Source: Candidatus Omnitrophota bacterium | GTDB lineage: Bacteria; Omnitrophota; Gorgyraeia; Gygaellales; Profunditerraquicolaceae | Length of the DNA: 57,030 bases | Direction of reading: 5' to 3' | NCBI GenBank assembly: GCA_018897555.1 | Contig: JAHIKK010000023.1 | Location: 1-57,030, forward strand | Shown here: piece after piece, positions 1 to 57,030 of the stretch | Layout: every line of letters starts with the position of its first letter | How positions within the stretch are numbered: position 1 is the first letter of the stretch | Program-made: the position numbers and the translations under genes | Notes under the pieces: generated by a model | What the model was told of the DNA's origin: nothing | Seen by the model: only the letters and a program-made list of their open reading frames with translations | Databases searched by the model: none

Positions 1-357
1 TAATACGAGCGCATTTACAAAAGCCGCAGCCCCGGGAATAAACGTCATCGCCAAATTGTTTTGTATCGCCAGGTTAATTAAATTATATCCGGGATCAAGA
101 ATCCCCGGAGTACCGGCATCGGAAACCAAAGCAATATCCTTGCCTGTTTTTAATAACTCCAGCAGATACTCCCCCTTGGTAAACCGGTTGTGCTGAAAAA
201 AGCTGGTAGTGGGAGTTTTAATCTCATAGTGCGCCAGTAAAATTTTAGTGTGCCGCGTATCTTCACAGGCAATTAAATCTACGTTTTTTAAAACTTCTAT
301 TGCCCTGTGCGTAAAATCTTTTAAATTGCCGATGGGCGTAGCAACGATATAAAGCAT
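1..357 (-). CDS. rsmI: 16S rRNA (cytidine1402-2'-O)-methyltransferase RsmI, N-terminal part (runs off window start)
   Basis: Hand translation MLYIVATPIGNLKDFTHRAIEVLKNVDLIACEDTRHT...ALVSDAGTPGILDPG; ATG overlaps the glmS stop (TAATG). Confidence 0.93.
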   Translation of the reverse strand, partial: MLYIVATPIGNLKDFTHRAIEVLKNVDLIACEDTRHTKILLAHYEIKTPTTSFFQHNRFTKGEYLLELLKTGKDIALVSDAGTPGILDPGYNLINLAIQNNLAMTFIPGAAAFVNALVL

Positions 358-2195
358 TATTCTACGGTTACGGACTTGGCTAAATTGCGCGGCTGATCCA
401 CATCGCAGCCGCGCTTGACCGCAATATGATAGGCCATCAACTGTAATGGTAGAACCACTAAAAGCGGAGAAAATATTTCCTCTATTTTGGGAATATAAAT
501 TACTTCCCGGGTTAATTCTTTAATCTCCCGGTCTCCTGCGGTAGCAATGGCAATAATTTTTCCTTTACGGGAACGAATCTCCTGAATATTAGAAACCATC
601 TTTTCATAAACCTTGGAGCTGGGTGTAATACAAACCACCGCTCGATATTCATCGATTAAAGCAATCGGCCCATGCTTCATCTCTCCGGCCGCATAACCTT
701 CAGCCGGAATATAGGAGATCTCTTTTAGTTTCAAGGCCCCTTCTAAAGCCGAAGGGTAATTTACGTTCCTGCCTAAATATAAAAACGACCCTAAGTGCGA
801 ATGCTTACGGGCTAATGCAGCAATGGGCTTCTGTTGCTTTAGGATCTGAGCCTGATACTCGGGAACTTTGCATAACTCCGTTAATAATTTATTAATCCTG
901 GCGCCGGATAAAACTCCTTTAATCCGGGCCAGATAAAAAGCAAATAAATACAGCGCCGTCAGTTGAGCGGTATAAGCTTTGGTCGAGGCAACTCCAATCT
1001 CCGGGCCGGCATGAATATAAATTATGCCGTCAGATTCACGCGTCAGTGTTGAACCTAAAACATTACATATAGAAATTACAGTACAGCCATGCCGTTTAGC
1101 CTCCCGGATACCGGCTAAAGTATCCGCTGTCTCCCCGGACTGGCTGATGGCAATTACCAGTGTCTCCGGGCCAATCAAAAGATCCCGGTACCTGAATTCA
1201 CTGGAAACATCGATTTGCGCGGGTACATGGCAAACTGATTCCAGCACATATTTGGCGACCATGCCGGCATGATAGGCTGTACCGCAAGCGACAATAAAAA
1301 TATTTTTTATATCCTTGAGCTTGCTTTCCGGAATATTCTGCTCTTGGAAAAATATCTTACCGGTTTTCTTCTCCAGGCGGGAATTAATTAAATTTTTCAG
1401 AATTCCGGGCTGTTCATTAATTTCTTTGAGCATAAAATGAGCAAACCCTGATTTTTCCGCTTGATCCACATCCCAATTAATATGCGTGGCTGCCTTAAAA
1501 ATAGCTTTTCCCCCGAGGCTGCTGATTTTAAAGTGGTCTTTTTCTAAAACGACAATTTCATTCTCGTCAAGAAAAACAATTTCTTTAGTAAAACCCAGGA
1601 CTGCCGGAACATCCGAAGCCAGAAAATTTTCCCCTTTGCCCACCCCGACAATTAAGGGGCTGCCTAAGCGCGCCCCCACTAATTTATTTGGCTCATTAAC
1701 TGAAATTACTCCAATCGCAAATGAACCTACTAAAAGCTTAAGCGCCAAAGCTACGGCTTTTTCCAGAGGAATGTTTTTATAAAATTTTTCAATTAAGTGG
1801 ACGATTACTTCCGTGTCCGTCTGGCTGCGGAAGATATGCCCTTCTTTAATCAATTGATTTTTAAGCGCTTCATGATTTTCAATAATTCCGTTGTGCACGA
1901 CAGCGATTTGCCCGGCACAATCATGATGCGGATGAGCGTTGGCCTGCGTAGGAGCTCCATGCGTTGCCCAGCGCGTGTGCGCAATGCCGGCCATCCCGCA
2001 GAGAGGCTTGCTTTTCACTAACTTTTCCAATACGCTTATTTTTCCGGGAGCTTTTCTTATTCCGATATTTTTTTTATGAGGCAGGATTAATGCTATACCG
2101 CTGGAATCATAGCCGCGGTATTCCAGGCGCTTTAAACCGGCTAAAAGTATAGGCTGTGCTTCTCTTGCACCGATATATCCAACTATTCCGCACAC
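357..2195 (-). CDS. glmS: Glutamine-fructose-6-phosphate aminotransferase
   Basis: N-terminal (M)CGIVG, HTRWATHG, two SIS domains, C-terminal QPRNLAKSVTVE. Confidence 0.98.
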   Translation of the reverse strand: MCGIVGYIGAREAQPILLAGLKRLEYRGYDSSGIALILPHKKNIGIRKAPGKISVLEKLVKSKPLCGMAGIAHTRWATHGAPTQANAHPHHDCAGQIAVVHNGIIENHEALKNQLIKEGHIFRSQTDTEVIVHLIEKFYKNIPLEKAVALALKLLVGSFAIGVISVNEPNKLVGARLGSPLIVGVGKGENFLASDVPAVLGFTKEIVFLDENEIVVLEKDHFKISSLGGKAIFKAATHINWDVDQAEKSGFAHFMLKEINEQPGILKNLINSRLEKKTGKIFFQEQNIPESKLKDIKNIFIVACGTAYHAGMVAKYVLESVCHVPAQIDVSSEFRYRDLLIGPETLVIAISQSGETADTLAGIREAKRHGCTVISICNVLGSTLTRESDGIIYIHAGPEIGVASTKAYTAQLTALYLFAFYLARIKGVLSGARINKLLTELCKVPEYQAQILKQQKPIAALARKHSHLGSFLYLGRNVNYPSALEGALKLKEISYIPAEGYAAGEMKHGPIALIDEYRAVVCITPSSKVYEKMVSNIQEIRSRKGKIIAIATAGDREIKELTREVIYIPKIEEIFSPLLVVLPLQLMAYHIAVKRGCDVDQPRNLAKSVTVE

Positions 2196-2213
2196 GTGAG
2201 CACCTTAAATTTA

Positions 2214-2317
2214 GTGACCCTGACGGGATTTTCCCGCCAATACTTTAAGTCAGGGCGGGATCCCGCCTGCCTACTTATCCGCAGGACGGGAAAAAGCTCT
2301 TGTCCTGGACCAGGCTA
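2214..2317 (-). pseudogene. tRNA-Glu 3' remnant with 20 internal nt replaced by a double-hairpin element
   Basis: 2292-2317 is identical to 2360-2385 of the intact tRNA; 2215-2231 matches its 3' end with 2 differences (CAGGGTCA vs TGGGGTCA); 2232-2291 is the hairpin element. Confidence 0.85.
2232..2291. repeat. Double-hairpin element TCCCGCC-N15-GGCGGGA-TCCCGCC-N16-GGACGGGA
   Basis: Read directly; same architecture at 2441, 2556, 2897 and 47149. Confidence 0.9.
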
Positions 2318-2322
2318 ATTAT

Positions 2323-2397
2323 TGACCCCAACGGGATTTGAACCCGTGTCGAGAGCTTGAAAAGCTCTTGTCCTGGACCAGGCTAGACGATGGGGTC
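2323..2397 (-). tRNA. tRNA-Glu (TTC)
   Basis: GACCCCATCGTCTAGCCTGGTCCAGGACAAGAGCTTTTCAAGCTCTCGACACGGGTTCAAATCCCGTTGGGGTCA folds as a full cloverleaf; CCA not encoded. Confidence 0.95.
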
Positions 2398-2615
2398 GAT
2401 TTTATTTCTACTAATCTTTTAAAAACACTATGACCAGGCTTCCCGCCCGAACTTTAAACAAGGGCGGGATCCCGCCTCTCCTCTAATAATCTGGCGGGAA
2501 GACGATGGGGTCGATTTTATTTCTACTAATCTTTTAAAAACACTATGACCAGGCTTCCCGCCCGAACTTTAAACAAGGGCGGGATCCCGCCTCTCCTCTA
2601 ATAATCTGGCGGGAA
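2386..2615. repeat. Two identical 115-bp tandem units (tRNA-Glu 5' fragment with double-hairpin insert plus a copy of the nuclease gene 3' end); degenerate partial third copy at 2616-2662
   Basis: 2386-2500 equals 2501-2615 base for base. Confidence 0.93.
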
Positions 2616-2873
2616 GACGATGGGGTCGATCTTTATTTCTAACAATCTTTTAAAAACACTATTGCCTTTAAAACTTTTTAATTTATTTTCTCGTTTACGA
2701 GCTGTGGTCTTATCAGTAAACTGTTCTTGATAAACTACAATGTATGGGCCCTTGTTTTTTGTAGCGATAACGCGATTTTGGTTATGTTGTTTTAATCTTA
2801 TCGCAAGATTGCTAGTACTGCCAATGTAATGCTTGCCATTTTGGTTCTTTAAAACATACACATAATATAACAT
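2598..2873 (-). CDS. Small stand-alone GIY-YIG nuclease (UPF0213/YhbQ-like size)
   Basis: YYVYVL...HYIG motifs, R in LAIRLKQHN, E in ARKRENKLK; 91 aa. Confidence 0.9.
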   Translation of the reverse strand: MLYYVYVLKNQNGKHYIGSTSNLAIRLKQHNQNRVIATKNKGPYIVVYQEQFTDKTTARKRENKLKSFKGNSVFKRLLEIKIDPIVFPPDY

Positions 2874-2888
2874 AATCGCTATCTTACA

Positions 2889-2967
2889 ACCAGGCTTCCC
2901 GCCCTAGCTTTAATTCAAGGCGGGATCCCGCCCACACTAAAATACCCGGCGGGAAGACGACAGGGCC
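2889..2967 (-). pseudogene. tRNA-Glu 5' remnant (GGCCCTGTCGTCT / AGCCTGGT) interrupted by a 58-bp double-hairpin element at 2897-2954
   Basis: Removing 2897-2954 restores GGCCCTGTCGTCTAGCCTGGT; GGCCCTG pairs with CAGGGTC of the 2214-2317 remnant. Confidence 0.85.
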
Positions 2968-2974
2968 TAGAGTC

Positions 2975-5900
2975 TTATTCTTCCTCCTCCGCGATTACCG
3001 GAGCAACACAGGAAACTCGATCTTTATCCTGCAATTTAATTAAACGTACCCCTTGCGATGAACGCCCGGTTTCCCGGATATCTTTAATCGCACAGCGCAA
3101 AAATATGCCGTTTTGAGTAATGACCATCAGCTCATCTTTATCATTTACGGTTTTTAGATTTACTGCCTGGCCGTTTTTATCGGTAACCTTAATATTGATT
3201 ACCCCTTTACCGCCGCGGCTGGTGAGCCGGTATTCATCGATAGTCGTGCGCTTTGCAAAACCCAGCTCGGTTACGGTCAGAATAGTAGAAACTTTTTGCG
3301 GAACCACCATATCAATAACTTCATCTTTTTTGGCCAAAGATATTGCGCGCACCCCGCGCGCACCCCTGCCCATTTGGCGTACTTTTTCTTCAGTAAATCT
3401 TATCGCCTTACCTTGTCGGGTTCCAATAAGCAGCTCTTGTTTTCCATCAGTCATCTCTACGCCAATTAATGCATCATCCTTATCCAGAGTAATACCGATA
3501 ATTCCACCCTTGCGGGGATTACTGTAGGCATCCAGCCTGGTTTTTTTAATTTGCCCCATCTTAGTAACCATCACCAAATACTTATCCGCGGAAAATTCTT
3601 TTACCGGAATGGTTGAACTAACCTTGGCTGACTGCTCCATCTGCACCAGATTAACAATGGCTTTACCTTTAGATATGCGGCTGGCCTGAGGAATTTCATA
3701 AACTTTTAGCCAATGCACCTGCCCTTTATCCGTAAAAATAAGCAGGTAATCTTTAGTAGAGGCCACAAAAAGATGCTCGCTAAAATCTGCTTCTTTTAAT
3801 TCCGCCCCCATCGACCCGCTTCCTCCGCGCTTTTGTTTACGATAAGAACTTACCGGCAAACGTTTAATATAACCACCATGGCTGATAGTGACCACTACAT
3901 CCTCGTCGGCAATTAAATCTTCCACTTCCAGCTCTTCCGCTTCTCCCACGATATCCGTGCGGCGGGAATCCCCGTATTTTTTCATTAACTCCTGCAGCTC
4001 TTCCTTAATAATTGCTTCGATTTTTTTAAGTGAAGCTAAGATCGCCTGGCATAATTCAATCTTCTTGAGCAACTCCGCGTATTCGGCATCTAGTTTATCG
4101 CGCTCCAAAGCCGTAAGCCGCTGCAACTGCATTTCCAAAATAGCCTGCGACTGTAATTCGGAAAGTTCAAACTCCTTCATTAAATTTAGCTTGGCTGCTT
4201 CCACGCTTTTAGAAGTTTTAATGACCTGAATAATCCGGTCAATAAATTTAAGCGCAATTTTTAAGCCTTCCAAAATATGCGCGCGCTTCAAAGCTTTATC
4301 TAATTCAAACTGCGTGCGCCGGCGGATAACTACCCGGCGATGTTCGATAAAACAATCCAATACCTGCCGTAAATTCAAAACTTTTGGCCGGTTATCCACC
4401 AGAGCCAGCATAATAATCCCGAAAGTATTTTCTAATTGCGTGTGCTTAAAAAGCTGATTTAAAACAATCTGAGATTCAATGTCGCGCTTAAGCTCAACCA
4501 CAATACGCATACCTTCTTTATCGGATTCGTCGCGAATATCGGATATGCCTTCGATTTTTTTATCATCGACTAAACCGGCAATGGCCTCAATCAGCCCGGA
4601 CTTCTGCACCTGATAAGGAATCTCGGTAAAAATAATCAGGTCTTTCCCATTCTTCTGGTGCTCCACCGTAGCCTTAGCCCGCACCAAGAGCTTGCCCCGG
4701 CCGGTCAGATACGCATCCTTAATTCCGTTCTTACCGCAAATTAATCCACCGGTGGGAAAATCCGGCCCCTTGATATACCGCATCAGGTCTTTAATTTCTG
4801 CCTCGGGATGATCCAGCAAATACATAATTGCTTCACAAACTTCATTTAAATTATGCGGCGGGATATTGGTGGCCATGCCTACAGCAATACCGCTTGAACC
4901 ATTAACCAAAAGGTTAGGCAGAGTCGCCGGTAAAAGCAACGGCTCTTTTAAAGAAGAATCAAAGTTCGGCCCAAAGTTTACGGTTTCTTTTTCAATATCA
5001 CCTAACATTTCATCACTCACCGCGGCCAGACGAGCCTCGGTATAACGCATGGCTGCGGCGGCGTCACCATCGACGGAATTATGAACAAAAATTCCGCTAG
5101 CTAAAGCGAAATTATGCGTGCCATCAATACTCAAGTCATATACATCTTCTTGTTGGTTTAAAATTTCAACCTTTAGGACTTTATGGTTATAACTTAACTC
5201 TTTATACAGCAAGTCTTCCTGCTTATTATAATATTTTACAAATCCCGTATTCCAGGAAGTTGCTGATCCATAAGGATACGCCTCTTTTCGCGTGCTCTCA
5301 TATAATTCTTCATTTAAATGATGATAATTACTTAAAGTTTCATGGCAAATCTTAACAAACTTTATTTTACCGGTATTATTAGTAATCCTGTTTTTATTAG
5401 CTTTGATTATTTTTTCATTAAAAAGCCTTCTATACTGCGGATCCTGCCATAATCTTTTTAGGGTTCTTGTCGCTCTCTGGCTAAACTCTATTCTTTTTTC
5501 CGGATGATTTTTTATATACTCTTTATTAGTATCACTTAAAAACTGGCGCATTTTCTCCCGATAAAGAGGATCCTGCCAATTCCGGACATTTCTAGCTGAA
5601 AGCCTTGCTGAATATTTTGCTTTATTTTCGGCATTACTCCAAAATTTATCTCTACCTTCTGCTATTTTTTCCCTATATTCTTGGTTTTGGTGCAAAAGTG
5701 AGGCATTTTCATAATGTACCCGCCAATGTTCTCTCCACTCCATTCTTTTAATATTATCCGGATGATTATTAAGCTTATTAAAGTCGATATGGTGCCTTAC
5801 TCTTCCGTCAGATTTTGAATATTTTCCTCGGGTTAAATTATAATTATCGGCCAAATGATGAGCCGGAACCCATTCATTTTTTGCGTTTTGATAAATTAAA

Positions 5901-6580
5901 CAGTACCCATCCCTGTTTAACCTGCCGGTTTTTTCTGATAATTTTTCATACAATGGCATCAAAGATTCACCCGTAGTTAAATCTTTGGCCTCTTTGTAAG
6001 CACCATCTCTTAACATAAACCTGTGATTGGGAGTACATCTAATTTCCGCTCCATTATCCAAAATAACTTTTATAATCTCGGCGTTTCTTGTTGTTAATCT
6101 TGGATTTTTAATCTCCGCGATTGAAATCAGCCCAGAATGATTTATGGTATAAGTATAATTTACCCTTCCTTGCCCTGCCTCTTTTATTAAATCTCCAAAA
6201 TCAAGGTTTCTTCCATCTACAAGCTTAACTTTTGTATCCTTGGTGAAACAACCAAAATTCCCCTGCCCGTCAACTAAGGGGTAGCGCAAAGAAAAATCCT
6301 GCGCCATTCTTACCAGAGTATCATAAATAGCAACATCACCATGGGGGTGATATTTACCCATGGTTTCGCCGACGATGCGGGCGCATTTTTTATAGGGCTT
6401 GGAATGTTCCAGGTTAAGTTCCCGCATGGCGTAAAGAATCCGCCGGTGCACGGGCTTTAAGCCATCGCGAACATCCGGCAGGGCCCGGCCGACAATTACG
6501 CTCATGGCGTAATTTAGATAGGAATCCTTAACTTCATCCTCGATATAAACCTGAATTATTTTTTCGTTACGTGTATACAT
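2975..6580 (-). CDS. gyrA: DNA gyrase subunit A precursor containing an intein (mature about 810 aa)
   Basis: [29 protein letters not shown], GyrA box QKRGGSG, C-terminal propeller repeats. Confidence 0.98.
5078..6250 (-). mobile_element. GyrA intein, 391 aa, with HNH-type endonuclease region
   Basis: GNFG|CFTKDT start, block B CTPNHRF, end [13 protein letters not shown]|SVDG; [16 protein letters not shown] motif. Confidence 0.96.
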
Positions 6581-6593
6581 TATTATTTATGTT

Positions 6594-6663
6594 TAGAAAA
6601 CAGAATTCCGAAGTCAGATATCGGATGATAGATTTTCTGTTCTCTGCCCTCTGTTTTCTGGAT
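6594..6663. repeat. Convergent degenerate heptamer arrays between gyrB and gyrA
   Basis: TAGAAAA CAGAATT CCGAAGT CAGATAT CGGATGA TAGATTT followed by TCTGTTC TCTGCCC TCTGTTT TCTGGAT. Confidence 0.7.
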
Positions 6664-6665
6664 TT

Positions 6666-10648
<3,983 letters not shown>

Positions 10649-10652
10649 GTTC

Positions 10653-11744
10653 TTAATTAAGGCGCATCGGTAAAACTATGTAAACATAACCGCTAATACG
10701 GATAACCCCGGGTTTCTCCCCATCGGTCAACTCTAAATTAATTGTTTCTTCATTCAGGTTTTTTAAAATATCAATTAAATAAACAGGGTTAAACCCCACC
10801 ACCAGTTCTCTGCCCTGGTATTCTACCGCTAATTCTTCATGAAACTCCCCCACATCCGGCGTAGATTTAGAAATTACCAATTTATTCTTAAAAACCTCCA
10901 ATTTCACCGCTTGGTAATCCGGCGTAGCCAGGAGCGCTGCTCTTTTTACCGCTAATAAAAACTGACTGCGCACTATCTTCACTTTATTTTCTGAAGGCGC
11001 GGGGACAACTTGTTTATAATCCGGAAACTCTCCTTCAATTAAACGCGAAACAATCCCCACGTTACCCAGGTCAAAAAGCGCCTGATTACTGCTCACCACC
11101 AACGACAGCTCCCCCTCGTCTTTAAGGTTACGATTCAATTCTTGAATTGTTTTTAGCGGCACAATCATACTTACATCTACATCTGATTCTATAGTTAATT
11201 GCCTCTCTGTTATCGCTAATCTTTTACCATCAGTAGATACTAAAGTTAACAGGTTTTTATTAATTTTAAAAAGGATGCCGTTTAAAACATAGCGTGTTTC
11301 ATCCAAAGATACCGCAAAAGCAGTTAAAGATAACAATTGTTTTAAAACCCCCTGTTCGATCTTGATCACTTTTTTATCTACAAACTCGGGTAACTTAGGA
11401 AACTCTTCTTTCATTAACCCCATAATTTTAAATTGGCACATATCTGAATCAATAGTTACCTGGTTATTTTTCCTAGTAGTAATACTAATAACCTCTAAAG
11501 GAAATTCTTTAATAATATCACTAAATCTTTTAGCGGGAAGAGTAATAGCTCCTGCCTCTTGGATATCCACAGGAATTACACAAGTTATCCCAATATCTAA
11601 ATCTGTAGCGGTTAACTTTAAAGTATTTGTTTGAGCTTCAATTAAGATATTAGAAAGAATAGGTAAGGCGGATTTTGTAGTAATGACATTTTGTACGGTT
11701 TGAATGGCGCTAATTAAATTAACCTTTTCTACTTTAAACTTCAT
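10653..11744 (-). CDS. dnaN: DNA polymerase III beta clamp
   Basis: ATDLDIGI, TDGKRL, FPDY, C-terminal LPMR; start moved to ATG 11744, which has an AAGGAG RBS. Confidence 0.97.
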   Translation of the reverse strand: MKFKVEKVNLISAIQTVQNVITTKSALPILSNILIEAQTNTLKLTATDLDIGITCVIPVDIQEAGAITLPAKRFSDIIKEFPLEVISITTRKNNQVTIDSDMCQFKIMGLMKEEFPKLPEFVDKKVIKIEQGVLKQLLSLTAFAVSLDETRYVLNGILFKINKNLLTLVSTDGKRLAITERQLTIESDVDVSMIVPLKTIQELNRNLKDEGELSLVVSSNQALFDLGNVGIVSRLIEGEFPDYKQVVPAPSENKVKIVRSQFLLAVKRAALLATPDYQAVKLEVFKNKLVISKSTPDVGEFHEELAVEYQGRELVVGFNPVYLIDILKNLNEETINLELTDGEKPGVIRISGYVYIVLPMRLN

Positions 11745-11771
11745 TTTAATTTTCTCCTTATGTAGCAACAT

Positions 11772-11934
11772 AACATCGGCGTAATCCCATTTAACGCCGG
11801 GTGTCTATTATTTATATATATTTAAAAACTTAAAACAGTAGTCATCATAGTGTGGGGTTGTTTTTGTGTATAAGCATGTAACCTATTAGATTTAAAAAAG
11901 TTGCAACAAAAAACATTCAAGGATAACCTGGGTA
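11772..11934. promoter_or_regulatory. oriC part: dnaA-dnaN intergenic with DnaA box and AT-rich tract
   Basis: TGTGTATAA at 11865-11873; AT-rich run about 11806-11835. Confidence 0.65.
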
Positions 11935-13284
11935 TCATTGTTTAATAACTTTAATAACTTTTTCCACCCGTTCTTTTAATTCCGGATTATTACAAATACT
12001 TTCCTTAATTTTTTTATAAGAGTGTAAAACCGTGGTATGGTCTTTACCGTTAAAAAGTTCCCCAATTTCAGGCAATGACAATTCTGTTAATTCCCTGCTT
12101 AAATACATGGCAATCTGCCGCGGGAACACCACTTGTTTATTGCGCCGTTTAGTTTTTAGATCTTGCAAGGAAATTCCAAACTCTTCGACTACGCAGCGCT
12201 GAATAAAATCTACTGTGATTAGTTTAGTCGGTTCCTTCACCAGGTCTTTGAGTACTTCTTTAGTAAGTTGTAATGTAACCGGGGCCTCTTCCAGTAAAGA
12301 ATAGGCGATCGTCCGGATTAAAGCCCCTTCTAATTCGCGGATATTTGTTTTAATTGATTGCGCAATAAAAAAAATTACCTCATCAGGAACATTAACCGGT
12401 TCGCGCTCAATTTTTTTCTTGAGAATAGCCACCCGGGTTTCCAGATCCGGAGGTTGAATGTCCGTGGCTAATCCCCAACCAAACCGCGAAACCAATCTTT
12501 CTTGTAAATTAGTAATTTCTTTAGGCGGCCGGTCTGAAGAAAATACAATCTGTTTATGAGCGTCATACAGGGTGTTAAAAGTGTGGAAAAATTCTTCCTG
12601 AGTGGATTCTTTACCGGCGATAAAATGGATATCATCAATGACTAAAACATCAAGATTGCGGTATTTTTGGCGAAAAGCCGAAGTGGAACGATGCACAATA
12701 GCATCAATCAGTTCGTTAGTAAATTTCTCGCTGGAAACATAACATATTTTTACTCCCGGGGAGGAGCAGTTTTTAATTTGGTGGCAAATAGCCTGGATAA
12801 GATGTGTTTTACCTAAACCCACCCCACCGTAAATAAATAGGGGGTTATAGGTTTTAGCCGGGGCATTCGCTACTGCCAGTGAATAAGCATGAGCATGCCG
12901 GTTTGCCCCGCCTACCACAAAGTTTTCAAATGTATAACGCGAGTTAAGATTAATGAAACCCGCCCCGGGTAAGCTTTTGATACTGGCTTCAGGCGGAGTA
13001 TTGAGGATAGCGGGATTCCCCGGAGTACTATTGACAACCAATTTTACCAACAGTTTATCCAAACCTTTAAGCTTTAAGGTTTCCTGGATAATTCCTAAGT
13101 AGTGTTTTTCTACCCAGTCTTTAAAAAATTGATCTGGCGCCTCCAGATCTATACTCTGGTTATCTCGAGCAGAGAACTTAAGCGGTACTATCCAGGTAGC
13201 GTAGGTAGTTTCTCCAAGTTTAATCTTTAAATCACTTAGCGCTGCTTCCCAGTTTTTGGCCAACTCCAGCATTGTCACTCCCAA
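11935..13284 (-). CDS. dnaA: Chromosomal replication initiator
   Basis: YNPLFIYGGVGLGKTHL, DDIHF, TNIRELEG, KDHTTV; start may be ATG 13272. Confidence 0.98.
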   Translation of the reverse strand: MGVTMLELAKNWEAALSDLKIKLGETTYATWIVPLKFSARDNQSIDLEAPDQFFKDWVEKHYLGIIQETLKLKGLDKLLVKLVVNSTPGNPAILNTPPEASIKSLPGAGFINLNSRYTFENFVVGGANRHAHAYSLAVANAPAKTYNPLFIYGGVGLGKTHLIQAICHQIKNCSSPGVKICYVSSEKFTNELIDAIVHRSTSAFRQKYRNLDVLVIDDIHFIAGKESTQEEFFHTFNTLYDAHKQIVFSSDRPPKEITNLQERLVSRFGWGLATDIQPPDLETRVAILKKKIEREPVNVPDEVIFFIAQSIKTNIRELEGALIRTIAYSLLEEAPVTLQLTKEVLKDLVKEPTKLITVDFIQRCVVEEFGISLQDLKTKRRNKQVVFPRQIAMYLSRELTELSLPEIGELFNGKDHTTVLHSYKKIKESICNNPELKERVEKVIKVIKQ

Positions 13285-13650
13285 AATTAAATAATCAATC
13301 CTCCAACAACCCCCTCTTATCTTGACGGAGTTTGTTCTATGAGCAGTATATAAATAGACAAAATTGAGTCGGGGATATACCGTGAATCACAGAATTAACA
13401 GTTTATGCACAGCTTGTATAAATCTGTGGATAAAACTCCGAACAGGATTTCCCCAAAAATAATTATTATAACCAAGACAAAAACCTTACCCGCCTTGTTA
13501 GTTACGTCCCTCTAGAATATCATAAGCTATCTAACCGGGCAAGTAAAAAAGATAAACGTCAGTTATTATGCGATAATATTCACAGGCCAACCCGGATAGA
13601 AACAATTAAACCAAAGCAGTATAGCACAGTTTCCCATGAGGTCAATAAAA
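13285..13650. promoter_or_regulatory. oriC part: DnaA-box cluster upstream of dnaA
   Basis: TGTGGATAA 13425-13433, TTATGCACA 13403-13411, ATATTCACA 13576-13584; gene orientation switches here. Confidence 0.75.
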
Positions 13651-13653
13651 AAC

Positions 13654-13682
13654 TTGACCACCATATAAATGTGTGTTACAAT
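13654..13682 (+). promoter_or_regulatory. Sigma70-type promoter of the rpmH operon
   Basis: TTGACC-17-TACAAT with TG extension. Confidence 0.7.
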
Positions 13683-13805
13683 TCACAAAATCAACCCTCT
13701 GACTTTGCTCAGGATTGCTGCATTCGCGGCGCCTTTTATGGGCACCGCCGGATGTATCAAGAAAATCACTGAAAAACCTCAGGGGCAAAAAAGGGAGATC
13801 TGGAA

Positions 13806-13943
13806 ATGAAAAAAAATTTAAAGACGCCATCAAATATTGTGGGCAAGAGGCGCCACGGATTCCGCAGCAAAATGGCTACTAAGTCCGGGCGCAAACTTCT
13901 GGCGCGCCGACGGATGAAGGGAAGAAAAAAGCTTTGCGTTTGA
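13806..13943 (+). CDS. rpmH: 50S ribosomal protein L34 (missing from the ORF track)
   Basis: [45 protein letters not shown]; GGGAG RBS. Confidence 0.93.
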
Positions 13944-14158
13944 CCCCGGTAAACTTAGCGCTTAAACTGATCGCGGTATATCAAAAATATTTAAGCCCAA
14001 GTATTGCGGCAGGTTGCCGTTTCCAGCCGGGTTGTTCCGAGTATACAAAACAGGCAATTTTTAAATACGGATTAATTAAAGGAGTATTTAAGGGGCTAAT
14101 CAGAATATTACACTGTCATCCGTTTTCTGGTAAGTCAGGTTATGACCCCTTGATATAA
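13934..14158 (+). CDS. yidD: Membrane protein insertion efficiency factor
   Basis: [21 protein letters not shown]...GYDP. Confidence 0.93.
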
Positions 14159-14163
14159 AATCT

Positions 14164-15705
14164 ATGGAAAAACGTTTAGTTTTAGCGATTGCCTTGTCAC
14201 TTTTAGTATTATTAAGCTGGTCCGCTTTATCCCCAAAACCACAACTAGTTGATAATAAAGGTGTTATAGCAAACAAATCCCAATTAATAACATCTTCGCA
14301 GGAGATATCTTCTGCTGTAATTCCTTCAGCAGCATTATCGCCGTCTGTAGACTTTGCCAGGGAAACGGTAAAATTTACTCAAAATAGCCGGGAAATAATT
14401 TTTAATCCAGTTACGGCGGCAATTGTAGAAGTAGTCTTTAAAGACGGCCTTGAACATCGTTTGCCGCTTAAAGTAGGCTTTCTTACTGATGGTAATCTTG
14501 TTTTTAAGCAGCAAAACGTAACCAATGATTCCATTTCATTTATTTATGAAGATCAAAATAAACGTATTATTAAGAAATTTATTATTCCTAACAATAGTTA
14601 TGTCATAGAGTTAGAAGAAGTAGTTAAGAATTTATCCCCCTCTTCTTTAGCCCTCAATCCGCAATTAGTTTTAGGCCGGATGGATTTATCCGCAAAAAAT
14701 ACGCAATCGCGTTATCAGGATGTTTTTCTTAGTAATCAAGAAAAAACCATGCATCTTTCTGCTGGAAAAGATTTTAGTAGTTCGGATGTAAAGTTTATTG
14801 GCCTGCGCGATCAGTATTTCTGTACTATTGTTGAACCCGCTAATATGGCGGCCAGCGCTTATATTAAGAAAATTTCGCCCCAGGAATCTGAAGTAGGTTT
14901 ATTTATGAAAGAAACTATTTTGAAGCCTGGTGCTCAGATTGGACATTCATTTCGTATATATTTGGGTCCTCAAGATTTAAAGTCAATAAATAATGCTAAT
15001 CCAGAATGGACATCAATTATATATTTTGGCACCTTTGATTTTATTGCACAGCTACTTTTACAATTATTGGGATTTTTCTATAGTTTAGTGCATAATTGGG
15101 GATCAGCGATTATTATATTGAGTATTGCTGTATATTTTATTCTTTTCCCTCTTTCTATAAAGCAAATGCGCTCAATGAAAGAAATGCAGCTTTTACAACC
15201 AAAAATTGAAGCTTTACGTAAAGAGCTCAAAGATAATCCGCAAAAATTGAATAAAGAAATAATGGAGCTGTATAAAGAGCATAAAGTTAATCCACTTGGT
15301 GGTTGTTTGCCGCTTTTACTGCAGATGCCTATATTTTTTGCTCTTTATCAGGCATTAATTCGTTCAGTTGCTTTAAGAGGAGCGCATTTCCTATGGATTA
15401 AAGATCTTTCTTCGCCGGATAAAGCCTTTGTTTTCAAAAACTCAATACCATTTTTGGGTAATCAGGTAAATATTTTGCCAATTTTAATGGCTATTGGTAT
15501 GTTCGTTCAGCAAAAGATTTCTATGGCAAAAGCAACCGGGGAAGCTGCTCAACAGCAAAAGATGATGTCGATTATTATGCCAATTATGTTTGGAGTAATT
15601 TTCTATCAAATGCCATCAGGGTTAGTGCTTTATTGGTTTGTTAATAGCTTGTTCATGCTCGGCTACCAATTTCGTATTAATAGTCAACCCATTCGACAAA
15701 CCTGA
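14164..15705 (+). CDS. yidC: Membrane protein insertase
   Basis: N-terminal TM, large periplasmic domain, NWGSAII, GGCLP, GLVLYW. Confidence 0.96.
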   Translation: MEKRLVLAIALSLLVLLSWSALSPKPQLVDNKGVIANKSQLITSSQEISSAVIPSAALSPSVDFARETVKFTQNSREIIFNPVTAAIVEVVFKDGLEHRLPLKVGFLTDGNLVFKQQNVTNDSISFIYEDQNKRIIKKFIIPNNSYVIELEEVVKNLSPSSLALNPQLVLGRMDLSAKNTQSRYQDVFLSNQEKTMHLSAGKDFSSSDVKFIGLRDQYFCTIVEPANMAASAYIKKISPQESEVGLFMKETILKPGAQIGHSFRIYLGPQDLKSINNANPEWTSIIYFGTFDFIAQLLLQLLGFFYSLVHNWGSAIIILSIAVYFILFPLSIKQMRSMKEMQLLQPKIEALRKELKDNPQKLNKEIMELYKEHKVNPLGGCLPLLLQMPIFFALYQALIRSVALRGAHFLWIKDLSSPDKAFVFKNSIPFLGNQVNILPILMAIGMFVQQKISMAKATGEAAQQQKMMSIIMPIMFGVIFYQMPSGLVLYWFVNSLFMLGYQFRINSQPIRQT

Positions 15706-15757
15706 GTTCAAAGATTCGGGTTTGCTCAGGGTTGATGGTGAGCAAAGTCGAACCATC
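15692..15757. repeat. Nested hairpin repeat (TTCGAC...GCTCAGG...TGAGC...GTCGAA) overlapping the yidC stop
   Basis: TTCGAC/GTCGAA, GCTCA/TGAGC and inner AAACCTGAGT/ATTCGGGTTT stems. Confidence 0.65.
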
Positions 15758-15762
15758 AAAAA

Positions 15763-15963
15763 ATGAAAAAAGTAAAATATGTAGAAGTAGAAGGTAAGAC
15801 AGTTGAAGAGGCTATTGAAAAAGCATTGCAAGAACTAAAGCTTCCCCGCAACCGCGTAAAAATAGAAAGTTTGTCTGAGGAGAAAAAGGGGCTTTTTGGC
15901 ATGGCTGGAGCTAAGCCAGCCAAGGTGCGTGTAAGCGCGATTTCTGGCAAAGAAAACACTTGA
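15763..15963 (+). CDS. Jag/EloR N-terminal domain only
   Basis: VEVEGKTVEEAIEKAL...KKGLFG...AKVRV; 66 aa, no KH or R3H domain. Confidence 0.85.
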   Translation: MKKVKYVEVEGKTVEEAIEKALQELKLPRNRVKIESLSEEKKGLFGMAGAKPAKVRVSAISGKENT

Positions 15964-15987
15964 CAACTAGTTTAGTTTTGAGATAAT
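15960..15987 (+). promoter_or_regulatory. Putative sigma70 promoter of parAB
   Basis: TTGACA-16-GATAAT. Confidence 0.55.
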
Positions 15988-16043
15988 TGATTTAGTTATA
16001 GGTGGGGTTCCTCGGGGAACTAAGCGTAACTATAATAATATCA

Positions 16044-16835
16044 ATGGGTAAAATAATCGCAATATGCAATCAGAAAGGGGGAGTAGGTAAAACTACTACC
16101 TCAATTAATCTTGCAGCTTACCTGGCTATGGCAGGTAAAAAGGTTATGCTCATTGATTTAGATCCTCAGGCTAACGCTACCAGCGGTATTGGAGTAAATA
16201 AACACGACATCCAAAAAAGTACTTATCATATTCTGCTGGAAGAAGCAAAGCTTATTGATATTTTACAGAAAACCGAGATTGTTAATCTTATGCTTGCTCC
16301 TTCTAATTTGGATTTAACCGGAGCTGAGGTGGAGTTAGTCGGAGCATTAGGCCGGGAGTATAGATTAAAGAGGGCCTTACAACCTGAAAAAGATAATTAT
16401 GATTTTATAATTATCGATTCCCCGCCATCATTGGGATTACTCACGATTAATGGTTTATGTGCTGCTGATTCGGTAATTATACCTGTTCAATGTGAATATT
16501 ATGCTTTAGAGGGATTAACGCAACTCCATAATACGATTAGACTTGTGAAGGAAAACCTCAATCCATCTTTAGCCATCGAGGGTATACTGTTAACTATGGC
16601 AGATTTTCGTACCAATTTGACTAAAGAGGTGATCCAGGAGGCGCGGAACCATTTTCATGACAAGGTTTATATTACAGTAATTCCGAGAAATATCCGTTTA
16701 ACTGAAGCTCCGAGTTTTGGTAAACCCATAGCTTCATATGATCGAGATTCTCTTGGAGCGCAGAAATATGAAGAGCTTAGCCGGGAAATATTAGGCTTGC
16801 CTCTGAATCCAAAAATTGCAAAAGGAGCGAATTAA
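16044..16835 (+). CDS. parA: ParA/Soj ATPase
   Basis: NQKGGVGKTT, DLDPQANAT, DSPPSLG; start moved to ATG 16044. Confidence 0.96.
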   Translation: MGKIIAICNQKGGVGKTTTSINLAAYLAMAGKKVMLIDLDPQANATSGIGVNKHDIQKSTYHILLEEAKLIDILQKTEIVNLMLAPSNLDLTGAEVELVGALGREYRLKRALQPEKDNYDFIIIDSPPSLGLLTINGLCAADSVIIPVQCEYYALEGLTQLHNTIRLVKENLNPSLAIEGILLTMADFRTNLTKEVIQEARNHFHDKVYITVIPRNIRLTEAPSFGKPIASYDRDSLGAQKYEELSREILGLPLNPKIAKGAN

Positions 16836-17701
16836 TGGAAAGAAAAGCTTTAGGTAAAGGTCTCGGCGCATTAATTCCCGAAATAGCAGTAGATAGTACA
16901 AACCGTAGAAAAGAGGAGATTATTTATGTCCAATCTGGACAAATAAAACCCAATCCTTTTCAGCCGCGTGAAGATTTTGATGAGCAAAGTATCGGAGAGC
17001 TAGCACAATCTATTAAAGAAAAAGGGGTTATTCAACCACTTTTGGTTAGGCGTCAAGGTGATAACTATGAATTAATTGCCGGGGAAAGAAGGCTTCGCGC
17101 AGCTAACATTCTGGGGCTCAAAGAGATACCAGTTATTGTGCGAGATGTAAGCGATCAGGATTCATTAGAACTAGCCTTAATTGAAAATGTCCAAAGAGAA
17201 GGATTAAATCCTATTGAAGAAGCGCATGCTTATCAACACCTGGTGGATAAGTTCCAGGTTACCCAGGAAAAGATAAGTGAGGTTTTAGGAAAATCCCGCG
17301 TTTCGATTACCAATACTTTGCGCCTGCTTAAGCTGCCGCATGAGATTCAAGGTGAAATGAAAAAAGGGCGCATTAGTTTTGCCCATGGCCGGGCTTTACT
17401 TGAAATCGAAGACGCCAATCATCAGCGCAGGCTTGCCCAAGACGTTATTTCCAAAGGGCTTTCGGTGCGCGAGTTAGAAAACTTGATTAAAAGTGTGCGG
17501 CCCAAATCGATAAAACGCAATATCAGCCAGGGGCAGCGTGAGCCGCTAGTGGCAATCTTAGAGGAGCAATTGCAGCATGCCTTAGCCACTAAGGTGCGGA
17601 TCAGCAAGAGAAAAAAACGCGGGCACATTAATATTGAATTTTATTCGCCCGAAGATCTGCAGCGCATAGTTAACGTTATTAAAGGGACACCCCGCGCTTA
17701 G
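16835..17701 (+). CDS. parB: ParB/Spo0J
   Basis: ALGKGLGAL, NPFQPR, GERRLRA, ENVQRE. Confidence 0.96.
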   Translation: MERKALGKGLGALIPEIAVDSTNRRKEEIIYVQSGQIKPNPFQPREDFDEQSIGELAQSIKEKGVIQPLLVRRQGDNYELIAGERRLRAANILGLKEIPVIVRDVSDQDSLELALIENVQREGLNPIEEAHAYQHLVDKFQVTQEKISEVLGKSRVSITNTLRLLKLPHEIQGEMKKGRISFAHGRALLEIEDANHQRRLAQDVISKGLSVRELENLIKSVRPKSIKRNISQGQREPLVAILEEQLQHALATKVRISKRKKRGHINIEFYSPEDLQRIVNVIKGTPRA

Positions 17702-17778
17702 CAGAATTGTGCGGGTGTTATCTAAGTAAGCAAGGGACACCCCGCGCTAATTGGTATTGCGCGGGTGTTATCTAAGTA
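17682..17778. repeat. Two tandem 47-bp hairpin units (period 50) with different loops
   Basis: AAGGGACACCCCGCGCT-N11-GCGGGTGTTATCTAAGTA at 17682 and 17732. Confidence 0.85.
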
Positions 17779-17798
17779 GATAAGGAGAAAAATAAAAA

Positions 17799-18308
17799 AT
17801 GGGACAGGCAGTTTTAATTTTAATTAAACCCGATGGGTTAAAAAAATCGCTAACCGGCAACATCCTTACGCGCTTATCTGAGACCAAACTTGAAATTGTA
17901 GCGGCTAAAATGGTGCGTGTATCCAAGGCCTTAGCCGAAGAACATTATAAACATTTAAAAGATAAGCCCTTCTTTGGTGAAATTATTAAATATTTGCAGG
18001 GGGATTTACATGACCGTAAGAAAGTGATGGCTTTGGTTTATTGGGGAAAGGATGCTATAACTAAATGCCGGGACTTAGCCGGAGCCACCAACCCCGAGGA
18101 GGCGGAATCGACCTCAATCCGGGGTTCTTATGGCCGGATTACCATCAGTGGCGTTTATGAAAATGTAGTCCATGTTTCATCTAATGCTTCGGAAGCGGAG
18201 CGAGAGATTAAGCTCTGGTTTGCGCCCGATGAAATTATCGTTGATCTTTACGCGACAAAAAATATAGTGCAAAAAGAATTTTCGAGTAAGGTTTGGGCCG
18301 ATATATGA
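17799..18308 (+). CDS. ndk: Nucleoside diphosphate kinase
   Basis: IKPDG, GATNP, SIRG, NVVHVS. Confidence 0.92.
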   Translation: MGQAVLILIKPDGLKKSLTGNILTRLSETKLEIVAAKMVRVSKALAEEHYKHLKDKPFFGEIIKYLQGDLHDRKKVMALVYWGKDAITKCRDLAGATNPEEAESTSIRGSYGRITISGVYENVVHVSSNASEAEREIKLWFAPDEIIVDLYATKNIVQKEFSSKVWADI

Positions 18309-19141
18309 AAAACATAATTAATAGTATGACGGGTTTTGGTTGTCAGGAGACAGAAGTTAATTCTATCGGCAGGATTAGCGTGGAGTTAAGATGCACCAAT
18401 CATAAGTTTTTAGAAACGGTTTTTCACTTACCGGAAGGGCTGCTTTCATTAGAGGATAAGCTGAAGAAAGAAATTGAGGGCAGAATTAAAAGAGGAAGAA
18501 TTTATTGCGCGATAAACATCAAAGGGCAGCTTGCCCAGGGGATTTTTGTTAACCGCAAGCTGTTGAAGAATTATTTACATGAGTTAAATAGCGTTAAGAA
18601 AGAGTTTAATCTTCATGATGGTTTAACCCTGGATTCATTAATTCGCTTGCCGGGTATTTTGTCACTTAAGGAAGATAAGCCGGTAGGCGAACATATTTGG
18701 GAACAGCTTAAACCTGTTTTTTTGCAGGCACTTACGAGTTTATTAATTGCCCGGCAGAAAGAAGGTAAGGCCCTGGCAGGTTTGTTAAAGAAAAGAAGCG
18801 CCCTGCTGAAGAAAGATTTAGTTTTTATTAAACGGCGTTTTGCGGTGGCGGTAAAAGATAGGCTTAAAAAGATTCAAGCGGAGGAGGAGCGTGTGGCTTT
18901 TTTAAAAGGTGCAGATGTTGCTGAGGAAACAGACCGCCTGCATTTTCATATTAATAATTTTCAGCATAAGATAGCCCAGGGCGGGGCGGTGGGGAAAGAG
19001 CTGGATTTTATTACTCAGGAGATGCAGCGGGAGGCCAATACTTTGGCCGCCAAGTCGTTTGACTTGATTATTTCCGGCCGCGCCGTAGAAATGAAAAGCC
19101 AGATTGAGAAGATCCGCGAACAGGTGCAGAATATCGAGTAG
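18305..19141 (+). CDS. yicC: YicC/YloC family protein
   Basis: SMTGFG, GKELDFITQEMQREANT, REQVQNIE. Confidence 0.93.
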   Translation: MKNIINSMTGFGCQETEVNSIGRISVELRCTNHKFLETVFHLPEGLLSLEDKLKKEIEGRIKRGRIYCAINIKGQLAQGIFVNRKLLKNYLHELNSVKKEFNLHDGLTLDSLIRLPGILSLKEDKPVGEHIWEQLKPVFLQALTSLLIARQKEGKALAGLLKKRSALLKKDLVFIKRRFAVAVKDRLKKIQAEEERVAFLKGADVAEETDRLHFHINNFQHKIAQGGAVGKELDFITQEMQREANTLAAKSFDLIISGRAVEMKSQIEKIREQVQNIE

Positions 19142-19740
19142 TGAAAGCCTCCAACAGACAAAATAAGCCAGCTAAAATTTTTGTGATCAGTGGGCCGTCG
19201 GGCTCAGGCAAAACCACCCTTTTGACCAGCTTAATTCAAGATAAGCAAATCGGGAAATTATTAGTAAAATCCTGCTCGATTACTACGCGGCCAAAGCGTT
19301 CGAAAGAAAGAGAGGGCAAGGAGTATTTTTTTGTCGCGCCCAAGGAGTTTAGGCGCCTGTTAAAAGCGAAAAAAATTCTTGAATGGACCAGGTATTTGGG
19401 CTATTATTACGGAACGCCTAAGGAGCCTCTGGAAAAACAGCTTCAAGGCCGAAAGAACGTGGGTTTATGCCTGGACCTTAAGGGCGCCAGGATTCTTAAA
19501 AAAATATATCCTCAGAATACAGTAACGATTTTTGTCTTACCGCCTTCATTGAGCGCGCTTAAGGAAAGGATCCAAAAGCGCTGCCGGCACACTAATCCGC
19601 AGGAGGTGGCGCAGCGTTTGCTGCTTGCGCGTAGAGAGCTTAAGGCAGCCGGGAAATTTGACTACTGTATTTTAAATCAGAATTTGCCGGTAGCATTTAA
19701 AGAATTAAAGAGTATTTTTTTGCAGGAAAGCAGTACTTAA
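19141..19740 (+). CDS. gmk: Guanylate kinase
   Basis: GPSGSGKTT, TTRPKR, YYGT, IFVLPPS. Confidence 0.93.
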   Translation: MKASNRQNKPAKIFVISGPSGSGKTTLLTSLIQDKQIGKLLVKSCSITTRPKRSKEREGKEYFFVAPKEFRRLLKAKKILEWTRYLGYYYGTPKEPLEKQLQGRKNVGLCLDLKGARILKKIYPQNTVTIFVLPPSLSALKERIQKRCRHTNPQEVAQRLLLARRELKAAGKFDYCILNQNLPVAFKELKSIFLQESST

Positions 19741-19762
19741 CATATTACACCGGGGGTAAAAG

Positions 19763-19972
19763 ATGGATTATCAGGGGAGAGAAAAACTTTTAGACAAGAG
19801 TATGGGGTCAATTTATAAGCTGGTAATTTTGGCTTCTAAAAGGGCTTTAGAGATTGCCGAAGGCCAGCCGAAATTAGTGGCCGATGATGCTTCGGTAAAA
19901 CCCTCGACCGTGGCCTTACATGAAATTGCTGCCGGTAAGATTGAGGCCAGGAAAATCAAGACAAAAGAGTAA
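19763..19972 (+). CDS. rpoZ: RNA polymerase omega subunit
   Basis: YKLVILASKRA...KPSTVALHEI; gmk-rpoZ-coa synteny. Confidence 0.92.
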   Translation: MDYQGREKLLDKSMGSIYKLVILASKRALEIAEGQPKLVADDASVKPSTVALHEIAAGKIEARKIKTKE

Positions 19973-20517
19973 TGAAAAAAGCCGAAAAAAATATCATCTT
20001 AGGCGTAACTGCCAGTATTGCTATTTACAAGTCCTGCGGCCTTATCCGCAGGCTTAGGGAATGCGGGTTGGCCGTGCATGTGGTGATGACTAAAGAGGCG
20101 CAGGAATTAATTAAGCCGATTGTTTTTCAGAGCTTAAGCGGTAACCGGGTTTATGGCGGAAGCTTATTTGATGCGCCGGATACTTGGGATATTGAACATG
20201 TCGCTTTGGCGGCCAAAGCGGATTTAATTTTAATTGCTCCGGCAACGGCTAATATTATCGCCAAACTTGCCGCCGGCATTTGTGACGATCTTTTAAGCTG
20301 TACGGTTTGCGCGAGCAAGGCCAAGGTTTTAATTGCTCCGGCGATGAATGAGAATATGTACAAAAATAAAATTACGCAAAGCAATATCGCGAAATTAAAA
20401 TCCTGCGGTTATAAATTTATCCCTCCGGCCAGCGGCCTGCTTGCTTGCGGGGTGGTGGGGGAAGGTTGTTTAGCAGAGACAGTCGAGATTGTAAAAGAAG
20501 TTAGAAAATTATTATAG
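19972..20517 (+). CDS. coaC: Phosphopantothenoylcysteine decarboxylase flavoprotein (CoaC half only)
   Basis: GVTASIA, APATAN, PAMN, LACG..GEG; 181 aa, no CoaB domain. Confidence 0.88.
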   Translation: MKKAEKNIILGVTASIAIYKSCGLIRRLRECGLAVHVVMTKEAQELIKPIVFQSLSGNRVYGGSLFDAPDTWDIEHVALAAKADLILIAPATANIIAKLAAGICDDLLSCTVCASKAKVLIAPAMNENMYKNKITQSNIAKLKSCGYKFIPPASGLLACGVVGEGCLAETVEIVKEVRKLL

Positions 20518-20522
20518 CTTTT

Positions 20523-20595
20523 GGCGACGTAGCCAAGTGGCTAAGGCAACTGTCTGCAAAACAGTTATTCAGCGGTTCAATTCCGCTCGTCGCCT
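20523..20595 (+). tRNA. tRNA-Cys (GCA)
   Basis: GGCGACG/CGTCGCC acceptor stem, ACTGT-CTGCAAA-ACAGT anticodon arm. Confidence 0.95.
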
Positions 20596-20610
20596 AAATT
20601 TTTTTGAAGA

Positions 20611-21285
20611 ATGCCAGCACACAGAAAAGAATTAAATATTAAAGGGCCTAACCTTTGGTATCTGGTGGGGTTGATTACCAGCGATGGATGTTTATCGAAA
20701 GATGGTAGGCATGTAGATATTACATCTAGTGACTATGAATTTCTTAGCAAAATAAAAAACAAATTTAGCTTAACAAACAGAATAGGCACTAAGAATAAAG
20801 AAAAAATCAACTTAGCGTATTATATACAGATATCCAATAAGAATTTTTATGATTTTTTATTATCAGTTGGTTTAATTCCAAATAAGTCCTTAACTTTAGG
20901 TAGACTTGATGTTCCCAAAGAATTTTTTAATGATTTTTTAAGGGGTTTAATAGACGGGGATGGTTCATTGCGTAGTTGGCGGCATGTAACAAATTTACAC
21001 GTGCAGTGGTCTTTGAGTGTATTTTCAGCATCTGAAGTATTTATCAGATGGTTGCAAGCCACAATAGAAGCTTATTTGGGTTGTAGAGGAAAGATACATT
21101 CTGCATTAAGGCCTAATCGCATCAACCCTATCTATACACTAAAATACGGTAAAATGGTGGCTAGAGTAATTGCTAAAAATTGTTATTATAAAGGTTGCTT
21201 TGGTTTAGACAGAAAAATAAGGCTGGCACAAGATTGCCTTGGTTCATATAAGGGCTGGGTTCAAAGCAAAACAGTTTTTAATTAA
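20611..21285 (+). CDS. Free-standing double-motif LAGLIDADG endonuclease
   Basis: YLVGLITSDG and FLRGLIDGDG motifs; 224 aa; no intein blocks. Confidence 0.9.
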   Translation: MPAHRKELNIKGPNLWYLVGLITSDGCLSKDGRHVDITSSDYEFLSKIKNKFSLTNRIGTKNKEKINLAYYIQISNKNFYDFLLSVGLIPNKSLTLGRLDVPKEFFNDFLRGLIDGDGSLRSWRHVTNLHVQWSLSVFSASEVFIRWLQATIEAYLGCRGKIHSALRPNRINPIYTLKYGKMVARVIAKNCYYKGCFGLDRKIRLAQDCLGSYKGWVQSKTVFN

Positions 21286-21294
21286 AATTTAGTC

Positions 21295-21377
21295 GCCGGG
21301 GTGTCGGAATGGCAGACGATACGGACTTAAAATCCGTTGTCCGTAAGGGCGTGAGGGTTCAACTCCCTCCCCCGGCA
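21295..21377 (+). tRNA. tRNA-Leu (TAA)
   Basis: GCCGGGG acceptor, ACGGA-CTTAAAA-TCCGT, long variable arm. Confidence 0.95.
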
Positions 21378-21382
21378 TTTAT

Positions 21383-21456
21383 GGGCTCATAGCTCAGTTG
21401 GTTAGAGCGTTTCCTTGACATGGAAAAGGCCGGGGGTTCGAATCCTCCTGGGCCCA
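21383..21456 (+). tRNA. tRNA-Val (GAC)
   Basis: GGGCTCA/TGGGCCC acceptor, TTTCC-TTGACAT-GGAAA. Confidence 0.95.
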
Positions 21457-21502
21457 TTTAGTTTATTAGTTTGACAATCAGAGAACCTAGGAACTAAGAA
21501 TT

Positions 21503-23221
21503 ATGGATCTAGATACTTTAAGACATTCATGTTCACATGTTCTGGCTGAGGCGGTAAAAAAACTCTGGCCGGAGGCAAAATTAGCAATCGGGCCGGCAAT
21601 TGAAGACGGCTTTTACTATGATTTTGACAAAAAAGAGCCGTTTAGCAACGAGGATTTGCTGAATATTGAACAGGAGATGCAGAAAATCATCGCCCGGGAC
21701 GATCCGTTTTTGCGTGAGGAGCTGGATAAAATAAAAGCAATCGAGCTATTTAAGAAATTAAACGAAGATTATAAGGTCCAACTTATCGAAGCTTTACCGG
21801 AGCAGGCAATTTCTATTTATAAAACCGGGAAAGTTTTTTTAGATCTTTGCCGCGGGCCGCATATCAAATCCACCGGCCAGATTAAGGCTTTTAAATTATT
21901 ATCGGTGGCGGGAGCTTATTGGCACGGGATTGAAACTAATCCCATGCTGCAAAGGATTTACGGAACCTGTTTTGAGACCCAAAAAGAATTAGATGAATAT
22001 TTAAAAAATATAGAGGAGGCTAAACTACGCGACCATAGAAAATTGGGGCCGCAGCTGGAGTTCTTTGATATCTATCATGAGCAGGCAGGGGCAGGACTGG
22101 TATTTTATCATCCTAAGGGCGCGCTGTTACGCACGATCATCGAGGATTATGAAAAAAAAGAGCATTTAAAACGCGGATACGACATGGTGATTACTCCGCA
22201 TATTATGGATGCTGCTCTTTGGAAAACCAGCGGACATTATGATTATTATCGAGAGAATATGTATTCTTTTATTGCTGAAGATAAAGAGTTTGTTTTAAAG
22301 CCAATGAATTGCCCGGGCCATATTTTGATTTATAAATCCAAAACCCGAAGTTATAAAGATTTGCCCATCCGTTATTTCGAGCTGGGCACAGTTTATCGCC
22401 GGGAAAAAGCCGGTGTCTTACACGGGCTACTGCGGGTGCGCGGGTTTACCCAGGATGATGCGCATATCTTTTGCTTACCGGAACAACTATCCGGAGAGAT
22501 TAAGGGGATTATTGATTTTGTTTTTGAGACGATGAAAGTTTTTGGGTTTGATACGGTAGGTATTGAATTAAGTACGCGCCCGGAGAAATCTATCGGTGCG
22601 GATGAAGATTGGCAGCTAGCTACGGAAGCTTTAGAAACGGCATTAAAAGAAAAAGGCTTAAAATATGATGTCAATGTGGGAGATGGGGCATTCTATGGCC
22701 CGAAAATTGATATAAAATTAAAAGATGCGCTTAAAAGGACCTGGCAATGTGCGACTATTCAATGCGATTTTGCTCTTCCCAAAAGATTTAATTTAGCTTA
22801 TATTGATGATACGGGTAAAGAAAGGCAGCCGATTATGCTGCACCGGGTTTTATTGGGCAGCCTAGAACGTTTTATCGGCGCGCTGATCGAACATTACAAG
22901 GCAGAGCTGCCCTTATGGTTAAGCCCAACCCAAGTTTTAATCATTCCGATCAAAGAGACAGTGCTGGCTTATGCTCAAGAGGTAAAGAATAAATTAGAAG
23001 GCCAGAATATTCGCGTGGATATTGATTTGCATAATGAAACTCTGAATAAAAAGATTCGCAATGCCGAAATTAATAAAATTCCTTATTGTTTAATTTTGGG
23101 GGATCGAGAAGCCGCGCAGGGCGTGGTTAGTGTCCGTAAAAAAGGAAGTCAGGATCAAGGGGCAGTTGCCCTGGAGGAATTTGTTGGGAATTTAATTAAC
23201 CAGATTCAGGAGCATAAATAA
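21503..23221 (+). CDS. thrS: Threonyl-tRNA synthetase (short form without TGS domain)
   Basis: RHSCSH, DLCRGPH, RDHRKLG, KPMNCP, RVRGFTQDD. Confidence 0.97.
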   Translation: MDLDTLRHSCSHVLAEAVKKLWPEAKLAIGPAIEDGFYYDFDKKEPFSNEDLLNIEQEMQKIIARDDPFLREELDKIKAIELFKKLNEDYKVQLIEALPEQAISIYKTGKVFLDLCRGPHIKSTGQIKAFKLLSVAGAYWHGIETNPMLQRIYGTCFETQKELDEYLKNIEEAKLRDHRKLGPQLEFFDIYHEQAGAGLVFYHPKGALLRTIIEDYEKKEHLKRGYDMVITPHIMDAALWKTSGHYDYYRENMYSFIAEDKEFVLKPMNCPGHILIYKSKTRSYKDLPIRYFELGTVYRREKAGVLHGLLRVRGFTQDDAHIFCLPEQLSGEIKGIIDFVFETMKVFGFDTVGIELSTRPEKSIGADEDWQLATEALETALKEKGLKYDVNVGDGAFYGPKIDIKLKDALKRTWQCATIQCDFALPKRFNLAYIDDTGKERQPIMLHRVLLGSLERFIGALIEHYKAELPLWLSPTQVLIIPIKETVLAYAQEVKNKLEGQNIRVDIDLHNETLNKKIRNAEINKIPYCLILGDREAAQGVVSVRKKGSQDQGAVALEEFVGNLINQIQEHK

Positions 23222-23236
23222 AAGAGGGAGGAAGCT

Positions 23237-23743
23237 ATAAAAAAGTTCACGCGTATTAACGACAGAATTAGTTCACCGCAAGTTCGGGTTATCGGCCATG
23301 ATGGAAGTCAGTTAGGAGTAATGTCAGTACAGAGGGCGATAGAGATTGCCAATCAGCACGAGCTGGATTTAGTGGAGGTTGCTCCAGCGGCCACCCCGCC
23401 GGTTTGCCGGATTATCGAATACAGTAAATTTAAGTATGATCTTGAGAAAAAAGAGCGGGAATCCAAAAAACATCAGAAACAGGGCCGGCTTAAAGAAATC
23501 CGGCTTAAGCCCAATATCGACGAGCATGACTTTGCAACCAAGGTTAAGCAGGTAGTAAGTTTTTTAAAGAAAAAAGACAAAGTTAAGGTTAACCTTTTTT
23601 TCCGCGGCAGGCAGATGGAACATGTAGATTTGGGAAGAAAGGTTTTAGATAAATTTATTCTGGACACTCAGAATGATGGGCAGGTAGAAAAGACACCGTC
23701 CCTAGAAGGAAGGATTATGTCCTTTGTAATTGCCCCAAAGTGA
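23237..23743 (+). CDS. infC: Translation initiation factor IF-3, non-AUG (ATA) start
   Basis: GGGAGG RBS, then ATA in frame with RINDRI...VRVIG upstream of the ATG at 23321; PPVCRI, KEIRL, FRGR. Confidence 0.93.
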   Translation: MKKFTRINDRISSPQVRVIGHDGSQLGVMSVQRAIEIANQHELDLVEVAPAATPPVCRIIEYSKFKYDLEKKERESKKHQKQGRLKEIRLKPNIDEHDFATKVKQVVSFLKKKDKVKVNLFFRGRQMEHVDLGRKVLDKFILDTQNDGQVEKTPSLEGRIMSFVIAPK

Positions 23744-23765
23744 AGTATAATAAGGAGAAAGAAAA

Positions 23766-23966
23766 ATGGGAAAGTTAAAAACAAAACGCGGGGTAGCTAA
23801 GCGTTTTAAAATTACCAAAAAAGGTAAAGTTAAGTATTCACCCGGCGGGAAAAGCCATTTAGCTTCGTCTAAGAGAACAAAAAAAATAAGAAATTTAAGG
23901 AGGCGCAGGACGCTGGCGGGTAAAAAAGAAGTAAGATTTATCAAATCTATGCTACCTTATGGATAG
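23766..23966 (+). CDS. rpmI: 50S ribosomal protein L35
   Basis: KLKTKRGVAKRFK...MLPYG. Confidence 0.96.
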   Translation: MGKLKTKRGVAKRFKITKKGKVKYSPGGKSHLASSKRTKKIRNLRRRRTLAGKKEVRFIKSMLPYG

Positions 23967-24029
23967 ATTCTAGGTAAAATAACATTTCCCCAAACCGTCG
24001 GAGGCTGGGGAAAAATAGGGAGAAATATA

Positions 24030-24377
24030 ATGGCAAAGGCTAAACACAGTGTAGCAACACGTAAAAAAAAGAAAAAGGTCCTTAGGCAGGCTAAAGGGTT
24101 CTGGGGTGATCGGAGTAAGCAATATCAGCAGGCCAAAAGAGTATTGGTGCACGCGCTCAGATATGCTTACCGGGATCGCCGGAATAAGAAGCGTGAATTC
24201 CGCAGCCTCTGGATTGCCCGGATTAACGCGGCTTGCCGGGAGGTTGGGATTTCCTATAGCGTATTTATGAACGGGCTCAAGAAATCTAAGATTACTCTGG
24301 ACCGTAAGATTTTGGCGGATTTAGCAGTAAGAGACAATCTTGCTTTTAAAAAACTAGTGGAGATAATCAAGAAATAA
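24030..24377 (+). CDS. rplT: 50S ribosomal protein L20
   Basis: [27 protein letters not shown]. Confidence 0.97.
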
Positions 24378-24430
24378 AATCCTCCCCCGTTCCGCTGGAA
24401 AGGATTGGGTGGAAGGCTAAGGGGTTATCC

Positions 24431-25084
24431 ATGTATGTAATTATTGTCGGTTGTGGAAGAGTGGGCTCAGAGTTGGCCAAGCTTTTATCCGGCGAAGGCC
24501 ATGATGTAGTGGTTATTGATAAAACGCAGGAGGCATTTAAGCGCCTGGGGGATACTTTTAATGGCCTGACCATGGTCGGTAACGGTTTTGACCTGGCGCT
24601 TCTAAAACAGGTAGGTATTGAAAAAGCGGATGCTTTTTGCGCGGTAACCGATGGAGATAATACCAATTTAATTAGTGCCCAGGTGGCTAAAAAGATTTTT
24701 TGCGTGCCCAAAGTTTTTGCCCGGGTTTATGACCCGCAGCGCGCGCATATTTACGCGGCTCTGGGTTTGGATATTATCAGCGGCACAATGCTCTTTTCTG
24801 CCATGCTCAGAGATAAAATTATTGAGAGCAGATTTTCTAGCTATTTAATTGAATCCAAGGATTTAGGGGTTATTGAAATTGAAGCTAAGAATGACCTCGT
24901 CGGCAAAACCATTCAGGATATAAATATCCCGGGAGATTTTATTGTCGTGGCTTTGCGTAGAATGCAGGGGGTAGTGATCCCTGAGCCTAAAACCATTTTA
25001 AAAAATAAAGATATCTTAATGGGGGTAGTAAAAGTTTCCAGCCTCCGGGCGGTCAGGGAAAAGTTCCACTTAGGGGATAAATAG
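24431..25084 (+). CDS. trkA: TrkA/KtrA-type RCK regulatory subunit
   Basis: IVGCGRVG Rossmann motif, TDGDNTN, TrkA-C domain. Confidence 0.9.
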   Translation: MYVIIVGCGRVGSELAKLLSGEGHDVVVIDKTQEAFKRLGDTFNGLTMVGNGFDLALLKQVGIEKADAFCAVTDGDNTNLISAQVAKKIFCVPKVFARVYDPQRAHIYAALGLDIISGTMLFSAMLRDKIIESRFSSYLIESKDLGVIEIEAKNDLVGKTIQDINIPGDFIVVALRRMQGVVIPEPKTILKNKDILMGVVKVSSLRAVREKFHLGDK

Positions 25085-25086
25085 AG

Positions 25087-25749
25087 ATGTATATTTTAAT
25101 TGTCGGCGCGGGTAAAGTGGGTTATTTTCTGGCCAGGAGGCTTTGCCAGGGTAAGCATACGGTAAGCGTCGTAGATAAAGACCGCCAGATTTGTGAAGGG
25201 TTGGCTAAAGAATTAGATGCCCTGGTAGTGAACGGCGATGCCTGTGACCCAAAAATATTGGAGGAAGCCGGGATCTCGCGGGCTGATGTTTTAGCCGCGG
25301 TCACCGGTGATGATGAAGATAACCTGATTATCTGTCAGTTGGCTAAAGAAAAATTTAACCTGCGGCGCACTGTGGGCCGGGTAAATAATCCGGATAATGA
25401 ACACACCTTTAATGAGCTGGGTATTGATGTCCCGGTTGATTCTACCAAAATTATTGCTAAAATTATTGAAGAAGAAGTTTCTTTCTCGGATTTTGTAAAT
25501 CTAATGAGTTTTAAGCGCGGCAAGCTGGCGATTGTGCGCGTGGACCTTCCGGATGATGCCCCCGTGATTAACCGGCAAGTAAAAGATATTGCTTTGCCCA
25601 AAGACGCGGTATTGGTTTCCATTGTCCGGGGAGAAGAGGTTATCCTTCCCAAAGGCGATACCGTGCTTAAAACCGGGGATGATGTCATTGCGCTTACTTT
25701 AATCGGCAACGAGCCGCAACTCTTAAGCCTTTTAGCCGGGAAGCTTTAA
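25087..25749 (+). CDS. trkA: Second TrkA/KtrA-type RCK subunit
   Basis: IVGAGKVG, GDA, TGDDEDN, TrkA-C domain. Confidence 0.9.
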   Translation: MYILIVGAGKVGYFLARRLCQGKHTVSVVDKDRQICEGLAKELDALVVNGDACDPKILEEAGISRADVLAAVTGDDEDNLIICQLAKEKFNLRRTVGRVNNPDNEHTFNELGIDVPVDSTKIIAKIIEEEVSFSDFVNLMSFKRGKLAIVRVDLPDDAPVINRQVKDIALPKDAVLVSIVRGEEVILPKGDTVLKTGDDVIALTLIGNEPQLLSLLAGKL

Positions 25750-25754
25750 AATAC

Positions 25755-25871
25755 ATGAGATTTAAACCTGCCTTAAATATTATCTTCGGGATAACCACAG
25801 AAATTTTCTATGTGTTTTTTATCATGCTGGCAGCGTTTTTAATCTGCTGGGCAATATATTTTAAGCTATGA
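25755..25871 (+). CDS. 38-aa hydrophobic small protein in the trk operon (not in ORF track)
   Basis: MRFKPALNIIFGITTEIFYVFFIMLAAFLICWAIYFKL; fills the gap and its TGA overlaps the trkH ATG (ATGA). Confidence 0.6.
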   Translation: MRFKPALNIIFGITTEIFYVFFIMLAAFLICWAIYFKL

Positions 25872-27373
25872 TTCTTAGGCCCCGCCTTGAAGATTTAAAG
25901 ATCATTGGTTTTTACCTGGGGAAAATAATTTTGGGATTAGCCCTGACTATGGTTATTCCTATTTTAATTGCTTTGTGTTTCGGAGAGATAAACCCCGCCC
26001 TGGATTTTTTCATAAGCATCGAAATATCTGTTTTATTCGGGCTACTCTTAATTAAAATCTGCCAGACGGATAAGGATTTAAATTGGATGCAGGGTATGAT
26101 TGTCGTTAGTTTATCCTGGTTGGTGGCCATGGTTCTAGGAGCGATTCCGCTATATTTAAGCGGCCACTGGAAGTCTTTTTTAGATGCATGTTTTGACGCC
26201 ATGAGCGGGTTTGCTACCACCGGACTGACTTTGGTTGGAGATTTGGACCATCTTTCTTATACGCATAACCTTTGGCGGCATTTGATTATGTTTTTGGGGG
26301 GCCAGGGGATTGTGGTGATCGCGCTTTCTTTTTTTGTGCGCGGGTTCTCCGGTGCATTTAAAATGTATGTGGGTGAGGCCCGGGATGAGAAGATTATGCC
26401 CAATGTCATTAATACCTCCAGGTTTATCTGGCTGGTAAGTATTGTTTATCTGATTTTAGGTACCTTAGCCTTAGGCCTCACCGGGATATTTAACGGGATG
26501 CAGCCGCTCAATTCATTTTTTCATGGCGCCTGTAATTTTATGGCGGCTTTTGATACCGGAGGGTTTAGCCCGCAATCACAAAATATACTTTATTATCATA
26601 GTTTTGTTTATGAGGTGATTACCGTTATCATTATGGTTTTAGGGGCGATTAATTTCAAACTACATTATCACTTGTGGATGGGCAATCGTAAGGAGATCAT
26701 TAAAAATATTGAAACCCGGACTCTTTTTATTACCGTTATTGCTACTTTTTCTATTGTGGCGGTGGGTTTAGCCCAGACGGGAATCTATCCGACGGCAGTA
26801 ATGCTTTTCCGTAAAGGATTTTATCAGCTTATCTCCGGCCACACCGGGACAGGATTTCAAACTATTTATGCCCAGCAGTTTAGCGCGGATTGGAATCCTT
26901 TGGCGTTAGTAGGAGTAATTATCGCGATGGCTCTGGGTGGAGCAGTCTGTTCGACTACCGGGGCAATTAAGATGTTGCGCATCGGGATTATTCTTAAAGC
27001 TTTTAAAGAGGATCTCAAAAGGATCATTATGCCGGAGAGGGCAATTGTTATTGAGAAATTTCATCATATCCGGGAGGTATTTTTAGAGGATAAGTTGGTG
27101 AGGGGAGCTTTAATGATTACCCTGGCTTATATAATTTTATATGGCTTAGGCACGCTGGTCGGGATGTTTTATGGGCATCCTTTTTTAGAAGCACTCTTTG
27201 AGTCTACCTCTGCTGCGGCCAATGTCGGATTATCCTGCGGGATCACCAATCCCGCCATGCCTGCGGCACTAAAAATTACCTATATTATACAGATGTGGGC
27301 CGGCCGCTTGGAGTTTATGTCCGTATTTACCATTCTGGGATTTTTATTTGCCAGTATTAAAGGGAAACGATGA
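25868..27373 (+). CDS. trkH: TrkH-family K+ uptake membrane subunit
   Basis: SGFATTG, FDTGGF, HTGTGF, AANVGLS filter loops; GRLE. Confidence 0.93.
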   Translation: MILRPRLEDLKIIGFYLGKIILGLALTMVIPILIALCFGEINPALDFFISIEISVLFGLLLIKICQTDKDLNWMQGMIVVSLSWLVAMVLGAIPLYLSGHWKSFLDACFDAMSGFATTGLTLVGDLDHLSYTHNLWRHLIMFLGGQGIVVIALSFFVRGFSGAFKMYVGEARDEKIMPNVINTSRFIWLVSIVYLILGTLALGLTGIFNGMQPLNSFFHGACNFMAAFDTGGFSPQSQNILYYHSFVYEVITVIIMVLGAINFKLHYHLWMGNRKEIIKNIETRTLFITVIATFSIVAVGLAQTGIYPTAVMLFRKGFYQLISGHTGTGFQTIYAQQFSADWNPLALVGVIIAMALGGAVCSTTGAIKMLRIGIILKAFKEDLKRIIMPERAIVIEKFHHIREVFLEDKLVRGALMITLAYIILYGLGTLVGMFYGHPFLEALFESTSAAANVGLSCGITNPAMPAALKITYIIQMWAGRLEFMSVFTILGFLFASIKGKR

Positions 27374-27894
27374 TAAAAAACTTAAGAACTGAAAAACTGA
27401 AAAATTTAAGAACAGGTATTCTTTTGTTCTTTAGTTTTTCAGTTTTTTCGTTCTTTAGTTCATCGGTTTTGTTATTCGCGCAACCCGTATCCAGTAGTGA
27501 ATTGATTAATAATGCCAAACAATATGACGGGAAAATAGTTACTTATTCCGGGGAAGTTATCGGGGATGTAATGTTACGGGGGGAATTTGCCTGGGTAAAT
27601 ATAAATGACGGCAAGAATGCACTGGGTGTTTGGATGAGCGCTGCTTTAGCGCAAGAAATAAAATTTACGGGAAATTATAAAGCCCGGGGTGATCGCCTGG
27701 AGATCGTGGGTGTATTTCACCACGCTTGCCCTGAGCACGGCGGAGATTTAGATATTCACGGGCGCTTCTTGCGCAAGATTGCCAGCGGAAGAATGGTTAA
27801 AGAGAAGCTGAATTTTGATAAAGTGAGCTTAATTTTTATTTTATTAGGGGTATTATTCTTAACATGGATATTAACTCTATTCAAGCGCAAATAG
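27370..27894 (+). CDS. Exported protein with probable OB-fold and C-terminal TM helix
   Basis: Signal peptide, YDGKIVTYSGEVIG...GDRLEIVGVFH pattern, C-terminal hydrophobic segment. Confidence 0.65.
   Translation: MIKNLRTEKLKNLRTGILLFFSFSVFSFFSSSVLLFAQPVSSSELINNAKQYDGKIVTYSGEVIGDVMLRGEFAWVNINDGKNALGVWMSAALAQEIKFTGNYKARGDRLEIVGVFHHACPEHGGDLDIHGRFLRKIASGRMVKEKLNFDKVSLIFILLGVLFLTWILTLFKRK
27376..27471. repeat. Inverted pair of degenerate octamer arrays inside the signal-peptide coding region
   Basis: AAAAACTT AAGAACTG AAAAACTG AAAAATTT AAGAACAG versus TTGTTCTT TAGTTTTT CAGTTTTT TCGTTCTT TAGTTCAT CGGTTTTG. Confidence 0.8.
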
Positions 27895-28877
27895 AAGGTG
27901 ATTTAGCCGGGGTTGTTTCTGTGCAGGCCTTAGAAGAGGTGCGGATTAAATATCTGGGCAGGAAGGGCCTGATCTCAGAGTTGACCAGCTCTATCCCCGG
28001 ACTGGCCGTTGAGCAAAGAGGGACCTTTGGCCAACAGGTCAATACTTTAAAAAATAAATTACTGGAATTGTTTGAAGAAAAAGAAAAAACTTTAAAAACT
28101 AAAAGTAGCGTTTTAAAGAAAAGCAATTTAGACATAGGGATGCCGGGAATTGTTCAGGAGCTCGGGCATATCCATCCGATTACTCAAGTAATTGATGAAA
28201 TCTGCACCGTATTTAATCGTATGGGTTTTTCAGTAGTCCAGGGCCCGGAGGTGGAGACAGAATATAATAATTTCACTGGTTTAAATATTCCCTTAGAACA
28301 CCCTTCACGCGATGCCTTCGATACCTTCTATTTAAAAGATTATTCTAAGTTGCTCTTGCGCAGCCACACCTCTCCGGTGCAGGTGCGCGTCATGAAAACA
28401 CAAAAGCCCCCTTTGGCCATGGTGGTGCCGGGGAGGGTGTATCGTCCGGACGCGGTGGACGCCAGCCATCTTTTTATGTTCCACCAGATTGAAGGTTTTT
28501 TAGTCGATGAAAATATCAGGTTTTCCGATTTAAAGGGGATTCTGGAACTGTTTGCCAAGAATGTTTTCGGGCGGGATATCCGCATGCGTTTTCGGCCGCA
28601 TTTTTTCCCTTTTACTGAACCTTCTGTGGAAGTGGATATCTCTTGTATTATTTGTAAAGGCCGGGGATGCTCGGTTTGCGGCAGGAAAGGCTGGCTGGAG
28701 ATCCTGGGTGCGGGTATGATCCACCCGAATGTTTTTAAACAGGTGGGGTATGCTTCGGACATTTACACGGGTTTTGCTTTTGGCATGGGGGTAGAGAGAA
28801 TCGCAATGTTAAAATACGGAATCAACGATATTCGTTTATTTTTTGAGAACGATTTAAGATTTTTGAGGCAATTTTAG
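27864..28877 (+). CDS. pheS: Phenylalanyl-tRNA synthetase alpha
   Basis: HPSRD, LLRSHTS, FHQIEG, FPFTEPS, GFAFGMG. Confidence 0.97.
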   Translation: MDINSIQAQIEGDLAGVVSVQALEEVRIKYLGRKGLISELTSSIPGLAVEQRGTFGQQVNTLKNKLLELFEEKEKTLKTKSSVLKKSNLDIGMPGIVQELGHIHPITQVIDEICTVFNRMGFSVVQGPEVETEYNNFTGLNIPLEHPSRDAFDTFYLKDYSKLLLRSHTSPVQVRVMKTQKPPLAMVVPGRVYRPDAVDASHLFMFHQIEGFLVDENIRFSDLKGILELFAKNVFGRDIRMRFRPHFFPFTEPSVEVDISCIICKGRGCSVCGRKGWLEILGAGMIHPNVFKQVGYASDIYTGFAFGMGVERIAMLKYGINDIRLFFENDLRFLRQF

Positions 28878-28885
28878 ACGACGCG

Positions 28886-28933
28886 CCCCGTTACGAACTT
28901 TTGTAATGGGGTTTATTGGAGGTTGTAACGGGG
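28886..28933. repeat. CCCCGTTAC / GTAA(T/C)GGGG hairpin repeat between pheS and pheT
   Basis: One left arm (28886-28894) and two right arms (28903-28911, 28925-28933). Confidence 0.65.
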
Positions 28934-30963
28934 TGAAAGTTACCTATAGTTGGCTAAAAAAATTTGTAGACATAAAAATTTCTCCTCAGGAATTAGCAGA
29001 GAAGCTGACCATGTCCGGGCTGGAGGTAGTTTTCCTGGAAAAGAGAGGGGAAAATTTTGTTTTAGAGATTGAGATAACCTCGAATCGGCCCGATTGGTTG
29101 AGTGTCCTGGGAATTGCCCGGGAAGTAAGCGCAATTACCGGATCAAAACTTAAAACCATCAATTTTCAAGAACCGAAGATAAAACGCAAAAATCTTCGGC
29201 CGCTAAAAATTTCGGTAGCCAATAAGCAAGACTGTTCATTTTACAGCGCCCGGATAATTTCTGATGTTCGGGTCAGCCCGTCTCCAGAGTGGCTTAAAGA
29301 CAGGCTGGAGACTTTAGGCTGCCGGAGTGTCAATAATATCGTGGATATCACTAACTATTGTTTATTTGAGTTAGGGCAACCGCTGCATGCCTTTGATTTA
29401 GATAAATTGAGCCAAAAAGAAATTAGAGTGCGCCGGGCTAAAGTGGATGAAAAAATTATTACTATTGATGGCCAAACAAGGTTATTGGGCCCGGAAATTT
29501 TAGTGATTGCCGATACCCATAAACCCGTAGCCATTGCCGGGATTATGGGGGGCCAAGAAACCGAGGTTACGTTTAAGACGCGTAACATCTTACTGGAATC
29601 AGCGGTATTTAATCCTGCGCTCGTGCGGCTGGCCAAACAGAGATTAGGGTTGCAATCCGAATCCGCCTATCGATTCGAAAGAGGGGTAGATTCAGAAGCG
29701 GTCAGGAACGCTTCTTTGGCAGCGCAGGAATTAATTTTAAAATTAGCTTCAGGCACTCCTTCCGGGTTCAGGAGCCTGGGCGTATCTAAAGTAACGCACC
29801 CGGTGATTAATCTGGATGTCGCTTATTTAAATAAACTTTTGGGTACAGCCATTCCCGTTTTTAAAGTTAAGCAAATTTTAAACAGGTTAGGCTTTCATCT
29901 AAAAACTAAAACCAGAAATATTCTCGTCGTTAAAGTGCCTGGTTTCCGTCAGGATTTGAAGTTGCCGGTAGATTTAGTGGAGGAGGTTGCGCGTATCTAT
30001 GGTTATGCTCAAATCTCCCAAACCCTTCCGGCGGTAAAGCCGGGGCGAAAAGTTTTAGATAAAAGAGACGTCATTGGCAATATAAAAAATATCTTATGGG
30101 GTTTAGGTTTAGATGAGGCAATTACCTATAGCCTGGTGGATCGTGACCTGCTTAATAAATCCGGGATTAATACCGATGCGGGGTTAATTGAAATTTTGAA
30201 TCCTTTAAGTAAAGAGCAGGAGGTTTTACGCCCCGCGCTTTACCCCAGCCTTATCCGCGCTCTGGCCTATAATTTAGATCAGCAGCAGGAACGGGTAAGC
30301 ATTTTTGAGATCGCCAATGTTTTTTCCGGCCGCCTAAATGCTGTCGCAGAAGACTCTTTACTGGGTATAGCTTTATGCGGGGACAGCACCTTCTTTACCA
30401 AACAGGGCCTGGTTAGAGAAGAGATTACACTGTTGCATTTAAAAGGTATTTTAGAGACCCTGTTTAATCGATTGGGGGTTGGAGGCTTTGATTTTATCCG
30501 CCAGGAAGATAATAAAATAAATATTATCATTAATCAAAAGCAGGTAGGCTTTATGCTGGATTTAGCTGGGCAAACCTTAGGCGCTTTTGATATTAAGAAC
30601 CGGCAAGTTGTCCTGGCCCAGGTTAATTTAGAGCAATTATCCGGCAGTATAAATTTAGAGAAAAAGTTTTTGAATATTCCTAAATATCCGGCGATTACCC
30701 GGAATATAAGTTTTGCGATTAATGAGGATATCCCGGTCGAGGGACTGTTGACGGCGGTAGAGGCAAAAGGTGCGCCGCTATTAGCTCAGGCCAAAATCGT
30801 AGATTATTATCAGGGTAAGCAAATCCCGGTTGGGTTTAAGGGATTAACCCTATCTTGCATCTACCGGGTGGATGACCGTACGTTGACCGAAGGGGAAATT
30901 GCTCCACTGCATCAGGACATTTGTTCTTTATTGGAAGAGCGCTTTGGCGTAAAACTGCGCTAG
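28933..30963 (+). CDS. pheT: Phenylalanyl-tRNA synthetase beta (short, no tRNA-binding OB insert)
   Basis: GTG start MKVTYSWL, SNRPDWLS, VDITNY, RFERG, DLVEEVARIYG, FDX-ACB end. Confidence 0.96.
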   Translation: MKVTYSWLKKFVDIKISPQELAEKLTMSGLEVVFLEKRGENFVLEIEITSNRPDWLSVLGIAREVSAITGSKLKTINFQEPKIKRKNLRPLKISVANKQDCSFYSARIISDVRVSPSPEWLKDRLETLGCRSVNNIVDITNYCLFELGQPLHAFDLDKLSQKEIRVRRAKVDEKIITIDGQTRLLGPEILVIADTHKPVAIAGIMGGQETEVTFKTRNILLESAVFNPALVRLAKQRLGLQSESAYRFERGVDSEAVRNASLAAQELILKLASGTPSGFRSLGVSKVTHPVINLDVAYLNKLLGTAIPVFKVKQILNRLGFHLKTKTRNILVVKVPGFRQDLKLPVDLVEEVARIYGYAQISQTLPAVKPGRKVLDKRDVIGNIKNILWGLGLDEAITYSLVDRDLLNKSGINTDAGLIEILNPLSKEQEVLRPALYPSLIRALAYNLDQQQERVSIFEIANVFSGRLNAVAEDSLLGIALCGDSTFFTKQGLVREEITLLHLKGILETLFNRLGVGGFDFIRQEDNKINIIINQKQVGFMLDLAGQTLGAFDIKNRQVVLAQVNLEQLSGSINLEKKFLNIPKYPAITRNISFAINEDIPVEGLLTAVEAKGAPLLAQAKIVDYYQGKQIPVGFKGLTLSCIYRVDDRTLTEGEIAPLHQDICSLLEERFGVKLR

Positions 30964-30974
30964 CGCAATGAATC

Positions 30975-31187
30975 TTGTTAATACATTTGACGTCGTTTTT
31001 CTCACCACACGCATTAAGTCATACCGTAGGGACCAGGCTTCTAAAGGAATTCAACAGGCCAGAAGGCCGTGGTTTGGCTTCCCATAGCCAAAGCCAAAAC
31101 GCTAAGTTGGTACAGAGGTATTTAGGGCACTCGGATGTGGCGACGACGTTGAAGTGTTATGTGGATGCCTGCCTGCCGAAGCTTTAG
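30975..31187 (+). pseudogene. Tyrosine recombinase C-terminal remnant A
   Basis: SPHALSHT (HxLRH with R lost) and VQRYLGHSDVATTLKCY; no N-terminal part. Confidence 0.75.
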
Positions 31188-31190
31188 CGA

Positions 31191-31230
31191 TTGACTTATA
31201 CACCAAAACAATATATAATTTGTGTATAAG
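31191..31230 (+). promoter_or_regulatory. vapBC promoter with inverted-repeat operator
   Basis: TTGACT-17-TATAAT overlapped by CTTATACAC...GTGTATAAG. Confidence 0.75.
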
Positions 31231-31242
31231 GGGGTGAGGGAG

Positions 31243-31443
31243 ATGTCACGCACAAATATTGAATTAGATGATAAAATAGTTAAAGAAGCGATGAGCTTTG
31301 GGAATTTTAAAACCAAAAGGGCATTGGTCCATTCTGCTTTAGTAGAATTGGTGAAGAGATTAAAGAGGAAGGAGATATTAAGATTGATGGGATCTGGCTG
31401 CTGGGAAGGAGATTTGGTTAAAATGAGGAGGGGCAGGTTTTGA
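31243..31443 (+). CDS. vapB: VapB-family antitoxin
   Basis: MSRTNIELDDKIVKEA...TKRALVHSALVELV; overlaps the PIN gene. Confidence 0.85.
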   Translation: MSRTNIELDDKIVKEAMSFGNFKTKRALVHSALVELVKRLKRKEILRLMGSGCWEGDLVKMRRGRF

Positions 31444-31838
31444 TTTTAGTAGATACTTCAGTTTGGATAGATTTTTTTGACCACCCTGATTCTGTTTATG
31501 CTAAAGAATTAAAGGGCCTGATTGAAAAAGATGAGGAGATCTGTCTTTTAGATTTAAATCTTACTGAGATTCTTCAGGGGATCAGGGATGAAGAGCCGTT
31601 TAAGCAGGTAAAAGAATATCTTACTCAGTTTCCCATTATTAGGACAGCCGGTTTAGAAACCCATATCCACGCCGCAAATATTTACCGTTTATGCCGAAAA
31701 CGGGGAAAGACGATTACTAAAACTATTGATGCTATAATTGCCGCCAGCGCTATTGAGAATAATTTGGTTTTATTTCATCGGGATAAGGATTTTGATTTAA
31801 TTGCCAGCTGTACCGAACTTAAGATTTTTTCGGGATAG
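31440..31838 (+). CDS. vapC: VapC PIN-domain toxin
   Basis: ILVDTSVWI, TEILQG, TIDAIIA, RDKDF acidic motifs. Confidence 0.93.
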   Translation: MILVDTSVWIDFFDHPDSVYAKELKGLIEKDEEICLLDLNLTEILQGIRDEEPFKQVKEYLTQFPIIRTAGLETHIHAANIYRLCRKRGKTITKTIDAIIAASAIENNLVLFHRDKDFDLIASCTELKIFSG

Positions 31839-31854
31839 AAAAGCAATAGGGTGA

Positions 31855-31971
31855 TATTTAGGACATTCAGATGCGGCGACGACGTTGTTGAGGTATTGCC
31901 CGCCAAAGCTTTAGTGGCGGGTGTTTCCGGAGGATTTAGAAGAGGCGGCTGAGATGCTGATGCAAGGGTAA
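31855..31971 (+). pseudogene. Tyrosine recombinase C-terminal remnant B, interrupted by a CCCGCC/GGCGGG hairpin
   Basis: In-frame LGHSDAATTLLRYC-PPKL*WR-VFPEDLEEAAEMLMQG*; hairpin at 31899-31921. Confidence 0.7.
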
Positions 31972-31975
31972 GGAG

Positions 31976-32633
31976 GTGAGTGTCGTGTCCCCGGGATTTC
32001 CCGTAATAAAGAAGATTGGAATAATCGCCTTGTTTCTATTGGGTTCTGTTGGTGGTTGTAGTGGTGTTGTGGAAGAGCGCGATATCGTTTCCACAGTTGA
32101 CACTAAAAATGTATACGAACAGTATGTTGTTATTCATGCCGGTCGTGATCAGGGAATCAAGGTAGGCAGCAAGTTTGCGTTATCACGGGAACATTGGATC
32201 ACGTCCATATGTCGTTGTATTTGAAGTGGCGGATACTACCTGCAAAGCCAGAGCGTATAAGGGGCGCACGATAACGGAGGTCCGCGCAGGTGATGACGCA
32301 AGGCTGTATGTACCAACAATGATAGAGAAAATCTTCCCGTGGCTTTGTACAGTACTTATTGTCCTTGTCTTAGCTATAAAGAGACGTAATGGGTTAATCT
32401 GGTTACTTGGAATCATCGGGTTAATATTGCAACCAATGGTAATGGATAACGGGGATATGTCGTATATTGGTTGGATAGGTATACTTTTTTCAATTATAGG
32501 GCTTTCGCTTTACGCAAAGGCGAAAGGACGACATGGTGCTTGGGGTTTATTTGGGTTGGTTCCTGTGCTTGGTACTCTATTTGGTGCTATAGTTATTTTG
32601 TGCCTTAAAGATTACTCATCGAATACTTCGTAA
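31976..32633 (+). pseudogene. Probably one frameshifted gene: lipoprotein signal + FlgT_C-like beta domain + about 4 TM helices
   Basis: ORF 31976-32224 (GGC lipobox, VVIHAGRDQGIKVGSKF) continues logically in the overlapping ORF 32175-32633 (VVVFEVADTTCKAR...VRAGD, then TMs). Confidence 0.5.
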
Positions 32634-32792
32634 GAACATATGTCCTATTTTAACAACTAGTCCACTAAAAGAGGGAAGTGCATTCCGTGAAATATTTAAT
32701 GATTATCCAGAAGATCTTGGTAGTCGTTCTATGAATGAATAAATCGCTAATAACTCATTTAGCATGCACGAAGGAACGAATGTTAGCTAACT

Positions 32793-32872
32793 GTCGCAAA
32801 AGTAAAGCTTTTGCGACGTTGGGGCGGGGAGTCGAGCACGGAATAGAGGGGATTTGGTGAACTTTTGCGACG
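32793..32872. repeat. GTCGCAAAAG/CTTTTGCGAC palindrome plus a second right arm; possible MITE or IS-end relic
   Basis: 10-bp IR at 32793-32817; CTTTTGCGACGTT repeated at 32808 and 32860. Confidence 0.5.
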
Positions 32873-32952
32873 TTCAAAGCGAATGCATGAAGAAATTAGC
32901 CTAATAATCAGCCTGCTCGAGGCACATGTCTTAAGTTTTTTCAAGAATTTGC

Positions 32953-32986
32953 TTGACATCAAACTAACCGTTCATTATAATGAACG
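32953..32986 (+). promoter_or_regulatory. Promoter with perfect 18-bp palindromic operator
   Basis: TTGACA-17-TATAAT; CGTTCATTATAATGAACG covers the -10. Confidence 0.8.
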
Positions 32987-33000
32987 AAGAGAATAATATA

Positions 33001-33567
33001 ATGAACAATCTAAAAATTAAAGAATATCTTTATCATCGCACACCCTTAAGGATCCTTTCTTTTATTTCTAATCATCCGGGAGAAGTATTTTCTGCTAATG
33101 AGATTTTCCAGTTGACCAAATCTAGCAAGGGCGCGACTAATCAAATATTGAGATTGCTTTCAGGGTTAGATATTTTGTCCAGGGAGAGGAAAGGGAACTT
33201 ATTTTTATATAGGCTCAACGCGGATAACCTTGTCTTAAGGCAGTTTAAAATATTTGAGAATTTGCTGGATCTTCAGGGGTTAGTGAAAAAAATTCAAAAA
33301 TACTGTTATGAGATTATTCTTTTTGGGAGCTGCGCGGACGGTTCTAATGGCAAGGGAAGCGACATAGATTTATTTATTATTACAGAATATAAAACAGAAG
33401 TTAGGAGAATTGTTGCTGAATATAAAACTGTTGATGTAAAGTATCAGGCGATTATTCAGGATCTTTTGGAATCTGTTTCTTCCAAAAAAGAAGATAGTGT
33501 ATTTCATGGGCAGATAAAAAAGGGCATAACCATTTGGAAAGGAAGGCCGGCTTATGAAGGATTATGA
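33001..33567 (+). CDS. wHTH + minimal nucleotidyltransferase (MntA-type antitoxin)
   Basis: N-terminal HTH; LFGSCADG...SDIDL; the ATG at 32980 overlaps the -10 box, so 33001 is preferred. Confidence 0.88.
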   Translation: MNNLKIKEYLYHRTPLRILSFISNHPGEVFSANEIFQLTKSSKGATNQILRLLSGLDILSRERKGNLFLYRLNADNLVLRQFKIFENLLDLQGLVKKIQKYCYEIILFGSCADGSNGKGSDIDLFIITEYKTEVRRIVAEYKTVDVKYQAIIQDLLESVSSKKEDSVFHGQIKKGITIWKGRPAYEGL

Positions 33568-33994
33568 TCTTAAAGAAGCGCTTGAGAAGAAGAAAATTAT
33601 TTCTTTCCCCGCCGGCCCCAGTCTTATTTCTAAAGAATTGGAGGCAGCCAAAGAAGATTTGCTTGACGCCAAAGATTTATTTTCTAGAGAGCGTTTTAAA
33701 TCCGCGACTACTTTGGCCTACTATACAATATTTCATACCACCAGGGCGCTGCTGTATAAAAAAGGGTATCGAGAAAAAAGTCATATTCAATTAGGTTTTG
33801 CCATTAAAGCATTCTACGTAGATAAGGGATTACTTCCGCAGGAATACTATAACAATTTTATTCAGGCGTTGGATTTTCGCGAATTGGCAGATTATAAAAG
33901 TAAGTTTTCCAAGGAAACCGCGGAAAGGAATATTCAAGCCGGGGAAGAAGCTATTAGATCAACGGGAAATATTTTAAAAAATAAAAAACTTTAA
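33554..33994 (+). CDS. HEPN-domain protein (UPF0332-like)
   Basis: AYYTIFH..RALL, SH, RELADY; overlaps the MNT gene. Confidence 0.88.
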   Translation: MKDYDLKEALEKKKIISFPAGPSLISKELEAAKEDLLDAKDLFSRERFKSATTLAYYTIFHTTRALLYKKGYREKSHIQLGFAIKAFYVDKGLLPQEYYNNFIQALDFRELADYKSKFSKETAERNIQAGEEAIRSTGNILKNKKL

Positions 33995-34104
33995 GCCCCG
34001 TCTAATTATTATTCTTTGTTCCAAAAAGTTCTAAAAAGTAGCTAAGATTGATTCCGTTATAAATATGTGCTATACTTTTTTTGGAATCAAAGAGCTCTTT
34101 AAAG

Positions 34105-34266
34105 ATATCCCTGCGGTGCGCGTTGGAAATTTGATAATTGTTGAACCAACACCATATTCACGGGAGCCCCATTATTCTTTATTGCACTTGTGCTTAAAGA
34201 TAGGGCACCCACCTGAAACCAAATCGGTTCAGACTATCAATCCAACGGCACTTTTGCGGGGATTTT
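34105..34266 (+). ncRNA. ssrS: 6S RNA
   Basis: Rod-like pairing ATCCCTGC/GCGGGGAT, GGTGC/GCACT, GTTGGA/TCCAAC, TTGATA/TATCAA; GGGAGCCC, GGGCACCCACCTG...GGTTCA and CAACGGCAC motifs as recalled from B. subtilis 6S-1; TTGATT-17-TATACT promoter at 34048-34076. Confidence 0.85.
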
Positions 34267-34269
34267 TTT

Positions 34270-34317
34270 GTCCGCCACAATACTTTGGCGGACAACCCGC
34301 CAATCATTGTGGCGGGT
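34270..34317. repeat. Double hairpin GTCCGCCA/TGGCGGAC + ACCCGCCA/TGGCGGGT
   Basis: Two perfect 8-bp stems in tandem. Confidence 0.8.
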
Positions 34318-34342
34318 AACCCATAATTAAGGATAAGTTAAA

Positions 34343-35188
34343 ATGATTTTCATTTTGCAAATATTAGTAGCCTTGGGCGCGGGTGTAGTTATCTATGCTG
34401 TTTTTGAGTTATTTGCATCCGGTAAGCCTGAAGCCCCGGGAAAGCAAAAAATCCAGATCCAGCCGCCTCCTGCTGCAGATCCCGGTAAAGAGCAAAAAAT
34501 CCAGCGTTTACAAAGCCAGGTCGCCAAGTTAGAAAGCCAGTTAGAGGCGGCCAGGGTTGGCTCTGTAGAGAAAAAATCCGAATCCACGGCAGTTAAAGAA
34601 AAAGAGGCGGAATTTTCGGTAGAGTTAAAGCGCAGAGAAGAATGGGTGGCTAAAGCGGAGGCAGAGTTAGCTAAGGAAAAAGCAGAAAATTTAGATTTAA
34701 ATAATAAGTTTATTACCAAAGAAAATGAGCTGCAGGGGGAGTTTGCTAAAAATGTAAATTTGACCCGCCAGATGCAGGACATAAAAGCCGCCCTGGAAGC
34801 AAAAGAGATGGCTTGCCGGCTTAAAGAAGATCAGTTGCAGGCGCAGAAACATCAAATCGCCAGCCAGCTTAAAAGCACGAATGAACATCTAGCGACGATT
34901 GCCGAGTTTAACCGTAAAGAAAAGATTAGCGAGTGGGTGCCTAAATTAGAGTTTAATAAATTAAATGAAGAGTACACAAAATTAGAGAAAGATTTAGAAG
35001 CCAGCCAGGAGAGATTAAAAAGTTTTGCCGTTGAGATTGCGCATTTGCGTCAGGGGATCGATAAAAAAGCTCCGCTGGCAGAAGAAATTAAGTTGCTAGG
35101 AGGCATCCCGGAAGAAATTAAACCAGAAGAAGCTAAGCCGGAAGAAATAAAGTCAGAAGAAAGTAAAACTGTAGAAGAGAAAAAATAA
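34343..35188 (+). CDS. Membrane-anchored coiled-coil protein with C-terminal PEE(I/A)K repeats
   Basis: N-terminal TM, Pro-rich linker, long E/K/Q/L heptad region. Confidence 0.7.
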   Translation: MIFILQILVALGAGVVIYAVFELFASGKPEAPGKQKIQIQPPPAADPGKEQKIQRLQSQVAKLESQLEAARVGSVEKKSESTAVKEKEAEFSVELKRREEWVAKAEAELAKEKAENLDLNNKFITKENELQGEFAKNVNLTRQMQDIKAALEAKEMACRLKEDQLQAQKHQIASQLKSTNEHLATIAEFNRKEKISEWVPKLEFNKLNEEYTKLEKDLEASQERLKSFAVEIAHLRQGIDKKAPLAEEIKLLGGIPEEIKPEEAKPEEIKSEESKTVEEKK

Positions 35189-35197
35189 AAGTTAATT

Positions 35198-35229
35198 ACA
35201 GTAGGGGAGGTTTAAACCTCCCCTACTGT
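35198..35229. repeat. Perfect 32-bp REP-like palindrome
   Basis: ACAGTAGGGGAGGTTTAAACCTCCCCTACTGT. Confidence 0.85.
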
Positions 35230-35273
35230 TAAAGTAAACAAGGTTTATCACATTGTCAAGGAAAGGAGAAATA

Positions 35274-35831
35274 ATGACTAGGAAAATGAAAATATTTATG
35301 GCATTATTGGTGTTTAGTTTAACCTTTTGTTACGGAGGGATTTTCGCGATGAATGAAACAATCGTAGTTCTAGAAACTAATCAAGGCAATATCGAGATCC
35401 AGCTGAAAAACGATATTGCACCCAAGAGCTGTGAAAATTTTACTAAATTAGTAGAAAAGGGTTATTACAATGGCCTGATTTTCCACCGGGTGATTAAAGG
35501 TTTTATGGTTCAGGGCGGAGATCCTACGGGGACGGGAATGGGGGGTTCCTCAATCTGGGGAAAGCCTTTTGAAGATGAAGTAACTCCGCAAGCCAAGTTT
35601 GACTCTGCGGGTATTTTGGCGATGGCCAATAGCGGGCCGAATACCAACGGCAGCCAGTTTTTTATTACTTGTGCTAAAACACCCGGGTTAAATATGCGCC
35701 ATACTATTTTTGGCGAGGTTGTTTCCGGCTTGGAGGTATTGCAAAAAATTGAAAACACTCCGGTGGATGCCGATGACCGGCCGATTGCCCAGCAAAAGAT
35801 TAATCGAGCGTATATAAAACCGAGCGCTTAA
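35274..35831 (+). CDS. Cyclophilin-type peptidyl-prolyl isomerase with signal peptide
   Basis: FHRVIKGFMVQGGDP, AMANSGPNTNGSQFFIT; AAGGAG RBS before ATG 35274. Confidence 0.95.
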   Translation: MTRKMKIFMALLVFSLTFCYGGIFAMNETIVVLETNQGNIEIQLKNDIAPKSCENFTKLVEKGYYNGLIFHRVIKGFMVQGGDPTGTGMGGSSIWGKPFEDEVTPQAKFDSAGILAMANSGPNTNGSQFFITCAKTPGLNMRHTIFGEVVSGLEVLQKIENTPVDADDRPIAQQKINRAYIKPSA

Positions 35832-35849
35832 AATAAACTTATAAATCTA

Positions 35850-35904
35850 GGGGACGGTTCTGTTTTTCCGTCGTATGATTTAATTGAAAAACAGAACCGT
35901 CCCC
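35850..35904. repeat. 19-bp inverted repeat (REP-like)
   Basis: GGGGACGGTTCTGTTTTTC-N17-GAAAAACAGAACCGTCCCC. Confidence 0.85.
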
Positions 35905-35918
35905 TTTTATTCTGCAAT

Positions 35919-37856
35919 ATGGAAAAAATAAATTATCGCCGGGAACTAAATCCCGCGCAGCTTAAAGCCGTAGAGTCTATCCACGGCCCGCATCTGGTAA
36001 TTGCCGGGGCCGGGAGCGGCAAGACGCGGGTTTTAGTGCATCGGGTTGCCTATCTGGTGGAACAAGGTATAGCGCCGGAGCAGATTCTCCTGCTTACTTT
36101 TACGCGCCGTTCAGCCGAAGAGATGCTGCGCCGGGCCAGCCTCCTGTTGGATGAGCGCTGCCGGAATGTTTCCGGAGGTACTTTTCATTCCTTTGCCAAT
36201 ATGATCTTAAGAAAATACGCCAAGCTTCTAGAAATTAACAATAATTTTACTATTCTTGATCAGGCGGATGCCGAGGATGTGGTAAATTTAATACGCACGC
36301 AGTTAAATTTTCATAAATCTAAAAAAACGTTTCCGCGTAAACATGCTATTTTAGAGGTAATCTCTAAAAGTGTGAATAAATCCGAAGAGATCTCCGGGGT
36401 GCTGCTGGATGAATATCCGCAGTTTATTGAATTTGCCGAAGAGATTAAAAAAATACGCGATGCCTATAATAAATATAAACGTCAAAAATCGCTCCTGGAT
36501 TATGATGATCTGTTAGTTTTTCTAAAAAATCTGCTCGCCAATCATGAGGCTGTGCGCGCCAGCCTGGGTGCCAAATACAAATACATTATGGTCGATGAGT
36601 ATCAGGATACCAATAAGCTTCAGGCGCACATTGCCTGCCTGCTGGCCGCGGATCATGCCAACATCATGGTGGTGGGTGATGATGCCCAAAGCATCTATTC
36701 TTTTCGGGGAGCAAATTTTAAAAACATCATTGATTTTCCCAAGATATTTAAAGGCACCAAGGTTATTACGCTGGAAGAGAATTACCGTTCCACTCAACCG
36801 ATCCTGAATTTGACGAATGCGGTTATCGCGCAAGCCAAAGAGAAATTCCAGAAGAATCTCTATACCCGGAAGAAGGGGGGAGACACCCCGGTTTTTATCG
36901 ATTGCCCGGATGAAAATTCGCAATCCGTTTTTGTGGCCGAAAAAATTCTGGAATTAAGGGAAGAGGGCGTGGCTTTAAAAGATATGGCTGTGCTTTTTCG
37001 TTCCGGATGGCACTCCAATGATTTAGAGATTGAGTTAGCCGGCCGGATTATTCCTTTCGCAAAATACGGCGGGCAAAAATTTGTGGAAGCCGCGCACATC
37101 AAAGACTTGGTAAGCTATTTACGCATTGCCTACAATGTTCTTGATCAGGTCAGTTGGTTGCGCGCTCTGGAATTGATTCCCAGGATCGGCCCTAAAACCG
37201 CGGCTAAAATTATCGAGGCAATTCCGGACCAAGCCAAGTTAGAGCAGTTGTGGCAGAAGAATGATGAACTTAAGGAATTGTTCGCATTATTGAAAAACAT
37301 AGGCCTCAAGCGTGACAGCCCCGCGGAGATTATCGCCAGGTTCCTGGGTTATTATCAGCCATTATTAAAGATCAAATATGATGATTTTAACAAGCGTTTA
37401 AATGACCTGGATTCACTATTAAGAATCGCCCAGCGCTATAAAACAACCGAGCAATTTTTAGTGGATATGGCTTTGGAGCCTCCGGAAAGGATGCTGGTTG
37501 AGCCGGCCAGGCTAAATAAAGATGATGCCCCGCTTACCCTTTCGACGATACATTCGGCCAAGGGGATGGAATGGCATACGGTATTTTTAATCTATGTTGC
37601 CGAGGGGCACCTGCCTTCTTATTTATCTTTAGGGACAGAGGAGAAGATTGAGGAGGAGCGCCGCCTGTTTTATGTTGCCGCTACCCGGGCGAAAGTAAAT
37701 TTATTTTTATTAAAACCGCATATTGATCGTTCACCCCGGAGTTTTATGGACGGTGGCGGTTCAGTGTTTACCCAGGTTTCCCGTTTTCTAGAGCAGGGTG
37801 GCTTGCTCGGGGAGTTTGTAGATGTGCAGAGCGCCGGTATCCCCGATTTATCTTGA
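35919..37856 (+). CDS. UvrD/PcrA-family helicase
   Basis: AGAGSGKT, TFT, DEYQD, GDDAQSIYSFRGA, ENYRS, TIHSAKGMEW, EERRLFYVA. Confidence 0.95.
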   Translation: MEKINYRRELNPAQLKAVESIHGPHLVIAGAGSGKTRVLVHRVAYLVEQGIAPEQILLLTFTRRSAEEMLRRASLLLDERCRNVSGGTFHSFANMILRKYAKLLEINNNFTILDQADAEDVVNLIRTQLNFHKSKKTFPRKHAILEVISKSVNKSEEISGVLLDEYPQFIEFAEEIKKIRDAYNKYKRQKSLLDYDDLLVFLKNLLANHEAVRASLGAKYKYIMVDEYQDTNKLQAHIACLLAADHANIMVVGDDAQSIYSFRGANFKNIIDFPKIFKGTKVITLEENYRSTQPILNLTNAVIAQAKEKFQKNLYTRKKGGDTPVFIDCPDENSQSVFVAEKILELREEGVALKDMAVLFRSGWHSNDLEIELAGRIIPFAKYGGQKFVEAAHIKDLVSYLRIAYNVLDQVSWLRALELIPRIGPKTAAKIIEAIPDQAKLEQLWQKNDELKELFALLKNIGLKRDSPAEIIARFLGYYQPLLKIKYDDFNKRLNDLDSLLRIAQRYKTTEQFLVDMALEPPERMLVEPARLNKDDAPLTLSTIHSAKGMEWHTVFLIYVAEGHLPSYLSLGTEEKIEEERRLFYVAATRAKVNLFLLKPHIDRSPRSFMDGGGSVFTQVSRFLEQGGLLGEFVDVQSAGIPDLS

Positions 37857-37888
37857 GGTGGGCCTGAAAGTATGTTAAAATTTCTAAT

Positions 37889-38539
37889 ATGATTATCAGT
37901 CAGCAAAAGCCCCTGGAGGATTTATTATCCAGTCTTGCAGGGTATAACAAAATATTCTTAATGGGTTGTGGTGAGTGCGCAACTGCTTGTAAGAGCGGGG
38001 GCCAGCCGGAGATTGCAAAAATACAGCAGGCGCTGGAGGCGGCGGGTAAAGTGATTACCGGTTCATGCATTCCGTCTGCGCCTTGCGTAGCCGCGAAACT
38101 TAAAACAGAGCTAGCCAAAAATATGAAGGCTTTACGTCAATCAGAGGCAGCCTTGATTTTGGCCTGCGGTTTAGGGGTGCAGTCATTTAAAGATAATGAC
38201 CGCCTGGATTTAGCGGTTTTGCCTGCTTGCGATACCCTCTTTGGCGCAGTGATGGACGCGCAAGGTAATTTCTATGAAAAATGTTCTATGTGCGGAGAAT
38301 GTGTTTTGGAGGCCACCGCCGGGATCTGTCCGCTAACCCTTTGTCCTAAGAGCCTGCTTAATGGCCCTTGCGGCGGAGTGAGCCAAGGCAAATGCGAAGT
38401 AGACAACCAGAAGGATTGCGCCTGGATTTTAATCTACAGGGAATTAGATAAAAAGAAAAAATTAGCATCATTAAAAGAAATCCGCAAGCCTAAAGATTTT
38501 AAGAAATCCGCCAGGCCGCATAAATTGATGATAACCTAA
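37889..38539 (+). CDS. Methylenetetrahydrofolate reductase C-terminal-domain (MetV-like) Cys-rich protein
   Basis: CSMCGEC, CPLTLCPKSLLNGPCGG, CEV...CAW. Confidence 0.85.
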   Translation: MIISQQKPLEDLLSSLAGYNKIFLMGCGECATACKSGGQPEIAKIQQALEAAGKVITGSCIPSAPCVAAKLKTELAKNMKALRQSEAALILACGLGVQSFKDNDRLDLAVLPACDTLFGAVMDAQGNFYEKCSMCGECVLEATAGICPLTLCPKSLLNGPCGGVSQGKCEVDNQKDCAWILIYRELDKKKKLASLKEIRKPKDFKKSARPHKLMIT

Positions 38540-38540
38540 T

Positions 38541-38978
38541 ATGGCAGAACAGTTTCCCTATAGCGAAAAAGTCATGGATCATTTTATGAATCCCCGCAAT
38601 GTCGGGGAGATTCCCGACGCCAGCGGTATCGGCACGGTGGGTAATCCTGTTTGTGGGGATGTAATGAAGATGTATTTAAAAATAGAAAATGAAATAATTG
38701 TAGATGCAAAATTTAAAACCTTTGGCTGTGGTGCTGCCGTCGCCACTAGTTCTATGGTCACGGAGATGGTTAAAGGGAAAAGTATTCTCGAGGCTTTAAC
38801 AATTACTAACAAAACAGTAGCGCAAGCATTGGGGGGGTTGCCCGCGATTAAAATGCATTGTTCGGTTTTAGCGGAGGAGGCCTTGCGTTCCGCGTTAAAA
38901 GATTATTATAAAAAGCAGGGGAAAGAGGTTCCTTTTGAAGACAAGGCGCATACTCACGAAGGGGAGACTTGTTTATAG
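38541..38978 (+). CDS. nifU: Fe-S scaffold, NifU/IscU N-terminal type
   Basis: NPRNVG, NPVCGD, TFGCG, KMHCS. Confidence 0.92.
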   Translation: MAEQFPYSEKVMDHFMNPRNVGEIPDASGIGTVGNPVCGDVMKMYLKIENEIIVDAKFKTFGCGAAVATSSMVTEMVKGKSILEALTITNKTVAQALGGLPAIKMHCSVLAEEALRSALKDYYKKQGKEVPFEDKAHTHEGETCL

Positions 38979-38985
38979 GCTGGTT

Positions 38986-39531
38986 ATGTTGACAAAAGCT
39001 CAAATACGTAGTAAAATTCTTTTAAGATTAAAAACACAGAAGGAGGAAGACCGAAGCCGAAAAAGTAAGCTGATTACAGGTAAACTTTTAAGGAATAAGG
39101 TTTTTAAAAAGGCCAAGATAGTGATGTTTTACATCGCTTTTGGTGGGGAAGTAAATACTGAAAGTATGATTAGGGAAGCTAAAAAAATAGGCAAGCTTAT
39201 ATGCGTGCCAGTTTGCAGAAAAGATAAAGAAACTATGCAGCCAGCCATATTAAAAGATCACGCTAAATTGAAAAAAGGTCCTTATGGAGTTTTAGAGCCT
39301 GTGGCGCTTACTCAGGTTAAACCAGAGGAGCTGGATCTTATTATTGTCCCCGGCCTAGCTTTTGATAAAAAGGGTAATCGTTTGGGCCGCGGTAAAGGTT
39401 GCTACGATCGTTTCTTATGTACGCTTTCTGAAAAAATACCTTCCATAGGTTTGGCTTTTGATTTCCAAATCTTACCCCTAGTCCCCACCACCTGCTATGA
39501 TGTAAGCGTTAAGAAAATTATCTTTTCCTAG
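38986..39531 (+). CDS. 5-formyltetrahydrofolate cyclo-ligase
   Basis: GVLEP, IIVPGLAFD, RLGRGKGCYD; start moved to ATG 38986. Confidence 0.93.
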   Translation: MLTKAQIRSKILLRLKTQKEEDRSRKSKLITGKLLRNKVFKKAKIVMFYIAFGGEVNTESMIREAKKIGKLICVPVCRKDKETMQPAILKDHAKLKKGPYGVLEPVALTQVKPEELDLIIVPGLAFDKKGNRLGRGKGCYDRFLCTLSEKIPSIGLAFDFQILPLVPTTCYDVSVKKIIFS

Positions 39532-39587
39532 AACTCCTAAAAAAGCTTAAAAACTGGAATAAGTAAGGTCAAAAGGGAGGAAGAGAA

Positions 39588-41144
39588 ATGATTTTTAACA
39601 TAGTGCTGCCCATATTTGTTGCCCTGGTTGCCGCCTATTGCGGCTATTTCCTAAGAAAATATATCGCAGAGAAAAGAGTAAAAAGCGCCGAACTGCAAGC
39701 TGAGCATATTCTAGAGGTAGCCAAAAAAGATGTTTTGGATAAGCGCCGGGAAGCAGAATTAGAAGCTAAGGATCTTTTGCATCGTATGCGCCAGGATTTT
39801 GAACGCGAGATTAAAGATCGCCGGCTGGAGATTGTCAATCTTGAAAGAAGATTAACCCAAAAAGAAGAAAATATCGACCGCCGGATCGATCTGGTTGAGA
39901 AGAAAGAAAAAGAGATCGAACTGCGTAATGATAATCTTAAGAAGCAGGAAGAGTCTTTAAAATCAAAAGAGAACCAATTGCAGGCTTTGATTGCTGAAGA
40001 AAAAGAGCGCCTGCAGAAGATTTCCTCTTTATCCGCGGAAGAAGCAAAGCAAATTCTCCTGGGCCGTTTGAATGAAGAATTAAATAATGAAAAGGCGGTA
40101 TTTATCCGGCGTCAAGAAGAAGAGGTGCGCAGTATCGCGGATAAGAAAGCCCGTGAAATCTTAAGTTTAGCTATTCAACGCTGCGCAGCAGAGCATACCG
40201 TGGAATCAACGGTCAGCGTGGTGACCTTGCCTAATGATGAGATGAAAGGCCGGATCATCGGCCGGGAAGGAAGAAATATCCGGGCATTAGAGATGGCGAC
40301 CGGGGTAGATGTGATTATTGATGATACACCCGGAGCGGTTACTTTGTCCGGATTTGATGCTGTGCGCCGGGAGATTGCCCGCTTAAGTTTAGAGAAGCTT
40401 ATTGCTGACGGAAGAATTCATCCCGGACGGATCGAAGAAATTGTGGAAAAGACCAAGAAAGAAATGGATGAGAAGATCCGCGAGGAAGGCGAGAGGGCTG
40501 CTTTTGAGGCAGGGGTTAATGGCTTGCATCCGGAGATAATCAAGCTTTTAGGCCGGCTTAAGTATCGCACCAGCTATGGCCAGAATGCTTTGCAACATTC
40601 CAAAGAAGTTTCTTTTTTATTGGGAATCATGGCTTCAGAGTTAGGCCTGGATTTTAAGCTTGGCCGGAGAATCGGGCTCCTGCATGATATTGGTAAAGCC
40701 GTGGATCATCAGGTCGAAGGTACGCATGCTAAACTGGGCGCGGATTTGGCTAAGAAATATAATGAAAGCGCTGAGGTGGTCGCTGCGGTTGAATCGCATC
40801 ATGAAGAGGCGCCTGCGCAGAGTATGTACGCGGTTTTAGCCATTGCTGCTGATGCGGTGAGCGCCGCCCGCCCCGGAGCCAGAAGGGAAACACTGGAGAT
40901 ATATGTTAAGCGCTTGGATAAACTGGAATCTATTGCCAATCTTTTTAAGGGAGTAGAAAAATCTTTTGCCATTCAGGCAGGCCGCGAGATCCGGGTAATT
41001 GTGCAGCCGGAGAAAATAAACGATAGTGAAGCAGTGACCATGTGCAGGGATATACGTAAGAAGATTGAAGAGGGGATGGAGTATCCCGGACAGATCAAGG
41101 TTACAGTCATCCGTGAGATGCGTACGATTGAATACGCTAAATAG
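39588..41144 (+). CDS. rny: Ribonuclease Y
   Basis: N-terminal TM, coiled coil, [19 protein letters not shown]. Confidence 0.97.
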
Positions 41145-41147
41145 GCT

Positions 41148-41933
41148 ATGAAAATACTTTTTATCGGAGATATTGTCGGCAGCCCGGGCAGAGAGGCAAT
41201 GCAAAGGCTGCTTGCCCCTCTTAAGCAGGAATTAGGAATTGATTTTGTAATTGCTAATGCCGAAAATGCCTCCGGCGGTTCAGGGATTACTGCTAAGGTG
41301 GCCGATGAACTTTTTGCTTCCGGAGCGGATGTGCTTACTTCCGGAGACCATATCTGGAAGAAACCTGAGATTTTCGAGCTGATTAACCGGGAAGAAAGAA
41401 TTTTACGGCCGTTAAACTTCCCCAGCGGGGCACCGGGCCGCGGCGCAAGCGTGTTTATTGCCCAAAATGGAGTTAAGGTAGGGGTGATTAATATTAATGG
41501 CCGGGTTTTTATGGAGGCGCTGGAGTGCCCTTTTAAAGCCGCGCTTAAGGCTGCCGGGGAATTGGTAGCAGAAACTAAAATTATCATCGTAGATATACAT
41601 GCGGAAGCTACCTCTGAAAAAATAGCTTTAGGAAGGTATTTGGATGGCAAAGTTTCCGCTATTTTTGGCACGCATACACATATTCAGACTGCTGATGAAA
41701 AAATCCTCCCCCAAGGTACTGCCTATATAACCGATGTAGGGATGACCGGCCCTTATGATTCGGTGATTGGCAGAAGGGTAGAGGATGTGCTCACCCGTTT
41801 TTTAAGCTCTATTCCGGTTAGATTTCAAGTTGCCGAAGGAGATATTCAATTACATGGCGCGCTTGTAGAAATAGACGAAGTCACCGGTAAGGCGCGCTCG
41901 ATTTTAAGAATTCAGAAAAAATTAGATGATTAA
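41148..41933 (+). CDS. ymdB: YmdB-like metallophosphoesterase
   Basis: GDIVG, NAEN, GTHTH, DVGMTG; follows rny. Confidence 0.93.
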   Translation: MKILFIGDIVGSPGREAMQRLLAPLKQELGIDFVIANAENASGGSGITAKVADELFASGADVLTSGDHIWKKPEIFELINREERILRPLNFPSGAPGRGASVFIAQNGVKVGVININGRVFMEALECPFKAALKAAGELVAETKIIIVDIHAEATSEKIALGRYLDGKVSAIFGTHTHIQTADEKILPQGTAYITDVGMTGPYDSVIGRRVEDVLTRFLSSIPVRFQVAEGDIQLHGALVEIDEVTGKARSILRIQKKLDD

Positions 41934-43737
41934 AAGACTGCCGATTATCTTAGGTGGGGTTTTATTATACTTAATCTCCTTTTTGTCCTTTTCTCCGGCA
42001 GCTTCTTTTGCTCAAATTCCAGAGGAGTTAGAGTTTAGTTTAGACCTGAATTCTCCCGTAGTCAGCCTTCCGCATATATATAGATCCAGCGTGGATTTAA
42101 GCGGCCGGGGCAAGCAGCGGGATTTAACCTACCCGCAAACACTAGCTTCTACCGATGCCTTGGCTGCCTGGCAGGCGGATTTAGGTTTCCGTAATTTCTA
42201 CCGTATTCAATACAATCTTTGGGAGATCCAGCGGCTAGTTAACGACCAAGCCTCCTACCAGAAACTCCTGAGCAACTATGAAGAGATAATCAAAAAAATA
42301 AGTGACAGCGGAGGGACGGTAATTTTAGATTTATTCGGCACTCCTGATGGTTTAGGCGCGGTGCTGGATAAAAATAGTGCCCCTCACAATTTAAAAATAT
42401 ATAAAGAATTAGTTAAGAATACGATTCGTAAATTTAGTTGCGAGAAAAAATATAATATTTGGTATGAAGTTTGGAATGCCCCGGATCTCGGTGATTTCTT
42501 TTTGGGGGGGCGAGCAGAGTATTTTAATCTTTACCGTGTCATCGGTGAAGCGGTAAACGAACTGCGCCGGGAAACCAAAATACATATACCTTTGGGCGGG
42601 CCTTCGGTAAGCGCCTGGTTTAGGAATATTGAGCCCAATAATATACTTTTACCTGAACGCAGCTTAATCTATGAGTTGATAAAATATTGTTATAGCTATC
42701 GGCTGCCGCTGGATTTTATCTCCTGGCACGCCTATTCCAGCGATCCGGCAGAAGAAAAGCAGGATACAATTTATAATAAACCTTTTGTTGAGCTTATCCG
42801 CGAGTGGTTGACTTATTTTAAATTCAACAGCAATATTCCCTTGTTGGTTGATGAATGGAGTTTTGACGGCTCCGCAAATATTTTAGCCGAAAGAGCTAAA
42901 TTTGCGTATATCTCTGCCAGCTATATCCCGGGGCGTCTTAAAAATATGTATGAAGCCGGAATAGATTATCAGACATATTTCTGTCTTGAGGATTTCGGAG
43001 ATAATCAGGTTGGGGCAATCAGAAACTTAGGTATTTTTTCATTTGACCCGGCCCGGCCGGAAAATAAAGGATATGCTAAAGCTAATTATAATGTCTGGCG
43101 TATGTTTGGCCTGTTGGGCCAGGATTTATTTACTGCCAAATTTAGCGATGAATTTGTAGGAGTAATTTCTACCAAGTCGCGAGATTATTTTGCCGTACTT
43201 ATTTACAACTATATTGATCCGCAAGCGGCCATGAATTATATCTCTCATAATATAGTTTATTTAAATCCTGCGGAACAAAAAGCAATTATAAGCATTGTTA
43301 AATCTGATCGCATGAAGAAGATTATCGCCGGCCAGCTAAACCTGGCTACTTTGCGGCTAAGCGTTAAAACTAAAGGGATACTTAGCCGCGCTATAGAATT
43401 AAATATTTTAGCCAATAAATTTTCGACAACGAATCGGAAGATCAAAGTTTCTTTAAAAGGCATTAAAGATACCTACGCCTTGAGTAAATATGTGATGGAT
43501 AGTAACTGTAGCCGAAATTGCGAATTTAAACCCAGTGTTGAAAAAGACGTTGATTTTAACCAGGATTATGTTGAGGCCATGGAATTAAGCCCTTATTCAG
43601 TTCAGTTATTAATTTTTAAGAAGAAGCCGGCGGAAGTAAAGCCCGTGGAAGTTAAGCCTGAAGAGAAGCCGGCGGAAGTAAAACCCGTGGAAGTTAAGCC
43701 TGCGATTAAAGAGATAAACAATGCAGAAAATAAATAA
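41926..43737 (+). CDS. Exported GH39/clan GH-A-like protein
   Basis: Signal peptide, YEVWNAPD, LGGP, LDFISWHAYS, LLVDEW. Confidence 0.75.
   Translation: MIKRLPIILGGVLLYLISFLSFSPAASFAQIPEELEFSLDLNSPVVSLPHIYRSSVDLSGRGKQRDLTYPQTLASTDALAAWQADLGFRNFYRIQYNLWEIQRLVNDQASYQKLLSNYEEIIKKISDSGGTVILDLFGTPDGLGAVLDKNSAPHNLKIYKELVKNTIRKFSCEKKYNIWYEVWNAPDLGDFFLGGRAEYFNLYRVIGEAVNELRRETKIHIPLGGPSVSAWFRNIEPNNILLPERSLIYELIKYCYSYRLPLDFISWHAYSSDPAEEKQDTIYNKPFVELIREWLTYFKFNSNIPLLVDEWSFDGSANILAERAKFAYISASYIPGRLKNMYEAGIDYQTYFCLEDFGDNQVGAIRNLGIFSFDPARPENKGYAKANYNVWRMFGLLGQDLFTAKFSDEFVGVISTKSRDYFAVLIYNYIDPQAAMNYISHNIVYLNPAEQKAIISIVKSDRMKKIIAGQLNLATLRLSVKTKGILSRAIELNILANKFSTTNRKIKVSLKGIKDTYALSKYVMDSNCSRNCEFKPSVEKDVDFNQDYVEAMELSPYSVQLLIFKKKPAEVKPVEVKPEEKPAEVKPVEVKPAIKEINNAENK
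43623..43702 (+). repeat. 42-bp period coding repeat (KPAEVKPVEVKPEE x about 2)
   Basis: Near-identical units at 43623 and 43665. Confidence 0.85.
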
Positions 43738-44944
43738 ACATATTTATACTGTTTCTGAAATTACTCAAGTGATTAAGGGTTTACTTGAGGAGAAGGTTGG
43801 CGAGATTTGGCTGGAAGGTGAAATCTCTAACTTTAAAGCTGCTACCAGCGGGCATTTTTATTTTTCACTTAAAGATCAAGGAGCGCTTATTCTGGGGGCG
43901 ATGTTTGCTCACGCGAATAAAGGCTTAAAATTTAAGCTGGAGGATGGCCTAAAGGTTATTTGTTTTGGTAAGGTTGATGTTTACGGGCCGCGCGGACAAT
44001 ATCAGATTATTGTCGAGAGAATTCAACCCCAAGGAGTCGGCGCACAACAGTTAGCCTTTGAACAATTAAAGAAAAAATTAGACCAAGAAGGCCTGTTTGA
44101 TGCTGGCCATAAAAAGCCGCTGCCTCAAATGCCTTTTGCGGTGGGGATAGTTACTTCTATCCAGGGAGCGGCAGTTCGTGATATTCTGCAGATTCTTAAA
44201 AAAGGCGCTTCTGGCGTGGATGTGATCTTGCGTTCTGTGCGCGTGCAGGGCGAGCAGGCAGCCGGTGAAATCGCCCAGGCTATAGCGGACCTGAATAATC
44301 TTAATAATTTAGATTTAATTATTGTCAGCCGGGGGGGAGGCAGTACCGAGGACCTCTGGTCATTTAATGAGGAGATTGTGGCGCGGGCAATTTATAATTC
44401 CAGGCTTCCGGTAATCTCGGCGGTAGGCCATCAGATTAATACCACTTTATCGGATTTAGTGGCGGATGTTTTCGTAGAGACGCCATCCGCGGCAGCGAAG
44501 ATGATTGTGGATAAAAAGAATGCCTTATTAGCCCGGTTGGCCGGGTTTAGGTATGAGCTTGATCTTTCCATTAACAATACCATCGGTGATTTAAAAAATA
44601 AGCTTACTGCTTTTACGCATATGCTTAAAAGCCCGCGCGATCATTTATATGAAAAACAGCAGCAAATAGATGAATTATTTTCCGGATTAAATTACAATAT
44701 GCGGTATGCTTTAGAGCTTTCCGGCCAGCGCTCAAGCAGCCTAATTCAAAGGCTGGAAGCATTGAGCCCGCTATCGATTTTATCCCGTGGCTATAGTTTA
44801 AGCGTGTTAATGAGCCAAGGCGCAATCGTCAAAGACGCCTGTATGATAAAACCGGGAGATAAACTAAAAACAGTTTTACATAAGGGCGCATTTACCAGCG
44901 CCGTTTTGGAGGTATTTGGCGATGAGAGAAAAAACTTTATTTGA
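43721..44944 (+). CDS. xseA: Exodeoxyribonuclease VII large subunit
   Basis: GEISNF, SGHFYFSLKD, RGGGSTEDL, SAVGH, TPSAAA. Confidence 0.96.
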   Translation: MQKINKHIYTVSEITQVIKGLLEEKVGEIWLEGEISNFKAATSGHFYFSLKDQGALILGAMFAHANKGLKFKLEDGLKVICFGKVDVYGPRGQYQIIVERIQPQGVGAQQLAFEQLKKKLDQEGLFDAGHKKPLPQMPFAVGIVTSIQGAAVRDILQILKKGASGVDVILRSVRVQGEQAAGEIAQAIADLNNLNNLDLIIVSRGGGSTEDLWSFNEEIVARAIYNSRLPVISAVGHQINTTLSDLVADVFVETPSAAAKMIVDKKNALLARLAGFRYELDLSINNTIGDLKNKLTAFTHMLKSPRDHLYEKQQQIDELFSGLNYNMRYALELSGQRSSSLIQRLEALSPLSILSRGYSLSVLMSQGAIVKDACMIKPGDKLKTVLHKGAFTSAVLEVFGDERKNFI

Positions 44945-45161
44945 GGAAGATTTAAAAAAATTGCAGAAGATTGTTGAGGAGCTCTCTAGCGGAAAAATTA
45001 CTTTAGGGGAGTCGCTAAAAAAATATGAAGAAGGGGTTAAAATTGCGCAATCTTGTTCTGCGACCCTAGCGGAGGCGCAGCGCAAAGTAGAGCTGTTGAT
45101 GAAAAAAGACGGGAAAATTTCTTTAGAAAAATTTGACGACGCCGACACGGAAGATAAATAA
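44916..45161 (+). CDS. xseB: Exodeoxyribonuclease VII small subunit
   Basis: FEEDLKKLQKIVEEL...LGESLKKYEEG. Confidence 0.93.
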   Translation: MAMREKTLFEEDLKKLQKIVEELSSGKITLGESLKKYEEGVKIAQSCSATLAEAQRKVELLMKKDGKISLEKFDDADTEDK

Positions 45162-45164
45162 AAT

Positions 45165-47030
45165 ATGTTTTTAGAAAAAATAAATTCACCTCTGGATTTA
45201 AAAAAATTAAGTTTAGAGCAGCTTAGTTGCCTTAGCGCGGAGATTCGCCAGAGGCTAATCGAGGTTGTTTCTCAGACCGGCGGGCATTTGGCTTCCAGCC
45301 TGGGGGCTGTCGAGTTAATCGTGGCTTTACATTATTGCCTGGATACACCCAAAGATAAAATTATTTTTGATGTGGGGCATCAGGCTTACGCGCATAAAAT
45401 ATTAACCGGACGCAACCGCAATTTTTCTACACTTAGGCAGTATCAGGGATTAAGCGGTTTTCCTTCAAAAGATGAGTCTGTTTATGATCCCTTTACTTCC
45501 GGCCACAGCTCGAGCGCTGTTTCTTTAGGTTTAGGGCTTGCCTGCGCCAGGGATTTTTTACCTAAAGCGGAGCAATTTAAGGTAGCTTGTGTGATTGGGG
45601 ATGGATCTTTAAGCGGCGGCCTTTGTTTTGAAGGCCTAAACAATACCGGACATTTGAAAAAAGACATTTTAGTGGTTTTAAACACCAATGAATTAAGTAT
45701 CGCTCCGAATGTGGGGGCGATTAGTAATTATTTGAATAAAATTATTTCTTTACCGGTGTATAACCGTTTTCATGATAATGTGGAGAATTTTTTAAAAACC
45801 CGTGTCCCGCGCGGCAGCCGCCTGATAAAACTTATGAATAAGTTTGAAGAAGGATTAAAGGGGCTATTTGTCCCGGGTATGTTGTTCGAAGAACTGGGAT
45901 TCCGCTATTTTGGCCCTATCGATGGGCACGATTTAAGCGCCTTAACTTCTACGCTAAAAAATATTCTGGAGATTAAAGGCCCCCGCCTTTTGCATATCGT
46001 GACCAAAAAAGGCAAGGGTTGCTTGTTTGCTGAAAAAGATCCGGTAAAGTTCCATGGGATCAGCCACTTCGATATCCATACGGGTGAAGTGGTGATTAAG
46101 AAATCTTCACCGGGAGCAAAAAGCTATACGGATATATTTCGTGATAAAATAGCGCAGTTGGCCCAAAGCGATAAGCGGATTGTGGCGATTACTGCCGCCA
46201 TGCCGGAGGGAACAGGTTTGGATAAATTCCGGGATTGTTTCCCGGAAAGATTTTTTGATTGCGGTATTGCCGAAGGCCACGCGGTTTGTTTTGCTGCCGG
46301 GCTGGCCAAACAGGGGTTTAAGCCGGTAGTAGCGATATATTCTACATTCCTGCAGCGCGCCTATGATCAGATTATTCAGGATGTTGCATTACAAGGGTTG
46401 CCGGTAATCTTTGCTATTGACCGGGCGGGAATTGTGGGGGAAGATGGAGTTACCCATCAAGGTATATTTGATATTGCTTATTTAAGGAGCATCCCGAATT
46501 TGGTCATCATGGCTCCCGGGGATGGCCGGGAACTGGAGCAGATGTTAGTGTTTGCTTTGCAGTTAGATAAGCCGGTAGCTATAAGATACCCTCGCGCAGA
46601 GGTTTCTTTGGAGGTGGATCTTGCGCCCCCTTTGAAATTAGGGCAGGGGCAACTAATTACAGAGGGCAAGGATTTCATAGTCATTGCTTTAGGCAGCATG
46701 GTTGGCGAGGCCAAGAAAGCCCTGGAGATATTAAATCAGGAAGGGTTATCCGGTAGTTTAATTAATGCCCGGTTTGTTGCGCCGCTGGATATGGAATTAA
46801 TTAAAAGAGTTTGCGGGGCGAGGAAATTTATTTTTACCATTGAAGAAGGGATAAGGGATGCGGGTTTTGGCAGTGCTGTTGCCGGGCAGTTAAATAAGCC
46901 GGTGGAACGTCTCGGCCTGCCATTTGAATTTATCCCGCATGGCGCCAGAGGGTTGCTTTTGGAAAAATATAAGCTCACCTCTAGCGGGATTGCCGCGCAT
47001 ATTCGCCAGGTGATAAAAAATAATGGCTAA
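45165..47030 (+). CDS. dxs: 1-deoxy-D-xylulose-5-phosphate synthase
   Basis: GGHLASSLG, DVGHQ, GHSSS, IGDGS, GIAEGHA, AYDQ, DRAG. Confidence 0.97.
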   Translation: MFLEKINSPLDLKKLSLEQLSCLSAEIRQRLIEVVSQTGGHLASSLGAVELIVALHYCLDTPKDKIIFDVGHQAYAHKILTGRNRNFSTLRQYQGLSGFPSKDESVYDPFTSGHSSSAVSLGLGLACARDFLPKAEQFKVACVIGDGSLSGGLCFEGLNNTGHLKKDILVVLNTNELSIAPNVGAISNYLNKIISLPVYNRFHDNVENFLKTRVPRGSRLIKLMNKFEEGLKGLFVPGMLFEELGFRYFGPIDGHDLSALTSTLKNILEIKGPRLLHIVTKKGKGCLFAEKDPVKFHGISHFDIHTGEVVIKKSSPGAKSYTDIFRDKIAQLAQSDKRIVAITAAMPEGTGLDKFRDCFPERFFDCGIAEGHAVCFAAGLAKQGFKPVVAIYSTFLQRAYDQIIQDVALQGLPVIFAIDRAGIVGEDGVTHQGIFDIAYLRSIPNLVIMAPGDGRELEQMLVFALQLDKPVAIRYPRAEVSLEVDLAPPLKLGQGQLITEGKDFIVIALGSMVGEAKKALEILNQEGLSGSLINARFVAPLDMELIKRVCGARKFIFTIEEGIRDAGFGSAVAGQLNKPVERLGLPFEFIPHGARGLLLEKYKLTSSGIAAHIRQVIKNNG

Positions 47031-47271
47031 AATTATAATTAATCAGGATAGATGTAAGGGGTGTTTTTTATGCGTAAATTTTTGTCCCAAGGGTTTGATT
47101 AAGAAAAGCGTAAAATTAAATAAACAGGGTTTGAATTTTGCGGAGTTTTCCCGCCGAGGTAACTTAAATAAGGGCGGGATCCCGCCAAAAGCGGGAGATT
47201 TAACAGATTGTATCGGCTGTATGCAGTGTGTGGTAATTTGTCCGGATTGCTGTATTGAGGTAGATAAATAA
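47023..47271 (+). CDS. 2x[4Fe-4S] ferredoxin (delta subunit of 2-oxoacid oxidoreductase) with a 16-aa repeat-derived insert
   Basis: CKGCFLCVNFCP and CIGCMQCVVICP. Confidence 0.92.
   Translation: MAKIIINQDRCKGCFLCVNFCPKGLIKKSVKLNKQGLNFAEFSRRGNLNKGGIPPKAGDLTDCIGCMQCVVICPDCCIEVDK
47149..47196. repeat. In-frame 48-bp TCCCGCC/GGCGGGA double-hairpin element
   Basis: TCCCGCC-N17-GGCGGGATCCCGCC-AAAA-GCGGGA encodes SRRGNLNKGGIPPKAG. Confidence 0.85.
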
Positions 47272-47272
47272 A

Positions 47273-48334
47273 ATGAAGATATTATTAAGTGGTAATGAAG
47301 CAATTGCCCAGGGAGCAATTCAGGCAGGTTGTAGTTTTTATGCCGGCTATCCTATTACTCCGCAAAATGAAATTATTGCTTATATGGCAAAACACATGCC
47401 TAAGAAAGGTGTTTTTATCCAGGCAGAGAGCGAGTTGGCGGCGATTAATATGGTTTATGGGGCCTCTGCTGCCGGAGTAAGGGCGATGACTTCATCCTCA
47501 AGCCCGGGAATAAGCTTAAAGCAGGAAGGAATATCTTATATTGCCGGCGCGCAGCTTCCGGCGGTAATTGTCAATATTATGCGCGGCGGTCCGGGTTTGG
47601 GAAACATTGCTCCTGCGCAATCGGATTATTTTCAAGCTACGCGCGGCGGAGGGCATGGAGACTATCACTTGATCGTCTTGGCTCCGGCTTGCGTGCAAGA
47701 AGCATATGATCTAACGCAAACCGGTTTTGATTTAGCGGATAAATATCGTATCCCGGTTATGATTTTGGGTGATGGTATATTGGGCCAAATGATGGAACCA
47801 GTAGAAATCAGAAGACAGAAGACGGAAAACAGAAAACAGAAGCAGCCAATAAAACCGTGGGCGCTTACCGGTTGCAAAGGAAGAAAGCCCAATATCGTTA
47901 AATCATTTTTTCTGCGGGAAGGGGCTTTAGAGGAATTCAATCTTAAATTGCAGAAAAATTATGAAATTATCAGACAAAAAGAGGCGCGCTTCGAAGGCCT
48001 ATTCTTGTCTGATGCTAAAGTTATCCTGGTAGCTTATGGGACAATGGCGCGGATTGCTAAAAGCGCAATATTTGAGCTCAGAAAAGAAGGATATAAGATT
48101 GGATTAATCCGGCCGATCTCTCTGTGGCCTTTTCCTGTAAATGCGTTTCGTCATCCGTCAATCGTCAATCGTCATCCGTCATTTCTGGTAATAGAGATGT
48201 CTTACGGCCAGATGCTTGAGGATGTCCGGCTGGCAGTCGGCGGCAGGCAGCAAGTAGAGTTTTTTGGCCGTTCAGGAGGCGGGGTACCTACTGAAGGCCA
48301 GATTATGAACAAAGTTAAAAAAATATTATCATGA
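47273..48334 (+). CDS. 2-oxoacid:ferredoxin oxidoreductase alpha subunit (Vor-type)
   Basis: GNEAIA, YPITPQ, QAESE, SSSPG, RGGPGLG. Confidence 0.92.
   Translation: MKILLSGNEAIAQGAIQAGCSFYAGYPITPQNEIIAYMAKHMPKKGVFIQAESELAAINMVYGASAAGVRAMTSSSSPGISLKQEGISYIAGAQLPAVIVNIMRGGPGLGNIAPAQSDYFQATRGGGHGDYHLIVLAPACVQEAYDLTQTGFDLADKYRIPVMILGDGILGQMMEPVEIRRQKTENRKQKQPIKPWALTGCKGRKPNIVKSFFLREGALEEFNLKLQKNYEIIRQKEARFEGLFLSDAKVILVAYGTMARIAKSAIFELRKEGYKIGLIRPISLWPFPVNAFRHPSIVNRHPSFLVIEMSYGQMLEDVRLAVGGRQQVEFFGRSGGGVPTEGQIMNKVKKILS
47809..47843 (+). repeat. Five coding heptamers C(A/G)GAA(G/A)(A/C)
   Basis: CAGAAGA CAGAAGA CGGAAAA CAGAAAA CAGAAGC. Confidence 0.8.
48149..48183 (+). repeat. Five coding heptamers CGTCA(T/A)(C/T)
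   Basis: CGTCATC CGTCAAT CGTCAAT CGTCATC CGTCATT, encoding RHPSIVNRHPS. Confidence 0.85.
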
Positions 48335-49059
48335 AAAAAACATTTAAACACTGCCAATCTTTATATGATCTGCCTACGCATTATTGTCCGGGTTGCGGAC
48401 ATGGCATTGCGCACCGGTTGGTGGCGGAGGTAGTCCAGGAGTTAGGGATTAGAGAGAAAACTATCGGTATTGCCCCGGTAGGTTGCGCGGTGGTAGCTTA
48501 TGATTATTGGAATTTTGATTGTTCAGAGGCAGCGCATGGCCGGGCGCTAGCGGTAGCTACTGCCATAAAAAGAGTACATCCGCGGAATATTGTTTTTACT
48601 TATCAAGGAGACGGGGATTTAGCGGCGATTGGCACTAATGAGACTATTCATGCGGCAAATCGCGGAGAAAATCTCTCCGTAGTTTTTATCAATAACGCGG
48701 TATATGGCATGACCGGAGGACAGCTAGCTCCCACTACGCTTTTAGGCCAGAAAACCTCTACCTCGATTGAGGGGAGAGAAAAAAAAGCTCACGGTTATCC
48801 TTTAAAAATATCTGAGATGCTGGCATTATTGCCGGGCGTCTGCTATATCGAGCGGGTTTCTTTACACAGCCCCCCGGAAGTGTTAAAAGCTAAACGCGCA
48901 ATTAAGCAGGCATTTGAAAATCAAATCCACAATTTAGGGTTTTCTTTAGTGGAAATACTTTCTCCCTGCCCGACTTATTGGGGGTTGGCCCCTAAGGAAT
49001 CATTGGATTGGATCAGGGATGTTATGCAGAAAGAATTTCCCTTGGGAAGGATTAAATGA
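48331..49059 (+). CDS. 2-oxoacid:ferredoxin oxidoreductase beta subunit (TPP-binding)
   Basis: YCPGCGH, GDGD...NN, YGMTGGQ, SPCP. Confidence 0.92.
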   Translation: MKKTFKHCQSLYDLPTHYCPGCGHGIAHRLVAEVVQELGIREKTIGIAPVGCAVVAYDYWNFDCSEAAHGRALAVATAIKRVHPRNIVFTYQGDGDLAAIGTNETIHAANRGENLSVVFINNAVYGMTGGQLAPTTLLGQKTSTSIEGREKKAHGYPLKISEMLALLPGVCYIERVSLHSPPEVLKAKRAIKQAFENQIHNLGFSLVEILSPCPTYWGLAPKESLDWIRDVMQKEFPLGRIK

Positions 49060-49592
49060 TCGAGCGGATAATCATCGCCGGTAGCGGCGGCCAGGGAGTA
49101 ATGCTTTTGGGTAAGGTTTTAGCGCAAACCGCCATGCTTGAAGGTAGGCAGGTTAGTTGGTTTCCGGCTTATGGCCCGGAGGTACGCGGAGGGACCAGCT
49201 ATTGCATGGTGACTATCTCCGATTCCGAGATCGGATCACCTTATATCACCGGAGCGGATACACTTATAATTTTAAATCGCCATTCTTTAGAAAAATTTAT
49301 AGGTAAGCTCAAAGGAGGAGGGCTGTTGATTCTTAATTCTTCTTTAGCCAAAATTAATGCGCAGGCCAAGATAAAGGTATTGGTATTTCCGTTCACGGAT
49401 ATGGCCATAAAATTAGGTAACATTAAAGTCGCCAATATGGTAGCATTGGGTTGTTTTGCCGCGGCTAAGAAAATTATAAAGGTTAAAAATATTTTAAAAG
49501 TGTTTAAATCTATCGCTCCCGCCGGTAATTTAAAAATTTTAGAGGTTAATCAGCAAGCTTTAGCAGAAGGGCAGAAGTTAAATTATGGTTAG
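49056..49592 (+). CDS. 2-oxoacid:ferredoxin oxidoreductase gamma subunit
   Basis: AGSGGQG, YGPEVRGG, NMVALG. Confidence 0.92.
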   Translation: MIERIIIAGSGGQGVMLLGKVLAQTAMLEGRQVSWFPAYGPEVRGGTSYCMVTISDSEIGSPYITGADTLIILNRHSLEKFIGKLKGGGLLILNSSLAKINAQAKIKVLVFPFTDMAIKLGNIKVANMVALGCFAAAKKIIKVKNILKVFKSIAPAGNLKILEVNQQALAEGQKLNYG

Positions 49593-50877
49593 GGTAAGAT
49601 TTGCACCGAGTCCCACGGGAAATTTGCATATTGGCGGAGGGCGCACCGCGTTGTTTAATTGGCTTTTTTCCCAGTCGCAACAAGGCAAGTTCATCTTAAG
49701 GATTGAAGACACGGATAGGGAACGCTCTAAGCAGGAATTCGTCGATGAAATACTCTTGAGCCTTAAGTGGTTGGGTTTTAATTGGGACGAGCTCTATTAT
49801 CAGAGTAAGCGTTTTGACCGTTATCAGCTGCACGCGGATAAATTACTTAAAGCCGGCTTAGCTTATATTGAAAGATCTGAAGCTGGTAAAGAAGCGACAA
49901 TTTATAAGGTTCCGCAGCAGAAGATCCTGGTCAAGGATTTAATCCGTGGACAGATCGAATTTGATTCCTCCTCGATTAAAGATCAGGTATTAATCAAATC
50001 CGACGGAACTCCTACCTATAATTTTGCCTGTGTGGTAGATGATGCCGAGATGAATATTACGCATATTATTCGCGGAGATGACCATATCTCTAACACGCCA
50101 AAGCAGGTCTTGCTCTATGAAGCTTTAAAGTTTGAGTTGCCGCAATTTGCGCACCTTCCCCTGATTATGGGGGTAGATGGGGGCAGGCTTTCCAAGAGGA
50201 CAGGTGCAACGGCGATTAGTGATTATCGTAAAATGGGATATTTGCCCGAGGCGCTGCTAAATTATCTGTTACTGCTTAGTTGGGCTCCGGGTGAAAATCG
50301 TGAGCTTATAAACATTCAGGAGGCAGTAAAGTTATTTGATATAAAAAACGTGAATAAAACTTCCGCTACCTTTGATTTAAAGAAATTGGATTGGATAAAT
50401 AACCAGTATCTTAAAGGCGCTGATCCGGAAAAGCTGGCGGATGAGCTTATCCCGCTGCTTGCGGCAAAGAATTATATTCATCAGGATAGCTTTGATCGCG
50501 GGTATTTGTTAGTTTTAGTAAAATTATTTCAGGCCAGGCTTCCCCGGCTTAATGATTTTGTAGAATGGGCGGATTTTTTCTTTCTGGATGAACCGGTAAT
50601 CGACCCGGCGGCAAAAGAAAAATATTTAACCGGCGATTTATCCCTGGAATTTAGCTTGTTTGCTCAAAGATTGGACAAGCTGGCCAGTTTTGAGATTGTT
50701 AATATTGAGGACAGTTTTCGGCAGTTAGTGGCAGAGTTGGGTATTGAGGCCAAAAAATTAATTCATCCTATACGCGTTGCGCTTACCGGTAAGACTATCG
50801 GGCCGGGATTATTTGAAGTAATTTATTATTTGGGGAAGGAGCGCAGTTGCAGGAGGTTATTAAGATGGGTAAAATAA
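49585..50877 (+). CDS. gltX: Glutamyl-tRNA synthetase
   Basis: RFAPSPTG, HIGG, RIEDTD, IRGDDH, RLSKR. Confidence 0.97.
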   Translation: MVRVRFAPSPTGNLHIGGGRTALFNWLFSQSQQGKFILRIEDTDRERSKQEFVDEILLSLKWLGFNWDELYYQSKRFDRYQLHADKLLKAGLAYIERSEAGKEATIYKVPQQKILVKDLIRGQIEFDSSSIKDQVLIKSDGTPTYNFACVVDDAEMNITHIIRGDDHISNTPKQVLLYEALKFELPQFAHLPLIMGVDGGRLSKRTGATAISDYRKMGYLPEALLNYLLLLSWAPGENRELINIQEAVKLFDIKNVNKTSATFDLKKLDWINNQYLKGADPEKLADELIPLLAAKNYIHQDSFDRGYLLVLVKLFQARLPRLNDFVEWADFFFLDEPVIDPAAKEKYLTGDLSLEFSLFAQRLDKLASFEIVNIEDSFRQLVAELGIEAKKLIHPIRVALTGKTIGPGLFEVIYYLGKERSCRRLLRWVK

Positions 50878-50949
50878 ATCCGGATTTGGCTTAAAAAATA
50901 TTTTTTCTCCCATCTTGATATCGTATTTAATTTGTGTTATATTTAATTA

Positions 50950-51107
50950 GAAGTCATAGTTAAAGGCAAGGGGTAAACTACCAGCGGGCAGGCAATGCCC
51001 AGAAATAAAGGCCAAGAGAATTTCCCCTTGCTTTTATTTTTTCTATATGCCAAAGGGCGTTTCTGTTCTCCGGAGTGAGCATCAGGAGAAAGGAAACGGC
51101 CTTTTTT
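50950..51107 (+). ncRNA. Candidate structured RNA: two long hairpins, each followed by a U-run
   Basis: TTGATA-17-TATATT promoter at 50915-50943; GCAAGGGG/CCCCTTGC stem 50965-51032; AAAGG-CGTTTC-TTCTCC stem 51052-51107. Confidence 0.4.
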
Positions 51108-51229
51108 ATGGGCCATTAATTTTTACAGGAAAGCTTGATAAATTATTAGAATCTGGTAATATGATACTAGATCCTAATAATATGTAAGTAAGATAATAAT
51201 TTGAGTTTAAGCAAAAAAAGGGGGGAATA

Positions 51230-51442
51230 ATGGTTAAAAAGTATTTTTTATTGGCCATACTTTTTGTTTTTATGTTTTTAGCCAGTGGTTGCCTTACCGT
51301 AAATGTGGACGGGCGTTGTTCTGATAAACAGCCGGAGCAGTGTACTAAGAAAGAAGTTAAGGTAGAAACCAGGAAAGAAGTTAAAGAAGGCCCGGGTATA
51401 GTGAAGAAGGCCGACAATTGGGTAAGAGAAAATCTCTGGTAA
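51230..51442 (+). CDS. Small lipoprotein
   Basis: Lipobox LASGC; GGGGGA RBS; downstream terminator. Confidence 0.75.
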   Translation: MVKKYFLLAILFVFMFLASGCLTVNVDGRCSDKQPEQCTKKEVKVETRKEVKEGPGIVKKADNWVRENLW

Positions 51443-51487
51443 TACTTGAGAATAAATTAATATTTAATTAGTTTTTGGGTTGGTTAT

Positions 51488-51514
51488 AAAAAGCCGGGGA
51501 AAACCCGGTTTTTT
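51488..51514. terminator. Intrinsic terminator
   Basis: AAAAAGCCGGG-GAAAA-CCCGGTTTTTT. Confidence 0.8.
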
Positions 51515-51549
51515 ATTTACTGAATATAAGCAGAGATTAGTACCTATCT

Positions 51550-51650
51550 AAAAAAGAGGCAAGGCGTGAGGCCGTCTTCCTATTTCCTCCAACTCCTCAC
51601 TCTTGCCCAACAGAAGGTTAGTCAACTTTAGTTGCTAATTTCTCCTCCTA
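51550..51650 (-). ncRNA. Candidate about 100-nt small RNA with two hairpins and a U-tail
   Basis: TTGTAA-18-TATACT promoter at 51656-51685; stems AGGAGG/CCTTCT with TTAG-CAACT/AGTTG-CTAA, then GGCAAG-GTGAGG/CCTCAC-CTTGCC followed by TCTTTTTT. Confidence 0.45.
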
Positions 51651-51795
51651 CTTAAGTATACACTGTTTTGGCATTAATTTACAAGGGGGGTGAGTATCAA
51701 ATAATTCCCCGGATTCAGTAAATCTCTCTGCCCCCGATTACTAAATTGCTTGTAATTTTAGGATTTATGATAGAATAACTCATTAATAGGTTTAT

Positions 51796-51870
51796 TGCCC
51801 TGTCGTCTAATCGGTAGGACTTCAGATTCTGGATCTGACTACCATGGTTCGAGTCCATGCGGGGCAACCA
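51796..51870 (+). tRNA. tRNA-Gln (CTG)
   Basis: TGCCCTG/CGGGGCA acceptor, TCAGA-TTCTGGA-TCTGA, encoded CCA. Confidence 0.95.
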
Positions 51871-51907
51871 CACAAATCTCTCAAATTTCACATAGAGAGA
51901 TAAAGAT

Positions 51908-51942
51908 TGCCTTGGTTAGTAACACTAATCAGGGCATTTTTT
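51908..51942 (+). terminator. Intrinsic terminator after tRNA-Gln
   Basis: TGCCTTGGTTAGT-AAC-ACTAATCAGGGCA-TTTTTT. Confidence 0.75.
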
Positions 51943-51970
51943 ATGTGTCGATGTGTCAAAGAGTTAGGGA

Positions 51971-52011
51971 AAAAATAGGGACTGTCCCCGCAGGGGACTG
52001 TCCCTATTTTT
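51971..52011. repeat. GGGACTGTCCC-type REP-like palindrome
   Basis: AAAAATAGGGACTGTCCCC-GCA-GGGGACTGTCCCTATTTTT. Confidence 0.85.
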
Positions 52012-52203
52012 CCTGAAGCAATCTTTTCCAAGCAAATAAACCGAGTAAATCTCATCCGCCTATCTCTTTATCTCTGAATCGCGGTTTAGTTTACACCGTC
52101 TAGTTTATGGCTTTATTGCTGATATTCTTCGTCTAATTAGTTTTGACAAATACCGCATTTCTTATATAATATAAACAGATTCGAATAGCTTATTCCTCTC
52201 ATA

Positions 52204-53883
52204 GTGGAGAAGATATTGATAAAATTTGTTTTAAAGAAGCTAGTTTGTTCTCTCCTAATCGCAGCATTTCTTTTTACCCAATCAACTATATCCCTAGCCC
52301 AAACAACAAATTTTAATCATTCTAAGTCAGAGTCACTTGAATCCAACGAATCGACTGAATCAAAACCTGCCGAAGGTAAGATTATACCGAAGGATCAGGC
52401 AATGGATGCTGAGCTTGCCTTTTATTCAGGAGATTTTGCTAAAGCTAGTTCTTTGTTCGCTGCTTTTACAAAAACGAAAGACAAGGATTTTGCTCTTTGG
52501 AATAATCAACTAGGTTCAATCTATCTTGCAGTAGGAAATTATAAACAGGCTTTGAATTCATTTTTAGATGCCTATTATCTTATGAATAATGTTTCTGCTT
52601 TTAGCCGTCTGGAATCCCGGGCTGTTTCTTTGATTGGGGAAGAAAGAGAAAAAGCATATAAAGGCGATCCTTACGAAAAGGTCTATAATTCTTTATATGT
52701 AGCCTTGCTATTAGAACGAGAGTATGATTACGATAATGCTCTCGCTGCTGTTAAAACCGGAATATTGTGCGATTCGGATGTAGAAGGCGGGCTTTATAAG
52801 AGTGATGTAACTCTGCTTTATTTATTGGCAGCGAGATTTGAGGCACTACGTAATAATCAGTCAAGGAGTGATGAATATTTTCAAAAAGCACAAGAGGCCT
52901 ATTTATTATCCCACCCATTAAATAGAGGGGTTGTTTCTGACGAGCAAAGCAAGCTAAACCTTTTGAGTCAAAAACAGAAAGAATTAGCTAAATTGACGCA
53001 TAAAGAAACTCCATCAAAAAAAGATAAAAATGCAGAAGAAGGATCGGTAGCGCCAAAAGGACCAGTTACTAAATTTTCCACAAAAACAAAAGCGGATGAA
53101 TCAGAGGGCGTTCCCAAGAAGTCAAAAAAAGTGCTTGCGCTTGAAGCAGACATTAAAGATCTTGAAACAGCTATTGCAACATTGACCGGAGTCCGTACGG
53201 ATAAAGGTAAAGAAATTACTAAGGATATCCTAAAGCAGGTAGTTGATAAAAACAATAATGTCATATTTGTTATTGAGTTAGGGCGAGGGCCAGTTAAATA
53301 CCCTATTGGTCAATATGGGCATATTTCTATTTTTACATCCAAACCGTATAAAGCGAATAGCGTTATACTTTTGGTAGATAAGAAGGATAATTTCGACGGA
53401 AATAAAATGCTATGTAATAATGATGTTCTTTATCAGGCGTCAACTCGTGGTGGTCGGTTAATGGATGGAATTCTTAAAGGTAAGGCTCAATTCAAACAGA
53501 CAACAGCTCAAATTTCAAATCAGTTATCACAGTTGTCTCAACAAATGTCTAATCAGGCCAATCAATTACAATCGCAAGCTGCTATGTCTGGAACATATAG
53601 TTCTGCTGGTGCGGGAGCTTCGTATGCAGCCGCAGGACTAGCAGTTATTTCTTTGGCGTTTGCTATTGGAAGTGCAATGGCTAATCCCGCAGCCGATGTT
53701 CGGCACTGGAGTTTGTTACCAGCTGAAGTAAGATTAATTCCTATGAAGTTACCGGTAGGTTCACACCATATTCAGCTTCAAGTTTTGGATGCCAGTAATA
53801 ATATAATTCCAGAATTAAGTAAAGAATTTAATGTAGATATTCAAGAAGGTGACAACATTATTATAAGAAGGATTATAGAATGA
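52204..53883 (+). CDS. Exported TPR protein, COG3014-like
   Basis: Signal-like N-terminus, TPR helices, YKGDPYEKV, IELGRGP, ADVRHWSLLP. Confidence 0.65.
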   Translation: MEKILIKFVLKKLVCSLLIAAFLFTQSTISLAQTTNFNHSKSESLESNESTESKPAEGKIIPKDQAMDAELAFYSGDFAKASSLFAAFTKTKDKDFALWNNQLGSIYLAVGNYKQALNSFLDAYYLMNNVSAFSRLESRAVSLIGEEREKAYKGDPYEKVYNSLYVALLLEREYDYDNALAAVKTGILCDSDVEGGLYKSDVTLLYLLAARFEALRNNQSRSDEYFQKAQEAYLLSHPLNRGVVSDEQSKLNLLSQKQKELAKLTHKETPSKKDKNAEEGSVAPKGPVTKFSTKTKADESEGVPKKSKKVLALEADIKDLETAIATLTGVRTDKGKEITKDILKQVVDKNNNVIFVIELGRGPVKYPIGQYGHISIFTSKPYKANSVILLVDKKDNFDGNKMLCNNDVLYQASTRGGRLMDGILKGKAQFKQTTAQISNQLSQLSQQMSNQANQLQSQAAMSGTYSSAGAGASYAAAGLAVISLAFAIGSAMANPAADVRHWSLLPAEVRLIPMKLPVGSHHIQLQVLDASNNIIPELSKEFNVDIQEGDNIIIRRIIE

Positions 53884-54473
53884 ATTTTAAAAAGAAACAA
53901 TTTACATTTGGAATAATTATAATAATTTCATCTATTTTTGCATCCGGTTGTGCAAGCCCATATTTGTTATTAAAACAAAAACCTACTTTAGCATTGCAGC
54001 CAAATGAGGGGGCAGTCCTTTTTTCTAGTAAATTTAATAACAGGGGTCGCCCAGATCAAAAGAATACCTTTTGGGTTACGAACTTATCTTTGCAAGAGAT
54101 TAATCAATACAAGTCGTATGGTGAGAAGCGGATATTTTTGATTCCGTACCCAAAAGTGAATTATATTCAGCAGGATGATTTATTTTTGTTTTCTTTAAAA
54201 TTGCCCAGAGGAATCTATAAGTTAACGTCTTTTGACGGCATGTTCCGCACTTTCTTTGGCACGCAGTATTCTGCAGCAGTTAATAAGATATTTGATGTAG
54301 TACCTGGGAAAATTAGCTATGCTGGAAGAGTTGAAACTGATTTCTTTTTATCAGGTGGCCAACAGACCCACGAAACTAAAATAGTAGATAAATACGATGA
54401 AGATCAGGGGCGCTTTAAAAATGGTTACCCTGCGTTGCAAAATCGAACCATTGTTAAGGACCTAATATATTAA
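53880..54473 (+). CDS. Lipoprotein of unknown function
   Basis: Lipobox ASGC; LKLPRGIYKL...PGKISYAG. Confidence 0.7.
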   Translation: MNFKKKQFTFGIIIIISSIFASGCASPYLLLKQKPTLALQPNEGAVLFSSKFNNRGRPDQKNTFWVTNLSLQEINQYKSYGEKRIFLIPYPKVNYIQQDDLFLFSLKLPRGIYKLTSFDGMFRTFFGTQYSAAVNKIFDVVPGKISYAGRVETDFFLSGGQQTHETKIVDKYDEDQGRFKNGYPALQNRTIVKDLIY

Positions 54474-54485
54474 AGGAGAGAAAAG

Positions 54486-55082
54486 ATGAAATATTTATCA
54501 TGTTTTTTGTTAATAGTATTAACGTTTACGTTGTCATCTTGCGCTACAACGCCGGTTTCGCACACTCAGGTTATTATGCCTGATGATGACGATGGTATGG
54601 GAGGAACGGGGGTCGAGTCGGAGGACGTTCGCATAGTAGGGAGAAAAATGGCGATATCTATTTTAGAGGTACCTGAAATTATGAATGCACAAGGAATACC
54701 TCGCGTCGCGCTTTTGCCTGTAAAAAACTCGACGAGATTTGTTATTAATAAAGATATTTTGACGCAAAAAATCCGGATTGAATTGAATAAGAATGCGACG
54801 GGAAAAGTAAGATTCCTCGCGCGTGATCGCATGGACGATATTCTTGCTGAGCGTAAAGCAAAGCGTGAAGAATTGTTTACATCTAGTAAGGAGGGAGATC
54901 TTTTGGGCGTTGATTTTTATCTCACGGGTGAGTTGACGGGTATTTCGAAAGGCTCAGGAGGCAGTCGTTCAGATTATGTTCTTATGCTTTTTCAGCTTAT
55001 TGATTCAGAGACAAGCGATATTATCTGGGAAGATTCATATGAATTTAAGAAGGTCGGCACCGCCGGTGTTTTATATCAGTAA
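54486..55082 (+). CDS. LpoB-like lipoprotein
   Basis: Lipobox LSSC; VKNST, ARDR, VDFYLTGEL, FQLIDSETSDIIW. Confidence 0.75.
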   Translation: MKYLSCFLLIVLTFTLSSCATTPVSHTQVIMPDDDDGMGGTGVESEDVRIVGRKMAISILEVPEIMNAQGIPRVALLPVKNSTRFVINKDILTQKIRIELNKNATGKVRFLARDRMDDILAERKAKREELFTSSKEGDLLGVDFYLTGELTGISKGSGGSRSDYVLMLFQLIDSETSDIIWEDSYEFKKVGTAGVLYQ

Positions 55083-55103
55083 TCTAAAAAGAAGAGGAGC
55101 GCT

Positions 55104-55526
55104 ATGATAAAACAAATTTTAATATTAATCGGAATTGTTTTCATATTTCAGGGTTGTGCCGCAGGGCCTTATAAGCCGGTACGCTATGATGTGAAGCAGG
55201 ATTTAGAACGGCAATCTAATGTAGTCATTCTCGATAAGGCGCTTGACAATCAATTTGGGAGTAGGCGAGTAACGATTGTCGGAGAAAAGTCCGATTTTAC
55301 GGAAGATGGACGGATCAAGGTTTTGTGTGAAATTAGAAACATGAAGAAAGATTTGTTAAGGCTTCAAGTCCAAACGGTTTTTAAAGATGAGGCTGATTTT
55401 TCGATTGAACAGGATACGCCATGGGAACTTGTTTTGATTCCGGGTTTTGCTACAAAAACGTATTCAACAACGGCATTAAATGTAAAAGCAAAGAAATACA
55501 CAATTCGTATCCGTGAGGCAAAATAA
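55104..55526 (+). CDS. YcfL/DUF1425-like lipoprotein
   Basis: Lipobox FQGC; LQVQTVFKD...W...S....A..Y.I.I. Confidence 0.7.
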   Translation: MIKQILILIGIVFIFQGCAAGPYKPVRYDVKQDLERQSNVVILDKALDNQFGSRRVTIVGEKSDFTEDGRIKVLCEIRNMKKDLLRLQVQTVFKDEADFSIEQDTPWELVLIPGFATKTYSTTALNVKAKKYTIRIREAK

Positions 55527-55540
55527 AAAAGGTGGTGTCT

Positions 55541-57030
55541 ATGAGAGCATATCGATTGATTCTTTGTAGTTTTCTTTTATTATGGGCTACTTCAGCCTGG
55601 GCTGAACCTTCAGTTGAAAACAACGGAAAGTTTGTATATGAACAGAAGTTTGTTGGGCAAGTTAAGGAAAAACCTGTTCGCGTAAAAGTAATTGTTTCTA
55701 GGTTTGAAACTTCCCTAGAGGTCGTCGGCAGTTTGTTCAATCCGGTAAAGGCTGAACAAAAAGAGAAAAGCGACACAAAGGATATCAATGTAAAGATTGA
55801 GGATGCCCGTGGGATTTTAGAAGCAGAAATGAAGAAGGAAGAAAAATATTCCGACGCAGACCTTTTGGTCGGTCTTATGACGGATAAGCTGCGGCGGAGC
55901 GGTTTTTTCGATGTCGTAGAGCGTCAGGGTATTAATGAGATTGCACGAGAGATAAATTTCGAGAATAGTGATTGGGCGAAAAAGGATAATGTCAATAAGT
56001 TGGGGAATATCTCTGGGGCTCAATATCTTGTCTCTGGGAAGTTGTTGATGAATAAAGATGGGCACAGGGTTGGTTCTTCACGCTATACGCTAGCGTTAAG
56101 GTTGTGTAATATCAATACAGGTGAGATTTTATCATCTTCTACGGGACAGTATGATACTGTGGACGGCGCGGTTGAAGAAAGTGTCCAGAAACTGACGGAA
56201 GAAATTCATAGTTTGCCTTGGACGTGCCGTATAGCGAAGGTTGAGCCTACGGTTATTTTTTTTAATGCAGGTTTCTTGGATAATTTAAAAAAAGGAGACG
56301 TGTTTTCTGTTGTTAGAATCGGAGATAGTATCATAGACCCTGTTACGGGGTCTGTTCTCGGATTCGCAAAAGAAGAGGTGGCGAAGATTCGAGTTGAAGA
56401 GATTTTAGAAAATAGTTTATCGAAGGCTAAGATTATTAGTCAAAAAGGTGAAATTAAAGTAGGAGATATCGTTTCAGCAAAGGCGCCTAATCAAAAGACT
56501 GATGAGCGAAAAAAATGGTATGAAATTTTCGGAAATAAATCAAGCAAGAAGATAGACACGACTTCTCAGATTAAATTAGATGATGGCGCTGCAAGCAAGA
56601 TGAGCAATACGGATTCACTAGCGAGTGATATTGCTTCCCGATTTTCTAAGTCCATTGTGCTTATTATTGCGGGATCGTCTCAGGGAAGCGGATTTATCAT
56701 AGCAGCTGATGGGTATATTTTAACAAATTCACATGTTGTAGGCGGTCAAAAGACAGTTACTGTCAAATTAATAGAGGAAAATAAGGTGTATTCAAATGTT
56801 GAGGTCGTGAAAGATAACCCTATAAGAGATATGGCGTTGCTTAAAATAAAGGAAGCAGATACTTTTGTTCCTGTTGTTCTTGGTGATTCTGATCAAGTTC
56901 GAGTTGGTGAGCGAGTTGTCGTTATTGGTAATCCGAAAGGATTAGAGAATACTGTTGCTGACGGCCTTGTTAGCGCAATTCGAGAAGTAAACGGTACAAA
57001 GATGTTACAGATATCAGCTCCTATCACGCA
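55541..57030 (+). CDS. Exported fusion: CsgG/TolB_N-like + FlgT_C-like + trypsin-like (S1) protease; runs off window end
   Basis: Hand translation: signal peptide, FDVVERQGI...GAQYLVSG, NAGFLDNLKKGDVFSV...DPVTGSVLG, GSGFII..DGYILTNSHV, RDMALL, VIGNPKGLENTVADGLVS. Confidence 0.85.
   Translation, partial: MRAYRLILCSFLLLWATSAWAEPSVENNGKFVYEQKFVGQVKEKPVRVKVIVSRFETSLEVVGSLFNPVKAEQKEKSDTKDINVKIEDARGILEAEMKKEEKYSDADLLVGLMTDKLRRSGFFDVVERQGINEIAREINFENSDWAKKDNVNKLGNISGAQYLVSGKLLMNKDGHRVGSSRYTLALRLCNINTGEILSSSTGQYDTVDGAVEESVQKLTEEIHSLPWTCRIAKVEPTVIFFNAGFLDNLKKGDVFSVVRIGDSIIDPVTGSVLGFAKEEVAKIRVEEILENSLSKAKIISQKGEIKVGDIVSAKAPNQKTDERKKWYEIFGNKSSKKIDTTSQIKLDDGAASKMSNTDSLASDIASRFSKSIVLIIAGSSQGSGFIIAADGYILTNSHVVGGQKTVTVKLIEENKVYSNVEVVKDNPIRDMALLKIKEADTFVPVVLGDSDQVRVGERVVVIGNPKGLENTVADGLVSAIREVNGTKMLQISAPIT

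Follow-up and report, generated by a model that had tools for sequence, protein, structure and literature searches.

A candidate homing-type GIY-YIG cassette in the tRNA-Glu gene of Omnitrophota bacteria

Results

Organization of the gyrA-glmS interval

The interval between gyrA and glmS in a groundwater Candidatus Omnitrophota genome carries, on its minus strand, a small GIY-YIG open reading frame (ORF) surrounded by intact and broken copies of a tRNA-Glu gene (Table 1). The interval is part of a 57-kb stretch of DNA (57,030 nucleotides in all), which is hereafter called the window. An earlier note, made from the sequence alone, had described a tRNA-Glu 5' piece, a 3' piece, a 91-aa GIY-YIG ORF and an intact tRNA-Glu at this site, and all four are present and lie on the same strand. 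The complementarity that had been noted between the acceptor halves of the two pieces is also evident, in that GGCCCTG and CAGGGTC form seven of seven possible pairs (one of them G-U) and are unlike the GACCCCA/TGGGGTC stem of the intact gene. The observation is confirmed, and the locus is richer than was described.

Table 1. Features of the tRNA-Glu locus and a stray hairpin copy, in window coordinates.
Feature	Position	Strand	Basis
Orphan 5' end of the displaced resident tRNA-Glu, positions 1-13, GGCCCTGTCGTCT	2955..2967	-	Sequence inspection
Doublet of two 29-nt hairpins (TCCCGCC-loop-GGCGGGA) separating T13 from A14 in the orphan piece	2897..2954	-	
AGCCTGGT, D-loop positions 14-21 of the orphan piece, trimmed relic	2889..2896	-	Relatives keep 9-18 nt
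GIY-YIG ORF, 91 aa, UPF0213/SLX1-like nuclease domain alone	2598..2873	-	Pfam PF01541
Perfect 115-nt tandem repeat, 2.4 copies, ORF-less mini cassettes	2385..2662	-	Repeat analysis
Intact tRNA-Glu(UUC), acceptor stem GACCCCA/TGGGGTC	2323..2397	-	ARAGORN; Rfam tRNA, 62.8 bits
Resident tRNA-Glu 3' relic, (T)AGCCTGGTCCAGGACAAGAGCTTTT ... AAATCCCGTCAGGGTCA	2215..2317	-	Sequence and repeat analysis
Stray hairpin-element copy, 48 nt, in frame in a korD/porD-like 2x[4Fe-4S] ferredoxin ORF (47026-47272)	47149..47196	+	

The first 13 nucleotides of the orphan 5' piece differ by a single nucleotide from the native sequence GACCCTGTCGTCT of the closest relatives whose locus is empty, meaning that it carries no cassette (L016, L017, L031 and L034). 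A short sequence that follows the first hairpin doublet, AGCCTGGT, had been taken for an 8-bp target duplication. We instead consider it a trimmed relic of the tRNA and no target-site duplication, because relatives keep longer pieces at this place, with up to 18 nt retained (AGCCTGGTCTAGGACAAG in L002 and L007).

The 3' relic runs from T13/A14 of the tRNA to the anticodon loop (2317-2292), continues with a hairpin doublet (2291-2232) and ends with AAATCCCGTCAGGGTCA (2231-2215). It lacks approximately 21 nt of the tRNA, from the 3' strand of the anticodon stem to the T-loop, and the doublet stands in their place. The 26 nt at its start are identical to the intact tRNA-Glu (repeat family D7). 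The tRNA-Glu pieces at this locus are not a matter of chance, since a scan with 11-mers reveals no further piece resembling tRNA-Glu in the 57-kb window.

The earlier proposal that the element comprises neither an integrase nor an intron stands, since neither was found at the locus. Specifically, an Rfam scan of the window at gathering thresholds returns tRNAs and 6S RNA but no intron, and the intact tRNA-Glu is uninterrupted. The GIY-YIG ORF yields the only domain match between gyrA and glmS, with no match to a tyrosine or serine recombinase. Promoter and terminator scans of the locus yield no signal that both exceeds the shuffled background and agrees with the start of the GIY-YIG ORF.

The locus is not the simple insert of roughly 570 bp that had been envisaged, and instead holds one full copy of the cassette and two ORF-less tandem copies. 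Each 115-nt unit of the repeat is composed of ~34 nt from the end of the GIY-YIG ORF, tRNA positions 1-13 (GACCCCATCGTCT), a hairpin doublet and AGCCTGGTC. As a result, the repeat contributes two extra 5' pieces (GACCCCATCGTCT at 2627-2615 and 2512-2500), with doublets at 2614-2556 and 2499-2441. In two metagenomes the word depth of the 115-nt repeat is ~4-5 times that of its flanks, where contigs break at the repeat and the word depth, rather than alleles or copy number, is what can be read.

A minimal GIY-YIG protein whose gene normally ends inside a tRNA

The encoded protein matches the Pfam GIY-YIG model well above its cut-off (E=1.7e-15, 57.5 bits against 22.6), and its matches in sequence include PDB entries 1zg2 (E=7.6e-13) and 1ywl (E=2.7e-10) and SLX1 (E=1e-5). 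A structure model with a pLDDT of 79, in which residues 83-91 are disordered, likewise finds 1zg2, SLX1 (probability 1.0) and 1ywl as its best Foldseek matches. The catalytic Tyr, Arg, His and Glu residues (Y..Y.G, R, H and E) vary little or not at all across 24 distinct ORFs. The protein belongs to the GIY-YIG superfamily and is of a minimal UPF0213/SLX1-like type that carries no extra domain.

The nearest library model, TIGR01453 (NCBIfam grpIintron_endo, for GIY-YIG endonucleases of group I introns), is missed at 23.8 bits against a cut-off of 56, and matches to the defence and phage libraries are marginal only (PADLOC, E~1e-3; PHROGs 'homing endonuclease', E=2.6e-5 over 31 residues). Unlike proteins of the SegB/I-TevI type, the window protein, at 86-91 aa, has no C-terminal DNA-binding region or second domain. 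Sequence-specific homing is therefore not self-evident for a bare 86-aa domain that lacks a DNA-binding domain.

The stop codon of the GIY-YIG gene normally lies inside the D-arm of the tRNA-Glu that follows it in the cassette. In the window, the tail of the protein (..FPPDY) takes its last five codons and its stop from the hairpin of the next (first) mini repeat copy. Since the stop codon is located within a tRNA, maturation by RNase P should cut the message before the stop, which would provide a built-in brake on expression of the nuclease.

Empty and occupied alleles among relatives

We compared 125 related gyrA-tRNA-Glu-glmS loci, for which the empty alleles came from a tRNA pattern scan of metagenomes with a pattern that required an intact tRNA-Glu. 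In 79 of the 125 syntenic loci the site is empty, with the gyrA stop codon no more than 40 nt from a single tRNA-Glu and no GIY-YIG gene, while 26 of the 125 carry the GIY-YIG gene. The empty allele that the earlier note had anticipated in this interval, a single tRNA-Glu of the relic type, is common in close relatives. Two complete tandem tRNA-Glu genes, the arrangement that would have spoken against its reading, are absent, with one pattern match per locus in 120 of the 120 loci scanned.

The cassette is present or absent at one homologous site among close relatives, as is the case for homing endonuclease genes. Occupied loci have empty ones as their nearest relatives; for the window itself these are L107 (94%), L031 (93%) and L017 (92%). 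Between L020 (occupied) and L083 (empty), whose host genes are 95% alike, the difference is one clean insertion of ~395 nt with a 12-nt flanking repeat, GACCCTGTCGTC.

The full cassette has the order hairpin-broken orphan 5' tRNA-Glu, 80-90-aa GIY-YIG ORF and complete tRNA-Glu. The 5' end of the tRNA is duplicated in all occupied loci, and the hairpin-broken orphan 5' piece sits beside the ORF in 26 of 26, even where there is no 3' piece. Relics of the 3' part are found in 12 of 26 occupied loci versus 5 of 76 empty ones (p=2e-5). Relics similar to the window's are those of L007, with a hairpin doublet in the T-loop, and of L038, L050 and L092, with a small hairpin where the anticodon arm was. 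In L030 and L050 the 5' and 3' relics overlap by 24 to more than 40 nt, which is more readily reconciled with a duplication or an event of the Campbell type than with simple gap repair.

Furthermore, several loci exhibit states that are signs of the life cycle of a homing gene. In L008 the start of the GIY-YIG ORF is disrupted, such that the open frame is without its first ~13 residues. L055 carries a decayed second copy, L044 and L093 carry relics, and L021 retains a lone mini copy whose deletion junction is that of the window.

Hairpin doublets are tightly linked to the cassette

Both relics of the window contain a hairpin doublet of ~58-60 nt, in which TCCCGCC..GGCGGGA occurs twice. Among the related loci, the D-loop insert lies between tRNA positions 12/13 or 13/14 and is represented by 19 distinct sequences whose stems covary. 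Doublets are present in 22 of 26 occupied versus 1 of 79 empty loci, and a true doublet is seen in the empty locus L056. In 980 kb of sequence, 38 of 39 doublets fall in the gyrA-tRNA-Glu-glmS locus, a distribution that rules out ordinary dispersed repeats. A role as terminators is ruled out likewise, as no run of T residues follows the hairpins. The doublets thereby form a second component in close linkage with the cassette.

Relic breakpoints and hairpin inserts cluster at tRNA positions 12-14. Hairpins are also found at position 35/36 and in the T-loop at 56/57, and the empty loci L016, L017, L043 and L046 (three or four of them) have a T-loop relic in which one TCCCG-type hairpin lies beside a hairpin of a different type. 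Because hairpins occur at these other positions and in some empty loci, a single cut in the D-arm does not explain all insertions.

Rarely, hairpins are encountered within protein genes. The stray copy in the ferredoxin gene (Table 1) is the fifth copy of the hairpin element in the window, and the ferredoxin exceeds the OGOR_delta profile by ~15 residues within the span that matches. L070 has an in-frame hairpin insertion in a protein gene for which at least 11 orthologues have no insert, which shows that such insertions are polymorphic.

The tRNA type travels with the cassette

The earlier note had proposed that the element supplies a whole substitute tRNA, and the distribution of acceptor stems bears this out. 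Within the host cluster of the window (no more than 10% amino-acid distance), the GACCCCA type is found in three of three loci with a cassette or a relic (the window, L003 and the mini relic of L021) versus none of eight empty or other loci, which have GACCCTG, GACCCCG or GACCCTA (Fisher p=0.006). Such linkage of the tRNA type to the cassette is what co-conversion with a homing endonuclease gene would produce.

The relics point the same way. The GGCCCTG/CAGGGTC type of the window relic matches the native type of L016, L017, L031 and L034, and the relics of L007 (GACCCCG/CGGGGTC) agree with one another and with the L107 type, with L038, L050 and L092 behaving alike. Eight of the 12 3' relics in occupied loci differ in type from the intact tRNA. 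It had also been suggested that the different acceptor stem confers immunity on the cassette. We reject this, as the acceptor stem of the orphan piece is identical to that of the intact tRNA in most occupied loci.

Kinship of the nucleases appears to be largely uncoupled from that of their hosts, suggesting horizontal spread. Nuclease and host identities, compared pairwise and not as trees, show a Spearman correlation of 0.21 over 279 pairs. Where hosts are at least 85% alike, the identity of their nucleases is just 41-60%, and L007 and L053 have nucleases that are 90% alike and host genes that are 79% alike.

Discussion

Proposed mechanism

Taken together, these observations make it probable that the locus harbors a small selfish, free-standing cassette of the homing type, which resides in the tRNA-Glu(UUC) gene of Omnitrophota and co-converts this tRNA through a cleavage event that we infer. 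The interpretation offered in the earlier note is thereby partly supported: its core idea holds, and three of its details (the target duplication, the simple insert and the acceptor-stem immunity) were wrong or incomplete.

For the window, we envision that a cassette with a GACCCCA-type tRNA entered a genome that had its own GACCCTG/CAGGGTC tRNA-Glu. The resident gene would have been broken at C12/T13/A14 of the D-arm, its two ends would have become dead flanking relics, and the imported tRNA-Glu would have taken over its job. Specifically, the predicted nuclease would cut a cassette-free tRNA-Glu gene in the D-arm, and the break would be repaired by copying cassette-bearing DNA that had entered the cell. 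If homology arms are provided by the orphan 5' piece and by the body of the tRNA, then the tRNA is expected to be co-converted with the ORF. Copying through the whole donor tRNA, followed by non-homologous end joining, could leave a 3' relic such as that of the window.

The hairpin doublets may serve such a cassette in two ways: at the break site they would destroy a second target site, and they would make shorter the direct repeat through which the ORF could otherwise be lost. The 115-nt ORF-less copies might have arisen by repeated insertion into a regenerated site, or by nuclease-driven tandem amplification as occurs with the phage nuclease SegB.

A point against this mechanism is that the intact tRNA in the cassette retains the presumed target sequence, so that the cassette would have to avoid cutting itself in some way. 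Homing in a bacterial chromosome also requires that donor DNA enter the cell.

Alternative explanations

A different view, which we regard as unlikely, is that the hairpins themselves are the mobile agent. The TCCCG..CGGGA units would then be miniature elements, similar to REP/REPIN or to the ends of IS200/IS605 elements, with the GIY-YIG protein as their structure-specific nuclease. Insertion would occur into the loops of tRNA-Glu and tRNA-Lys genes, and the tRNA duplications and the spare tRNA would be survivable outcomes. The association of doublets with occupied rather than empty loci is compatible with such an agent, as are the hairpin termini that Omnitrophota tRNA-Glu cassettes have in common with tRNA-Lys cassettes from other lineages. 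So are the hits in all three tRNA loops (12-14, 35/36 and 56/57), the nested hairpins (for example in L092), the two stray in-frame insertions in protein genes, and the fact that the closest solved relative of known function, SLX1, is a cutter of branched DNA. The 17-nt hairpins of L004 and L132 are even flanked by duplications of 3-4 nt (TCA, TAGA and TCAG), but the Omnitrophota doublets show no clear target duplication. Moreover, GIY-YIG enzymes hydrolyse DNA and none is known for strand transfer, no sequence motif is common to the insertion sites, and the hairpin loops diverge fast, as expected of passive sequence. Nor would mobile hairpins by themselves explain why a foreign tRNA type arrives with the ORF.

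It seems quite improbable that the locus reflects no mobility at all, and that it instead goes back to an ancient duplication in which tandem copies of tRNA-Glu came to surround a domesticated GIY-YIG gene and were inherited vertically, with extra copies that decayed lineage by lineage and empty alleles that are deletions between direct repeats. Such deletions would be easy, and relics exist (L021, L044 and L093). The locus and the ORF-tRNA overlap are indeed kept across nucleases that are only 38-100% alike, and the acceptor stem shared by orphan piece and intact tRNA in most occupied loci is what concerted evolution would yield. However, vertical inheritance is difficult to reconcile with nucleases that are almost uncoupled from their hosts, or with a tRNA type that switches exactly with the cassette inside one tight host cluster. 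The relic ends of the window, of L007 and of the L038 group pair with one another and not with the intact tRNA, and they match the native type of empty neighbours. Finally, two complete tRNA-Glu genes are found in no locus.

Leftovers of a larger integrase-type island at a tRNA-Glu attachment site, or a tRNA split or interrupted by an intron and still joined at the RNA level, are very improbable: integrative elements often target and restore tRNA genes, split tRNA genes, or 5' fragments of them next to mobile elements, occur in archaea (PMC3293823) and the relic ends pair with each other, but no integrase or recombinase lies between gyrA and glmS in 125 of 125 loci, the whole insert measures 0.4-0.75 kb, the duplicated part of the tRNA is the 5' and not the usual 3' part, Rfam detects no intron at the locus, the window relic is without ~21 nt of the tRNA body, a hairpin lies inside the anticodon in some relatives, and a complete tRNA-Glu is present in every case.

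Relation to known systems

For a homing-type cassette that carries a tRNA, the closest known system is phage SegB. The genes for SegB and its kin in T4-like phages are free-standing GIY-YIG homing endonuclease genes (PMC2330249; PMC13096335). SegB cuts inside tRNA genes, including at the T-loop motif RAWTSGAAC, and brings about tandem segmental amplification in the adjacent tRNA region (PMC13096335). Common to both systems is a GIY-YIG gene that lies outside introns and adjoins tRNA genes, and SegB spreads with flanking tRNA by break repair, as we propose for the cassette. SegB is a phage protein of ~220 aa that has a DNA-binding part, whereas the cassette protein is a bare 80-90-aa UPF0213/SLX1-like domain encoded in a bacterial chromosome. 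The SegB literature that we searched describes no orphan tRNA piece, hairpin inserts, stop codon within a tRNA or replacement of a host tRNA.

The best matches of the window nuclease in sequence and fold are UPF0213 proteins (BH0048, PDB 1zg2; EF2693, PDB 1ywl) and the SLX1 domain. The two PDB entries derive from structural genomics and bear names that give no function, and E. coli YhbQ is also a UPF0213 protein. In eukaryotes, SLX1 works with SLX4 on branched DNA. We found neither a published function for UPF0213 proteins nor a link between UPF0213/SLX1-type proteins and tRNA genes in the literature searched.

Two other types of elements share features with the cassette. The short hairpins of Rickettsia palindromic elements and of REP/REPIN sequences with their RAYT proteins are GC-rich, often paired and covary in their stems, and Rickettsia palindromic elements and REPINs are occasionally tolerated in frame in protein genes and in RNA genes. 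As in REP/REPIN systems, the hairpin units described here are linked to one nearby nuclease-like gene, but they are nearly confined to one locus and the linked gene codes for a GIY-YIG protein rather than an HUH transposase. Integrase islands and the Caldiarchaeum tRNA-Thr element (PMC3293823) likewise target a tRNA gene, carry a copy that keeps its function and leave a fragment beside it. Unlike integrase islands, the cassette has no recombinase, is smaller than 1 kb, provides a 5' segment or an entire tRNA where islands provide the 3' end, and has hairpins in its relics.

Homing endonuclease genes usually spare the host gene, either through a self-splicing intron or an intein or by occupying an intergenic position. 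The cassette appears to represent a third solution, suited to an RNA gene, wherein the gene is broken and a replacement (a 5' segment or a whole tRNA) is brought along. Repeated overwriting of an essential tRNA gene at a conserved locus by foreign alleles would constitute a direct route of horizontal tRNA exchange, and would also be a source of error wherever tRNA sequences or fragments serve as markers. Furthermore, the arrangement provides a concrete hypothesis for UPF0213/YhbQ-like proteins.

tRNA-Lys cassettes and the wider family

Cassettes in tRNA-Lys genes of other lineages (L004, L131 and L132) follow the plan of the tRNA-Glu cassettes and share their TCCCG..CGGGA hairpin termini. A literature search on GIY-YIG and tRNA adjacency, UPF0213, YhbQ and COG2827 returned no description of this arrangement. 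We tentatively raise the possibility, doubtful as it still is, that UPF0213-type GIY-YIG genes and TCCCG..CGGGA hairpins constitute an unrecognised class of bacterial mobile elements that target the loops of tRNA genes, carry a spare tRNA or tRNA segment and employ a nuclease that acts on the hairpins. If true, a family that comprises more than 20,000 protein clusters and is labelled 'unknown function' would gain a biological role.

The UPF0213-like family comprises 23,569 clusters at E<=1e-3, many of which visibly read into tRNA genes. In 41 of the 149 top family representatives, the C-terminal peptide is read from the 5' end of a tRNA, as against 4.9 for shuffled tails, and peptides read from the hairpins show a weak enrichment in family members (8 versus 1.2).

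Anatomy of the tRNA-Glu locus

The minus strand carries all features of the locus, which is bounded by gyrA and glmS. The earlier note had described pieces of a split tRNA-Glu gene enclosing a GIY-YIG nuclease gene and an intact tRNA-Glu gene, and we concluded that this observation was correct because the acceptor halves of the two outer pieces are complementary (GGCCCTG/CAGGGTC) and do not pair with the stem of the intact gene (GACCCCA/TGGGGTC). The locus also holds hairpins and two extra tRNA-Glu 5' pieces that had not been listed. Each of the two perfect 115-nt copies comprises, in order, about 34 nt homologous to the 3' end of the ORF itself, GACCCCATCGTCT, a hairpin doublet and AGCCTGGTC. 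In the 3' relic, a leftover piece of the resident tRNA-Glu, a hairpin doublet takes the place of about 21 missing tRNA nucleotides. No further tRNA-Glu fragment or second GIY-YIG gene is present in the 57-kb window.

Features of the cassette locus, listed in the direction gyrA to glmS
Feature	Position	Strand	Remarks
gyrA	2975-6580	-	locus border
GGCCCTGTCGTCT, tRNA-Glu positions 1-13	2967-2955	-	
Double hairpin, 58 nt	2954-2897	-	two 29-nt units TCCCGCC-loop-GGCGGGA
AGCCTGGT, tRNA-Glu positions 14-21	2896-2889	-	
GIY-YIG ORF, 91 aa	2873-2598	-	
Perfect 115-nt tandem repeat	2385-2662	-	2.4 copies assembled
Intact tRNA-Glu(UUC)	2397-2323	-	ARAGORN; Rfam 62.8 bits
ATAATT, spacer between intact tRNA-Glu and 3' relic		-	
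3' relic of tRNA-Glu	2317-2215	-	(T)AGCCTGGTCCAGGACAAGAGCTTTT, then hairpin doublet 2291-2232, then AAATCCCGTCAGGGTCA
glmS	357-2195	-	opposite locus border

In two metagenomes that hold this organism (X1 and X4), words from the 115-nt repeat (2385-2529) reach approximately 4-5 times the depth of those from its flanks, and therefore the assembly may have too few copies, or their number may differ within the population. Both samples also contain further Omnitrophota strains whose alleles of the tRNA-Glu locus differ. Elsewhere in the window are a 6S RNA (34105-34266, plus strand; Rfam RF00013, 67 bits) and a 50-nt tandem repeat (17682-17778; 1.9 copies, 87% matches) containing a CCCGCGC..GCGCGGG hairpin, whose sequence is unrelated to the hairpins of the tRNA locus.

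The cassette and its empty site in relatives

The closest homologues of the nuclease end in ..DPIV, the translation of GAC CCC ATC GTC TAG, nucleotides 1-15 of the tRNA, and their contigs have the same gyrB-gyrA-cassette-glmS neighbourhood as the window. The genomes that were hit belong to the phylum Candidatus Omnitrophota. A common plan is evident in five related loci (L002, L003, L006, L007 and L008): tRNA positions 1-13, a hairpin doublet, AGCCTGGTC.. (up to 18 nt), the ORF, and an intact tRNA-Glu within which the ORF has its stop codon. As a result, the hairpin-bearing orphan 5' piece is to be regarded as part of the cassette rather than an accident of the window. The gyrA gene of the window (1201 aa) carries an intein (PF14890), and in L002 it is gyrB that does so, gyrA (712-4458) being 810 aa without one; the same small neighbourhood thus harbours several kinds of selfish insert.

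A scan of public metagenomes with a 39-nt tRNA-body pattern yielded 120 loci, almost all with gyrA-tRNA-Glu-glmS synteny; with those found earlier and the window, the total is 125. The empty allele that the earlier note had proposed to seek in relatives is common, since 79 of the 125 gyrA-glmS loci have a single tRNA-Glu no more than 40 nt from the gyrA stop codon and no GIY-YIG gene. Its alternative, that relatives would carry two complete tandem tRNA-Glu genes, finds no example among the same 125 loci. A GIY-YIG gene occupies 26 loci (38-79% identity to that of the window), eight loci are cut off by a contig end, and 12 hold something else in the spacer. These 12 include a solo ORF-less mini copy of the cassette (L021), whose deletion junction is the same as that of the repeat in the window, and two decayed relics (L044 and L093). 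In four loci (L011, L034, L073 and L080), the gyrA-tRNA-Glu spacer holds, at the usual place of the cassette, 150-300 nt of another kind of non-coding insert, structured and GC-rich, and in two (L040 and L062) an unrelated ORF of about 0.5 kb. The native tRNA-Glu types among the empty loci, named by their acceptor stems, are GACCCTG/CAGGGTC (36 loci), GTCCCCA/TGGGGAC (21), GACCCCA/TGGGGTC (12) and GACCCCG/CGGGGTC (6).

Evidence for a foreign and probably mobile cassette

Clustering of the hosts on the gyrA and glmS protein segments at either side places empty loci nearest to the occupied ones. For example, occupied L020 and empty L083 are 95% alike and differ by a single clean insertion, about 395 nt long, that lies between copies of the 12-nt repeat GACCCTGTCGTC. 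The host cluster of the window comprises 11 loci within 10% amino-acid distance, and the proposal that the cassette supplies its own tRNA holds well there: the GACCCCA tRNA is present in all three loci with a cassette or mini relic (the window, L003 and L021) and in none of the other eight, which have GACCCTG, GACCCCG or GACCCTA (Fisher p=0.006). The relics of the window match the native tRNA of these eight loci with one base different. Likewise, both L007 and the L038/L050/L092 group have relic ends that agree with one another and with the native type, and an intact tRNA of another type.

More generally, a 3' relic is present at 12 of the 26 occupied loci versus 5 of 76 empty ones (p=2e-5), and in eight of those 12 the relic type differs from the intact tRNA. 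One locus (L116) has two 3' relics, and another (L055) has a pair of serial cassettes of which one has decayed. The identity of two nucleases has almost no relation to that of their hosts (Spearman 0.21 over 279 pairs): nucleases can be only 41-60% alike in hosts at least 85% alike, and those of L007 and L053 are 90% identical at 79% host identity. The empty nearest relatives, tRNA-type linkage, relics and nuclease/host mismatch show that different cassette lineages entered the same site repeatedly and carried their tRNA along. The stages of decay and loss seen across loci are those expected of a homing-type gene.

The hairpins

Relatives contain 19 distinct D-arm-site inserts, each of which folds as two hairpins. 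Their stems vary yet stay complementary (TCCCGCC/GGCGGGA, TCCCGTTTCC/GGAAACGGGA, TCCCGAT/ATCGGGA, CCCCGCA/TGCGGGG), so the pairing is under selection, with drifting loops. Three further characteristics tie the doublets to the cassette. First, 38 of the 39 found in 980 kb lie in the tRNA-Glu locus. Second, they occur in 22 of 26 occupied versus 1 of 79 empty loci. Third, their position follows the nuclease clade, being 12/13 or 13/14 in the clade of the window; a second clade has them within the anticodon (35/36), and a third has a small hairpin in place of the whole anticodon arm. Hairpins of 3' relics are in the T-loop (56/57).

Two stray copies lie in protein-coding genes. An in-frame 48-nt copy (47149-47196, plus strand) sits between the two cluster motifs of a korD/porD-like 2x[4Fe-4S] ferredoxin ORF of the window (47026-47272), and the protein exceeds the family profile by about 15 residues over this span. 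In L070 (8212-8271), a 60-nt doublet together with an adjacent short GC-rich palindrome adds 25 residues, in frame, to the product of a conserved gene that lies about 3.4 kb away from tRNA-Glu; the insertion is missing from at least 11 orthologues at other loci. A recurrent two-hairpin module, TCCC..GGGA then TTAATTCGCGCAnATAACTTACG..CGTAAGTTATGCGCTCATTAAA, is found in the tRNA-Glu-glmS spacer of L017, L020, L083, L093, L099, L113, L122 and others, directly 5' of the glmS ATG, where it apparently separates the start codon from the AAGGTG ribosome-binding site. The same module is inside the T-loop relic of L016, L017 and L043.

The nuclease and a proposed mechanism

The ORF matches the GIY-YIG domain PF01541 (E=1.7e-15); no match to a second domain was found in it, a DNA-binding domain is absent, and it fails the intron-type endonuclease model. 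Both sequence and predicted fold (pLDDT 79) place it nearest, among solved proteins, to BH0048 and EF2693 of the UPF0213 group, neither of whose PDB entries names a function, with the SLX1 nuclease domain coming next. Across 24 distinct Omnitrophota ORFs, the tyrosines of the GIY and YIG motifs are conserved together with the Arg, His and Glu, and thus the enzyme is probably active.

The 3' relics start at T13/A14 in the window and the L050 group and at T11-A14 in L082, and these starts, with the hairpins at 12/13 or 13/14, point to the D-arm as the putative break site. We infer a staggered cut around C12-T13 of tRNA-Glu, which would agree with the known behaviour of GIY-YIG homing enzymes. 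The nuclease would cleave a cassette-free tRNA-Glu gene in the D-arm, and incoming cassette-bearing DNA would serve as the template for repair. The orphan piece would pair with the left end of the break and the tRNA body with the right, such that the ORF would be copied in along with either a new 5' segment or the whole tRNA. If copying continued past the donor tRNA and the end was joined without homology, the 3' part of the recipient gene would remain, as in the window. The hairpins would disable a second target in the orphan piece and interrupt a direct repeat able to delete the ORF. Hairpins at 35/36 and 56/57 are left unaccounted for by this D-arm mechanism. Relics overlapping by tens of nucleotides in L030 and L050 suggest a Campbell-type event. 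The 115-nt copies may reflect re-insertion into a regenerated site, or nuclease-driven tandem amplification as shown for SegB (PMC13096335).

Relation to SegB

SegB of T4-like phages is a free-standing GIY-YIG homing endonuclease encoded among tRNA genes, which it cuts inside and amplifies (PMC2330249; PMC13096335). It is the nearest known system, and the cassette resembles it in layout and presumed action. In contrast to SegB, however, the cassette nuclease is a bare UPF0213-type domain outside the SegB protein family, as its failure against the intron-type model indicates. The cassette also differs in residing on a bacterial chromosome, in having the ORF stop codon inside the tRNA, in retaining an orphan tRNA piece broken by hairpins, and in replacing the tRNA gene of the host at its locus. 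The literature searched does not describe this arrangement of GIY-YIG gene, orphan tRNA piece and replacement tRNA. We see a fair, though clearly less than even, probability that the nuclease-plus-hairpin pair represents a distinct class of tRNA-targeting element.

Related nucleases at other tRNA genes

More distant cassettes, with nucleases about 40-45% identical to that of the window, reside in tRNA-Lys genes of other contigs (L004, L131 and L132). Each follows the same plan as the tRNA-Glu cassettes, with a tRNA-Lys 5' piece, a 17-nt hairpin (e.g. TCCCGATTAAATCGGGA), the remainder of the D-arm, the ORF, and finally an intact tRNA-Lys in which the ORF stop codon lies. Hairpin termini are common to the tRNA-Lys and tRNA-Glu cassettes, and so the hairpins cross lineages.

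A profile search with the nuclease family yielded 23,569 clusters (E<=1e-3). Among the best 149 representatives, 41 have C-terminal peptides that translate tRNA 5' ends, versus 4.9 on average and 12 at most for shuffled tails; examples are ..GPIV, ..PSSSLV, ..ERWPSG (tRNA-Ser-like) and ..VEQSGSSSGS (initiator-tRNA-like). This excess is indirect evidence, coming from the ends of proteins and not from DNA, yet it suggests a family-wide habit of residing at tRNA genes. Many N-terminal extensions of family members also translate tRNA sequence. Finally, in a Candidatus Yanofskybacteria locus (L010, 2420-2940), a 42%-identical GIY-YIG gene has the palindrome ATCGAGGATCCTCGAT and tRNA 5' fragments on either side, and downstream come a partial tRNA and, after it, an intact tRNA-Ala, a layout unlike that of the Omnitrophota cassette.

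Follow-up and report, generated by a model that had tools for sequence, protein, structure and literature searches.

A mini-nuclease gene and an intact tRNA gene, accompanied by partial tRNA copies (arms) that are split by hairpins, form a cassette which, as far as can be judged from sequence comparison, recurs in many bacteria. In Candidatus Omnitrophota the arms are split by a double hairpin (DH), which is a short, non-autonomous palindromic insertion element, built as an inverted dimer of a GC-stemmed hairpin unit and occurring mainly in this phylum. The arrangement is best explained as a homing-type cassette of nuclease and tRNA, the homology arms of which have been split by the resident palindromic element; we consider the chances of this explanation to be evenly balanced.

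The tRNA-Glu locus of the window

The analysed stretch of DNA (the window) comprises 57,030 nucleotides of a Candidatus Omnitrophota bacterium. The DH has the architecture TCCCGCC-loop-GGCGGGA, two times in tandem. Its central palindrome GGCGGGATCCCGCC was found five times in the window, versus 0.00 expected, and the single hairpin TCCCGCC-N10-22-GGCGGGA eight times, versus 0.01 expected. The four copies that the initial annotation had placed at 2232-2291, 2441-2499, 2556-2614 and 2897-2954 (copies 1 to 4) were all present on re-reading, as was the CTTTAA motif described for the first loop (4/4 of these tRNA-locus copies). Each of the four folded into two adjacent hairpins with z values of -3.8 to -4.7 versus shuffles, and the DH borders coincided with the bases of perfect stems. 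Copies 2 and 3 have the same sequence, while one arm of copy 1 (TCCCGTC/GGACGGGA) departs from the canonical form. A fifth copy of 48 nt, with a second loop of 3 nt, was located on the plus strand at 47149-47196. It lies in frame within an OorD/KorD-like ferredoxin ORF (47023-47271) and encodes SRRGNLNKGGIPPKAG.

Copies 1 to 4 are situated in a tRNA-Glu locus between gyrA and glmS, where they split partial tRNA-Glu pieces on both sides of a GIY-YIG gene and an intact tRNA-Glu. At this locus the DHs reside in partial tRNA copies adjoining one intact tRNA, rather than in otherwise complete tRNA genes. The intact, cassette-borne tRNA-Glu(UUC) at 2323-2397 (minus strand; identified by ARAGORN; Rfam tRNA, 62.8 bits) served as reference, and all junctions were read on the minus strand. 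This reading bore out that copies 2, 3 and 4 each lie between nucleotides 13 and 14 of a partial tRNA copy (CGTCT^AGCC). In copy 1 the left junction is at 35/36 and the right junction at 56/57 in the T-loop; the DH has tRNA nucleotides 14-38 (linear count) as one neighbour and the final 17 nt of the tRNA as the other, so that exactly 20 nt of tRNA are absent, without target duplication. The earlier view that this copy had replaced 20 nt holds as regards the missing nucleotides, but the copy is better read as the outcome of a deletion that removed the stretch between one element at 35/36 and another at 56/57; the undeleted two-element state was found in four other loci (L129, L136, L139 and L142).

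All remaining parts of the locus are encoded on the minus strand. The outer 5′ remnant at 2955-2967, i.e. nucleotides 1-13 of the resident tRNA-Glu (GGCCCTGTCGTCT), begins 7 nt past the gyrA stop codon and departs from the intact tRNA at three positions, every one of them in the acceptor stem. Nucleotides 14-22 (AGCCTGGTT) follow at 2888-2896, between DH copy 4 and the nuclease gene. The listed GIY-YIG ORF extends over 2598-2873 (Pfam PF01541, E 1.7e-15), and the conserved protein of 81 aa over approximately 2631-2873; the listed ORF runs on via tRNA nucleotides 1-13 into DH copy 3. A tandem array of 115 bp x 2.4 was detected with TRF at 2385-2662, spanning the identical copies 2 and 3. Its unit consists of tRNA nucleotides 1-13, a DH, tRNA nucleotides 14-22 and the final ~34 nt of the GIY-YIG ORF, and in the metagenome contig it had a depth of ~4-5x the flanks. 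The partial tRNA-Glu at 2292-2316 (nucleotides 14-38 linear, 14-35 in standard numbering) showed no differences from the intact gene. The older resident remnant at 2215-2231, comprising the 3′ half of the T-loop and the 3′ strand of the acceptor (AAATCCCGTCAGGGTCA), differs from the intact tRNA at two positions. The two outer remnants are complementary to each other with one G.U pair and match another allele, resembling the intact tRNA of locus L014, whereas the inner fragments match the cassette tRNA; the same mosaic pattern was observed in L018 and L048. In a related genome (run X3), 195 nt separate the tRNA-Glu from the part of gyrA that aligned, versus 768 nt in the window. This distance leaves no space for the cassette, and the relative probably carries the empty site.

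Distribution, insertion sites and relatives of the double hairpin

Exact DH copies were found at more than 116 loci, nearly all in Omnitrophota MAGs, plus Ca. Velamenicoccus archaeovorus. Two sets of loci were compared, at least 116 found by the DH pattern and at least 80 metagenome loci found by protein. The elements were 48-66 nt long, and their loops, initially described as being of fixed length, varied from 12 to 21 nt. In the flanks of 58 unique copies, T was present at position -2 in 86% and A at +2 in 81%, and both flanks were symmetrically constrained. Insertion is precise, at a target resembling TTN^NAA (T-rich on the left, A-rich on the right), and without target duplication; a REP/MITE-like palindromic element with these properties had been proposed, and both copies and junctions agreed with it. 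Insertion at one tRNA position had also been claimed. The element does recur at fixed sites, but there are three of them (13/14, 35/36 and 56/57), one per cloverleaf loop, in addition to many non-tRNA TTN^NAA sites.

Filled and empty alleles could be compared for the ferredoxin gene, for which empty alleles were obtained by a protein search. The nearest orthologues were without DH, the empty site reads GAGTTT|GATTTAA, and the alleles differed by exactly 48 nt, with no duplication. A search for empty sites of in-gene copies among the fetched loci yielded filled-filled pairs only. Within long ORFs the DHs measured 48, 57, 60 or 63 nt, always divisible by 3; they were in frame in at least 14 long ORFs, with the same reading frame used in 13/14, and also appeared in the predicted proteins of ferredoxin orthologues. 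Translated, they amount to 16-21 extra residues. DHs persist only at tolerated places, i.e. between genes, in frame within genes or in dispensable gene fragments, and their hosts at tRNA loci are such dispensable partial copies, not functional genes.

Stems of in-gene DHs showed an identity of 0.87 at synonymous sites, versus 0.52 at flanking third positions, which is not predicted by a purely selfish or neutral element unless the insertions are young and recurrent. Compensatory stem changes were also observed: 98.4% of cells were paired, and 38 double-change cells were counted versus 10 in shuffles, a number exceeded in 0/500. These changes could have a mutational origin via template switching at quasi-palindromes rather than reflect selection. 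An alternative fold, in which the outer arms pair together and the inner arms pair together, fitted worse than the two hairpins. Within an element, loop 1 matched its partner loop 2 better as reverse complement than in direct comparison or in shuffles (p 0.002 and 1.5e-6); without the family with 13-nt loops this signal was weak (p 0.04). Pairing within loops was only marginally in excess (2.66 pairs vs 2.40 in shuffles, p 0.03), and no conserved motif was seen in the DH loops. Matches of 7-mers between loop and tRNA, e.g. in L140, were expected by chance.

Several known classes were rejected. After in-silico removal of 138 elements ARAGORN detected no junction-spanning tRNA, and intact tRNAs adjoin instead, which argues against a tRNA intron. 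A group I or bulge-helix-bulge intron does not agree with a length of 48-66 nt, compared with a core of ~200 nt, or with borders at the bases of perfect stems; an Rfam search of the DH at gathering and E-value thresholds returned nothing. A CRISPR array is contradicted by dispersed single units with mirror-related loops, and the whole-element pattern was absent from viral contigs.

REP/REPIN elements of Proteobacteria, together with their RAYT genes, are palindromic inverted dimers with many copies per genome, a repeat-flanked protein gene and long vertical persistence. The DH resembles them as a short, imperfect palindrome that is many times repeated, forms an inverted dimer, flanks one protein gene and persists vertically for long. 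It differs in that the repeat-flanked gene is a GIY-YIG nuclease, with no adjoining HUH/Y1 transposase, in the lack of a GTAG-type head, in a stem sequence common to the whole phylum, and in being not only extragenic, as shown by the in-frame copies in long ORFs and in the window ferredoxin gene. PATEs, which derive from IS200/IS605, have hairpins at both ends and insert beside a short motif without target duplication, and the DH is similar in all three respects. In IS200/IS605 elements, however, the hairpins are subterminal, the cleavage sites are set off and a target of 4-5 nt lies on one side, whereas the DH ends at its hairpin bases, has the symmetric target TTN^NAA, folds alike on both strands and was seen without TnpA; a miniature element of this type was therefore rejected.

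Mitochondrial DHEs were reportedly described by Paquin and Lang in 1996 and by Paquin, Laforest and Lang in 2000, the stems being said in the later work to be conserved and the loops variable. According to two papers on fungal DHEs, from Allomyces and from Schizosaccharomyces octosporus and osmophilus (PMC10085805, PMC2800124), these elements are GC-rich in an AT-richer genome, consist of two consecutive stem-loops, lack flanking duplications, reside in structural RNA genes and spacers, and are suspected to be mobile, no enzyme being known for this. The DH is alike in these traits and likewise showed conserved stems with variable loops and presence/absence between relatives; within one locus, the split tRNA arm and the intact tRNA can be compared in the same way. 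Unlike DHEs, it is found in a bacterial chromosome, has four arms of one sequence, lies in frame in protein genes and is consistently associated with a GIY-YIG gene and partial tRNA copies, in a comparison of described features. Rickettsia palindromic elements (RPEs; Ogata et al. 2000) are palindromic, lie in frame in coding genes, are translated and also occur in RNA genes (PMC1779305). The DH shares the in-frame, translated insertion and the presence in RNA genes, but neither the consensus of 100-150 bp nor the Rickettsia host; RPEs are restricted to one genus, are not double hairpins and have no linked nuclease/tRNA cassette.

The GIY-YIG nuclease and the recurrence of the cassette

The nuclease is a single domain of ~80-81 aa, in which the catalytic residues Y6, Y16, G18, R26, H30 and E62 were invariant. 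Its relatives by sequence were 1zg2 (E 1.1e-14), 1ywl (2.8e-11) and SLX1 (1e-5), and Foldseek gave a TM of 0.67-0.68 to Slx1. In both sequence and fold its closest counterparts are UPF0213 proteins and the nuclease domain of Slx1. Most members of the family measure 80-130 aa, and stand-alone UPF0213-type GIY-YIG proteins number ~20,800 cluster representatives. The catalytic domain of the homing endonucleases I-TevI and Seg is present, while their C-terminal DNA-binding module is absent from the ~80-aa nuclease. A phage origin was rejected, since neither the DH nor a relative of the nuclease was found in viral contigs.

The layout of arm, DH, GIY-YIG gene and intact tRNA was observed in pattern-found loci L011, L014, L035, L061, L065, L076, L095, L102, L111 and L117, and also in most of the 80 metagenome loci found by protein alone. 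At least 13 tRNA types were involved, and the arm hairpins were always in the D, anticodon or T loop. In the protein-found set, 42 of 87 GIY-YIG matches had an intact tRNA on the same strand within 150 nt downstream, and a further 22 had an intact tRNA ending within 60 nt upstream. Hairpins with a TCCCG core, placed at 13/14, at 35/36 or at both, interrupted the arm in 21/21 tRNA-Glu loci with upstream sequence, and tRNA-Ser arms were split by hairpins in 7/7; in 3′ arms the hairpins were at 35/36 and 56/57. No description of the cassette layout was found in the literature on GIY-YIG with tRNA, on Omnitrophota palindromes or on YhbQ.

The link to the neighbouring GIY-YIG gene suggested by the initial annotation was confirmed: tblastn gave ten matches beyond the window, distributed over 9 of the 116 loci of the pattern-found set; all ten were at DH-bearing tRNA loci, and 8 of them directly abut a DH. 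Random junctions with no tie to tRNAs or GIY-YIG genes, as expected of an ordinary repeat family, were not what these matches and the fixed tRNA sites showed. GC-rich hairpins had a density of 3.5 per kb beside GIY-YIG genes, versus 0.97 per kb in the remainder of these loci. Across phyla, 70 hairpins with the CCGCC/GGCGG theme were near GIY-YIG genes versus 10 elsewhere, and other hairpin families (TCCTTC/GAAGGA, CCTGCCTGCCGGCAGGCAGG) were observed at the same positions in other cassettes. DH-split tRNA fragments beside an intact tRNA could also be detected without a GIY-YIG gene (L024, L093, L018, L048, L034 and L060).

Explanations of the cassette and their implications

The homing-type explanation builds on the established anatomy, recurrence across genomes, insertion sites, filled and empty alleles, hairpin covariation and nuclease fold. 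A UPF0213/Slx1-like GIY-YIG gene would travel with its own intact tRNA-Glu as a composite mobile unit, and the partial tRNA copies on either side would act as homology arms. The nuclease would cleave the tRNA gene, and the cassette would home, spreading into an uninterrupted tRNA allele via double-strand-break repair or gene conversion, while the host would keep its tRNA throughout, the cassette supplying an intact copy. The mosaic of alleles in the arms and the probable empty site of the relative are indirect signs of such a transfer. The DHs would chop the direct repeats of arm and tRNA to 13-25 nt, which may hinder recombinational loss of the nuclease gene, and would disable the arms both as tRNA and as nuclease target. 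Unequal recombination at a later stage, between units that carry DHs, may have produced both the 115-bp tandem units and the copy whose junctions are mismatched (35|57).

Among free-standing homing genes, mitochondrial ORFs (Allomyces atp6) bring along a duplicate of one end of their host gene when they insert. The cassette resembles free-standing GIY-YIG homing genes in its catalytic domain, its location in or beside the presumed target, its presence/absence polymorphism and the duplicated target segment that keeps the host gene whole. Unlike them, it carries a whole tRNA gene and both arms are hairpin-split, and unlike I-TevI or Seg its nuclease is an 80-residue catalytic domain alone, nearest to UPF0213/Slx1. 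One such gene, segB of phage T4, encodes a free-standing GIY-YIG homing endonuclease within a phage tRNA gene cluster (PMC2330249).

Several points argue against a homing cassette. With its 80 residues the nuclease has no DNA-binding domain by which to find one tRNA gene, and the cassette's own intact tRNA would be a target too. DH-split tRNA fragments exist without a GIY-YIG gene. Finally, any insertion would do for breaking homology, yet the arms carry shared CCGCC/GGCGG hairpins with maintained pairing, a hint of a direct role of the hairpins in contact with protein or RNA.

A direct role is assumed if the GIY-YIG protein recognises, cuts at and spreads the DHs in the manner of REPIN and RAYT, the hairpins beside the gene being its own cis sites; we regard this as possible, though doubtful. 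The tRNA loops would then be hit since extruded cloverleaf or hairpin DNA is a branched substrate of a Slx1-like nuclease, and the nearest structural relatives are indeed structure-specific nucleases. In the window and in L065, DHs stand on both sides of the nuclease gene, much as REPs do around RAYT genes, the DH is a REPIN-like inverted dimer, and both captured DHs of the complete Velamenicoccus genome adjoin GIY-YIG genes. The CCGCC/GGCGG arms common to GIY-adjacent hairpins of different phyla and the stem conservation at synonymous sites would likewise be expected of a protein recognition site. On the other hand, GIY-YIG enzymes form no covalent DNA intermediate, so that cut-and-paste would need host ligation, for which we know of no precedent. 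Moreover, the TCCTTC/GAAGGA and CCTGCCTGCCGGCAGGCAGG families fill the same positions in other cassettes, and the hairpin type seems tied to the host's resident repeat family rather than to the nuclease lineage, as in L076, whose hairpins belong to the 13-nt-loop family of its own genome. The nuclease might, as first suggested, mobilise or create the DH. In a wider version, which we think rather unlikely, the Slx1-like GIY-YIG protein and the GC hairpins would be one system with cis-acting sites, in which tRNA genes are found by DNA shape (extruded cloverleaf/hairpin junctions) and not by sequence, and the nuclease both drives the cassette into tRNA genes and seeds the genome-wide DH family.

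The hairpins might instead be ordinary REP-like repeats that landed passively in neutral tRNA fragments bearing the target motif, with no functional tie to the cassette. The tRNA-Glu sites GTCT^AGC, TTTT^CAA and GTTC^AAA do fit the general target, copies are dispersed through genes and spacers, and split fragments occur without GIY-YIG. This is nevertheless unlikely in view of the full occupancy of the tRNA-Glu and tRNA-Ser arms (21/21 and 7/7), its repetition with unrelated hairpin families in other phyla, the 3.6-fold enrichment of hairpins beside GIY-YIG genes in the same loci, and the double changes that maintain pairing.

An element acting as RNA, i.e. as a processing or stability signal for the nuclease mRNA from the tRNA/gyrA transcript, as a tRNA-derived RNA handle or by being spliced, is very improbable. 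The fold is kept by compensatory changes, in most loci the nuclease start follows the DH at a distance of 15-50 nt, and internal non-Watson-Crick pairs of the sense strand were G.T in 11 cases and A.C in 3, at best a weak hint of sense-strand folding given the few counts and imperfect hairpin calls. RNA runs contained only ~5-8% of the window words, probably the tRNA portion. Splicing is excluded by the in-silico removals (a tRNA across the junction in 0/138), in-gene copies follow the reading frame and appear in orthologues' predicted proteins, and an Rfam family match was lacking; the loops have no conserved motif and only marginal extra pairing, and the palindromic stems let both strands fold alike. 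The proposal that variable loops record successive events, CRISPR-like, has nothing but the look of constant stems and variable loops in its favour and hardly merits consideration: within an element the loops mirror each other in diverged form, as halves of an inverted dimer, their length is unfixed (12-21 nt), units are scattered singly and some lie in frame in genes, no cas-like genes adjoined the copies in the 9 kb examined, and the whole-element pattern gave no match in viral contigs.

The findings have practical consequences for annotation. Cassettes yield pseudo-tRNA fragments, DHs place inserts of 16-21 residues in proteins, gene callers run the nuclease ORF through hairpins (e.g. the 'AGSR' N-terminal extension of P0002), and short-read assemblies break at cassette-bearing tRNA loci. 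The large, uncharacterised UPF0213-type GIY-YIG family gains a context, in that most of the close relatives sampled are tRNA-gene-borne cassettes. To our knowledge, no mobilising enzyme has been known for mitochondrial DHEs and GC clusters for 25 years; a DHE-like element is now found in bacteria adjoining a candidate enzyme, including Ca. Velamenicoccus archaeovorus, for which a complete genome sequence is available. If the cassette is stabilised or driven by its arms and hairpins, it would represent a natural example in which a nuclease comes with a rescue copy of an essential gene. If nuclease and hairpins were indeed one system, this would amount to a mechanism of structure-guided homing and transposition built on a GIY-YIG nuclease, and to a drive that cripples the resident and brings the rescue at essential tRNA genes in thousands of bacterial lineages.

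Double hairpins of the window and their tRNA-Glu locus

Direct reading of the window sequence placed four double hairpins (DH1-DH4) exactly where the initial annotation had put them, at 2232-2291, 2441-2499, 2556-2614 and 2897-2954, and each folded, as proposed, into a pair of neighbouring hairpins (z about -4 relative to shuffles). A fifth copy of 48 nt, absent from that annotation, was found at 47149-47196, in frame within a small OorD/KorD-type ferredoxin gene. The central palindrome GGCGGGATCCCGCC occurred five times in the 57-kb window, where none was expected. Single hairpins of the form TCCCGCC-N10-22-GGCGGGA were found eight times versus 0.01 expected, and the relaxed form TCCCG-N8-30-CGGGA 12 times versus 1.0 expected, 9 of the 12 lying within the five elements. 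DH2 and DH3 are identical in sequence, both being part of a tandem array (2385-2662) in which a 115-bp unit is repeated 2.4 times. Metagenome contig depth over this unit was 4-5x that of the flanks in the groundwater runs X1 and X3; the real number of units may therefore exceed 2.4 or differ between cells.

On the minus strand, read 5′ to 3′, the gyrA stop codon and 7 nt are followed by tRNA-like nt 1-13 (GGCCCTGTCGTCT, 2967-2955), DH4, tRNA nt 14-22, the GIY-YIG nuclease ORF (2873 to about 2631), tRNA nt 1-13 (GACCCCATCGTCT), DH3, a unit consisting of tRNA nt 14-22, the final 34 nt of the GIY-YIG ORF and tRNA nt 1-13, DH2, the same unit again, the intact tRNA-Glu(UUC) (2397-2323), ATAATT, tRNA nt 14-38, DH1, AAATCCCGTCAGGGTCA (2231-2215) and glmS. 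The hosts of these DHs are partial tRNA copies (arms) on either side of one intact gene, and no working tRNA is interrupted. The outermost pieces are mutually complementary (GGCCCTG pairs with CAGGGTC) and unlike the acceptor stem of the intact tRNA (GACCCCA/TGGGGTC), their allele being similar to the intact tRNA-Glu found in a different genome, L014; the inner pieces, by contrast, match the window's intact gene at every position. Such an allele mosaic would be the expected trace of a resident tRNA-Glu receiving the insertion by gene conversion. DH1 had been described as replacing 20 nt of the tRNA; its odd junctions, position 35 on one side and 57 on the other, were recovered, but are read here as a deletion between two DHs, because downstream tRNA-Glu arms elsewhere (L129, L136, L139, L142) carry elements at 35/36 and at the T-loop site 56/57. 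A related contig from run X3 showed 195 nt between the aligned parts from tRNA-Glu to gyrA, versus 768 in the window; this gap leaves a spacer of about 4 nt, indicating a probable empty site. At least seven groundwater metagenomes contained the window sequence.

Both gyrA (2975-6580, 1201 aa) and gyrB (6666-10364, 1232 aa), on the minus strand, contain an intein (Pfam Intein_splicing, E 1e-21 and 9e-19) with visibly similar sequence blocks; together with the nuclease cassette these make three selfish insertions in succession. GC skew switched sign at about 12000-14000, with gyrB/gyrA just left of the switch, and this region is probably the replication origin region. A 6S RNA lies at 34105-34266 on the plus strand (Rfam RF00013, 67 bits).

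Distribution, target sites and constraint

One genome per species was scanned with the pattern TCCCGCC-N13-18-GGCGGGATCCCGCC, yielding at least 116 loci. Candidatus Omnitrophota supplied nearly all of the matches listed, the complete Ca. Velamenicoccus archaeovorus genome among them; a few bins were labelled Planctomycetes or Patescibacteria, and high-GC actinobacteria contributed some single hairpins attributable to chance. Flanks of the listed loci revealed three settings, namely tRNA fragments, the interior of long ORFs, and spacers. In tRNA fragments the DHs lay at 13/14, 35/36 (3′ of the second anticodon base) or 23/24. Recurrent tRNA sites had thus been correctly recognized initially, but the claim of a single position did not hold, as 56/57, genes and spacers are also used. 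In 58 unique copies, position -2 was T in 86% and +2 was A in 81%, giving a target of roughly TTN^NAA, to which the three tRNA-Glu loop sites conform (GTCT^AGC, TTTT^CAA, GTTC^AAA). A 54-nt subfamily with 13-nt loops (L020, L026, L031, L033, L056, L074, L076, L083), hosted by bins DeMMO3_36 and 'Uhrbacteria' MEGAHIT-group-0.317, kept its loops between copies (gtcgtaggacttt / aaaagccactgtc); the entire unit is close to a perfect palindrome and behaves like a young, classical MITE. L076 also carries two tandem GIY-YIG genes ahead of tRNA-Thr and tRNA-Tyr.

Within long ORFs, DH lengths were 48, 57, 60 or 63 nt, all multiples of three, and 13 of 14 were read in the same frame, encoding F/L-SRx...GGIPP...AG-K/E. 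The nearest orthologues of the ferredoxin gene (92% identical) have the empty allele GAGTTT|GATTTAA, and the window gene is longer exactly there by exactly 48 nt, none duplicated, in agreement with the lack of target duplication noted initially. Further orthologues carried the insert at the identical site, some with internal deletions (P0022, P0044, P0065) or decayed (P0077, P0090-P0093). From the filled/empty pair, the common site and the eroded copies it follows that the DH in this gene arose by insertion at the DNA level, long enough ago to be common to several orthologues and to have eroded. Orthologous in-frame DHs were also observed at the same codon in L050/L067/L097 and in L080/L105, in genes just 60-68% identical at the protein level; stems were intact, and loops differed by substitutions and 3-nt indels. 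The DH as an intron was rejected, in-silico deletion of 138 elements yielding 0 tRNAs spanning the junction, with intact tRNAs 11-46 nt from the DHs of this set; splicing of the DH is excluded.

Covariation was examined in DHs found via the nuclease protein, a set free of stem-sequence bias except for the TCCCG core required by extraction. In the two-hairpin pairing 98.4% of cells were paired, base pairs 6 and 7 varied with compensation in both hairpins (CG to AU or UA), and double-change cells numbered 38 versus 10 in shuffles, a value exceeded in 0 of 500. The alternative pairing, of outer arms with each other and inner arms with each other, was worse. Pairwise identity among five orthologous in-gene copies found via the ferredoxin protein was 0.91 in stems, 0.87 at third positions within stems, 0.64 in loops and 0.52 at flanking third codon positions. 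As third positions are more conserved in the stems than in the flanks, the stem sequence itself is held, beyond pairing alone, whether by selection, by homogenisation or because young insertions have recurred at a hot spot. Comparison of loops between elements revealed no motif common to different DHs. Within one DH, loop 1 is similar to the reverse complement of loop 2, suggesting that the unit is a degenerate inverted dimer.

The nuclease gene and its cassettes

The window nuclease ORF consists solely of a GIY-YIG catalytic domain (Pfam E 1.7e-15), whose Tyr, Tyr, Gly, Arg, His and Glu were unchanged in all relatives compared. A profile search against solved structures ranked UPF0213 proteins first (1zg2, 1e-14), followed by Slx1 and I-TevI, and the AlphaFold model (pLDDT 85) matched UPF0213 and Slx1 proteins, the TM for the Slx1 nuclease domain being 0.67-0.68. 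At E<=1e-3 the family comprised 20,775 cluster representatives, whose length was 80-130 aa in nearly all cases. Gene callers extended the ORF upstream across the hairpins, creating an N-terminal 'AGS' (AGSR in P0002, AGSL in P0008; many family entries), and at the other end often ran it into the tRNA ('DPIV' = GACCCCATCGTC); these extensions at either end are artefacts of annotation.

Using tblastn, the window nuclease gave 10 matches outside the window, in 9 of the 116 listed pattern-found loci. Every one of the 10 lay at a tRNA locus with a DH, 8 of them immediately next to a DH, which bears out the suspected link between the DHs and a GIY-YIG gene. The layout, leader plus 5′ tRNA part split by 1-2 DHs, a few further tRNA nt, GIY-YIG gene, leader plus intact tRNA, was seen with tRNA-Glu, tRNA-Asp and tRNA-Thr, and in the close window relative L117. 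A metagenome search by nuclease protein alone listed 80 loci with 87 GIY matches. Among these, 42 of 87 were followed within 150 nt by an intact tRNA on the same strand (Glu-UUC 22, Ser-GGA 7; also Asn, Lys, Gln, Gly, Met, Cys, Pro), and 22 further matches had a tRNA ending within 60 nt upstream (Arg-ACG, Asn-GUU or Ala-GGC). In the first configuration, all 21 tRNA-Glu arms with available sequence were interrupted at 13/14 and/or 35/36 by double hairpins with a TCCCG core, whose stem variants were lineage-specific and compensated (TCCCGCT/AGCGGGA, TCCCGAC/GTCGGGA, TCCCGATGC/GCATCGGGA, TCCCGTTTCC/GGAAAACGGGA); tRNA-Ser arms carried different hairpins (7/7), at the D loop and 3′ of the second anticodon base. 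In the second (L151-L193, tRNA-Arg ACG and tRNA-Asn GUU), the intact tRNA and the nuclease gene were followed by a near-full-length second tRNA copy, in which small hairpins (TCCGCCtgcGGCGGA, CCCGCCaagGCGGG or TCCTTC..GAAGGA) substitute the anticodon arm and T loop. Across the same 80 listed loci, the density of GC-rich hairpins next to the nuclease gene was 3.6x that elsewhere, and 70 CCGCC/GGCGG-armed hairpins lay beside this gene versus 10 elsewhere.

A different, longer element of about 90-120 nt with two long hairpins, beginning TCCCGTTCG or CCCCGTTCG, was observed 3′ of tRNA-Glu in L126, L131, L133, L134 and L138, filling the same T-loop site GGTTC^AAATCC of 3′ tRNA-Glu fragments. The perfect palindrome CCTGCCTGCCGGCAGGCAGG (L137, L164, L165, L182, L183) is a separate hairpin family with the same usage as the DHs; its copies lie in arms of tRNA-Lys and tRNA-Asn and, in addition, upstream of a tRNA-Glu cassette. 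DH-split fragments adjoining intact tRNAs also occurred without a nuclease gene (L024, L093, L018, L048, L034, L060), and L060 looks like a cassette after loss of this gene. L018 and L048 resemble the window in that the tRNA part distal to the DH had diverged and the proximal part was identical to the intact tRNA.

Nature of the double hairpins

With architecture, sites, polymorphism and fold as observed, we give about an even chance to the DH being a palindromic insertion element that works like mitochondrial double-hairpin elements (DHEs), REPINs and Rickettsia palindromic elements (RPEs), the four at the window's tRNA-Glu locus being integral to a homing-type cassette of nuclease plus rescue tRNA and interrupting its tRNA-derived homology arms. 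The leading rival, a partnership in which the nuclease recognises and spreads the hairpins, appears less likely: the Slx1-like fold, the repeats on both sides of the gene, the common CCGCC/GGCGG theme and the conserved stem sequence speak for it, but GIY-YIG enzymes lack strand-transfer chemistry and other cassettes carry unrelated hairpin families. Passive accumulation of DHs is improbable, being hard to reconcile with total arm occupancy, and an RNA-level role of the hairpins is more improbable still. A CRISPR-like record in the variable loops, as had been suggested, is unsupported and barely conceivable.

A literature search found no published description of the Omnitrophota DH repeat, nor of hairpin-split tRNA arms around UPF0213-type GIY-YIG genes. 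The DH fits the structural definition of mitochondrial DHEs, differing in its host, a bacterial chromosome; it resembles REPINs in all but two respects, the RAYT partner and the confinement to extragenic DNA, and like RPEs it inserts in frame. The nuclease gene behaves like free-standing homing endonuclease genes, but without a DNA-binding module. If the DH is such a palindromic insertion element within a homing-type cassette, the nuclease would cleave, the cassette would home, and the hairpins may stabilise or disarm its arms.

Follow-up and report, generated by a model that had tools for sequence, protein, structure and literature searches.

A double-hairpin repeat of Omnitrophota inserted in frame in the ferredoxin gene of an oxidoreductase operon

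The window analyzed here is the whole 57,030-nt stretch of DNA from a Candidatus Omnitrophota bacterium, and it carries on its forward strand a korDABG gene cluster whose first gene, korD (47023-47271), encodes an 82-aa 2x[4Fe-4S] ferredoxin. The remaining operon genes (47273-49592, same strand) are a korA/vorB-like alpha gene (47273-48334; VorB/KorA-type product, E-value 3e-160), a beta gene, korB, of the PorB_KorB type (48331-49059) and a POR gamma gene, korG (49056-49592), with gltX downstream. Because starts and stops overlap along the cluster, the operon looks intact and in use. Judging from the adjoining alpha, beta and gamma genes, the ferredoxin is the delta subunit of a 2-oxoacid:ferredoxin oxidoreductase; we base this family assignment on gene context together with named homologues, which carry the name 2-oxoglutarate ferredoxin oxidoreductase subunit delta. 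Over residues 3-76, KorD matches the Fer4 dicluster families of Pfam. The NCBIfam matches (OorD, PorD_KorD and OGOR_delta) are partial, with the first cluster motif alone aligning, and the scores for OorD (37.2 bits, cut-off 93) and PorD_KorD (34.8 bits, cut-off 60) fall below threshold because an insert splits the match.

That insert is a 48-nt sequence on the forward strand (47149-47196) that reads TCCCGCCGAGGTAACTTAAATAAGGGCGGGATCCCGCCAAAAGCGGGA and is a short, "one-and-a-half hairpin" copy of an element that we refer to as E. It starts 126 nt (42 codons) past the ATG, fills codons 43-58 exactly and encodes the 16 residues SRRGNLNKGGIPPKAG between two CxxCxxCxxxCP motifs, CKGCFLCVNFCP and CIGCMQCVVICP, in which all eight cluster cysteines are intact. 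Its layout is TCCCGCC-GAGGTAACTTAAATAAG-GGCGGGA followed directly by TCCCGCC-AAAA-GCGGGA, so that hairpin 1 (47149-47179) has a 7-bp stem and a 17-nt loop containing CTTAAA and hairpin 2 (47180-47196) a 6-bp stem and a 5-nt loop. As single-stranded DNA, the 48 nt are predicted to form these two adjacent hairpins with a free energy of -14.1 kcal/mol (z = -4.0). Taking the 48 nt out in silico yields ...NFAEF/DLTDC... with the frame kept (here and below, a slash marks a junction). The preliminary description of this DNA had reported 16 codons in frame between the cluster motifs, with a TCCCGCC core and a CTTAAA loop, and an intact AEF-DLTDC reading frame upon removal; the sequence agrees, and the predicted junction is matched by real empty alleles, described below. 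In an AlphaFold model of moderate confidence overall (mean pLDDT 65), pLDDT drops below 50 for residues 47-61 only, past strands 26-32 and 38-42, which indicates that the insert would form a disordered surface loop straight after the beta-hairpin spanning residues 26-42. Frame and stop-codon statistics suggest that the insert is translated. One metatranscriptome contained no more than 5% of the korD words.

The core of the korD copy is common to four other copies of E in the window, all of them at a tRNA-Glu/GIY-YIG locus, where they split fragments of tRNA-Glu: three 5′ fragments in the D-loop, each between GTCT and AGCCTGG, and one 3′ fragment in the T-loop. An intact tRNA-Glu(UUC) gene (2323-2397, reverse strand) lies among these fragments. 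The first copy (2232-2291; 60 nt, second stem imperfect) sits in the T-loop position of the 3′ fragment; the second (2441-2499; 59 nt) lies between GTCT and AGCCTGG in the D-loop of a duplicated 5′ fragment that forms part of a 115-bp tandem unit; the third (2556-2614), identical to the second, occupies the next 115-bp unit and abuts the 3′ end of the GIY-YIG open reading frame (ORF); and the fourth (2897-2954; 58 nt) lies within the D-loop of a 5′ fragment that has diverged and directly precedes the GIY-YIG start codon. The gene thus flanked by E copies (2598-2873, reverse strand; PF01541, E-value 1.7e-15) encodes a minimal GIY-YIG nuclease of ~85-91 aa that consists of the catalytic domain only, and a domain-profile search detected no second domain in the ~85-aa protein. 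The 115-bp tandem units (2385-2614) have the make-up of an ORF-less cassette, with E, tRNA positions 14-22, the last 32 nt of the ORF and tRNA positions 1-13; given their 100% identity, a simple recent duplication accounts for them no less well than re-insertion. We considered a CRISPR-like array at 2385-2614 and rejected it, as the "spacers" are identical and the array is this tandem duplication.

To describe the family more widely, we scanned one genome per species with the pattern TCCCGCC-N13-19-GGCGGGATCCCGCC and obtained at least 116 loci. E is built from a pair of neighboring GC-rich hairpins, each of the form TCCCGCC-loop-GGCGGGA, with a length of 45-66 nt across the family; full copies measure 54-66 nt, and the full architecture is present in at least 73 loci. 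The short form seen in korD (second loop of 3-5 nt; 45-48 nt in total) recurs in L009, L075, L083 and L104. Among the matches listed, 47 of 80 carry the Omnitrophota label, among them the complete Candidatus Velamenicoccus archaeovorus genome, and the other labels are Patescibacteria/Uhrbacteria, Planctomycetes and plain "bacterium"; the hosts among these listed matches are mostly metagenome-assembled genomes (MAGs) of Omnitrophota, plus some MAGs labelled Patescibacteria. E forms a dispersed repeat family within Omnitrophota. T-rich triplets precede both ends, with T at position -2 in 85% of ends, and the usual context is TTN/E/NAA; the right flank of the korD copy, GAT, makes it fit this TTN/NAA rule on one side alone. 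Compensatory stem changes amounted to one double change, which 201 of 500 shuffles equalled, so covariation is not significant and gives no ground for proposing that pairing is under selection. An Rfam search at E gave no family match. E has no T-run and occurs inside ORFs, and we therefore rejected an intrinsic terminator. In the openly available literature on palindromic or insertion elements of Omnitrophota, on their GIY-YIG genes and on Velamenicoccus repeats, we found no description of E, and a term search of a 2026 complete-genome survey of Omnitrophota likewise returned none.

Could the korD insert be a GC-rich palindrome that arose by chance, an ordinary linker specific to the lineage or a chimeric assembly? 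Some 20 high-GC actinobacterial matches among those listed lack the second hairpin and look like random hits to the 21-base search pattern, so chance matches do arise. Against this, the window has five occurrences of the core GGCGGGATCCCGCC (2254, 2463, 2578, 2919 and 47173) where 0.11 are expected, with none of 100 shuffles reaching five; TCCCGCC-N10-24-GGCGGGA occurs eight times where 0.00 are expected; and over a stretch of 23 nt the korD copy matches the tRNA-locus copies at 96% identity. The identical filled korD sequence was also found in assemblies made independently by JGI, NCBI and Logan, and four groundwater metagenome runs have it in their contigs, so it is not an assembly artefact; those four runs contained no read or contig joint that skipped the 48 bp, and thus gave no sign of ongoing movement. 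We give chance or chimerism next to no credence.

The insertion can be seen by comparison with the closest relatives, which share the gene order xseA-xseB-dxs-korD-korA-korB-korG-gltX, conserved in L117, L120 and L121. Aligned over 8.3 kb, the window shares 93.6% identity with L117, in which the korD site is filled, 94.8% with L120, in which it is empty, and ~85% with L121, in which it is likewise empty. The empty site reads GAGTTT/GATTTA in L120 and L121 (up to the junction, GTGGAGTTT/GAT), and the filled site in the window and L117 reads GAGTTT[48 bp]GATTTA. The aligner set the gap a few codons rightward, with the junction strings themselves unambiguous; because a shift of a single base would break these junctions, the insert spans TCCCGCC...GCGGGA exactly, and zero target bases are duplicated. 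The linker could be parsed in 119 homologues: in 84 of them it measures 24-26 aa between the cluster motifs, and in all 35 with longer linkers the extra stretch begins with Ser (TCC) immediately past the same Phe. Compared with near-identical orthologues as well as with more distant ones, the 48 bp are an insertion. The preliminary description had proposed an alignment of orthologues as its check, with equally long linkers in palindrome-free orthologues as the contrary outcome; what we find is the 24-26-aa linker of the 84 homologues and, in the ~95%-identical syntenic relative, the exact empty site.

A metagenome scan with a KorD profile added 80 loci, for 86 korD loci altogether. In 58 of these the linker is 25 aa long, and the remainder have E-derived DNA at the identical position past TTT. 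Filled alleles are scattered over several separate places on a KorA tree, a quick neighbor-joining tree without support values. Three variants can be told apart at the site: one with loops of the type AACTTAAATAAG, in the clade of the window and a "KPVKF" clade; a second with loops of the type CAGAAGATAGAG, in L168, L179, L175 and L183; and a third with lengthened second stems (TCCCCCGCC and GGCGGGGGA), in L160 and L167. To judge by their sequences, at least three E subfamilies are thus found at this one korD position in different lineages. Between the first two korD-site clades, the 20 nt of the insert loops are 70-85% identical, whereas flanking third codon positions are 38-51% identical, and the flanks differ up to the junction (GCGGAGTTT/.../GATTTA versus GTAAAATTT/.../AATGAA). 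Loops that are closer than their flanks, and flanks that differ right up to the junction, imply that E arrived alone and later than the split of the host lineages; for the same reason we rejected the idea that recombination had transferred an entire korD allele. Within a clade, the divergence of insert and flank agrees, as expected for vertical descent after insertion. Conservation of the korD insert could also reflect constraint instead of recent arrival. Taken together, the comparisons point to recurrent insertion at korD, filtered by selection to a permissive loop.

An obvious alternative is a single ancient insertion into korD that was inherited vertically and lost precisely many times, so that the patchy distribution would reflect excision. 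Several observations lean this way: in the upper KorA clade most alleles are filled and two (L195 and L196) are empty, the empty L120 groups with the filled alleles of the window and L117, and the korD inserts of clades A and B are closer to each other than to the other E copies of the window. Moreover, seamless excision is the norm for hairpin-ended elements of the IS200/IS605 type. The alternative would nevertheless require dozens of exact excisions, as the 84 empty alleles are all scar-free with a 24-26-aa linker, and it leaves the three or more distinct subfamilies at one site to be accommodated. Between clades, the insert loops have also diverged far less than flanking synonymous sites, where a neutral ancient insert would predict the reverse, and the near-trichotomy of the window, L117 and L120, with the outgroup L121 empty, fits a single recent gain. 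We consider one ancient insertion unlikely.

Once in place, the insert shows the marks of decay. Stem-breaking substitutions are found in L141, L143 and L171, and internal deletions have reduced the insert to SPKAG, to SRQSGIPPKAG or to a single hairpin in P0013, L188 and L192; an FSPPKGGGK remnant occurs as well, and L125 carries a stem-breaking mutation or partial deletion. A third form of decay consists of three-hairpin composites, in L173, L181 and L186. These alleles bear on the idea that the insert is kept for a benefit to the host, either as a loop with which KorD docks to a partner or ferredoxin, or as an mRNA hairpin that slows translation between the cluster halves or sets the processing of the operon mRNA. 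Recurrence at one site, persistence across diverged lineages, greater conservation of the insert DNA than of neighboring synonymous sites and the stability of the hairpins would all be in keeping with such a role. Yet the stems are broken or the insert partly deleted in L141, L143, L171, L125, L192 and P0013, the peptide is predicted to be disordered, and most orthologues, the 95%-identical relative included, have no insert. E is also found in at least 11 unrelated proteins, in tRNA fragments and in intergenic DNA, so a korD-specific role is not needed, and we regard host benefit as quite improbable.

These other proteins provide a frame-independent test of what is tolerated inside genes. All of the at least 11 further E copies inside long ORFs have a length that is a multiple of three (48, 57, 60 or 63 nt) and are stop-free, whereas every length from 54 through 66 is found among copies outside genes. 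The proteins concerned are starch/glycogen synthase (GlgA; L081), Macro-NUDIX proteins (L101, L070 and L052), an ABC-F ATPase (L104), an H+-pyrophosphatase (H+-PPase; L009), a class II glycyl-tRNA synthetase (GlyRS; L001), peptide deformylases (L042 and L013), SMC (L049), a P-type ATPase (MgtA; L051) and TatD (L038), and Pfam domains including Glyco_transf_5, Macro, ABC_tran, H_PPase, TatD_DNase and SMC_N span the inserts. The suggestion that E reaches beyond tRNA genes and generates protein insertions is thus borne out well outside korD. Most intragenic copies use the reading frame SR......GGIPP....AG, with the other two frames used in L051 and L038; this bias arises in part because the loop motif TTAA(A) makes a stop in one frame.

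The same length statistics weigh against a further reading, in which E would be lost between gene and protein, either excised from the transcript like an intron or bypassed in translation, so that the mature protein would lack the 16 residues and the frame would be irrelevant. E does occur at tRNA loop positions, the anticodon loop included (L012, L036 and L067), and ribosomes in yeast mitochondria bypass hairpin-rich inserts. Prior removal, however, would not need intragenic copies to be stop-free multiples of three. In addition, every tRNA interrupted by E is a fragment adjoining an intact tRNA gene, E is far below the size of group I or II introns, and searches found no Rfam family, ribozyme or bulge-helix-bulge motif. 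We think post-transcriptional removal very improbable. Group I, group II and archaeal-type introns were separately rejected as identities for E on the grounds of its small size, the absent motif and the intact tRNA that always lies beside the interrupted one.

The evidence supports the view that the korD insert is a recently acquired copy of a double-hairpin mobile element family of Omnitrophota. We infer the mobility of E from presence and absence at orthologous sites and from the occupation of one site by different subfamilies, and we hold with considerable confidence that the korD 48 bp represent one copy of a small mobile element that is non-coding and enters genes by recurrent in-frame insertion filtered by selection. 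In the mechanism that we envision, E would copy itself as DNA, with weak sequence specificity, into short AT-rich TTN/NAA-like sites of the kind offered by tRNA loops and by Phe/Lys-Asp codon junctions. Most insertions into genes would be lethal, and the survivors would be stop-free copies with a length divisible by three that entered the single tolerant surface loop of a 67-aa ferredoxin, past the beta-hairpin between its cluster motifs. A selection filter of this kind would explain both the in-frame state of the tolerated copies and their recurrence at a single site. The insert would then be translated as a disordered 16-residue loop that has no selected function and would later decay through point changes and internal deletions.

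What might move such an element is suggested by its neighbors. The layout of the window's tRNA-Glu locus recurs in other Omnitrophota between gyrA and glmS, and is also seen at tRNA-Asp and tRNA-Thr genes, with a recurrent cassette order of a tRNA 5′ part, E (in the D-loop or the anticodon loop or stem), a few tRNA bases, the GIY-YIG ORF and a complete tRNA. When ORFs within 400 bp of E were clustered without bias, the GIY-YIG family came first (9 loci, among the matches listed), and no transposase-like family, TnpA or Y1 was found among the recurrent neighbors in this clustering; a passenger of IS200/IS605 was accordingly rejected, given the absence of a Y1 gene among them. The GIY-YIG homologues in the listed loci that had been selected by E all lie 0-75 nt from E (11 of 11), and none occurs in the 86 korD loci. 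Selection in the other direction gave a similar picture: of five GIY-YIG homologues chosen through a protein database independently of E, four have GC hairpins that interrupt an upstream pseudo-tRNA, and in one the hairpin is absent. In L203 and L207 the hairpin is E itself, in the D-loop of an upstream pseudo-tRNA-Glu, and two distant homologues (41-44% identity, at tRNA-Lys) have other GC hairpins (CCCCGATTTAATCGGGG) at a like position. At the level of the family, then, the association between E and the GIY-YIG gene is real and statistically strong. The preliminary description had placed the korD copy 44 kb from the GIY-YIG gene; the distance is right (~44.3 kb), but in itself it is meaningless, the link being this family-level association. 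The GIY-YIG locus of Velamenicoccus was found in none of the metatranscriptomes searched.

Among the genes near E, these data single out the GIY-YIG nuclease as the one candidate mobilizer. Speculatively, E may be moved by the stand-alone 80-90-aa nuclease of E-bounded, tRNA-targeting cassettes, a proposal that we hold tentatively and rate as possible at best. The enzyme may act in a structure-specific manner on the E hairpin or cruciform, in which case solo E copies would be non-autonomous passengers. To our knowledge, a GIY-YIG catalytic domain alone has not been described as a transposase. Homing-type repair would need homology in the flanks, and the solo E copies share none there. Another possibility is that the hairpin serves to define or protect the GIY-YIG cassette and that solo copies are by-products. 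Carried further, E and its nuclease might constitute an unrecognized class of prokaryotic mobile element, in which a nuclease reduced to its catalytic domain would mobilize a 45-66-nt double hairpin into TTN/NAA sites with no target duplication, favoring tRNA loops where the cassette rebuilds the tRNA that it splits, and in which solo hairpins would have spread over Omnitrophota and Patescibacteria, remodeling protein loops and hitting the same codon junction independently. We consider this broader proposal doubtful, more so than the nuclease's part in moving E.

Among known systems, the comparison with Rickettsia palindromic elements (RPEs) that the preliminary description drew is apt. RPEs (Ogata et al. 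2000, as reviewed in PMC10969869) are selfish palindromes tolerated in frame within housekeeping proteins. Like them, E is a short palindromic non-coding repeat that lies in frame in unrelated housekeeping genes, gives extra peptides that fit the fold, occurs also in RNA genes and spacers, and has no identified transposase. RPEs, however, measure ~100-150 bp, are confined to Rickettsia and have a conserved peptide per family, whereas E measures 45-66 bp with two 7-bp GC stems, belongs to Omnitrophota (and MAGs labelled as candidate phyla radiation), leaves no target duplication, has re-entered the same site in different lineages and is linked to a GIY-YIG cassette. Going by descriptions of RPEs, E is outside their family, as size, sequence and host all differ. 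Bacterial miniature inverted-repeat elements (MITEs), for which occasional in-frame gene fusions are known (PMC10969869), offer a second comparison: Correia, ERIC, Nezha, QMITE and others are small, non-autonomous and dispersed with inverted-repeat ends, and E has this form in its TCCCGCC and GGCGGGA ends, its small non-coding body and its number of loci (at least 116). MITEs differ in that they derive from insertion sequences (IS), carry the parental terminal inverted repeats and make target-site duplications. E makes no such duplication, as the filled and empty korD sites show; no parental IS or transposase adjoining E was found among its neighbors, where the recurrent gene is the GIY-YIG ORF with E on one or both sides. 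By analogy, E is best filed as an RPE/MITE-like in-frame palindromic element.

Other systems invite comparison with E. REP/BIME and REPIN-RAYT repeats are likewise GC-rich hairpin doublets that leave no target duplication and have a repeat-flanked single-copy gene as their presumed mobilizer, but REPs are extragenic by definition and their partner is an HUH/Y1 enzyme (RAYT), whereas E is also intragenic, with at least 12 in-frame copies including korD, and its partner is a minimal GIY-YIG protein. Palindrome-associated elements derived from IS200/IS605 insert 3′ of a fixed target of 4-5 nt, leave no duplication and have subterminal hairpins; E leaves no duplication and has a T-rich 5′ flank (TTN), but its hairpins are terminal. 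Mitochondrial hairpin elements include the double-hairpin elements (DHEs) of Allomyces and the var1 GC cluster of yeast. Like E, mitochondrial GC clusters, double-hairpin elements and repetitive hairpin-forming elements are tiny GC-rich single or double hairpins in AT-rich genomes, found in spacers, RNA genes and some protein genes (PMC2800124, PMC4478555), and their mobility, like that of E, has been deduced from presence and absence; they differ in being organellar, in their unrelated sequences and in having no associated nuclease gene of the GIY-YIG type. Finally, phage T4 SegB resembles the cassette in that a GIY-YIG ORF lies among tRNA genes and segments of the tRNA locus are duplicated or amplified (PMC13096335, PMC2988022). 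Seg proteins, however, have ~200+ aa with DNA-binding domains and home between co-infecting phages, whereas the E-linked protein is a chromosomally encoded catalytic domain of 80-90 aa that comes with a hairpin-interrupted decoy tRNA fragment.

In-frame selfish palindromes have been treated as peculiar to Rickettsia and a few MITEs, and E extends them to an uncultivated phylum of free-living or predatory bacteria, where a much smaller element with a different insertion chemistry, one that involves no target duplication, reaches the same outcome. The korD site can be viewed as a natural experiment on loops that tolerate 16-21 extra residues, with a site in a 67-aa ferredoxin that seems to have been hit repeatedly. 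The minimal GIY-YIG nuclease, with its hairpin-interrupted decoy tRNAs, is a testable candidate for a new kind of mobilizing enzyme. For annotation, E inserts explain odd length variants and sub-threshold profile scores in Omnitrophota, KorD being an example. When a profile of the E peptide with its flanks (FSR..GGIPP..AGK) was run, after a word-index prefilter, against a collection of 5.8 billion proteins, it returned 12 matches, of which 11 were KorD.

Between gyrA on one side and glmS on the other, the window carries a mosaic tRNA-Glu locus (2200–2960), in which an intact tRNA-Glu gene and one 3′ tRNA fragment are accompanied by three 5′ fragments of the tRNA, each interrupted by E, the 45–66-nt double-hairpin element. 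Two perfect 115-bp tandem units at this locus correspond to the GIY-YIG cassette (split tRNA fragment, nuclease ORF and complete tRNA) without its ORF, and the final codons of the GIY-YIG ORF extend into the repeat.

Distant GIY-YIG homologues lie at tRNA-Lys genes in two loci, with pseudo-tRNA fragments upstream (L205, 1430–1500; L206, 1400–1500) that are split by 17-nt GC hairpins (CCCCGATTTAATCGGGG, CTCCGACTTAGTCGGAG) unrelated to E. Because unrelated hairpins split these tRNA-Lys fragments, we infer that the 'hairpin in decoy tRNA' design predates the E sequence.

MAGs labelled Uhrbacteria/Patescibacteria have in common a 54-nt subfamily of E (TCCCGCCGACGTnGGACTTTGGCGGGATCCCGCCAAAAGCCnCTG..GGCGGGA), which suggests either spread across phyla or mis-binning. 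This subfamily occurs at 3600–5000 of L080 (MAG 'bacterium DeMMO3_36') and also in L021, L027, L032, L034, L058, L078 and L087. L080 has two GIY-YIG ORFs, and its tRNA-Thr, tRNA-Tyr and another tRNA-Thr each have hairpin-split copies.

Three alleles of the ferredoxin gene korD (L173, 4001–4342; L181; L186) contain three-hairpin composites in the order TCCCGCC..GGCGGGA, TTCCGCC..GCGGAA, TCCCGCC..GGCGGGA AAA GGCGGGA, an arrangement that looks like one element nested inside another; L173 korD has an additional extension of ~20 amino acids. In groundwater metagenome run X9, a contig piece on window 47161–47196 points to a second Omnitrophota species in the same sample, whose korD, of the 'KPVKF...NETSEC' type, carries E at the same site as in the window and is ~10-fold deeper than the window-like strain.

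The window gyrA (2975–6580, minus strand) encodes 1,201 amino acids, compared with 810 in relative L203, and the ~390 extra residues (CFTKDTKV...VHNS) resemble an intein that itself carries an insert of endonuclease type. GyrA of L099 reaches 1,806 amino acids, a length suggesting several inteins.

Elsewhere in the window, two tandem 50-nt units (17682–17781, in the spacer between ORFs 16835–17701 and 17799–18308), each with a different GC hairpin (ACACCCCGCGC-loop-GCGCGGGTGT), could represent another hairpin repeat, unrelated to E. A 6S/SsrS RNA match at 34105–34266 (plus strand) exceeds the Rfam gathering score (67 bits), and short Lys/Pro/Glu-rich coding repeats of 15-nt period (AAGCCGGAAGAA-type) occur far apart, at 35103–35171 and 43622–43702.
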